Source: a virus (taxonomy: Duplodnaviria > Caudoviricetes). Taken from it: DNA of 53,114 bases. A model generated the notes under the pieces. The model searched no databases and was not told the origin of the DNA. It saw only the letters and a program-made list of their open reading frames with translations. The position numbers and the translations under genes are program-made. Shown here piece after piece: positions 1 through 53,114 of this stretch. Positions within the stretch are counted from its first letter, which is position 1, and each line of letters begins with the position of its first letter. The stretch spans positions 1 to 53,114 of IMG/VR virus record IMGVR_UViG_3300034283_001180, one strand, 5' to 3'.

Positions 1-238
1 ATGCATATGTTAATGCATATACGTGTGAGAGACCGTCTAACTGGCCCTCCCAGTACTTCCGCTCCATGGATTCCATAGCGTCCCCATAGTCGTTCTCCTC
101 CTCGATTCTTTTGGCCTCCAGGTATTCCTTTTCAGCCTCATACATGAGGTGCTTCAGTTCACCGTGCAAGATATCTGTGCCGCTCTCGCCCATGTCTACA
201 AGTTTCTGCAGATGTGGTTCCAGTTCTAATGTTTCCAT
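1..238 (-). CDS. hypothetical early protein, 3' end outside window
   Basis: Manually read ORF METLELEPHLQKLVDMGESG...; ATG overlaps the upstream TAA (TAATG); open to the window edge. Confidence 0.75.
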   Translation of the reverse strand, partial: METLELEPHLQKLVDMGESGTDILHGELKHLMYEAEKEYLEAKRIEEENDYGDAMESMERKYWEGQLDGLSHVYALTYA

Positions 239-399
239 TATCGGCACACTCGCTTTGTAACATATCGGTAGTAGGTGTAGGACTTAGTAGAACTATCTTT
301 AATCTGATATCTTTTATAAGTACAAACCCGTGCTTCAGAAACAGTTGTTGTGATTGGCATTAATCCTAGGACTAGGATTGCTACTATTACTTTTTTCAT
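238..399 (-). CDS. 53-aa putative secreted cationic peptide with two Cys
   Basis: Manual translation MKKVIVAILVLGLMPITTTVSEARVCTYKRYQIKDSSTKSYTYYRYVTKRVCR; GAGGAGG SD; TAATG coupling at both ends. Confidence 0.75.
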   Translation of the reverse strand: MKKVIVAILVLGLMPITTTVSEARVCTYKRYQIKDSSTKSYTYYRYVTKRVCR

Positions 400-638
400 T
401 ATTCCTCCTCGTTTGTTTCGGCAAGTATATCATTCGCCACTGACAAAAAGTGGCGGGCATTAAGAATCTGTCCAGCCATATGATTATATTCAAAATCTAA
501 TTCATTATAATCTTTACTAGCAGGGTCTAATGATTCCATTTGTTCAGAAATACCTTCAAGGTCTTGTTCCAAACTAATTATATGGAGCTTTATATATTCT
601 TTCAGTTGACCAGTTCTACGAATGTATTCTGATTCCAT
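399..638 (-). CDS. acidic hypothetical protein
   Basis: ORF track 399..692; the MESEY start at 638 is preferred because it is coupled to the upstream stop. Confidence 0.7.
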   Translation of the reverse strand: MESEYIRRTGQLKEYIKLHIISLEQDLEGISEQMESLDPASKDYNELDFEYNHMAGQILNARHFLSVANDILAETNEEE

Positions 639-787
639 TATTGAACATGCCCCTCTTCCATTAATCCAATTAAAAAGTCGGCGGCTAACCAAACTTCTTC
701 TTTATCTCTAGAATCAGGTAAAGATTCATGAATATTCAATAAACCAGTTACCATTTCTTCTACATCTTGTAATTTATAACCCAACAT
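638..787 (-). CDS. 49-aa hypothetical protein
   Basis: Manual translation MLGYKLQDVEEMVTGLL...EEGHVQ; fills the gap in a tightly packed operon. Confidence 0.65.
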   Translation of the reverse strand: MLGYKLQDVEEMVTGLLNIHESLPDSRDKEEVWLAADFLIGLMEEGHVQ

Positions 788-998
788 AATGTTCATCATC
801 CTCCTTTAAATTATAGAATTGATTAAATGCTTGTTTAATCTCTTTAGAATCACACATTACTGCAAATTGATAATCTGCATAAAATGAACCTTCATCTAAA
901 TTAGAATTCATCCATTCTTCAAATAGATGTTCAGATATTACTTGTATCTCATAATCAATAACCATTTGGTTAATGTTGGCTTCTTCTAGGAAACTCAT
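774..998 (-). CDS. acidic hypothetical protein
   Basis: ORF track; ATGA overlap with the upstream gene. Confidence 0.7.
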   Translation of the reverse strand: MSFLEEANINQMVIDYEIQVISEHLFEEWMNSNLDEGSFYADYQFAVMCDSKEIKQAFNQFYNLKEDDEHYVGL

Positions 999-1786
999 TT
1001 GATTTGCTCCATTCTATAATCAGGGACATGCTCGGAATCCAAGTATATCTTATGGGTCTGACATTCTTTGACACAATCAAGGTCTGCCTCGCCAAGGTAA
1101 TTACAAGATGAACATATCTCACCACAATCATTATCGCAATAATCTAATGTATCTATTTCATCACAATCTCTGCATTTGTTCTCATATTCTTCACAGATTG
1201 TTACATTGCCACGAAGAATCTCATATTCCCCACCCCAACCTGTTTCTTCCTCAAATTCGAGGGTAAGAAGAGAATTAGGAACAAGATTAGATAGTTTAGT
1301 TAGAATAGTTACAGCAGGTGACCAAGCAGTTTCATACTTATATACAACCCAGTTGTCTTCGCCTTCTGATTTATATTCAAGCAATTCTGTATTTGGATAC
1401 TTATCGTCATCTGATACGGCTACATCCCACTTAGTTCCCCAGTTAGTGTTATTCCAAGAATACCAATCTTTCTGAGTTTTGGCGTGAGCAATTTCTTGTG
1501 CAAACCAATTTGGGTCTTTTATGTCTGCACCTGAACGTGTTGGCTGGCAGGCATATTCCTCATCAGTAATGCCATCATCCTTATATGAGTGAATATTAAA
1601 GAAGGCAAAGACAGGATTACTATAAGTAACTTCTTTAATTTTGGTGGGGAAACCCATAGATGAGATATCACCCATACCATAAGTCTCTTGTGCTAATGTA
1701 AATGGACGATTCAATCTATCCTTGATATAATCAATTTCCTCTTTAGGTCCTTGAATTGTTAGAGTGTTATATACCCAATTTGGCAT
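995..1786 (-). CDS. DUF1281/YubB-like ferredoxin-fold protein with Cys-rich C-terminus
   Basis: MPNW start after a GAAAGGA SD; WGTKWD and ETAWSP motifs; CxxC pairs at the C-terminus. Confidence 0.75.
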   Translation of the reverse strand: MPNWVYNTLTIQGPKEEIDYIKDRLNRPFTLAQETYGMGDISSMGFPTKIKEVTYSNPVFAFFNIHSYKDDGITDEEYACQPTRSGADIKDPNWFAQEIAHAKTQKDWYSWNNTNWGTKWDVAVSDDDKYPNTELLEYKSEGEDNWVVYKYETAWSPAVTILTKLSNLVPNSLLTLEFEEETGWGGEYEILRGNVTICEEYENKCRDCDEIDTLDYCDNDCGEICSSCNYLGEADLDCVKECQTHKIYLDSEHVPDYRMEQIK

Positions 1787-1951
1787 TTCATTTCCTTTCG
1801 TTATTGTCATATTATACAACCCCCCACTGACATTTGACAATATCTCACACGAATATGAGGTTTAGATCACAAATCTCACAAAAGCTCACAATTTCGGGAA
1901 AAATATAATTGACAACGTAAACAGTTTTTGATACCCTCTGGTATTTGTGGG

Positions 1952-1978
1952 CAAGAAGAAGGGCCCCCGAAGGGGCCC
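1952..1978 (-). terminator. intrinsic terminator
   Basis: GGGCCCC-TTCG-GGGGCCC stem with cUUCGg loop followed by TTCTTCTTG. Confidence 0.7.
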
Positions 1979-2081
1979 TAGAATGTGAGGCTGCTAGCAC
2001 AAACGAAAGGAATTAAGTAAAAGCTGCCTTACTTAGCGACTTGGTGACTAACCCTAGTAGCCGCACCTCACAAGATGTGAA
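1952..2081 (-). ncRNA. candidate ~130-nt sRNA carrying an anti-SD segment
   Basis: TGGTATAAT at 2087-2095, closing stems, exposed UUCCUUUCGUUUG, and its own terminator. Confidence 0.5.
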
Positions 2082-2087
2082 CCTCTA

Positions 2088-2492
2088 TTATACCAAAATC
2101 TTGGCGTCCGTGTATTTCTCAACAAATGCACGTAGGTCCATGGTGAACATTGCTTCGTTCTTCATACCTCGAACCTTATTAGATTCGTTATGGAATGAAT
2201 CTTCTTCATGAAGACTGAATGTACATTCGAGCCAGTTTACTACAGGAATCTTATGCTCATTGTCTGAGATTTCATTTACCTGCAGGCCCCATCCAGTTTC
2301 CGAAGCCCATGCGTCGCCAATCATATTACTGATTGCGATACGTGTAGCATATGAAGGGTCCGACCAACGTGGCTGTGCCTTTGCTACTGCCTCTGCTAAA
2401 TTCTCTAGCATGTTGTAGCCTGCCCAGTGCCCATATAGTACGATTGTCTCTCCGCTTGGTTGTACAAAGACGAAGTTTGCACGGTCTCCCAT
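2088..2492 (-). CDS. hypothetical early protein
   Basis: ORF track; GAAAGGA SD; MGDRAN..LYGHWAG start typical of actinophage early proteins. Confidence 0.8.
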   Translation of the reverse strand: MGDRANFVFVQPSGETIVLYGHWAGYNMLENLAEAVAKAQPRWSDPSYATRIAISNMIGDAWASETGWGLQVNEISDNEHKIPVVNWLECTFSLHEEDSFHNESNKVRGMKNEAMFTMDLRAFVEKYTDAKILV

Positions 2493-2493
2493 G

Positions 2494-2700
2494 TTATATC
2501 CTTTCTGTTTCTAGTCTTTGAGGAACTTCCTCAATCTTATTCAATTCTATAATTTCATAGGCCCAGTTGTCAAGGACCTTGTACTTATTTCGGTGGTGGC
2601 CACAGAAATACAGCTCCCCGCTAGTTCCTCTAGCCAGAAATAAAGCTTGTGCTGAACATGAATCACATTTGATCCATCTAGTTAGATCCTCAGAGGTCAT
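2494..2700 (-). CDS. small zinc-finger protein
   Basis: CDSC...GELYFCGHH metal-ligand pattern resembling small actinobacterial Zn fingers. Confidence 0.7.
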   Translation of the reverse strand: MTSEDLTRWIKCDSCSAQALFLARGTSGELYFCGHHRNKYKVLDNWAYEIIELNKIEEVPQRLETERI

Positions 2701-2845
2701 GGTCTAATGTCCCAAATTCGATTTTGTCTGCAACCCAATCTAATACGGCGCCATCATCATGGGCTTCTGCCCACCTGCGAATGTTATTGATAATAACTTC
2801 ACGAGTAAACTTGACACCATCTTCAAAACCTTCTCTGTAATCCAT
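2690..2845 (-). CDS. 51-aa hypothetical protein
   Basis: Manual translation MDYREGFEDGVKFTREV...; AGGAGG SD. Confidence 0.7.
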   Translation of the reverse strand: MDYREGFEDGVKFTREVIINNIRRWAEAHDDGAVLDWVADKIEFGTLDHDL

Positions 2846-2846
2846 T

Positions 2847-3068
2847 TTACCTCCTAGTGTAGCCTGTTGGCTGATAATCTGATTCCACTAGTATATCTAA
2901 CTTATACTTAGAAATCAAGGCCGAAACCTTTTCAATGCTGCCAGTTCCTAATTCAAAAGCATTGTCTTCTAAATAGTATGGGTCCAGGCCTGAGAACTCA
3001 GCCTCCCAGTAGGCCGCCTTGCAGACGGCACCACTAGGTGCTTGTAGTTGATAATACATTAGTTCCAA
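2847..3068 (-). CDS. hypothetical protein
   Basis: ORF track; operon packing; start uncertain. Confidence 0.65.
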   Translation of the reverse strand: MELMYYQLQAPSGAVCKAAYWEAEFSGLDPYYLEDNAFELGTGSIEKVSALISKYKLDILVESDYQPTGYTRR

Positions 3069-3520
3069 TCCTGACTGTCGATATAATCAACATCCCATGA
3101 ATCAACCTTGGTGTCGAAATCATTTGAGTCAACTGCTAAATTGTCACCAATGTGATAACGAATATCAAAGTCCTCAACTTCATCAAGATTTACCAAAGTA
3201 GTTCCTGATACTGTAAGAGTTGCAGTCCAAGACATTTCCTGTTGAGGAGTGTGGTCTAGAATTGTGCACAGGTCACGAAGCACTTCATCTTTTTCTGTAT
3301 TTGGATTAAACCAACTCTCCATAGTTAGATTATCAATAATCTTTCTAATGGTACCTTGTGAGCGAGACAAGTGGTCTTCCAGGTTTTTGATACGTTCTAA
3401 CTTATATTCAAGGTCAGTCACCTTGACAATTGGGAATGTAACTTCACCGTTTGTGATGTCCTTGTATTGAACAAGAACATTAGCATTGTAGGTCGTTGGA
3501 ACCTCTATAGTATTTTCCAT
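3059..3520 (-). CDS. acidic hypothetical protein
   Basis: MENTIE start after AACGAAAGGA SD and the promoter copy at 3548. Confidence 0.8.
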   Translation of the reverse strand: MENTIEVPTTYNANVLVQYKDITNGEVTFPIVKVTDLEYKLERIKNLEDHLSRSQGTIRKIIDNLTMESWFNPNTEKDEVLRDLCTILDHTPQQEMSWTATLTVSGTTLVNLDEVEDFDIRYHIGDNLAVDSNDFDTKVDSWDVDYIDSQDWN

Positions 3521-3650
3521 TGTATTCCTTTCGTTGTTATGTGGAGTATTATAGCGGACCTGACTGACATTTACAACCAGGTTTCGGGAAAAAAGTTTTG
3601 TGATACGTAACACACGCTGCCTGCCTTCAGTTGTGCGGGCGTATTAGCTG

Positions 3651-3726
3651 CGACCCCAACGGGATTTGAACCCGTGATCTCCACCGTGACAGGGTGGCGA
3701 ATTAAACCAGACTATTCCATGGGGCC
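3651..3726 (-). tRNA. tRNA-Asp(GUC)
   Basis: Acceptor GGCCCCA/TGGGGTC, anticodon arm CCACC-CTGTCAC-GGTGG, T-loop TTCAAAT, G discriminator, no encoded CCA. Confidence 0.93.
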
Positions 3727-3731
3727 TAGGT

Positions 3732-3751
3732 GGGGCCCCTTGCGGGGCCCC
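3732..3751 (-). other. GC-rich hairpin directly 5' of tRNA-Asp
   Basis: GGGGCCCC-GCAA-GGGGCCCC with a GNRA loop on the minus strand. Confidence 0.6.
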
Positions 3752-3758
3752 GTCATTT

Positions 3759-4769
3759 TTAGAATGACTTTACAACTTGAAGAATCTTATTCTTCTCAGC
3801 AGTAATAACAGGGTCGAATCCTGAAGCAGAAGCCCACTTCGATTCTGAATTACTCTTACGAGTAGGGCGGAAATAATCAAGGCGTTCAGTAAGCGCATTG
3901 AAAGCACCCCATTTTGTACCCTTGATGTTAGCATTAGTTGGTGAGTTATGATAAAGGTCATTTAGCAAAACAACTTTATTATCCCACTTAGTCTTAGCCA
4001 ATTTAGAATCTGATTCAGCAGGCTTAGGATAAATTGTTTTTACAATATCCTGAAATTGCTTATCAGTAATCTCAGCATTGAATAGAGCCTGAGCCTCTTT
4101 TTCGAATGAATCGAAATAGCCTAGAGTTAGACCAAGAGTTTCACGAGCAATTTGAATCTTGCCTTCAGCGGTCTGTGTGTGGCGAATCTTGAAAGATTGC
4201 TTAGCAGACTTCATTGCTAGATTCAAAGTGTTTTGGCATACAACACGAACAGGAGTAATTGCTGCCTGAACAGCAACAGAGCCGTCGTGTGATGTCCATA
4301 CAATAAGATAAAGTTTTGTCTTATCGTTAGCACCTTGTGGGTCTAAAACCATTTCACGAGGAACAGTAAGAGAACCGAATACAACTTTACCAGCCTTTAG
4401 AGAGCCAGCAGATTCCCAAGCGCAGCGAGAATCGCCATCTAGAATGTTATCAGCGAATGAAAATAGTTCTTCATTCTGAACAACTTTATATCTAGAACCT
4501 ACAACAGAAAGAACATCAGTTCCTCCATTGAATGGGTTATTACGAATTACATATTGTGAACCAGAACTATCGTTCCATTCAGCAGGAATATGTTCAGCAA
4601 CAGGAGATAAGCGTACGTCCCAATTGGAAAGTTTTGCTTCATCGAGCATGAGTTGTGTTGAAACTTCTTCATCTTGTGAGAAGATTCGATTTGCGAGATT
4701 GTGCCATGCGGGAGTTCCACGCAAGGCGAAAGCGACTTCGTCGCCATTGATTTCAAGGTTATGAGCCAT
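3759..4769 (-). CDS. DUF932 family phage/plasmid protein (TIGR03299-like)
   Basis: AWHNL, ESAGSL..GK.VF, SHDGS, TPVRVVCQNTL, IRHT and GTKWGAFNALTE motifs. Confidence 0.9.
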   Translation of the reverse strand: MAHNLEINGDEVAFALRGTPAWHNLANRIFSQDEEVSTQLMLDEAKLSNWDVRLSPVAEHIPAEWNDSSGSQYVIRNNPFNGGTDVLSVVGSRYKVVQNEELFSFADNILDGDSRCAWESAGSLKAGKVVFGSLTVPREMVLDPQGANDKTKLYLIVWTSHDGSVAVQAAITPVRVVCQNTLNLAMKSAKQSFKIRHTQTAEGKIQIARETLGLTLGYFDSFEKEAQALFNAEITDKQFQDIVKTIYPKPAESDSKLAKTKWDNKVVLLNDLYHNSPTNANIKGTKWGAFNALTERLDYFRPTRKSNSESKWASASGFDPVITAEKNKILQVVKSF

Positions 4770-5021
4770 GAATTTTCCTTTCTATAGTTGATTAGTTCCT
4801 GAATTATACACTACCCCACCGACATTTGTCTATTTAGTTTTGGGAGTTATCCACAGGTACTCGTAAGGCTGTGGATAACCCCGCAGTTGTGGGGGCCGCA
4901 GCTGATCACTGCATAAATTCTTCCAGCACCTCCAAGGCTATGCAATATTTACAGTTACAGTCGACGTGGTCCATTACCGTTTCCCAAATATCATGGCGGA
5001 CCTCATGAGCAGCATATGACA

Positions 5022-5741
5022 TTATTTTTTACTCGCAGAAAATCGAATGTCTGCCTTGTTATAGACACACAGGCCGCATGATACGCATGCGCTACCATTA
5101 GCAGAAATAAGTGGAATAGACTTATTGTTTTCAGGGCACTTAGCACCAACTTTACCAGTCAATTCTTTCATTGTTGTTTCGGTGACAGCGAAAGTCTTTC
5201 CTAGATAAGCAAGGCGGGTACCATGAGAGACACGCAATTCCTTAGCAATATCCTTATTTTCATCATCCGTCGAATAGTATAGAGACAGATTAGAAATTCC
5301 TTTTAGGATAACAGCAGCAGAGGCTACACGTGTATAGACCCAAAATTGAACATCAGAGTGTTTCTCAATAACAGTCTTCCATGCATATGAATATGTCTCG
5401 CTAAAGAAATCTCCGTCCCAGTGAATACGGAATAGTTTATCTGCAGAACGCTTATCACAGTCAGCCTTGAATTCTACAATCATCTCATCTAGAAGAGATA
5501 CCATTGTTTCAATATCTGCATTGCGTAGGAGCTCCCAGTTATGCAAGAGTACAGCTCTAACGCCTTTATATATTTTTTCTAGTTTACCAGCATAGCAGAC
5601 AGACTCGCAAATACTAGTAGCACCAGGGCAAGAATACTCCCTACCAGCAGGTAGGCCAAAAGTATTCGCAATCGTGGGGGTTTTTCCGTTTGGGGATACC
5701 GCATTGGTAACTTTCCTATCTTTTGAGCGTTTTAGTTTCAT
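5022..5741 (-). CDS. Gp88-like Fe-S/radical-SAM-like phage protein
   Basis: CPGATSICESVCYA, FRIHWDGDFF, FWVYTR, CP...CVSCGLC; ATG at 5741 lies 7 nt after TAGAAT (leaderless). Confidence 0.8.
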   Translation of the reverse strand: MKLKRSKDRKVTNAVSPNGKTPTIANTFGLPAGREYSCPGATSICESVCYAGKLEKIYKGVRAVLLHNWELLRNADIETMVSLLDEMIVEFKADCDKRSADKLFRIHWDGDFFSETYSYAWKTVIEKHSDVQFWVYTRVASAAVILKGISNLSLYYSTDDENKDIAKELRVSHGTRLAYLGKTFAVTETTMKELTGKVGAKCPENNKSIPLISANGSACVSCGLCVYNKADIRFSASKK

Positions 5742-5754
5742 GGTAGACATTCTA

Positions 5755-5901
5755 TCACCACATACCGACAGCAAATTCGGCAACAGTATCTAAGCATTCG
5801 GCGCATGACCAATCATCGCCATAGACCTCATATTCCGCCTCATCACCAAAATAGGTGGCAGTGCCACAAATCTCATAATATAAACAAGCAACTTTTATCA
5901 T
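5755..5901 (-). CDS. 48-aa Cys-containing acidic protein
   Basis: Manual translation MIKVACLYYEICG...WSCAECLDTVAEFAVGMW; AACGAAAGGA SD and promoter copy. Confidence 0.7.
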   Translation of the reverse strand: MIKVACLYYEICGTATYFGDEAEYEVYGDDWSCAECLDTVAEFAVGMW

Positions 5902-6052
5902 TTAGTTATCCTTTCGTTATGCCGATAGTATAACAGATTAAACTGACAAAATTTCGGGGACACGCCGTAGTGTGTCTTAAATCACATTGGGCCCCCACTC
6001 TTTTGCGGGCCAAAAGGGAAATGGGGCGGGTAGACAGACCCGCCCCAAGCTT

Positions 6053-6310
6053 TTAGATCAAACCTAATTCAATTCTAGTCAATTGCTTAGGTTTATATTT
6101 ATTTACAGTTTGCTCAGGCAAAAACAAAGCAACAGTTTTTGATTTCTTTAGTTCATCATATACATACGCTTTCACATTACCAGAAAACCTAGAAAGATTA
6201 CTAAAAACAATTTCAGTCAAGTATTCTTTATCTATTCCTTGTTCGGAATAAATAGTTAGGTCATTTAGTTTATTCGCATCATAGATTTCAACACGAAAAC
6301 GATTTTTCAT
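6053..6310 (-). CDS. hypothetical protein
   Basis: ORF track; followed by a GC hairpin at 6023-6046. Confidence 0.75.
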   Translation of the reverse strand: MKNRFRVEIYDANKLNDLTIYSEQGIDKEYLTEIVFSNLSRFSGNVKAYVYDELKKSKTVALFLPEQTVNKYKPKQLTRIELGLI

Positions 6311-6436
6311 TTATTTACTTTCTGTTAGTAGGGATTTTGGTTGAGCAGTTTATCGCTTGACTTGCTCAGGTCAGGGATTTTTTCCTGTGCTGTATTCTAA
6401 CATAAGGGGCTAGATTTTGTCTAGCCCCCTAATTTA

Positions 6437-6856
6437 TTAGAGATAACGAGCAATAGCGTTATAGGTTGAGGTTGAAACTACTTCCTCATCTGTCATTTTG
6501 AGAATACGAATTGCGTTCTCAATTTCATCTACCATTTCCTTGTATTGCCACTCATGATAAGTGTCAAAATCCTTTTCAGGTTCTTTTGGTAGGTCAATAG
6601 CACCCTTAGGCAAATCAAAATCTACATTTACCATGCCATTGTATCTGACATTTGCTCGTAGGTTTTCTGCCTTTGAGATTTGAGCGAGAGCAAGTTTAGC
6701 GATTTCCTTAGACCACTTTTCAGTAGCCTTCGCAAACTTTTCCTCGTTTGATTTCTGATTAGCCTTATCCTTTTGGATTTGTGCTAACTTTGTTTCAAGA
6801 GCCTTGATTACCTTAGTGGTGGCAATCTTGACTTGAATTGCTTTTCCTCTAGCCAT
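6437..6856 (-). CDS. basic coiled-coil hypothetical protein
   Basis: ORF track; SD, promoter copy and downstream hairpin 6405-6430. Confidence 0.85.
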   Translation of the reverse strand: MARGKAIQVKIATTKVIKALETKLAQIQKDKANQKSNEEKFAKATEKWSKEIAKLALAQISKAENLRANVRYNGMVNVDFDLPKGAIDLPKEPEKDFDTYHEWQYKEMVDEIENAIRILKMTDEEVVSTSTYNAIARYL

Positions 6857-6930
6857 TTGTTTATTTCCTTTCGTTGTTTGTTGAGAGAGATTGTAGCAGG
6901 GGCTACTGACATTTCGCCCCTGCCGATTAT

Positions 6931-7083
6931 TTACTTAGCAGATACGCTAGTCCAGCGTTCTGTGCCATTTACATCTAGCAGAATACGAGCCACGCCTGAA
7001 GGGTGGTTATCTACTGCCTTGATTACTCCTGTCACGCCACTATTAGTGGTTGTGAAGGTCTGACCGATAGTTAGTGTTGCCAT
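6931..7083 (-). CDS. 50-aa small beta-rich protein
   Basis: Manual translation MATLTIGQTFTTTNSGVTGVIK...ERWTSVSAK; SD and promoter copy. Confidence 0.75.
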   Translation of the reverse strand: MATLTIGQTFTTTNSGVTGVIKAVDNHPSGVARILLDVNGTERWTSVSAK

Positions 7084-7138
7084 TGGTTTATTTCCTTTCG
7101 TTAGTTTGGAGGGCTATCTTACCATAGCCCACCGACAT

Positions 7139-7402
7139 TTATAGCCACGCCTCTAGGTGGTGTTGTTCTACGATAGCCCAAGCGGGTGCTGTATCTAATC
7201 CTTTGTATGATACGCCTTCGGGCATCTTTATCTCTCGATCTGTTTCATCTTCCCAATAAGCCTCTAGTGCCTCAATACATGGCATTACCATACTTTGAGG
7301 AACGGGCGGGTAGTGATTAGAAGATAGGTGAATTGAGATAGCAGTAGATAAATCTAATCCTAAATCATAGTCCGCTAATTCGGTAGCAAAATTACTGCCC
7401 AT
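7139..7402 (-). CDS. hypothetical protein
   Basis: ORF track; HL..NHYPPVP and HHL motifs. Confidence 0.8.
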   Translation of the reverse strand: MGSNFATELADYDLGLDLSTAISIHLSSNHYPPVPQSMVMPCIEALEAYWEDETDREIKMPEGVSYKGLDTAPAWAIVEQHHLEAWL

Positions 7403-7667
7403 TATCTAATACCTCATTTCGTAGAGTTTCCATTTCGTCAATAACTGACATTAGTTCTTGTAATTCTGAATTATCTAATAATACTTTAGTAGCCTTATCT
7501 ACGGCACTAGAAGCAATTATTCCTGAATAAAGATAAATAGCCTTAGCAAAATCATCTGACGACATTTCGCTATGATTATGAGTTAGCATGCGAGCAAAAT
7601 CCATAGAGTCATCATCAAAAATAGCGTCTTCAGTTGCCTGAATTAGAGCGGTTGCGGTTGATAACAT
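7392..7667 (-). CDS. acidic hypothetical protein
   Basis: ORF track; SD and promoter copy. Confidence 0.8.
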   Translation of the reverse strand: MLSTATALIQATEDAIFDDDSMDFARMLTHNHSEMSSDDFAKAIYLYSGIIASSAVDKATKVLLDNSELQELMSVIDEMETLRNEVLDNGQ

Positions 7668-7723
7668 TTGTTTCCTTTCGTTGTTGTTAGTGGGCTAGAT
7701 TATAGCCTAGCCCACCGACATTT

Positions 7724-7975
7724 TTAGGCTAGGCAGAGAAGCGCCTGCGAAGCGCCTGCGTTGATACTATCCAATTCCGCTTGCAATTCGGCGGTGGTCA
7801 TAAGAGTAGGGTCCCCTACTAATTCGGTAATAGCCTGAGTATTTATCATGTCCACCATTGCTGTTGGCATTTGTGATAAAGCAGGATAGAATGAGCCAGT
7901 AGTATCTATCTTAGATACAAAATTGACTCCATTTACGGAGAATGGGAATGAAGCCCAGTTATCTGTATTTAGCAT
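7724..7975 (-). CDS. hypothetical protein
   Basis: ORF track; SD and promoter copy. Confidence 0.8.
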   Translation of the reverse strand: MLNTDNWASFPFSVNGVNFVSKIDTTGSFYPALSQMPTAMVDMINTQAITELVGDPTLMTTAELQAELDSINAGASQALLCLA

Positions 7976-8144
7976 TATTTTCCTTTCGTTTGGTTATGTC
8001 GCTATTATAAACTAAACTACTGACAATTTCCATTTTAGCCTCGGCGTGTCGCAAATTATTTTTGTGATGAATGTCACAATTCTGGGAATGCGTGTCGACT
8101 TGACGTAAGGCAGCTTGCGCCCCCTCTCCTTTGCGGGCGCCGAT

Positions 8145-8282
8145 CTATTCTGTCAAATCAACACGCCGTTTATGTTTTATTTTTCTGCGATATTTTTTCT
8201 TATTGCGAACAGGTTGCGCCGCATTGCTGCGGCGCAATTCCTGAATTCGTTTTACTTTTTCACGAAGTGAATTTTGGCACAC
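8145..8282 (-). CDS. small very basic protein
   Basis: IQELRRSNAAQP..KKKYRRKIKHK; probable GTG start at 8282. Confidence 0.6.
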   Translation of the reverse strand: MCQNSLREKVKRIQELRRSNAAQPVRNKKKYRRKIKHKRRVDLTE

Positions 8283-8448
8283 GATAATTACTCGCTTCAT
8301 GAAATCTTGTAACATCAAAACGGGGATTATCTTTTGCGAACATCTCCGCAAAATCATTTACCATTTTTGAAAATACAGCAGGGTGAGTTTTATCGCTAAC
8401 ATATTTTAGAATATTAGCGGTTTCAATATAATCTTTTCGTGTCATCAT
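8260..8448 (-). CDS. small helical protein with FAKDNPRFD..RF motif
   Basis: ORF track; homologous to the C-terminal half of 35410..35880. Confidence 0.8.
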   Translation of the reverse strand: MMTRKDYIETANILKYVSDKTHPAVFSKMVNDFAEMFAKDNPRFDVTRFHEASNYRVPKFTS

Positions 8449-8648
8449 TTTTGTGATACCAATCCTGTTCTATCAAAGTTTTTTGTATACATTTTACCAT
8501 TAGGCAAAGTTAGATTATAAGTTGCGTTTTCCATAGCGAAACCTACATCTTTACATCTAGCGAAAGCCTCAAACGCTTCAAGGGCATCTGAAAAGCCATA
8601 AGTTTCTTTACTTATTCCGCCGTCATAAATTGTTGTTAGTTTATACAT
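8445..8648 (-). CDS. hypothetical protein
   Basis: ORF track; overlapping start/stop with both neighbours. Confidence 0.75.
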   Translation of the reverse strand: MYKLTTIYDGGISKETYGFSDALEAFEAFARCKDVGFAMENATYNLTLPNGKMYTKNFDRTGLVSQK

Positions 8649-8803
8649 TAGTCCTGTTCCTTTACAAATAGAGAGCCGTCAAAATCTGAAGTTAGATTAC
8701 AGTCGCAAGGTTCAACATTATAATCCTCGCCGTCACCATAAAATAACCAACCTTTGTTGTAGCAAGTATCGCAATCAAATGCGAGAGTGTGAATTACTTT
8801 CAT
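8648..8803 (-). CDS. small Zn-ribbon protein
   Basis: MKVIH start after SD; CxxC...CxC. Confidence 0.7.
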   Translation of the reverse strand: MKVIHTLAFDCDTCYNKGWLFYGDGEDYNVEPCDCNLTSDFDGSLFVKEQD

Positions 8804-8804
8804 T

Positions 8805-8942
8805 TTAGTTTTCCTTTCGTGTTGTTTCGGTAATTGTAGCATTAGCCACCGACAAAATTGCGGTGAGATTAGAATTGCGCTTTTCTTTGATTTCTGCTAA
8901 GCGTTGAGCAGTAATGAAATCTCTAAAGTCTTTTAGATCCAT
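8805..8942 (-). CDS. 45-aa hypothetical protein
   Basis: Manual translation MDLKDFRDFITAQRLAEIKEKR...; SD and promoter copy. Confidence 0.65.
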   Translation of the reverse strand: MDLKDFRDFITAQRLAEIKEKRNSNLTAILSVANATITETTRKEN

Positions 8943-8996
8943 TTTAGTTTTCCTTTCGTTTTGTTATTAGTTAGATTATAGCGGAAGGGTCTGACA

Positions 8997-9212
8997 TTAT
9001 AAGTCAGACACCTTGACGGCAATAGTAGCCCAATTAGTTTTGATAGACTGTGCTACACGATAGCGAATTGCGTAGGCTTGATAATCTGTGCCAACCCAGA
9101 CATCATCACGCTTTTCAGCAAAATCAATTTCTCCGCCATGAAATCGGCGGGCTAGAGATGAAGGGCGATAGAATTGCCCTACTAGTAAATCCTCAATAGA
9201 ATAAGTTTTCAT
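8997..9212 (-). CDS. small beta-rich protein, paralog of 10706..10900
   Basis: ORF track; SD and promoter copy. Confidence 0.8.
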   Translation of the reverse strand: MKTYSIEDLLVGQFYRPSSLARRFHGGEIDFAEKRDDVWVGTDYQAYAIRYRVAQSIKTNWATIAVKVSDL

Positions 9213-9611
9213 TTAGTTTTCCTTTCATTTTGTTACTCCGTAAGTTTAGCAAAAACCACTGACATTTTCAAATCCAAAATGCGTATAAATCGGACATTGT
9301 GATTTTTATCACAAAAGTAAATTTGTCTGGTCATATTTTTTTCGGGCGTGTCGCAAATTTTGGGGTTGTGGATAACTCTTCGTAACCTGTGGATAACCCT
9401 CACAAGAACTTGCGGGCAGCTGTCGATCTTGTCAAATCGACACGCCGATTATTTATCTATTTTATTTAGTAAATAATTATTATTTAGATTACGATTATTA
9501 TTTGAGAACATAGCCTCAATTACTTTTTTATCCTTTTCACGCTGGATTTTGCGTTGCTCTTCTTGAGCCTTTAGTATTCTGTTATAAGTATCCATTTAGT
9601 TTTTACCTTTC

Positions 9612-9809
9612 TTAGTTAGGGAGAATTTCTGTTCCGTAGTATTCTACGGCATCATAGAGGCTCATCATGCCTTTATAATCACGGCAGGAGTAGCAAATAC
9701 TATTCCACCCGTCTGTTAGTGTTGAACAAAAAACACAGATTTTATCTGTTACGCAAAAATCGTTATCTACTAAGTAGCCGATTATTTCATTTTTATTTAG
9801 TGTAGTCAT
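9612..9809 (-). CDS. small Cys-rich protein
   Basis: CVFC and CYSC; SD and promoter copy. Confidence 0.75.
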   Translation of the reverse strand: MTTLNKNEIIGYLVDNDFCVTDKICVFCSTLTDGWNSICYSCRDYKGMMSLYDAVEYYGTEILPN

Positions 9810-10110
9810 TTTATAACCACCTTTCTTTTTTTATCTTATGTATGGAATACTACCATAGACCACTGACAAATTAGCCCGTTTTTCGGGCGTGTCGGAAAAC
9901 TATTTTTGTGATTTAGATCATGTGGATAACTTACGCTCAAAATTTCGGGGATTTCCACAGCTGTGCATAAACCTGTGGATAACGCCCACAAAAGACTGCG
10001 GGCAGCTGCGCCTTTTGTCAAGGCGACACGCCGTTAGTTTAGTGTGAGATATGCCACAGAGAAGCCTATGCCTACGCATAGGGCTATTAGTGAGATAGTT
10101 TGGAGGACGA

Positions 10111-10203
10111 TCATTTAGCACACTCGCAGTGTTCTATCTCGTACTCTTGGCGGTTACCTACATAGATAACGCCTCTACCATAACATAGGGAGCATTTAGT
10201 CAT
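10111..10203 (-). CDS. 30-aa Zn-ribbon microprotein
   Basis: MTKCSLCYGRGVIYVGNRQEYEIEHCECAK; GGAGG SD; paralog of 8648..8803. Confidence 0.6.
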   Translation of the reverse strand: MTKCSLCYGRGVIYVGNRQEYEIEHCECAK

Positions 10204-10204
10204 T

Positions 10205-10375
10205 TTATATCGCCTCCGCCAATTCTTCCAATTCCATTTCATCTTCTAATTCTAGCATTTCCTCTAGAGAGATTTCAATAGGGTCTGCCTCTACTTCATC
10301 ATAGTATTCAATTTCGTATCCGTGTTGAATACTTTCATACTTGTAGGAATTGTCTGTGTTATCGAATGAATACAT
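10205..10375 (-). CDS. 56-aa extremely acidic protein
   Basis: Manual translation MYSFDNTDNSYKYES...LELEDEMELEELAEAI; follows the promoter copy at 10415. Confidence 0.65.
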   Translation of the reverse strand: MYSFDNTDNSYKYESIQHGYEIEYYDEVEADPIEISLEEMLELEDEMELEELAEAI

Positions 10376-10579
10376 TTTTAGTATCTCGCTTTCTTTGTTT
10401 GCTTTACTTTGTAGATTCTATACGCTACCACTGACAAGGCAACTAGTAGCATTCCTAGAGGTGAGAGGTAGAAATCTAATTGGGCGGTCTCGAAGGCTAG
10501 CCCATCGCTTGTTATATCTATTACTAAGTATCTGTCCATTTATTTATTTCCTATTCGTTTAGTTAGTTTAGTTAGGGTC

Positions 10580-10621
10580 TTATTTGCTAGGCTCACCCTT
10601 TCGGTTTATTTGCTAGGCTCA
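10580..10621. repeat. 16-bp direct repeat TTATTTGCTAGGCTCA x2
   Basis: Exact copies at 10580-10595 and 10606-10621. Confidence 0.85.
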
Positions 10622-10705
10622 TACCCTTATTTAATTGTTATGTCTGTAAGACTATCATCTATGACCGACATTATCAAGGCGACACGCCGTTAGGCGTGTG
10701 TGACC

Positions 10706-10900
10706 TTAGTCACGGGCTACCGCTAGGGTACGCCATTCGTCACGGCGTCCATTGGTAGGGCGAACACGGACGGCATAAGCGTCAGCGTCTACATAGTAGA
10801 CATTGTCACGAGGCTCAGCGTCCTCGATAATGCCCTCAATAGAGCGGCTACGATAAGCCTTGCCAATTAGTAGAGATTCGATTGAGTGTAGGTTTGACAT
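10706..10900 (-). CDS. small beta-rich protein, first gene of the leftward array
   Basis: ORF track; GAAAGGA SD and promoter copy at 10937. Confidence 0.8.
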   Translation of the reverse strand: MSNLHSIESLLIGKAYRSRSIEGIIEDAEPRDNVYYVDADAYAVRVRPTNGRRDEWRTLAVARD

Positions 10901-11198
10901 AGTATATGTCCTTTCTTTAGTTTGTTTAATAATATAATACTAGCAGGGGGGTCTGACAAATAGCAACTCAGAAACTATAACAAATCGGACATTGTGAACT
11001 AAATCACAGATTATTTGTGTGATTAGCATCACAATTATGGGCGCACTATCCGAAATGTCCGAATTTACGGATATGTGTATCATACAAAATAAAAAAATAT
11101 TAACATTTTTGTAAATCTAAAAAAGTAGTTGAGTAAAACCAAAGCGGGGTGGTACAATAAGATCATGAAATTGTTTTTACGAATACGCTAATCCTCTT

Positions 11199-11273
11199 GG
11201 GGATATAGCTTAATCTGGTTAAAGCAATTGTCTTATATACAATCGAGTTTGGGTTCAAATCCCAATATCCCTA
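11199..11273 (+). tRNA. tRNA-Ile(UAU)
   Basis: Acceptor GGGGATA/TATCCCT, D-arm GCTT..AAGC, anticodon arm ATTGT-CTTATAT-ACAAT, T-arm TTGGG-TTCAAAT-CCCAA, A discriminator. Confidence 0.88.
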
Positions 11274-11548
11274 CAAAAATTTTTTTTAACATTTTATAAA
11301 TCTAAAATACTAGTCGACTAGAATACCTATTGACTTTGCTAATTTTTTAATGATACACTTTAGTTCGGTTTGTGGGGGCTTACACTGGAACTCAAATATA
11401 CCAGATGTCTTGCTTCTCCTATCTCAACATTGTAGCAATTTTTTCAATGGGGGGAAAGGGGGGCTTTCCTAAAATCTAAATTCCCAGATATCATTTATAT
11501 AGTAAATATACTATAATTATCACATATATTTATAAAAGGAGATTTATC

Positions 11549-12184
11549 ATGATTAATTACCCAATAGGTGAATGGGAAACAGATTTTGAAATACCAGAAG
11601 ACTTTGTTTCAGAGTTCAATCATTTTGTTAAAGAAATAATGAAAGAAGAAACAAGCATAAGACATCCTCTATACGAAAGACTTTTTATACTATGGTCTGC
11701 TGCAAAGCATGCTTCTAAGCTAGAAGGAGATTTTGTAGAGTGTGGAGTATATGCTGGATTCACTTCTTACTTCATGGCTAAGCACTGTAAAACAAATATC
11801 CACCTATTTGATTCTTGGGATGGTGTAACTGATTTTACAGAACATGATAATGAATATTATAAAGAAAATCCATTTAAGGTTGAAATGGATCAGGCTGTTA
11901 ACACAATGAAAGACTTTTCAAATGTAGTATTCCATAGAGGTGAATTTCCATTTGATTTTGATCAACTAGAAAAAATATCTCTATTACATATTGATGCTGA
12001 TAACTACAATCCTACAAAGATTTGCTTAGAGCAACTATGGGATAAGATGGTTCCTGGTGGAATTGTAATAGTTGATTTCCATGATTCATGGGCAACTGGG
12101 GCAGAAAAAGCAACTAAGGACTTTTTTGAAGGTAAAAGAGATCTTATCATGTTTAGGACTGGGAAAGCTTTAATAATCAAATAA
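11549..12184 (+). CDS. TylF/MycF-family O-methyltransferase
   Basis: GDFVECGV..G, LFDSWDG, LLHIDAD.Y, L...MVPGGIVIVD motifs. Confidence 0.85.
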   Translation: MINYPIGEWETDFEIPEDFVSEFNHFVKEIMKEETSIRHPLYERLFILWSAAKHASKLEGDFVECGVYAGFTSYFMAKHCKTNIHLFDSWDGVTDFTEHDNEYYKENPFKVEMDQAVNTMKDFSNVVFHRGEFPFDFDQLEKISLLHIDADNYNPTKICLEQLWDKMVPGGIVIVDFHDSWATGAEKATKDFFEGKRDLIMFRTGKALIIK

Positions 12185-12207
12185 TGGGCGGGAGAGTCTA
12201 AAAAGCT

Positions 12208-12462
12208 ATGCTTGAGAAAAGGCTTCTAATGGGCTTTATAGACCTTGGAACCAATAACTCCATATATGGACTACCTAATGAAATCTTACTTGTCCAAGAA
12301 GCCCTTAAAGCCTTTATTGACTACATAGACTCTAAATTGCTGGAGTGTCCAAATATTGAAAATGGCATTTGCTATACATATTGGAGACATGATGATTGTA
12401 GGATATTGATGGATATCTTATTTGAACTTACCTTGGAAGAAAGATATAGGGCATGGAAATAG
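12208..12462 (+). CDS. hypothetical protein
   Basis: ORF track; GGGAG SD. Confidence 0.6.
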   Translation: MLEKRLLMGFIDLGTNNSIYGLPNEILLVQEALKAFIDYIDSKLLECPNIENGICYTYWRHDDCRILMDILFELTLEERYRAWK

Positions 12463-12663
12463 CTATTATTGGGATATTGTCTCTATATGGGTTTATTATT
12501 TACCATATACTGAAAAATACTGATAAGATGTATAAATGATCTTCTAGTTTCGCCCGCCGCCGCACTTTTTTTCGCACTTCAGGGGACATGTATAATATTA
12601 GATGATGTATAATTACATAGTGATATTAGCCTGCATATAGGCTATTAGTAAAAGGAGCTAAAT

Positions 12664-12918
12664 ATGAATTGGTTAAGAACAATAGAAGAAGATAGACTAG
12701 TTGCCATGTTTGAGAAACTAGCATCTGAATTAAAAGAAAAAGAATTAGCTGATAACCCAAGAGAATTAACTGCCGAAGAGAACAATGAGTTAGGCGTATC
12801 TTTAACAACTAAGTGGCAGAATGAAAATGCTGATGGCATGGAAGAGAAGCTAGTTGAGCTATATGGTACAGAAAAAGATAAGCTTGATTATGCCAACTGG
12901 AAAGTTAAGGGAGAGTAA
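12664..12918 (+). CDS. hypothetical protein
   Basis: ORF track; AAGGAG SD. Confidence 0.7.
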   Translation: MNWLRTIEEDRLVAMFEKLASELKEKELADNPRELTAEENNELGVSLTTKWQNENADGMEEKLVELYGTEKDKLDYANWKVKGE

Positions 12919-12920
12919 TT

Positions 12921-13655
12921 ATGGGAATACTGGACACAGTAACAAAGACTAACGAGTACGGGCAACATGGAATTCACATCTTTAGAAATTTTTTTACAGA
13001 AGAAGAGCTCGCACTTCTTGATACTTGGGTAGAAACAAGTTACAGTAGCTCTACTGATGTTTCTGGACACCTTACCGCAAAAAACTATTCCATTATAACC
13101 AATAGAGAATCAGTTAGACCATATTTTACTAAGTTAAGAGAAGCAATTAAAACTAAGTGCAGCACAGAGACTTTGTTTATTGCTAGAGTAAAAGTTTTAG
13201 AGATTTCTCCATGGGAGTGGGAAGAGCTTGTTGATCCAGATTATGTTCCTACCGAAGAGCAGCTTGCTTCATGGGATAGGCCAATGAAAACTCTTAGTTA
13301 TAATCTTACAGAGGTTAGAGAAGCTGCATTGGCTTCAGTACCTTCTAACGGATACGCACTAACCGACTTCGAAAGTGGAATTGTTTCTAATCCACTATTT
13401 TTAGATATTTATCAGAATCCAATAGAAATTGATGCATATCATGCAATGGTAGTTTTGAACCCAGAATTTACTGGAGGTTCTGTTACTGTTAACAGCTCTA
13501 TTACCAATGAAGACGTTGTGTTAGATCTAAATCCTGGAGACGTATTGTTCTTTAATAAGAGCGTTTCTGGTGTACAACAAATTTCAAAAGTTTTAACTGG
13601 AAAAAGACGTTGTTTTAATTTAGTACTAACTGAGGATAGAGCCTTTAGAGTTTAA
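12921..13655 (+). CDS. degenerate 2OG-Fe(II) oxygenase-like protein
   Basis: IFRNFFTEEE, LNPEFTGG, PGDVLFF, V..G.R pattern, but no HxD or distal His. Confidence 0.65.
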   Translation: MGILDTVTKTNEYGQHGIHIFRNFFTEEELALLDTWVETSYSSSTDVSGHLTAKNYSIITNRESVRPYFTKLREAIKTKCSTETLFIARVKVLEISPWEWEELVDPDYVPTEEQLASWDRPMKTLSYNLTEVREAALASVPSNGYALTDFESGIVSNPLFLDIYQNPIEIDAYHAMVVLNPEFTGGSVTVNSSITNEDVVLDLNPGDVLFFNKSVSGVQQISKVLTGKRRCFNLVLTEDRAFRV

Positions 13656-13660
13656 CGCAT

Positions 13661-14248
13661 ATGTCCATACATGTGCATGAAAACTTTATAGAAGGACAAG
13701 ACTTAGAAAACATATTAGGGTTTAGCAAATCGTTTAGCCCCGAAGATAAGTTTCTTTGGGGTTATAACGATATTGTTAACTTAGAATATGAAAATAAAAA
13801 TAACATTATTGGTTCACTAGATAAGTGTGTGCTATTTTTGAACGAAGAGTTCTTAAAAAAATATAAATTAAAAAATGATTTAAAAGTAATTAATATATTT
13901 GGTGCAGGGTTGAGACCTGGGAAAAAGTATACTAGACATCAAGATAAAGAATATACATATGAAGGCAAAAAAGACTCAGATGTAGTATACACTGGATTAC
14001 TTTATTTAAATGATGATTATGTTGGAGGAGAATTACTATTAGAAGATCATTCTTCTGATAGTGTAACAGGTGGGCATAAATTAATTAAGCCTAAAGCTGG
14101 AACTTTAATATATTTTACAGAAGATGTCTATCATTCAGTAATGCCCGTTTCTGAAGGTATTAGATACAACATAGTTATGTTTTTTTCAGACGCAGACTTG
14201 CGTAGACCTTTAGCTAGAAAGACTACACTAGAAAACTTTGGTTATTAA
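13661..14248 (+). CDS. 2OG-Fe(II) oxygenase, prolyl-hydroxylase-like
   Basis: HQD, YLNDDYVGGEL, PKAG, HSV, RY. Confidence 0.88.
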   Translation: MSIHVHENFIEGQDLENILGFSKSFSPEDKFLWGYNDIVNLEYENKNNIIGSLDKCVLFLNEEFLKKYKLKNDLKVINIFGAGLRPGKKYTRHQDKEYTYEGKKDSDVVYTGLLYLNDDYVGGELLLEDHSSDSVTGGHKLIKPKAGTLIYFTEDVYHSVMPVSEGIRYNIVMFFSDADLRRPLARKTTLENFGY

Positions 14249-14907
14249 GAGTATTTATTATTGTCGTAAAAATTTGGTACCTTTAAAAATGCTGGTAACA
14301 CATATCTAATAGGGCCAGCACCAACATGTCTAACTCCATGATTAAACTCATCATTACCTGGGAAGACAATTAGTGTTCCAGGCTCTGGAACAATTTCAAT
14401 GTTTTTGTTGGGCCAGAACACCTGACCATTTTTATAATCATCATGTATATATATGATTGCTGCATACTTAATTGATGGATCTGTGTGTTGATCTGTATGG
14501 GCTACAAGTTCCACCCCTTCTGGCATTCTTTGAAAAAAATAAAATCCAGAGCATATTAACTTTTCTGTACCTTGATCCATAATTTTTTGAAGTCGATTAC
14601 TTACTTGGTGATGAATAGGGTTATCTGTAAATGCTAAGTTTTTATCGTGCCAGTTTTGTGTTACTTCGAATAGACCTTCTGCAACTAAATTTTCAACATC
14701 ATCTCTTCCAAACTTAGCCATACAGAATTTAGCAAGTCCTTGCGTATACTGAATTTCCCAATCAGCTTGAGTAGCATTGTTTATTATTTCAAAATATTGT
14801 TTAATTTCTTCGTCTGTAACAAAATTTTTTACAAGCAATAATCCTTCTACTGGAGTTTCTACTTCATAGCCAGCAGATTCCATTTCTTTTTTGAGATATG
14901 TTGTCAT
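14245..14907 (-). CDS. 2OG-Fe(II) oxygenase, prolyl-hydroxylase-like
   Basis: HTD, YIHDDYKNG, HGV, RY; leaderless after TGATATAAT. Confidence 0.88.
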   Translation of the reverse strand: MTTYLKKEMESAGYEVETPVEGLLLVKNFVTDEEIKQYFEIINNATQADWEIQYTQGLAKFCMAKFGRDDVENLVAEGLFEVTQNWHDKNLAFTDNPIHHQVSNRLQKIMDQGTEKLICSGFYFFQRMPEGVELVAHTDQHTDPSIKYAAIIYIHDDYKNGQVFWPNKNIEIVPEPGTLIVFPGNDEFNHGVRHVGAGPIRYVLPAFLKVPNFYDNNKYS

Positions 14908-14921
14908 GGTTATATTATATC

Positions 14922-14956
14922 AAAAAACCCTAATAGGAGGCGGATCCTATTAGGGT
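14922..14956 (-). terminator. intrinsic terminator
   Basis: CCCTAATAGGA/TCCTATTAGGG stem followed by a T-run on the minus strand. Confidence 0.65.
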
Positions 14957-15013
14957 TCTGTGCGTTTCCGCAATACATGAGGGCAAAATATGGGATGCTC
15001 ACCTCATGTAAAT

Positions 15014-15199
15014 TTATTTAATTATGTCTTTTTCAACCATTACTTCGTAAACAGCAGTAAGAGCGTGTTCGATAGAAGGAGTACTCTGTTCAATAAACTT
15101 AGAAACTTCCTCTTCACCCATTCCACTCATTAATGCCATGCTTTTATTAATTTCGATAAAGGTTTCAACCATTACCGCAATAGCTTCTTCTTTACTCAT
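15014..15199 (-). CDS. hypothetical protein
   Basis: ORF track; overlapping operon. Confidence 0.7.
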   Translation of the reverse strand: MSKEEAIAVMVETFIEINKSMALMSGMGEEEVSKFIEQSTPSIEHALTAVYEVMVEKDIIK

Positions 15200-15422
15200 T
15201 CTCTTCCTTAGATCTGAAGGCTGGTGAGGGGCCCAGCAAAAAACCCTCTTGATGATATTCTACCATTTTAGCAAGCTGTTGTCTATCATTTTCATCTTTT
15301 GATAGTAAATTTGCTATAAGGCTTAGCAGGTCATATATTCTATGGAGCATAATATAATTTACCATGGGTAAATTATCTTCCATGTCCTGAGTTATATAAT
15401 CTTCAGGCATTATATTTTTCAT
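15192..15422 (-). CDS. hypothetical protein
   Basis: ORF track; YIMLHRIYD..H..G....P.P. Confidence 0.75.
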   Translation of the reverse strand: MKNIMPEDYITQDMEDNLPMVNYIMLHRIYDLLSLIANLLSKDENDRQQLAKMVEYHQEGFLLGPSPAFRSKEENE

Positions 15423-15597
15423 CGCTAGTTATTTCAAATAGAACCTGATTTATAGTTTTATTTGACTGAGACTGCTCATCTAGATATTTAACAAAATGTT
15501 TAATAACTCTATCAGCGATAAATTCCCTAGGTATGTGAGCGCATGGGATCACCATGGATAGCTCTAGTATTAAATCTTTATTATAAATACTTTGCAT
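15403..15597 (-). CDS. hypothetical protein
   Basis: ORF track; AAAGGA SD. Confidence 0.6.
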   Translation of the reverse strand: MQSIYNKDLILELSMVIPCAHIPREFIADRVIKHFVKYLDEQSQSNKTINQVLFEITSDEKYNA

Positions 15598-15793
15598 CTA
15601 CGTATCCTTTCATTTTTTTATACATATCGATTCCTATATATTTTTTATAACTACAAGAAATGCAGTATAGGAAAATTTTATCTTCTTCATCTAAATTTGA
15701 AAAAAGAAGACCCTGATCTAATGGGCAATCCATTTTAGGAACAAGGCCTTCTTTTGATAGAGATAGGTACCTTGATACAATTTGTATTTTAAT
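15581..15793 (-). CDS. small Cys-containing protein, start codon uncertain (ATT or internal ATG)
   Basis: Open frame IKIQIVSRYLSLSKEGLVPKMDCPLDQG...LYCISCSYKK...; fills the operon gap. Confidence 0.6.
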   Translation of the reverse strand: MKIQIVSRYLSLSKEGLVPKMDCPLDQGLLFSNLDEEDKIFLYCISCSYKKYIGIDMYKKMKGYVDAKYL

Positions 15794-15806
15794 ACCTATC
15801 CCCTAA

Positions 15807-16370
15807 CTACTTTGGAAATTGAATCATCAATCTCTTTGCTTTACTAATAGAATTTGGCCACGATGACCAGTCTATTCCGCCTTTAGTCATATAATACGTT
15901 ATCTCTGCGTTTATGACTGGATCGAACAAAAGTACGTTCGACCTCAATTCGAATTTCTCTTTACGATCTATACCAAGGTTACCCAGCATGTTGATCTGAA
16001 AAATTCCGTAGGAACTGTCTCCAGTGCTCCTGTTGCCATTGTATGCCATAGGGCGTCCATTAGACTCCGCTTTAGCAATGGCCCACGCCATTTTAAGGGC
16101 GCTTCCTTCAAAACCTACAGACTTGAGAAGTTTTACTAACTCATTATCTGTTAACATTTCCGAAGGTTTGTATACAGTATTGCTGAATTTTTCCAGCGTT
16201 TCTCTTTTCAGTTGTGCTTCTGTTTTAGACTCTACCTTTACAGTTAGAGCTTCGGCTGGCGGTGTATTAACAACTGGTGTTCCAGTATATAAAAACATTA
16301 AACCAACCGCTATTGCAACATAATGATGTAAAACATCACTAAGTTTTTCTTTTATATTCTCCATTGGCAT
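15807..16370 (-). CDS. lytic transglycosylase (SLT/lysozyme-like) with N-terminal membrane anchor
   Basis: IAKAESNG catalytic Glu, SYGIFQIN, DPVINA, W.SW; hydrophobic segment near the N-terminus; TTGACA-N18-TATGAT promoter upstream. Confidence 0.85.
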   Translation of the reverse strand: MPMENIKEKLSDVLHHYVAIAVGLMFLYTGTPVVNTPPAEALTVKVESKTEAQLKRETLEKFSNTVYKPSEMLTDNELVKLLKSVGFEGSALKMAWAIAKAESNGRPMAYNGNRSTGDSSYGIFQINMLGNLGIDRKEKFELRSNVLLFDPVINAEITYYMTKGGIDWSSWPNSISKAKRLMIQFPK

Positions 16371-16581
16371 TTCCTCCATTAGAGATAACGGACTATAATC
16401 ATAACATTGTTATTTAGTACATGTCAAGCTAGTCGACTATAATTTTTATTTATAGTTAACTAATAATCTTACTGTTTTTTATTAGTTTATTTTCTAAAGC
16501 ACTTCCCTTAAAGAATTTTCTTTGGTAGAATTATCTTCTATTATTTTAAAATTAAACCGCAAGGCGGAGAAAAGGTGCTAT

Positions 16582-18516
16582 ATGTCAAGAATTATTGAAA
16601 ACCCATACGAAAACTTTATTGCATTGTCGAGATATGCAAGATGGATCCCAGATGACAATCGCAGAGAAACATGGGGTGAGACAGTTGATAGATACTTTAG
16701 TTTTATGTTAAATCATCTGAAAAATAATTTTGACTATGTTCCAGATAAAAAGCTTGTAGATGAACTTAAAGAGTTTGTTTATGATAGAAATGTAATGCCT
16801 TCAATGAGAGCAGTAATGACTGCAGGTCCTGCTCTTGATAGAGATCATGTTGCAGGGTATAACTGCTCATTTGTTCCAGTTGATTCACCTCGATCATTTG
16901 ATGAGACTATGTATATCTTAATGTGTGGAACTGGTGTTGGATTCTCTGTTGAATACAAGTATGTCAATAAGCTTCCTGCCGTTCCAGAAAGTTTTGAAAA
17001 GTCCAATACAATTATTTCTGTTGAGGATTCAAAGACTGGATGGGCAAAGGCGTATCGTGAACTTCTTGCAATGCTTTGGGCTGGACAAATTCCTTCTGTT
17101 GATGTATCTAAGCTTCGCCCAGCAGGTGCACGTTTAAAGACAATGGGAGGAAGGTCATCTGGACCACAGCCTTTGATTAACCTATTTGATTTTACTATTG
17201 CAAAATTTAAGTCAGCAGCAGGTCGCCAATTGAAACCTATTGAAGCTCACGATATAATGTGTAAGATTGGTGAAGTTGTAGTTGTTGGTGGAGTACGTCG
17301 TTCCGCAATGATTTCGTTATCTAATATTAACGATATTGAAATGGCAGCCGCAAAATCTGGAAACTGGTGGGAAAACAACACTCAACGTGCACTATCAAAT
17401 AATTCAGTAGCATATTCTCGCAAACCAGAAATGGAGCAGTTTATAGCAGAGTGGAAAAATTTATATGATTCAAAATCAGGTGAGCGTGGCATATACAATG
17501 TTGCCGCTGCTCAAAAGCAAGCAGCAAGATGGGGTAGAAGAGACCCAGAAATTCATTACGGAACTAACCCATGCTCAGAAATTATCCTTCGCCCTTATCA
17601 GTTCTGTAATTTATCCGAAGTTGTAATTCGTGAGAATGATTCTTTAAAGGATATTGAAAATAAGGTAAAGTTAGCAACAATTCTTGGAACATGGCAGTCA
17701 ACCCTTACAGACTTCAAATATCTTCGTAAGATTTGGAAAGACAATACTGAAGAAGAAAGACTACTTGGCGTTTCATTGACAGGTCAATTTGGACACAAGT
17801 TTATGTCTGGAAAAGAAAACTTAGAAAAGCTTGGAAAGTTCTTAGAGGACATTAGGGATGTTGCAAGATTTATTAATAAAGCAGAGTCAGATAGAATTGG
17901 AATCAATGAGTCTGCAGCTATAACCTGTGTTAAGCCTTCAGGGACCGTCTCACAGCTTGTAGGAGTGTCTTCTGGAATGCATGCATGGCATTCAGAGTAT
18001 TATATTCGTACAGTTCGTGGAGATAAGAAAGATCCCCTATCAACATTTTTAAAGGAAGTCGGAATTCCCGTAGAAGATGACTTTATGAAGCCAAATGATA
18101 CATATGTATTCTCATTCCCTGTAAAGGCACCAGAAGGTGCAATTGTAAGAAATGATTTAACTGCAATCGATCATTTGAATACATGGTTAGTTTATCAACG
18201 TTCATGGTGTGAACATAAGCCATCTATTACTGTATCTGTTAAAGAAGATGAATGGATGGAAGTAGGGGCTTGGGTATATAAGCATTTTGACGAAGTTTCT
18301 GGAATCTCATTCCTTCCGCACTCAGATCATAGTTATAAGCAAGCACCATATCAAGAGGTAACAAAAGAAGAATATGAAACTCTTCTTTCTCAAATGCCAA
18401 AAAATATTCGTTGGGCAGATTTATCATTTTATGAAACCGAAGACGGTACAAGCGGAACACAGACTTTAGCTTGTACATCAGATGGAAATTGTGAAATTGT
18501 AGATATTTCAGCTTAG
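16582..18516 (+). CDS. nrdJ: class II adenosylcobalamin-dependent ribonucleoside-triphosphate reductase
   Basis: RRETW.ET, GYNC, GGVRRSA, TNPCSEI, FCNLSE, CVKPSGTVSQL and a C-terminal Cys pair. Confidence 0.95.
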   Translation: MSRIIENPYENFIALSRYARWIPDDNRRETWGETVDRYFSFMLNHLKNNFDYVPDKKLVDELKEFVYDRNVMPSMRAVMTAGPALDRDHVAGYNCSFVPVDSPRSFDETMYILMCGTGVGFSVEYKYVNKLPAVPESFEKSNTIISVEDSKTGWAKAYRELLAMLWAGQIPSVDVSKLRPAGARLKTMGGRSSGPQPLINLFDFTIAKFKSAAGRQLKPIEAHDIMCKIGEVVVVGGVRRSAMISLSNINDIEMAAAKSGNWWENNTQRALSNNSVAYSRKPEMEQFIAEWKNLYDSKSGERGIYNVAAAQKQAARWGRRDPEIHYGTNPCSEIILRPYQFCNLSEVVIRENDSLKDIENKVKLATILGTWQSTLTDFKYLRKIWKDNTEEERLLGVSLTGQFGHKFMSGKENLEKLGKFLEDIRDVARFINKAESDRIGINESAAITCVKPSGTVSQLVGVSSGMHAWHSEYYIRTVRGDKKDPLSTFLKEVGIPVEDDFMKPNDTYVFSFPVKAPEGAIVRNDLTAIDHLNTWLVYQRSWCEHKPSITVSVKEDEWMEVGAWVYKHFDEVSGISFLPHSDHSYKQAPYQEVTKEEYETLLSQMPKNIRWADLSFYETEDGTSGTQTLACTSDGNCEIVDISA

Positions 18517-18587
18517 TGCTACAATAATAGTATTGGGATAAAACCCAAAATTCCTGGGCACCCCGCCCAGAAGTAGGGAGGTCTTTA

Positions 18588-18815
18588 ATGAAAGAAGATC
18601 TTAATAATGATGGAAAGGTAACAATGCAAGAAAAAATTCTCGCAGCGCTAGCAAGCTATGGTCGTCACTTTTTAGGTGCGGCTATTGCACTATACATGAC
18701 TGGCAATACAGACCCAGGAGATTTAATTAAGGGTGGTATCGCAGCATGCTTGCCAGTTATTTTAAAGGCGTTAAATCCAAACGAACCAAGTTTCGGGTTT
18801 ACAAAGAAGGCTTAA
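18588..18815 (+). CDS. holin-like small membrane protein
   Basis: Two hydrophobic helices, P..LKALNP...FG, basic C-terminus. Confidence 0.6.
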   Translation: MKEDLNNDGKVTMQEKILAALASYGRHFLGAAIALYMTGNTDPGDLIKGGIAACLPVILKALNPNEPSFGFTKKA

Positions 18816-18882
18816 TTTAATAGTCGATTAGGATGACTCCTGTGCTAAAATTGGCATAGGAGTTTTCCTATTTTAGGAGATT

Positions 18883-19239
18883 TTGCAAATGGCAGTACAA
18901 AAGAATTTCGAAGTAGATCAAAATGCTACTTTCACCTTTGAGGTTCAATACACCGAAGAGGATGAAACTACGCCTATTGATTTAACTGGCGCAACCGCTA
19001 AAATGCAGGTGCGTGATACTAAGGGCGGAAGTAAGTTAGCTTTTACATTAACTTCTCCTTCTGGAGGAATTACTATTGACGGCCCAAATGGAAAATTAAC
19101 TATTAAGATCACTCCTACTCAAACTAATAAAATGTTTTACCCTAAGTCTTCTTATGACATTATGGTAGTTGATTCTAATAGCAATAAAATAAAATTGCTA
19201 GAAGGATTTATGACATTGAGTAGGAGCGTGACTATTTAA
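18883..19239 (+). CDS. virion protein, BppU-N/Ig-like
   Basis: PIDLTGATAKMQVR...YDI...LLEG pattern. Confidence 0.7.
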   Translation: MQMAVQKNFEVDQNATFTFEVQYTEEDETTPIDLTGATAKMQVRDTKGGSKLAFTLTSPSGGITIDGPNGKLTIKITPTQTNKMFYPKSSYDIMVVDSNSNKIKLLEGFMTLSRSVTI

Positions 19240-19688
19240 TGGCAGATGTAGTAAAAGTCGTTGAAACTAAAAACAAAGTAATTGTATCTACTCCAGGATC
19301 TCAAGGTCCTAGAGGAAGAACTATTCTCAATGGTTCTGGTTCACCTTCAGCCAATTTAGGCTTAGAAGGAGATTTTTATTACGACAAAGATTCTGCAACA
19401 TTCTATGGTCCAAAGTTATCCGACATCACATGGGTAGGAGCCACAGTAGTAGAATTTGCGACAACCGAAAACGTTTCTTATTCTACATCCTGGGAGCTTT
19501 CTCAAGTTGTTGGTCCAGTAAATGGTGAATACTCTATACAAATAACACATAACTTAGGATACAGTCCAAGTGTTACGATTAAGTCAAGCTCAGGCGATGT
19601 AGTAGAAACTGGCATCAATTATGATTCTCTTAATGTATTAACTCTTGTAATGGCACAGCCATTTTCTGGAACAGTATACCTATCATAA
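19239..19688 (+). CDS. minor tail/fibre-associated protein
   Basis: GSQGPRG, G.P....G..GDFY.D, ITHNLG.P. Confidence 0.7.
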   Translation: MADVVKVVETKNKVIVSTPGSQGPRGRTILNGSGSPSANLGLEGDFYYDKDSATFYGPKLSDITWVGATVVEFATTENVSYSTSWELSQVVGPVNGEYSIQITHNLGYSPSVTIKSSSGDVVETGINYDSLNVLTLVMAQPFSGTVYLS

Positions 19689-19699
19689 GGAGATAAAAA

Positions 19700-20980
19700 A
19701 TGGCAAGAAAATTTTTGGTAAGCGTCGACCTAAATAAAAATGAACTTCTCAATGCCAGAATTCAAAATTTAGGTAGTGCACCGTCCAGTCCAGTAACTGG
19801 TCAAATTTACTACAATACTGGAGATAATACATTATACTTCTGGAATGGAACAGAGTGGATTCCAACATCTGGTTCACAAGAAGTAATTCAAGACTTAATA
19901 GGCTCTTCGATAGATGGCGGAGTAGGATTAACAAAAACCTATAATGATTCTACTGGAGTAACAACTTTAGATTTAGACGATACAACAGTAACTGCAGGAT
20001 CTTATGGTTCTAGCACAGAAATTCCTACCTTTACAGTTGACGCACAGGGTAGACTAACTGCTGCTGGATCCACCACTATATCTACGGATTTAGATATAGC
20101 TTCAGATTCTGGAACAGATACAATTTCTCTTCTTTCGGAAACATTGACAGTTTCTGGCGGAGAGGGAATAGATACTTCGATTTCTGCAGGAACAATTACA
20201 ATTTCTGGAGAAGATGCATCTGATACCAATAAGGGTATTGCAAGTTTTAATTCTACAGATTTTTCTGTAACAAATGGTCATGTAAGTTTAGCTAAAGATC
20301 CAGTAATAACACTTTCTGGAGACGTTGCTGGTTCTGCTACTATGACAAATCTTGGCGACGTAACAATTACAACAACTGTTCAGCCAAACTCTGTAGCTTT
20401 AGGAACAGACACCACAGGAAATTATGTTGCGACAATTGCTGGAACTGTAAATGAAATTACAGTAACAGGTTCTGGTTCAGAAACAGCTGCCGTAACTATC
20501 GGATTACCAGATGACGTAACAGTTTCTGGAAACTTAACAGTTAATGGAAATCTAGAAGTACAAGGCTCAATTAACTCTATTAGCACAACTGAAGTCAATA
20601 TTATTGACAACAAGGTTGTATTAAATTCTAATGTAACTGGAGCTCCATCTGCAGATGCAGGAATAAAGGTTGAGCGAGGAACTTCTTCTGATGTAGAAAT
20701 TTTATGGAATGAGACTTCAGATCAATGGCAATTAACAAATGATGGGTCAAATTATCATGAAATTACTAGAAAGTTTAAACAAACTCTTTCTACTTCGGCA
20801 ACATCTTATACACTAACTCACAATTTGAATACACAAGATGTTGTAGTTCAAATTTATGAAGTTGCATCTCCATACCAGCAAGTTTTTACAGATGTAGAGC
20901 ATACAAATGCAAACACTGTAACTATTAAATTTGCTACCGCACCAACTGCTGGAGAATATAGAGTAGTAGTTATAGGATAA
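19700..20980 (+). CDS. tail-fibre-like protein
   Basis: Thr/Ser/Gly-rich; TVDAQGR, GNLTVNG, THNL motifs. Confidence 0.75.
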   Translation: MARKFLVSVDLNKNELLNARIQNLGSAPSSPVTGQIYYNTGDNTLYFWNGTEWIPTSGSQEVIQDLIGSSIDGGVGLTKTYNDSTGVTTLDLDDTTVTAGSYGSSTEIPTFTVDAQGRLTAAGSTTISTDLDIASDSGTDTISLLSETLTVSGGEGIDTSISAGTITISGEDASDTNKGIASFNSTDFSVTNGHVSLAKDPVITLSGDVAGSATMTNLGDVTITTTVQPNSVALGTDTTGNYVATIAGTVNEITVTGSGSETAAVTIGLPDDVTVSGNLTVNGNLEVQGSINSISTTEVNIIDNKVVLNSNVTGAPSADAGIKVERGTSSDVEILWNETSDQWQLTNDGSNYHEITRKFKQTLSTSATSYTLTHNLNTQDVVVQIYEVASPYQQVFTDVEHTNANTVTIKFATAPTAGEYRVVVIG

Positions 20981-20990
20981 GGAATTAATA

Positions 20991-21365
20991 ATGGCAAAAT
21001 TTAAATCATTATTAAACTTAGTAACTTTATCGGCAGACCCAGTTTCTGGGTCTGCTGGAGATGTTTACTTTAATGTAACATCAAAGAATCTAAAAATACA
21101 TAATGGTTTAGAGTGGACCGATTTAACACCTGGATCTACAGATCCAACTCCATTTTATATGCATACTCACACTTATGATGGAGATGTACACACGATTAAC
21201 TTACAAGAAACAATTAACTTTACAACAGATATAAACGATGATGCATCAGTTAATGAAACAATTCCTGCTATAATAGGACTTGATGGCGGTGCACCAAATT
21301 CAACATACGACAATGTTTCCGCAACAAATGTTACATTGTTAGACGGAGGCGAAGTTGGCAACTAA
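20991..21365 (+). CDS. virion structural protein
   Basis: P..GDVYFN...W; two DGG motifs. Confidence 0.65.
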   Translation: MAKFKSLLNLVTLSADPVSGSAGDVYFNVTSKNLKIHNGLEWTDLTPGSTDPTPFYMHTHTYDGDVHTINLQETINFTTDINDDASVNETIPAIIGLDGGAPNSTYDNVSATNVTLLDGGEVGN

Positions 21366-22425
21366 TTTCCCAACAAATTTAGACGATTTGTCAAATCCAC
21401 AAGGTACAGATTCCTTACAAGGTCACGCTCAATTACACACAAATGTAAATGATGCGATTGAAGCGTTACAAGAAAAAGTAGGTGTTAATAACTCTACTGA
21501 TGTTACATCTTTAGATTACCGTGTAACTTCTCTTGAAAATGTTCCACAGAGCACTGAAGCTAAACTAATTTATGAAACTGTTAGCAACAATACTGGCTCA
21601 GCAATTGCAAAAGGCAAGGCAGTATATGTAAGTGGCGCAGTTGGAGCATCAGGAAAGCTTAGAGTATCTTTAGCATCTAATGTATCAGAGAGTACGTCTA
21701 CAAAAACTTTTGGAATAACACGACAATCAATTGCAGATGGCGCAGAGGGTGAAGTTGTATCTGAAGGTTTACTTCAAGGTATAAATACAACTGGCGCAAA
21801 CGATGGAGATCCAGTTTGGCTAGGAACAAATGGTAATTTATTATTTGGATTAGCAAACAAACCATCTGCTCCAGCACATTTAGTATTTTTAGGTATAGTA
21901 ATAAGAGGCAATCAGGCAAACACAGGCTCCATGTTTGTAAAAGTACAAAATGGATTTGAGCTTGAAGAACTTCATAATGTTTCTATAACAAACCCACAAG
22001 ATGGGCAGATTCTCCAATATAACTCATCTACTGGTCTTTGGGAAAATGTAAATTTAGATTTAGAATATGCAAAAGATGAAGATGTTGCCTTAATAAATAC
22101 AACATTAGGATTGGCTGGAAACAATGACCTAACTATTACTGGTATAGAAAATAAGACCACAATAGATAGCTTTAATTCCAGTACATATAGAACAATTAAA
22201 TATAGTTTGCAGATATCAAAGGGTAGCGAATATATATCTTCGGATTACCTGCTTTTAAATGATGGGACAGATATTAACGTATCTGAGTCTAACATTATAT
22301 CAAATACATCAAGTAGCCTAGCAAATGTTACATTTGAATCAAATGCAGGTATAATTAGCTTATGCGTAACTCCCACAACCTCTGCTGTTACAGCAAGATA
22401 TGTGCGGACTGCGCTTAAAGCTTAA
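21355..22425 (+). CDS. tail-fibre-like protein
   Basis: NFPT.LD, H...NDAIEALQ.KVG, L.ELHNV.I..P.DGQ.L.Y....W.N. Confidence 0.75.
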   Translation: MATNFPTNLDDLSNPQGTDSLQGHAQLHTNVNDAIEALQEKVGVNNSTDVTSLDYRVTSLENVPQSTEAKLIYETVSNNTGSAIAKGKAVYVSGAVGASGKLRVSLASNVSESTSTKTFGITRQSIADGAEGEVVSEGLLQGINTTGANDGDPVWLGTNGNLLFGLANKPSAPAHLVFLGIVIRGNQANTGSMFVKVQNGFELEELHNVSITNPQDGQILQYNSSTGLWENVNLDLEYAKDEDVALINTTLGLAGNNDLTITGIENKTTIDSFNSSTYRTIKYSLQISKGSEYISSDYLLLNDGTDINVSESNIISNTSSSLANVTFESNAGIISLCVTPTTSAVTARYVRTALKA

Positions 22426-22442
22426 TCAAGGGGGTTGTCAGA

Positions 22443-24032
22443 GTGGCAACAGTAAATAAAAATTTTAGAGTAAAAAATGGTCTGGTAGTTGAAGGAAATA
22501 CCGCTACCGTAAATGGCTATGACATATTAACAAAGGCATCTGCAGATCAGTCTTATATTATTGATCTTATTGGCGGTACCGCAACTTCTGCAAATACCCC
22601 AAATACAGTTGTTAAGCGTGATGGATCTGGCAATTTTTCAGCTGGAACAATTACAGCAACATTTAGTGGTAATTTAACTGGTAACGTAACTGGTACAGTT
22701 TCGGACATTTCGAATCATGATACTGGAGACTTAGCAGAAGGAACAAACTTATATTTTACAAACCAGAGAGCTTTGGATGCAACATCGGCCGCTTACGACG
22801 CAGCAGGTGCAGCTTCAGCGGCACAATCGGCAGCAGAAGCAACTGCAGCATCATACACAGATAGCGTAGTAAATAGTTTAGATACAGACGATATTGAAGA
22901 AGGTTCATCTAATCTATACTTTACAAATCAGAGAGCTCTTAACGCTACATCATCTGCTTATGACGCAGCAGGTGCAGCTTCAGCAGCCCAGTCCGCAGCA
23001 CAATCTTATGCTGATAATTTAGTAAATGGTCTAGATACAGATGACATTGAAGAAGGTGCCTCTAACCTTTACTTTACAAATGGTCGTGCTAGAAATGCAA
23101 TGGGAGCTGGCACAGGATTATCATATGATTCTTCAACAGGAACATTCTCCGTAACAGCAAATACTTTCGACGCTTGGGGTTCAGCATCTGCAGCAGAAGC
23201 AGCAGCAAACAGCTATACAGATGATGAAATAAATGCACTTACAACAACTGATATTGAAGAGGGCACAAATCTTTATTATACAGATACACGTGCTCGTGGT
23301 GCAGTAAGCGCTGGCTCAGGATTAAGCTATAATGGTGGAACTGGTGAATTTTCAGTAGACACATCTGTTATTGCCAATAAGTCATATGTTGACACAGCAA
23401 TAACAAATCTTGTTGATGGAGCACCAGGACTTCTAGATACATTAAATGAAATTGCAGCAGCAATTAACGATGATGAAAATTTCTTTACTACAGTAACAAA
23501 TAGCATCAACGGAAAACTTTCGCTAACTGGTGGAACTTTAACTGGAGCACTAACACTTAATGCAGACCCAGTAAATGCGCTTGAGGCAGCTACTAAGCAA
23601 TATGTAGATGCAGCAGAATCCGCAGCACAATCAGCTGCCGAATCAACTGCACAGGCAGCTCTTGATGATGTTCTAGATGGCACAACTGACTTCACAGCAC
23701 TTGATGTAAATTCAGTTTCTCGTCAAGTTGCAGCAACAACTGGAAATATAGTTACAGCAGCAGCAACTACCGTTCTAAGCTGGAATAAGACAGACTATAG
23801 ATCTGCTAAAATTTTAGTTAAGGCTAAGAATGGATCGCATACTCATGTTTCTGAGGTAATAGCTACGCTAGATACATCAGATAATATTGCTTTAAATGAA
23901 TATGGAATTACAACAACAAATGGATCATTGATAACAATTGATGCAGACATTAACAGCGGAAGCGTACGAATCCGTGTAACTCCAACACATAATAATACTG
24001 AAGTTATGGCACACGCCACTCTTCTTGCTTAA
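22443..24032 (+). CDS. tail-fibre-like protein with internal repeats
   Basis: Four T.D(I/L).EG..NLY(F/Y)T..RA repeats; LDTL.E.A.A; AATKQYVD. Confidence 0.8.
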   Translation: MATVNKNFRVKNGLVVEGNTATVNGYDILTKASADQSYIIDLIGGTATSANTPNTVVKRDGSGNFSAGTITATFSGNLTGNVTGTVSDISNHDTGDLAEGTNLYFTNQRALDATSAAYDAAGAASAAQSAAEATAASYTDSVVNSLDTDDIEEGSSNLYFTNQRALNATSSAYDAAGAASAAQSAAQSYADNLVNGLDTDDIEEGASNLYFTNGRARNAMGAGTGLSYDSSTGTFSVTANTFDAWGSASAAEAAANSYTDDEINALTTTDIEEGTNLYYTDTRARGAVSAGSGLSYNGGTGEFSVDTSVIANKSYVDTAITNLVDGAPGLLDTLNEIAAAINDDENFFTTVTNSINGKLSLTGGTLTGALTLNADPVNALEAATKQYVDAAESAAQSAAESTAQAALDDVLDGTTDFTALDVNSVSRQVAATTGNIVTAAATTVLSWNKTDYRSAKILVKAKNGSHTHVSEVIATLDTSDNIALNEYGITTTNGSLITIDADINSGSVRIRVTPTHNNTEVMAHATLLA

Positions 24033-24094
24033 CAATTAAATATTAATTGGTGGGGGCCAGTCCCCCACCTAAAATTTCGGGGGATATTGAACTC

Positions 24095-24415
24095 GTGGCA
24101 ACATTAAATAGAGACTTTAAAGTTAAAAATAATCTAGTAGTCCAGTCTGGACAGGTTACACTAGGCTCAGTACCCCTTAGATATAATTCAGATAATAATA
24201 AATTACAAATCCAGGTCAATAATCAGTGGATAGATATAGCTGATTCTAATGACATGGGATTTAATGATTTAGATTTAGCCATTGACTACAATGGCTCGCC
24301 AATATATTCTGTTGGTGATACGGGGGTCGTTACTGAGGCTACTAAATTTGCCGATGGCGGTTCCCCAAGTAGCTCATCATTTGCGCTTACGTTTGATTCA
24401 GGAGTGGTTTCCTAG
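24095..24415 (+). CDS. small virion protein
   Basis: GTG start gives MATLNRDFKVKNNL, matching MATVNKNFRVKNGL of 22443. Confidence 0.7.
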   Translation: MATLNRDFKVKNNLVVQSGQVTLGSVPLRYNSDNNKLQIQVNNQWIDIADSNDMGFNDLDLAIDYNGSPIYSVGDTGVVTEATKFADGGSPSSSSFALTFDSGVVS

Positions 24416-24461
24416 TAAAATAAGCAAGTGGTATAATTCTAATATAGGGGTATAAAACAAA

Positions 24462-27038
24462 ATGGCAACAGTAAGAATTCAACTTAGAAGAGGAACCTCT
24501 TCACAATGGGATACCGCAAACCCAACATTAGCTGCGGGAGAAATTGGTATTGAAACAGATACCAATACATTTAAATTTGGTGATGGCGTAACAGCTTGGA
24601 ATAGCTTAGATTATGCGCTATCAAATACAGTAGACGATTATATTCCATTATCACTTAAGGGAGCAAATAACGGTGTTGCAGAACTAGATGGTTCTGGAAA
24701 AATTCCTTATTCGCAAATACCAAGTATTGATGAGCTTTCGCAAGATGCTGTAAACACTGCTCTTGTTGCAGGAACTGGTATTACAAAAACCTATAATGAC
24801 GGAGCAAACACTATCACAGTTGCCGTTGATACATCCGTTATTGCCACTAAAGCAGAATTAGCAGAAGTTGCACAGGATTCTGTAAACGATTCTTTGGTTG
24901 CAGGATCTGGTCTGCAAAAGACTTATGATGATGTAAATAATTTAATTACACTTGAAATTTCTTCTGCTGTTGCTACAGTAACTGGAGCACAAAATTTAAC
25001 AAACAAGACTTTAACTTCTCCAGTAATTGAAAATGGAGCCACCTTGAAGGGTGGACTTTCATTTGAAGGCTCAACAAATGATGACTATGAAACTTCTTTA
25101 GTAGTAGTTGACCCAACAACTGATAACACAATTAGCATACCAAATTCTAGTGGAACTATGGCATTAACTTCAGACTTAACACCATATGCACTATTATCTG
25201 GTGCAACATTTACAGGAGCAGTTAATGGTACAGACTTAACATTATCTGGAAACCTAACTGTTAATGGAACTACAACAAATATTAATACAACAAATCTTAC
25301 AGTAGAAGATAAGAATGTTATTTTAGGAGATACTTTAAGTCCATCTAATGCTACTGCAGATGGAGGCGGAATTTCTCTAAAGGGAGATACTGATAAGTAT
25401 ATACAGTGGTCTCTTTCCGATGATGCATGGGTATCCTCAGAAGACTTTGAATTACCAGTTGGAAAATCATATAAAATTGATGGAGATGTTGTTTTAACAA
25501 GCTCTGAAGTTTTAGGTAAATCTCTTCCATCTGGATTAATTGTTGGAACAAATGATGTCCAAGAATTAACAAATAAAACAATTGATTTAACTTCAAATAC
25601 ACTTACTGGAACAGTTGCTGAATTTAATGCAGCTTTACAGGATGAAAGTTTTGCAACATTAAGCGGTGCAGAGACTTTAACAAATAAAACTTTATCTTCT
25701 CCAGTAATTAATGGCCCAACTGGATTAAACAAGACAGATGTCGGACTTTCAAATGTAGATAATGTTGCTGATTTAGATAAGCCAATTTCAACAGCAACTC
25801 AGTCAGCTCTTGATTTAAAGGCACCTTTATCTGGACCTTCATTTACTGGAACTGTGTCGTTACCAAGCACAACAAGCATTGGCAACGTTTCTTCATCAGA
25901 AATCGCAACACTTGATGGAGTGACTTCAGCAATTCAAACACAAATTGATACTAAGGCTCCATCTGCCAGCCCAACATTTACAGGCACAGTCTCTTTGCCT
26001 AGCGATACAAGCATTGGCAACGTTTCTTCATCAGAGATTGAAACACTTAACGGAGTAACTTCAGCAATTCAGACACAGTTAGATGCAAGACTAGAAGCTA
26101 CGCTTGCTGCCTCAACATATGCACCTATTGAGTCTCCTACATTCACAGGAACAGTTTCTGGAATTACAAAATCTATGGTTGGACTTGCAAATGTTGACAA
26201 TACAGCTGATAGCGCAAAGCCAATATCTGCAGCAACTCAAACAGCTCTTGATTTGAAAGCACCTTTGTCTGGACCTACCTTTACAGGAACAGTCACTCTA
26301 CCTAGCACAACTAGCGTAGGTAACGTTTCTGCAACAGAGATTGGATACCTTGACGGTGTAACCTCAGCAGTACAGACCCAGCTTGACGCTAAGCTAGCCT
26401 CAGCTACAGCAGCTTCAACTTATGCACCAAAAGAGTCTCCTACCTTTACAGGAACAGTCACTCTACCTAGCACAACTAGCGTAGGTAACGTTTCTGCAAC
26501 AGAGCTTGGATACCTCGACGGTGTAACCTCAGCAGTACAGACCCAGCTTGACGCTAAGCTAGCCTCAGCTACAGCAGCCTCAACTTATGCACCGATTGCC
26601 TCACCAACATTTACAGGAACTGTAACTGTTGCAGCATCTGGCGTAGCATTTACAGATGGAACACAAACCAAGGAAGGTGTCCCATCAAGAACTACAGTTT
26701 ACGGTGCTGCCACTGGTGCTCAGCAGAGCGCTATAACAGCAAATGCAACTCTTAGCACATTAGGATATAGAGACGCAATGATCGAGGTAAACTCATCATC
26801 TGATGTCACATTAACAATTCCACTTAATTCAGCAACTGCGTTTCCAGTAGGAACATCAATAGATGTTGTTAGAGTAGGAACTGGAAATGTTATTATTGCT
26901 GGAAGTGCTGGTGTTACAATTAATGCAACACCACAAAATGCAACAAATCAAGCAAAACTAAGATCACAGTGGTCTTCAGCAACATTACTTAAGAGAGGCA
27001 CTGACTCTTGGATAGTAATGGGAGACCTAACAGTTTAA
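24462..27038 (+). CDS. tail fibre with Mtd-like N-terminal domain
   Basis: IQLRRGT...W...NP.L..GEIG.E.DT..FK.GDG...W..L.Y; VGL.NVDN and SPTFTG repeats; FP.GT.I and W...GDL C-terminus. Confidence 0.85.
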   Translation: MATVRIQLRRGTSSQWDTANPTLAAGEIGIETDTNTFKFGDGVTAWNSLDYALSNTVDDYIPLSLKGANNGVAELDGSGKIPYSQIPSIDELSQDAVNTALVAGTGITKTYNDGANTITVAVDTSVIATKAELAEVAQDSVNDSLVAGSGLQKTYDDVNNLITLEISSAVATVTGAQNLTNKTLTSPVIENGATLKGGLSFEGSTNDDYETSLVVVDPTTDNTISIPNSSGTMALTSDLTPYALLSGATFTGAVNGTDLTLSGNLTVNGTTTNINTTNLTVEDKNVILGDTLSPSNATADGGGISLKGDTDKYIQWSLSDDAWVSSEDFELPVGKSYKIDGDVVLTSSEVLGKSLPSGLIVGTNDVQELTNKTIDLTSNTLTGTVAEFNAALQDESFATLSGAETLTNKTLSSPVINGPTGLNKTDVGLSNVDNVADLDKPISTATQSALDLKAPLSGPSFTGTVSLPSTTSIGNVSSSEIATLDGVTSAIQTQIDTKAPSASPTFTGTVSLPSDTSIGNVSSSEIETLNGVTSAIQTQLDARLEATLAASTYAPIESPTFTGTVSGITKSMVGLANVDNTADSAKPISAATQTALDLKAPLSGPTFTGTVTLPSTTSVGNVSATEIGYLDGVTSAVQTQLDAKLASATAASTYAPKESPTFTGTVTLPSTTSVGNVSATELGYLDGVTSAVQTQLDAKLASATAASTYAPIASPTFTGTVTVAASGVAFTDGTQTKEGVPSRTTVYGAATGAQQSAITANATLSTLGYRDAMIEVNSSSDVTLTIPLNSATAFPVGTSIDVVRVGTGNVIIAGSAGVTINATPQNATNQAKLRSQWSSATLLKRGTDSWIVMGDLTV
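26274..26593 (+). repeat. recent in-frame tandem duplication, 165-nt period
   Basis: 26274-26428 versus 26439-26593, three mismatches in 155 nt. Confidence 0.9.
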
Positions 27039-27059
27039 TAAAATTACAAGGAGAATAAG

Positions 27060-28205
27060 ATGGCAATTTCAAAAAGAAGAGGAACTAAATCCTCAGCACA
27101 AGATAACTTTCTTGAGCCGTTAAATGTAACAAATCTTACAGCCGTTGATGTTGGAACTAATAGACCATATTTAGCTACAGCAGCAACAACACAAGCTGGT
27201 GCATCAGGCACTGGTGGTGCTGTAGATTTATCTTGGACATTGCCATCTAATTCTCCAGCAGCAACAAGTTATGACATAACAACTACACCAGCAACATATA
27301 CCGCAAATACATCTTCAACAACCTATAGATTTGAAGGTTTAGTGTCTGGACAAAGCTATACATTTACAGTAATTCCAAAAAATAGTTCTGGTTCAGCAAA
27401 AACTCCTAATACAACATCATCTTCTGTTTCTGCAACAACAGTGCCTCAGGCGCCACAAAGCGTAACAGCCTCTGCCTCATCTGCTAATTCAAATACTGTT
27501 AGCTGGACAATTGGCGGAAATGGAGGAAAGCCATTATCTGCACATAATGTTTATGGATCAGACAACAACAACTCACTTGGTCTTTCTGCATCAGCTACAA
27601 GCGCAACTATTAATGACCCAGGAGCAGCTCCAGGAGCACAGACATATTATGTTACAGCAGTAAATGCAAATGGAACTTCTGCTAACTCTAATAGCACTGG
27701 AAGCGTTACTACAATCCCGCCGTTTTTCCCATTCTTCCCACCGTTCTTCCCACCGTTCTTCCCATTCTTCCCACCATTCTTCCCACCATTCTTCCCACCA
27801 TTCTTCCCACCGTTCTTCCCATTCTTCCCACCATTCTTCCCACCGTTCTTCCCACCATTCTTCCCACCGTTCTTCCCATTCTTCCCACCATTCTTCCCAC
27901 CATTCTTCCCACCATTCTTCCCACCATTCTTCCCATTCTTCCCACCATTCTTCCCACCGTTCTTCCCACCATTCTTCCCACCATTCTTCCCATTCTTCCC
28001 ACCGTTCTTCCCATTCTTCCCACCATTCTTCCCATTCTTCCCACCATTCTTCCCACCATTCTTCCCAGGATTCGGACCGTACTTCCCAGCCTTTAAGGGA
28101 CCATTCTTCCCAGGATTCGGACCGTTCTTCCCAGGATTTGGACCGTTCTTCCCGTTCTTCCCAGGATTCGGTGGCGGACCATTCTTCCCAGGATTCGGAT
28201 ACTAA
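27060..28205 (+). CDS. two-FN3-domain protein with a Pro/Phe repeat tail
   Basis: LSW..P...Y...GL..G..Y.F.V...N and VSW...Y.V.AVN..G FN3 patterns; AAGGAG SD; (PPFF/PFF)n then PGFG units. Confidence 0.88.
   Translation: MAISKRRGTKSSAQDNFLEPLNVTNLTAVDVGTNRPYLATAATTQAGASGTGGAVDLSWTLPSNSPAATSYDITTTPATYTANTSSTTYRFEGLVSGQSYTFTVIPKNSSGSAKTPNTTSSSVSATTVPQAPQSVTASASSANSNTVSWTIGGNGGKPLSAHNVYGSDNNNSLGLSASATSATINDPGAAPGAQTYYVTAVNANGTSANSNSTGSVTTIPPFFPFFPPFFPPFFPFFPPFFPPFFPPFFPPFFPFFPPFFPPFFPPFFPPFFPFFPPFFPPFFPPFFPPFFPFFPPFFPPFFPPFFPPFFPFFPPFFPFFPPFFPFFPPFFPPFFPGFGPYFPAFKGPFFPGFGPFFPGFGPFFPFFPGFGGGPFFPGFGY
27717..28064 (+). repeat. coding minisatellite CCACC(A/G)TTCTTC / CCATTCTTC
   Basis: 23 PPFF and 8 PFF units, 348 nt, variation only at synonymous positions. 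Confidence 0.95.
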
Positions 28206-28213
28206 TAAATTAA

Positions 28214-28238
28214 AAGTGGGGGAGTAAATCCCCCACTT
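28214..28238 (+). terminator. hairpin ending the fibre operon
   Basis: AAGTGGGGGA-GTAAA-TCCCCCACTT; weak U-tract. Confidence 0.55.
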
Positions 28239-28243
28239 AGCTA

Positions 28244-28272
28244 TTGTTTATATATTTCGTATATGATACAAT
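28244..28272 (+). promoter_or_regulatory. sigma-A type promoter of the oxygenase cluster
   Basis: TTGTTT-N17-TACAAT with TG extension. Confidence 0.6.
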
Positions 28273-28296
28273 TTACATACATGTACAGGAGATATT

Positions 28297-29001
28297 ATGG
28301 AATGGTATGATTTACCAAGATTAGAAAAAACAAAAACAAGATTAGAGTCTGAATTTATACAAGATGGTATAGAGGTTATTAATTTAGATTACGGCATCCA
28401 CTTGTATAGAAATGCAGTTAATAAAGATGACTGTAAAACCATTATAGATTTAATTGAAAATGAAATATCTTTAGGCATACCAAAAATTCAATGGAATGAA
28501 GCCAGTGTTAATGGTAAAGAAAGAACCACCCATGCAAGAAATTGTTATGATCTAAAATATAAAAAAGAAGCTCTTGGAACTTATATTCCTAAAAATGATG
28601 CTTTGGCAAAAGCTCATGACATGGTTAATGATAGATTAAATGTTGCATTGCAGCACTATGAAAGATTATGGCATTTTTCAATAAAGTATAAAGAAGCATT
28701 TAACTTTGTAAAATATATGCCAGGTGAATTCTTTAAAATACATGCAGACCATGGACCATTTTATACATGTACAGTTTCTGCAATAGTTTATTTGAACGAT
28801 GACTATGAAGGCGGGGAACTAGAATTTCCAAGACATGGATTAACAGTTAAGCCAAAGGCTGGAGACATTATGTTGTTCCCATCCAATTATGTATACGAGC
28901 ATGCATCATTAAATATAAGTTCAGGAATTAAGTATGCTGTAGTTATCATGATGGATTATAATGATTTATATCATAAATCAGAAAGTTCAGGCGGATATTA
29001 A
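28297..29001 (+). CDS. 2OG-Fe(II) oxygenase, prolyl 4-hydroxylase-like
   Basis: HAD, YLNDDYEGGEL.F, PKAGD..LFPS, H, KY. Confidence 0.9.
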   Translation: MEWYDLPRLEKTKTRLESEFIQDGIEVINLDYGIHLYRNAVNKDDCKTIIDLIENEISLGIPKIQWNEASVNGKERTTHARNCYDLKYKKEALGTYIPKNDALAKAHDMVNDRLNVALQHYERLWHFSIKYKEAFNFVKYMPGEFFKIHADHGPFYTCTVSAIVYLNDDYEGGELEFPRHGLTVKPKAGDIMLFPSNYVYEHASLNISSGIKYAVVIMMDYNDLYHKSESSGGY

Positions 29002-29764
29002 TAAAATAATTTTTACAGCATTTAGACCATGGCTAACAAAATTTAGCCCATCAGTGCCAGGAACTACTCATTCTGTTATGCCTAAATGGTACAAGGATGC
29101 CGACAGGTTTGCTAAAAACCCAATCAATGGTGAATATTACAAAGCTACCAAGGAAGTTTGTCCTTTTCCAAAAGAGGGTACAAATAATGATTACGGGTAT
29201 ATCCCAACTTGGAAAGCTTGTCCAGCAGTTATGGATGCATTTATTACTGGTTATGTTTTTAAGACTCCATGTGATATAACATTCTATAAAGATAAAAATG
29301 GAAAAATTAATGTAAAAATAGATGATAAAAAAAATGCAGGTTTTTGTACAACAAGAGATCCGATGCCTCAGTTTGAGCATCCAACTGGTTATTATAAAGA
29401 ACATTTTGCGTGGTATCCAGATTGGGCATTAGAAGTTCCTGAAGGGTATAGCTGTTTATATATGACTCCAATGAATAGATTTGACTTACCGTTTTTAAAT
29501 ACAACTGGAGTTGTAGATAATGATAGTGTCCATTTATCTGGCACATTTCCATTCTTTTTGGTTGAAGGATGGGAAGGAACAATTCCAGCAGGAACACCGT
29601 ATTTACAGATACTTCCATTTAAAAGAGAAGACTGGCAGCATGAGGTAAAGTTTTTGTCACAAAAAGATATATATGATAAAATGACAGACAATATGAAATT
29701 CTACCGTCAACCAGATGGCGGAGTATATAAAAGCAAGGTATGGAGTAGGAGAGAGTACAAATAA
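28961..29764 (+). CDS. DUF6065-like protein
   Basis: P.WY, K.CP...D....GY, GYS.L...P.N, G.VD.D, IPAGTP..Q..P..R; start uncertain. Confidence 0.65.
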   Translation: MIYIINQKVQADINKIIFTAFRPWLTKFSPSVPGTTHSVMPKWYKDADRFAKNPINGEYYKATKEVCPFPKEGTNNDYGYIPTWKACPAVMDAFITGYVFKTPCDITFYKDKNGKINVKIDDKKNAGFCTTRDPMPQFEHPTGYYKEHFAWYPDWALEVPEGYSCLYMTPMNRFDLPFLNTTGVVDNDSVHLSGTFPFFLVEGWEGTIPAGTPYLQILPFKREDWQHEVKFLSQKDIYDKMTDNMKFYRQPDGGVYKSKVWSRREYK

Positions 29765-29765
29765 A

Positions 29766-30440
29766 ATGCAAACTTGGTCATCAAAAGAGTCTCTAGGGAA
29801 TGGTATATTTGTCTATAGAGATGTTATAAAAAAAGAAATTGATGTAATAGGCAGACTAGAAAACATTCTTAGTCCAGTAAATTCTGGCGCTAAGTATGCA
29901 TGGCAGCCAGCGTATGTTGGGTATCAAGAACTTATGCCAGATTATAGAGACTGTGTAGATTTTAAATTCAAGAAGACCGACATTCAATTTGATAAAAGCG
30001 AAGAGTCCTCAAAACTTCAAAAATTGTGGCAAGACGTATTTGATGTACAATCTCCAGCCGTAAATGATTATAGAAAAGAACATAATCTTATGGACCTTAA
30101 ATACTGGGAAGCATTTAATTTTATTAAGTATGGACCAGGACAACACTTTATGGAGCACCACGATCATGGATACTCATATAATTGTACTGTCTCTTTAGTT
30201 GCATATGTTAATGATGATTACGAGGGTGGAGAATTATATTTCAGGTTGCAAAACCTGAATATTAAGCCAAAAGCTGGAGATTTATATATATTCCCTTCTA
30301 ACTACATGTACCCACATCAAGCAAAGCCAGTTATATCGGGAACAAAATATTCAATTGTTACTATGTTAGATTATAGTGGCAAGTTCCACTCACAAGAAAT
30401 GTATGATCCTAAATGGGAGAATGAGCCAAGTGTTAGTTAA
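29766..30440 (+). CDS. 2OG-Fe(II) oxygenase, prolyl 4-hydroxylase-like
   Basis: HHD, YVNDDYEGGEL.F, FPSNY.Y.H, KY; close paralog of 28297; ATG at 29766 preferred. Confidence 0.9.
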   Translation: MQTWSSKESLGNGIFVYRDVIKKEIDVIGRLENILSPVNSGAKYAWQPAYVGYQELMPDYRDCVDFKFKKTDIQFDKSEESSKLQKLWQDVFDVQSPAVNDYRKEHNLMDLKYWEAFNFIKYGPGQHFMEHHDHGYSYNCTVSLVAYVNDDYEGGELYFRLQNLNIKPKAGDLYIFPSNYMYPHQAKPVISGTKYSIVTMLDYSGKFHSQEMYDPKWENEPSVS

Positions 30441-31146
30441 AGCCTATAAACATGCTGGACATAGGGTAAAGATAGAGCAGACTAAAGTAAAAAGGGACTG
30501 GATGGATGCTACTGATAATGCTCATGCATACAAATGCTTTCCAGTTAGTTTAGCTAATACAATTGGATGGTCGATATCATTACTAGACGATGTCGAGTTT
30601 ATTTGGGATGGAATATCTGACTCAAGTTCGGAACACGTAAAGGTTTTAAAGGATCCAGCTGGAGCCTGTAGTACACAACGCTCTAATGGCACAATAAGTT
30701 TTTATACTGGTATCTTTTTTGAGACAGATAAAGACACGACAATGCTACAAATAGTTCCTCCTAATTACTTTATAGATGGTGCTGCGCCATTTACAACTCT
30801 TATATCCACATCTTTTTTTCCAGAAGCAATTCCAGTTGCATGGAAAATAACTAGACCAAACACAGTAATAACTATACCAGCTGGTACTCCAATAGCTACT
30901 TTTATTCCAATATCATTGGCTAAATACAATGAGGTAGAGTTAGAAATTCAGGATAAGGTGTGGCCAGAGCTTTCTTGGAAACAAAAAGAAGAAAGAAACA
31001 AGGTCTGGCAAGAAATAACTATGCAGGGCAAGTTTACTAATTTTTATAGAGATGGTGTAGAGTATGATGGAACAAAAATTGGTGACCATGAATTAAAGGC
31101 TATAAGGTTAAAAATTAACGATTTTTCTACAAAGATAGAGGAGTGA
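30421..31146 (+). CDS. DUF6065 family protein
   Basis: RDWMD...HAYKCFP...AN..GW and WKITRP......AGTP signature; ATG at 30421. Confidence 0.75.
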   Translation: MSQVLVKAYKHAGHRVKIEQTKVKRDWMDATDNAHAYKCFPVSLANTIGWSISLLDDVEFIWDGISDSSSEHVKVLKDPAGACSTQRSNGTISFYTGIFFETDKDTTMLQIVPPNYFIDGAAPFTTLISTSFFPEAIPVAWKITRPNTVITIPAGTPIATFIPISLAKYNEVELEIQDKVWPELSWKQKEERNKVWQEITMQGKFTNFYRDGVEYDGTKIGDHELKAIRLKINDFSTKIEE

Positions 31147-31158
31147 TATAATATTAAT

Positions 31159-31917
31159 ATGGAAAAGATGAATGTAAATCATTTAGATCAGGTGACAAAA
31201 TCTATCACCCCATCAGGATTTTTTGGGACCAGCAAAGATAATATTGTTGAACTAGAAAACTTTATGACAGAAGAAGAGATAGACTTTTTGGAAAAATCTG
31301 CAAAAGGTATAACAATTTGGGATTATACAGAAAGCCATGTCAATGAAAATGGAACCACAATATATGATGCTAACTATTGGAAAGATAGAGTGGCAACTAG
31401 ACCATCATTAGATAAGAATGATCCAAAAATTGGTCCAGTTATTGAAGGTCTATTTAAAAGACTTCAGCCAATTATAGAAGACTTTTTCTATGTTAGAGTA
31501 CAGCCAACTGGACAAACAATTGTAAGATGGTTACCAGGACAATTACAAAAACCTCATGCTGATAAAGAACTACATGATGGTCCAGATGCAGGACTGCCAA
31601 ATGATTTTCCATATTACGACATAGCAAGTTTATTTTATTTAAACGATGACTACGAAGGTGGAGAAATCTACTGGCCTCTACAAGGAGTTAGAATTAAGCC
31701 TAAAAGAGGAGCAGCATACTTTTTCCCAGGAGACATGAATTATATACATGGCGTCACCGAGATAAAAGGAAATATAAGATATACAGTTCCTTTCTTTTGG
31801 ACCATATTAGAACACACTGGAGAAAATAAGCCTGAGGCAGGTAAAGAGTATTATAGGACGCTATTAGATCCAGAAATGCGTGGAAAGAATCTTTATGAAA
31901 GTGTTTACGAGGGGTAA
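31159..31917 (+). CDS. 2OG-Fe(II) oxygenase, prolyl-hydroxylase-like
   Basis: HAD, YLNDDYEGGE, HGV, RY; leaderless after TGATATAAT. Confidence 0.9.
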   Translation: MEKMNVNHLDQVTKSITPSGFFGTSKDNIVELENFMTEEEIDFLEKSAKGITIWDYTESHVNENGTTIYDANYWKDRVATRPSLDKNDPKIGPVIEGLFKRLQPIIEDFFYVRVQPTGQTIVRWLPGQLQKPHADKELHDGPDAGLPNDFPYYDIASLFYLNDDYEGGEIYWPLQGVRIKPKRGAAYFFPGDMNYIHGVTEIKGNIRYTVPFFWTILEHTGENKPEAGKEYYRTLLDPEMRGKNLYESVYEG

Positions 31918-31919
31918 AA

Positions 31920-32663
31920 ATGTCTAATTATACAAGATTAACTCAAGATATTTTGTTGTATGAAAACTTTTTGACTAAAGAGGAGTCCCAAGCAATTATT
32001 GATGTTATGGAAGCTCAGGTTAAAAATGAAAAGTTGTCTTGGACACCAATTACATTTTATGAATCTTATTCTTCCGTTCTTCCGCAAGACGGTGACGAAG
32101 AACTAGAGCAATTCGGATTGCCTTCTGATTTTTTTTCTGTGCTTCAGAATAGAATAGTTGAAGCAGTTGCAGAGGTTCATGGAAAACAATTTTCCGATAT
32201 TCACAAGATTGGTTTTCATGCTCAGAAGTGGGAGCCAGGAGCCTTTGCAAAAGAACATTCAGACAATACAGATTTAGAAGGCAACACTGGACCATTTGAA
32301 AGAAGCAGGTACGCTGCCTTTTTATACCTTAATGACGAGTTTGAAGGCGGACTACTAAAGTTCAATAAGCAAGATAAATTGATTTATCCTAAGACAGGTT
32401 CTTTAGCTGCTTTTGCAGGCGGGTTTGATAATACTCATGAGGTTACAATGATTACTTCTGGCATTAGGTACACGCTTGGATCATTTTGGGACGACAGAGA
32501 CCAGAGTGCTTACCCTCAAGAAACAATTGATGCCTGGGACGCTGAAATGAAAAGAATTAGAGAAGAGCAAGAAGTGATAAAGGCTGGTTGGCAAGATGCA
32601 CTAAAAGAAGGATATAAGTTAGATCCAGACGGAAATAAATATAAAATGGAGGAAAACGAATAA
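31920..32663 (+). CDS. 2OG-Fe(II) oxygenase, prolyl-hydroxylase-like
   Basis: HSDN, YLNDEFEGG, HEV, RY. Confidence 0.9.
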   Translation: MSNYTRLTQDILLYENFLTKEESQAIIDVMEAQVKNEKLSWTPITFYESYSSVLPQDGDEELEQFGLPSDFFSVLQNRIVEAVAEVHGKQFSDIHKIGFHAQKWEPGAFAKEHSDNTDLEGNTGPFERSRYAAFLYLNDEFEGGLLKFNKQDKLIYPKTGSLAAFAGGFDNTHEVTMITSGIRYTLGSFWDDRDQSAYPQETIDAWDAEMKRIREEQEVIKAGWQDALKEGYKLDPDGNKYKMEENE

Positions 32664-33427
32664 TGCAACTAGAAGAAAGATTACATGAAAATGTTTACAT
32701 GTATTCGGATGTAATTGAGAATCCTCAAGAAATTATTGATCTAATCAATAAGCTGGATTCTGACGAAAGAGTTCACAAGGTTATTCCTAAGTGGAACAAT
32801 TGGAACTCAAGCAGCAGAGATGGAAATATCTTTGGTAAGAAAAAAGATTTCAATCTAGCTGAAGTAGAAGGTTTAGATCCAGAAGTTAGAAAGGATGTAG
32901 ACTTAATTATTTCTACGATTAGAAATGCAATTAGAAATATTGCAGAAGCTTTTATTGTAGACAGAGGTCTGAAGGGAGAGCCAAACGTTTCTCCTTTCGT
33001 AGGTATTTCTAAATATATTCCAGGTTGTGCCATGGGAGCACATTTTGACAGACAGGCTGGAGATAACAGTTTAGAGTGGTCAATTATCATTTATTGGAAC
33101 GACGATTATGAAGGTGGAGAAATATCATTTGTAATCAGACCAGAAGACTTAAGACTAGAGGTTAATGGTCATTTGAGACCACCAGACGACGCTCTAGATC
33201 CAAGAACTAAAGACATGGTTACATTTACTGCAAAGCCAAAAGCTGGTAGCGCACTAATATTCCCATCTACTGACCCATACAAGCATCAAGTTCATATTAT
33301 GAAAGAGGGAGAAAAATATATTACTCCAGGTTTCATATTTGTAGATGGCTATGTTGTTGGTGGCCCAGGAGGTCCTTCAGAGGAGTACATCAAAGCTTAT
33401 CACGAGCAAATGAATGGAATGATGTAG
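32663..33427 (+). CDS. 2OG-Fe(II) oxygenase, prolyl-hydroxylase-like
   Basis: HFD, YWNDDYEGGE, PKAGS..IFPS, HQV, KY. Confidence 0.9.
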   Translation: MQLEERLHENVYMYSDVIENPQEIIDLINKLDSDERVHKVIPKWNNWNSSSRDGNIFGKKKDFNLAEVEGLDPEVRKDVDLIISTIRNAIRNIAEAFIVDRGLKGEPNVSPFVGISKYIPGCAMGAHFDRQAGDNSLEWSIIIYWNDDYEGGEISFVIRPEDLRLEVNGHLRPPDDALDPRTKDMVTFTAKPKAGSALIFPSTDPYKHQVHIMKEGEKYITPGFIFVDGYVVGGPGGPSEEYIKAYHEQMNGMM

Positions 33428-34225
33428 TTGTCTTTTGATAACATTGAAGTGGAAGTTCTTCACCCTAAAATTTGGGTTTTTAAAAACATACTAACTCAAA
33501 GTGATGATTTAATAAATTATCTAAGGGGTGAAGAATTTTCTAATCAATGGATGCAATGGTATTCTTTCGGAGAAAAAATTTATCTTCCTATAGGAGGATC
33601 TAGTTTTGAAAAATTTCCATCTGATTTAGAATGGTCTGAAAAAATAACGCTTGAGTCTTCTAAAAACAAATCACTTCAAGAATTTACCGATTCTTTTTAT
33701 TACATAACAAAAAAATATACTGAGTCTCAAGGAATAGTTTTAGATAATTGGGAGTTTGGTAGCCCAGATTTGTGTTACTATAATGAAATGTCTGGTGTTT
33801 CTGGAACCCAGGCCATGAATTATCATACTGATTATCAGCTAGAAAGAGATTACGAGCCAGGTATGAAATTTGAAACAACTTCTGTGTTTTACCTAAATGA
33901 TAATTATGATGGTGGAGAAATATGTTTTAAGGTATTCGAAGAAGACTATTCAAAAGTTTTACACAGAATATCGTACAAACCATCAAAGGGAGATGCAATA
34001 ATTTTCCCATCCAAGCACCCCGTCTATCATGGAGTAAAAATTGTTGAAAACGGAACTAAGTACATAATTAGAAGTTATTGGAAATATTGGCAGGACGGAA
34101 CAGAAGAATACTACAATGATAAAAACTCTATGGGCGTAGAAGAGTTTGAAGAATTTTTAGATCAAAGACACAAAGACATTTGGAATGAAATTGTTAGTAA
34201 AACTCATGATGATGTAACAGGATAA
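33428..34225 (+). CDS. 2OG-Fe(II) oxygenase, prolyl-hydroxylase-like
   Basis: HTD, YLNDNYDGGE, HGV, KY; TTG start. Confidence 0.88.
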   Translation: MSFDNIEVEVLHPKIWVFKNILTQSDDLINYLRGEEFSNQWMQWYSFGEKIYLPIGGSSFEKFPSDLEWSEKITLESSKNKSLQEFTDSFYYITKKYTESQGIVLDNWEFGSPDLCYYNEMSGVSGTQAMNYHTDYQLERDYEPGMKFETTSVFYLNDNYDGGEICFKVFEEDYSKVLHRISYKPSKGDAIIFPSKHPVYHGVKIVENGTKYIIRSYWKYWQDGTEEYYNDKNSMGVEEFEEFLDQRHKDIWNEIVSKTHDDVTG

Positions 34226-34227
34226 TC

Positions 34228-53114: not shown

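Follow-up and report, generated by a model that had tools for sequence, protein, structure and literature searches.

A conserved, structured small RNA gene of uncultured freshwater phages with a loop complementary to early-gene leaders

The RNA gene and its signals

The DNA analysed here (“the window”) is a 53,114-nucleotide stretch from an uncultured phage (IMG/VR record IMGVR_UViG_3300034283_001180), and its minus strand at 1953–2095 is, judging by the sequence, a small non-coding RNA gene with a product of ~125 nt. Read 5′ to 3′, the gene consists of the extended −10 promoter box TGGTATAAT (2087–2095), ~90 structured bases, and an intrinsic UUCG terminator (1953–1978), formed by the hairpin GGGCCCC-UUCG-GGGGCCC (1961–1978) followed by UUCUUCUU; box and hairpin had both been reported in the initial annotation, and both do read on the minus strand. 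The box overlaps the last codons and the TAA stop (2088–2090) of the upstream ORF, also on the minus strand (2088–2492), which encodes a 134-aa protein of phrog_31860, a PHROG without assigned function. We place the putative transcription start ~7 nt past the box, at 2077–2081 on the minus strand, because TATAAT-N7-ATG is the arrangement seen in leaderless genes of the family. Neither the ORF list nor the homolog alignments contain a conserved ORF within the RNA gene. The element is also not a 5′-UTR leader or riboswitch: its terminator follows immediately 3′, and a separate TGTCAG promoter, ~130 nt further on, serves the next gene, a 264-aa ORF.

The RNA itself is organised as a three-way junction of helices P1, P2, and P3, all on the minus strand. 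P1 closes the 5′ and 3′ ends, its 5′ strand UGUGAGGU (2065–2072) pairing with its 3′ strand GCCUCACA (1984–1991). P2 (2036–2064) pairs GCGGCU (2059–2064) with AGUCGC (2036–2041) and encloses a variable inner hairpin; it is joined to P3 by the junction J23, UAAGUAAG (2028–2035), which in the alignments is conserved and unpaired, with the family consensus UAARUAAN. P3 (1993–2027) pairs GCAGC (2023–2027) with GCU[A]GC (1993–1998), the bracketed A being bulged, and is separated from P1 by the single-base junction J31 (A1992). The P3 loop, which has 24 nt in the window (1999–2022) and 16–27 nt across the family, contains what we term the anti-leader seed UCCUUUCGUU (2002–2011), the complement of AACGAAAGGA, and within it the nearly invariant core CUUUCGUU (2002–2009); the window stretch corresponding to the family's CUUUCGUU loop display is UUCCUUUCGUUUG.

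The flanking signals recur in relatives. Among 70 distinct homolog contexts, TGnTAnnnT lies upstream of the RNA gene in 51 and TTGACA-N18-TATAAT in three more, and a terminator-like hairpin is found 3′ of the gene in 44 by a strict rule. The TGTCRG box of the early genes, by contrast, is absent upstream of the RNA gene both in the window, as had been noticed before, and in all 70 contexts. The TGnTATAAT class also precedes plus-strand genes (12 copies vs. 4.9 expected). The RNA probably starts at an ordinary host-type extended −10 promoter, TGGTATAAT, from which it would be transcribed independently; this promoter is of a class distinct from the phage early promoters (TGTCRGT-N9-TAnnnT). The promoter reading is insecure, since many relatives have a terminator-like hairpin that separates the −10 box from P1. 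Overall, the sequences support a discrete, structured, and conserved small RNA gene with its own promoter-like box and terminator.

Transcripts of the region are represented in metatranscriptomic RNA libraries from two studies by contigs without a single difference over the element, X1 (1978–2376) and X2 (2001–2297). They are unstranded and run on into the upstream ORF, so that neither the ends nor the strand of the RNA can be read from them. Depth in X2 peaks at 97.8 in the bin 2010–2110 against 15.8–19.8 in the neighbouring bins, a figure that sums contigs of cross-mapping relatives; as only contigs are available and relatives cross-map on the conserved part, we discarded depth as a measure of expression.

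Conserved fold, strand, and distribution

The covariance model R1 has a single match in the window, at 1982–2074 on the minus strand (98.1 bits), and matches 88 of 98 sources, namely the window and 87 of 97 related viral loci, every one in gene orientation. Over 68 distinct sequences, 96.3% of the cells are standard pairs and 15 of the 21 pairs show compensatory changes, a combination reached by none of 500 shuffles; an independent MAFFT set of 23 sequences gave 95.2% and 10 of 21, respectively. All three helices contribute: compensatory changes occur in four of the seven pairs of P1, where the GGU/GCC part is invariant, in four of the six pairs of P2, where 99.5% of the cells are paired and a G-U pair is invariant in group 1, and in all five pairs of P3, whose variants include GCGUC/GACGGC, GCAGAG/CUCUAGC, and GCAUCGG/CCGAUAGC. 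The covariation support for the structure is unusually strong. The stem of P3 and the flanks of its loop vary freely, while the 8-mer CUUUCGUU stays, being present in 84 of the 88 homologs; the seed is predicted to be unpaired with a probability of 0.62–0.98, in agreement with the initial annotation, which had left this segment single-stranded.

That annotation had drawn three stems, only one of which survives. TGTGAGG/CCTCACA is P1; the proposed TAAGTAA/TTACTTA stem shows no compensatory pair, the changes that occur breaking its pairs, and the GGCTACTAG/CTAGCAGCC stem is no better than in shuffled sequences. A pseudoknot, in which P3 would arise from a loop pairing with the 3′ side across the TAAGTAA hairpin, is likewise discarded, because that hairpin lacks conservation; P3 is a plain helix.

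The alignments also identify the strand of the RNA. The helices contain 196 G-U cells but only seven A-C cells, which makes the minus strand the RNA strand, and canonical pairs amount to 96.3% on this strand vs. 82.5% on the other. Folding of the single sequence does not single out the minus strand, its z-score being −1.66 as compared with −2.87 for the plus strand.

The pattern was found in at least 119 IMG/VR contigs, and the family is carried by a large group of uncultured phages of ~110–120 kb, whose hosts in freshwater are probably actinobacterial. No cultured phage record has the pattern, and blastn against 50,697 GenBank phage records found no DNA similarity for a 901-base query or for the 93-base RNA by itself. 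In a set of 185,579 species genomes, the pattern occurs only in three MAG contigs of ~3 kb each, which, being short and isolated, are likely mis-binned phage pieces. With Rfam 15, the whole window gave only two tRNAs at the gathering thresholds, both away from the element, and the region 1900–2150 searched at E up to 10 gave five matches of 10–19 bits, mostly on the terminator, against thresholds of 37.8–70. ARAGORN detected no tmRNA in the window and no tRNA at the element. This abundant RNA family is new to Rfam.

Complementarity to the leaders of the early genes

The sequence AACGAAAGGA occurs in nine exact copies in the window, against 0.06 expected. Eight lie on the minus strand, at 1793, 3526, 5909, 6866, 7093, 7673, 7981, and 8951, each downstream of a TGTCRGT-N9-TAnnnT promoter and upstream of an ATG, as in the leader of the 264-aa gene (1793–1802, minus strand); the ninth, at 2002–2011 on the plus strand, is the complement carried in the P3 loop. 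The earlier observation of a motif common to eight early leaders with a single inverted copy is therefore borne out. Three complete relatives are arranged alike: they have 7, 12, and 14 copies, respectively, clustered in ~10 kb and all in the same orientation, and inside the cluster a single opposite-strand copy, in the small RNA gene. Two of these three genomes have one more stray opposite-strand copy elsewhere.

The conserved core of the loop, CUUUCGUU, exactly complements AACGAAAG, the core conserved among the early leaders. The leaders conserve A-A-C-GAAAG-G and the loop, read as its complement, conserves AAC-GAAAG-n-AA; upstream of AAC nothing is conserved in either, so that the limits of conservation coincide. 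Predicted duplexes with the exact-copy leaders range from −13.7 to −18.6 kcal/mol, and a predicted duplex of −12 kcal/mol or better is reached by 10 of 15 early leaders vs. 2 of 37 late start regions. Early leaders average −13.2, compared with −8.2 ± 1.2 for 300 shuffled loops, only one of which reached the observed mean. The flanks of loop and leader show no co-variation between RNA groups. In group 2 RNAs, an A replaces the C before CUUUC and one pair with a Shine–Dalgarno G is lost, and the variant present in one third of the family, ACUUUCGUU, pairs less well with GGA.

These details bear on a suggestion made with the initial annotation, that the RNA might mimic the 3′ tail of 16S rRNA against host mRNAs. 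It is not supported: the invariant part is CUUUCGUU and not of the CCUCC type, which is the anti-Shine–Dalgarno motif, and the pairing of ACUUUCGUU with GGA is poorer. The segments GGUGCGGCU and AAGUCG..UAA..AAGG, which we take to resemble the 3′ end of 16S rRNA, do so by chance, since they lie in the strands of P2, which covary and vary among family members.

Proposed function and its alternatives

The exposed loop mirrors the ribosome-binding leader common to the early genes, and for this reason the RNA probably switches these genes off together. Acting in trans, the P3 loop would pair with the leader AACGAAAGG(A) at the 5′ end of early mRNAs, of which there are at least eight in the window and 7–14 per complete relative. 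Such pairing would cover the early-type Shine–Dalgarno sequence GAAAGG and keep 30S subunits off, and it would probably expose the early mRNAs to decay. GAAAGG lies upstream of 12 of 41 early-arm ORFs and of none of 37 late ORFs; because late genes use GGAG-type sites instead, the accumulating RNA could act selectively in shutting the early genes down. A trans-acting anti-leader RNA that represses early-gene translation is the best reading of the locus, and we rate its chances as about even. The fuller proposal, that AACGAAAGG is a private early ribosome-binding word, unused by late genes, and that it is read by one stable, scaffolded small RNA in an RNA–RNA shut-off of the whole early regulon, we put forward tentatively, at a little short of an even bet. 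Counting against the anti-leader reading, a single small RNA gene would need to titrate 8–15 mRNA species. Plain antisense action also leaves the conserved UAARUAAN junction and the bulged A unexplained, and these may point to a protein partner or to another function.

The alternative that deserves most attention, though we consider it rather unlikely, is a structured scaffold or decoy that binds a protein or the ribosome (the 134-aa product, for example, or a host nuclease), the match to the leaders being secondary or coincidental. Conservation of J23, of the bulged A, and of the GGU/GCC closure indeed equals that of the loop, and in 83 of 87 loci the RNA lies 0–120 nt downstream of a homolog of the 134-aa ORF; this linkage may, however, be the synteny of close relatives, and no RNA gene adjoins the homologs from Gordonia and Nocardia phages. 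Nor does the 134-aa protein belong to a recognisable RNA-binding family or fold: its confident structure model (pLDDT 88.9) has no fold match (best Foldseek match E 0.17, best Z 3.8 in a wide VIA search), no Pfam family was assigned to it, and Atlas returned only unnamed viral clusters. In four of the 88 homologs (L089, L090, L069, and L097), the scaffold is retained but the P3 loop is G-rich and lacks CUUUCGUU, which also counts against the anti-leader reading; this is so in L089 and L090 despite unchanged AACGAAAG leaders, and their P2 tip is of a CCUUUC type that may be a relocated seed. The records of such homologs, one of which is 99% complete, contain no second copy of the RNA. The idea that such variant loops are programmable guides was rejected, as sequences complementary to the L097 loop are not over-represented in that genome: an exact match occurs only in the RNA gene, and with up to two mismatches there are 41 scattered matches vs. 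21 for a control. Against a coincidental match stands the 8-mer core, an exact complement of the motif most over-represented in the early arm, with the same conservation limits. A cis-acting 3′-UTR structure of the operon ending in the 134-aa gene, whether as a stabiliser, a terminator accessory, or a 5′–3′ lock with the operon's own leader, seems improbable to us. Since the 134-aa ORF and the element are not separated by a terminator in the window, an operon transcribed from the promoter near 3569 would carry both leader and anti-leader, and the RNA-library contigs do run from the element into the ORF; yet in most relatives a separate TGnTATAAT box, often accompanied by a terminator-like hairpin, stands between P1 and the stop codon of the ORF, a three-way junction with covariation in 15 of 21 pairs far exceeds the needs of a stabiliser, and the motif matches many unlinked leaders beyond that of this operon.

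Two further explanations have very little left in their favour. The element could be a vestigial or miniature tmRNA or tRNA-like gene, as is brought to mind by Streptomyces phage StarPlatinum, in which a genuine tmRNA (92.5 bits against RF00023) lies 22 nt downstream of gp197, a homolog of the 134-aa ORF. This reading is largely refuted and highly improbable: ARAGORN and Rfam, RF00023 included, are negative at the element, the alignments contain no T-arm, CCA end, or conserved tag frame, no conserved frame or stop follows the invariant CUAGCAGCC, and R1 misses the StarPlatinum locus, with 5.5 bits at best. A tag-like mini-frame after J23 was rejected on reading the alignment, in which the frame is not conserved. 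An element acting as DNA (an inverted-repeat protein site or an origin), or the ribosome-binding site of a plus-strand micro-ORF, would be in keeping with the slightly better single-sequence folding of the plus strand, but is refuted, and we attach hardly any probability to it: the excess of G-U over A-C cells reflects selection on the minus-strand RNA, the variable insertions in P2 would break a plus-strand frame, and no ATG, GTG, or TTG occurs within 29 nt past the plus-strand motif, where the only ORF starts at 2041 and no ORF is conserved.

The proposed trans-acting repression of early genes has parallels among known systems. Phages P1 and P7 encode the trans-acting c4 antisense RNA, whose exposed loops anneal to the ribosome-binding region of a phage mRNA and block its translation (PMC12197685). 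The likeness lies in a phage-encoded small RNA that directs a loop against a ribosome-binding region, trans action being proposed here; c4 targets one operon (icd-ant) for immunity, whereas the present RNA matches a leader common to 8–15 early transcription units. The fold, a three-way junction, is unlike that of c4, and the search of Rfam, which presumably includes a C4 family, gave no match to it. In T4, the endoribonuclease RegB and the translational repressor RegA inactivate many early mRNAs at Shine–Dalgarno or start regions and so speed the early-to-middle switch (PMC3014915). They are functional analogues of the proposed RNA, without sequence or structural relation to it: RegB and RegA are proteins, and recognition would here fall to an RNA base-pairing with a leader word. 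In the actinobacterial 6C RNA and the staphylococcal UCCC-motif RNAs (RsaE, RNAIII), a pyrimidine-rich loop seed pairs, independently of Hfq, with the purine-rich ribosome-binding sites of several mRNAs. The present RNA likewise has a pyrimidine-rich seed in a hairpin loop; those, however, are host genes with C-rich loops, Rfam gave no match to 6C, RsaE, or RNAIII, and the seed CUUUCGUU extends beyond the Shine–Dalgarno sequence into the phage-specific AAC word of the early leaders.

Small RNAs that block ribosome-binding sites by base pairing are a familiar class. The literature searched, which included a review (PMC12197685), describes no phage RNA directed against a leader shared by the phage's own early regulon, and the texts searched on freshwater actinophages hold nothing on RNAs. 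If the proposed repression is true, the RNA would be a counterpart of T4 RegB and RegA and could be an undescribed timing device of phages, built on a compact, Hfq-independent scaffold that presents its seed in a loop, and it would offer a way into the gene timing of uncultured phages from freshwater.

Structure and conservation of the RNA

The element on the minus strand at 1953-2095 belongs to a new, well-supported structured sRNA family, and neither Rfam nor ARAGORN matches it to any Rfam family, tRNA or tmRNA. Its fold is a three-way junction composed of P1 (2072-2065 with 1991-1984, ending in an invariant GGU/GCC), P2 (GCGGCU, 2064-2059, with AGUCGC, 2041-2036, surrounding a variable inner hairpin) and P3 (GCAGC, 2027-2023, with GCU[A]GC, 1998-1993, the bracketed A being bulged), which closes a 24-nt loop at 2022-1999. 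The helices are connected by J23 (UAAGUAAG, 2035-2028, family consensus UAARUAAN) and by J31, a single base, A1992.

Relatives were gathered from IMG/VR by searches with both flanking proteins: the 134-aa ORF upstream (2088-2492, minus strand) gave 30 loci, and from the 153 stretches confirmed for the 264-aa ORF, the next gene downstream, 80 were taken. Blastn located the element in 48 of these loci, with an identity of 72-88% although that of the flanking proteins is just 68-88%. The consensus fold from a MAFFT alignment of 23 sequences contained P1 and P2; after manual addition of P3, 95.2% of the cells are paired and 10 of the 21 pairs are compensatory, which none of 500 shuffles equalled, and sliding the pairing partners lowers the pairing to 25-46%. 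R1, the covariance model built for the RNA, has a single match in the window (1982-2074, minus strand, 98.1 bits). It matches 88 of the 98 sources searched (the window and 97 of 110 related loci, the 13 left out duplicating contigs), every time on the gene strand, and has no match in 10 loci. Among the 68 distinct sequences 96.3% of the cells are paired and 15/21 pairs are compensatory (279 cells), with 0/500 shuffles as good; this alignment was fitted to the model and leans towards structure, so that the MAFFT-based result is the independent one. Covariation, the check suggested in the initial annotation, is seen in both alignments, and what was noted there is real and clearly not random. The many compensatory forms of P3 include GCGUC/GACGGC, GCUGGC/GCCAAGC, GCAGAG/CUCUAGC and GCAUCGG/CCGAUAGC. 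Two stems proposed earlier, TAAGTAA/TTACTTA and GGCTACTAG/CTAGCAGCC, are unsupported.

Folding of the single sequence gives the plus strand a slight advantage (z -2.87 vs -1.66 for the minus strand). Across the family, the pairs contain 196 G-U cells vs 7 A-C cells, and 96.3% are canonical on the gene strand vs 82.5% on the other; this asymmetry shows that the RNA is read from the minus strand, as had been assumed from the start.

Gene signals, setting and expression

The bracket of promoter and terminator is as originally described: an extended -10, TGGTATAAT, at 2087-2095 (minus strand), overlapping the stop codon of the 134-aa ORF, and a UUCG hairpin at 1961-1978 (GGGCCCC-UUCG-GGGGCCC) followed by UUCUUCUU. 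Of 70 distinct upstream contexts of the homologs, 51 have an extended -10 (TGnTAnnnT) and another 3 have TTGACA-N18-TATAAT; in most of the others a TATAAY-like box stands 5-8 nt ahead of P1. The TGTCRG box of the early promoters occurs in 0/70, which agrees with the earlier remark that the promoter lacks it, and by sequence the promoter would be of a non-early class. Several plus-strand genes, leaderless ones among them, likewise have TGnTATAAT ahead of them (12 copies vs 4.9 expected). In many relatives a short GC hairpin with a U run after it stands between the -10 box and P1; this hairpin may protect the 5' end or terminate the upstream gene, which leaves the promoter reading unproven. Downstream of the RNA, a strict criterion gives a terminator-like hairpin in 44/70 contexts, and visual inspection adds more. 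Beyond the terminator, a box GCCCRCAA-N6-8-GAGGGTA is kept in nearly all homolog contexts (window 1930-1952, minus strand) and may serve as a site for a regulator ahead of the promoter of the 264-aa gene; in the window, repeats come after it at about 1843-1892, TGTGAG three times and TGTGAT once.

The 134-aa ORF lies 0-120 nt ahead of the RNA in 83/87 loci, and sequence-family and structure searches gave no known family or fold for it. Its homolog in Streptomyces phage StarPlatinum, gp197 (2001-2396 in locus L113), is followed 22 nt on by a genuine tmRNA (2418-2699, 92.5 bits vs RF00023), while the homologs in Gordonia and Nocardia phages adjoin ordinary genes. Two very distant phage groups therefore have this protein family beside an RNA gene, perhaps by chance.

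Two metatranscriptome runs of different studies, X1 (1978-2376) and X2 (2001-2297), contain contigs that match the window over the element without a single difference. These contigs are unstranded and may reflect DNA carry-over, and they give a weak hint of expression. Summed depth in X2 is 97.8 in the bin 2010-2110 vs 15.8-19.8 in the adjacent bins, with relatives cross-mapping on the conserved part. In a third run, X3, a depth spike of 1662.9 on tRNA-Asp(GTC) is probably cross-mapping cellular tRNA. No relative of the element was found among 50,697 GenBank phage records, and a strict pattern for it hits at least 119 contigs of IMG/VR. In 185,579 species genomes that pattern matches just 3 MAG contigs, all of them short, so no host copy is evident.

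The window itself, a fragment of 53 kb rated about 44% complete in its IMG/VR record, has a G+C content of about 37%; minus-strand genes span 1 to about 11 kb, and large plus-strand genes run from 11.5 kb onward. Both Rfam and ARAGORN find tRNA-Asp(GTC) (3650-3726, minus strand) and tRNA-Ile(TAT) (11199-11274, plus strand). Four early-arm ORFs (2494-2700, 3759-4769, 5022-5783 and 995-1789, all minus strand) match function-unknown families: DUF7455, DUF932, GP88 and, weakly, DUF1281_C. Distant protein relatives are found in actinophages of Streptomyces, Gordonia and Nocardia and in a lake "Actinomycetia phage". Leaderless genes of the TATAAT-N7-ATG type, typical of Actinobacteria, are present, and from these we infer an actinobacterial host. 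Probable examples, with a -10 box, often TGnTATAAT, 6-7 nt ahead of the start codon, fit such a host: box 36073-36081 with ATG 36088 and box 31144-31152 with ATG 31159 (plus strand), box 14914-14922 with ATG 14907, and 5749-5770 (minus strand).

The P3 loop and the early leaders

The early promoter, TGTCRGT-N9-TAnnnT, has 15 sites between 424 and 10670, all on the minus strand and none on the plus; examples of aaTGTCRGT-N9-TAnnnT lie at 1811-1832, 3548-3569 and 7699-7720 (minus strand). A looser pattern gives 19 overlapping matches vs 0.6 expected, including one stray at 29959. The TGTCRG box is unusual in lying at about -28 to -23, too near the -10 for a normal -35, and may be an operator or a site for a phage-specific factor. 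The leader motif AACGAAAGGA has 9 exact copies in the window vs 0.06 expected (15 vs 3.4 with one mismatch allowed). Eight are on the minus strand, 8-16 nt past an early-promoter -10 box and 5-10 nt ahead of an ATG; the single plus-strand copy, at 2002-2011, bears out the claim of a lone inverted copy.

Two RBS dialects are seen: GAAAGG stands upstream of 12/41 early-arm ORFs vs 0/37 late ones (starts being taken mechanically, and part of the 41 surely not genes), and the late ORFs (plus strand, 11.5-47 kb) have GGAG, AGGAG or GGAGG. In the 236 GAAAG-containing sequences among 388 distinct ones downstream of early promoters, the conserved stretch is A-A-C-GAAAG-G, with 1.5, 0.9 and 1.1 bits preceding the anchor and 1.2 following it. 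The sRNA loop, read as its complement, conserves AAC-GAAAG-n-AA, with 1.8 bits at each AAC base, and upstream of AAC nothing is conserved in either. A similar leader, CAACGACGAAAGGA, is present in lake phage DSL-LC01, where R1 has no match within the 6.3-kb stretch searched.

Loss of the loop across the family had been named as a possible refutation; CUUUCGUU is kept in 84/88 homologs, while the P3 stem and loop flanks vary (..UUCCUUUCGUUUG.. in 30, ..UACUUUCGUUGG.. in 27, ..UUUCUUUCGUUGGAA.. in 16 and ..UUCCUUUCGUUGAGG.. in 10). Three complete relatives (110-120 kb) have 7, 12 and 14 copies of AACGAAAG clustered in about 10 kb of a single strand, and each cluster has one opposite-strand copy, inside the sRNA gene; two strays lie elsewhere. 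Predicted duplexes of the window loop reach -12 kcal/mol or better with 10/15 early leaders vs 2/37 late start regions, and the mean with early leaders is -13.2 vs -8.2 +/- 1.2 with shuffled loops, where one in 300 does as well. The seed is predicted to be unpaired with a probability of 0.62-0.98. Since GAAAGG belongs to the early arm and late starts are GGAG-type, the loop would discriminate early start sites from late ones.

A putative anti-leader sRNA

Against a role in pairing stand four of the 88 homologs, L089 (2713-2787), L090 (2715-2790), L069 (5038-5105) and L097 (4833-4917), in which P1, P2 and J23 are the same and P3 is a short hairpin with a G-rich loop (AGUGUGG, AUAUGGG, CUGGGGGUGUU) without CUUUCGUU. 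The leaders of L089 and L090 are still AACGAAAG despite the variant loops, and neither record, one of them 99% complete, holds a second copy of the RNA. By eye, their P2 tips carry ACCUUUC and ACCCUUUUC; such a CCUUUC-type tip might be a relocated anti-SD, a reading of little weight. The genome of L097 is not enriched in the complement of its own loop, and comparison of loop flanks with leader flanks gave no matching change between groups.

Of known phage cases, the c4 RNA of P1/P7 comes nearest; its loops pair with an RBS region (PMC12197685). It controls one operon, unlike an sRNA matched to many early leaders, and the folds are unrelated. In function the nearest are RegB and RegA of T4, two proteins that act on the start sites of many early mRNAs and inactivate them (PMC3014915). 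A full-text literature search, judged largely from abstracts, found no paper on a phage sRNA that targets the leader shared by the phage's own early genes.

An anti-leader function is plausible, and our main reading, given about an even chance, is a trans-acting anti-leader sRNA. A host-type promoter would drive transcription of the sRNA, and in the window the early operon beginning near 3569 would yield it too, as the operon's tail; the junction fold and terminator would stabilise it, letting it accumulate, and the conserved junction may present the seed in an exposed loop or bind a partner. The TGTCRG box might, speculatively, serve transcriptional shut-off separately. The P3 loop would pair with the 5'-proximal AACGAAAGG of early mRNAs, and this pairing would block 30S binding and hasten their decay.
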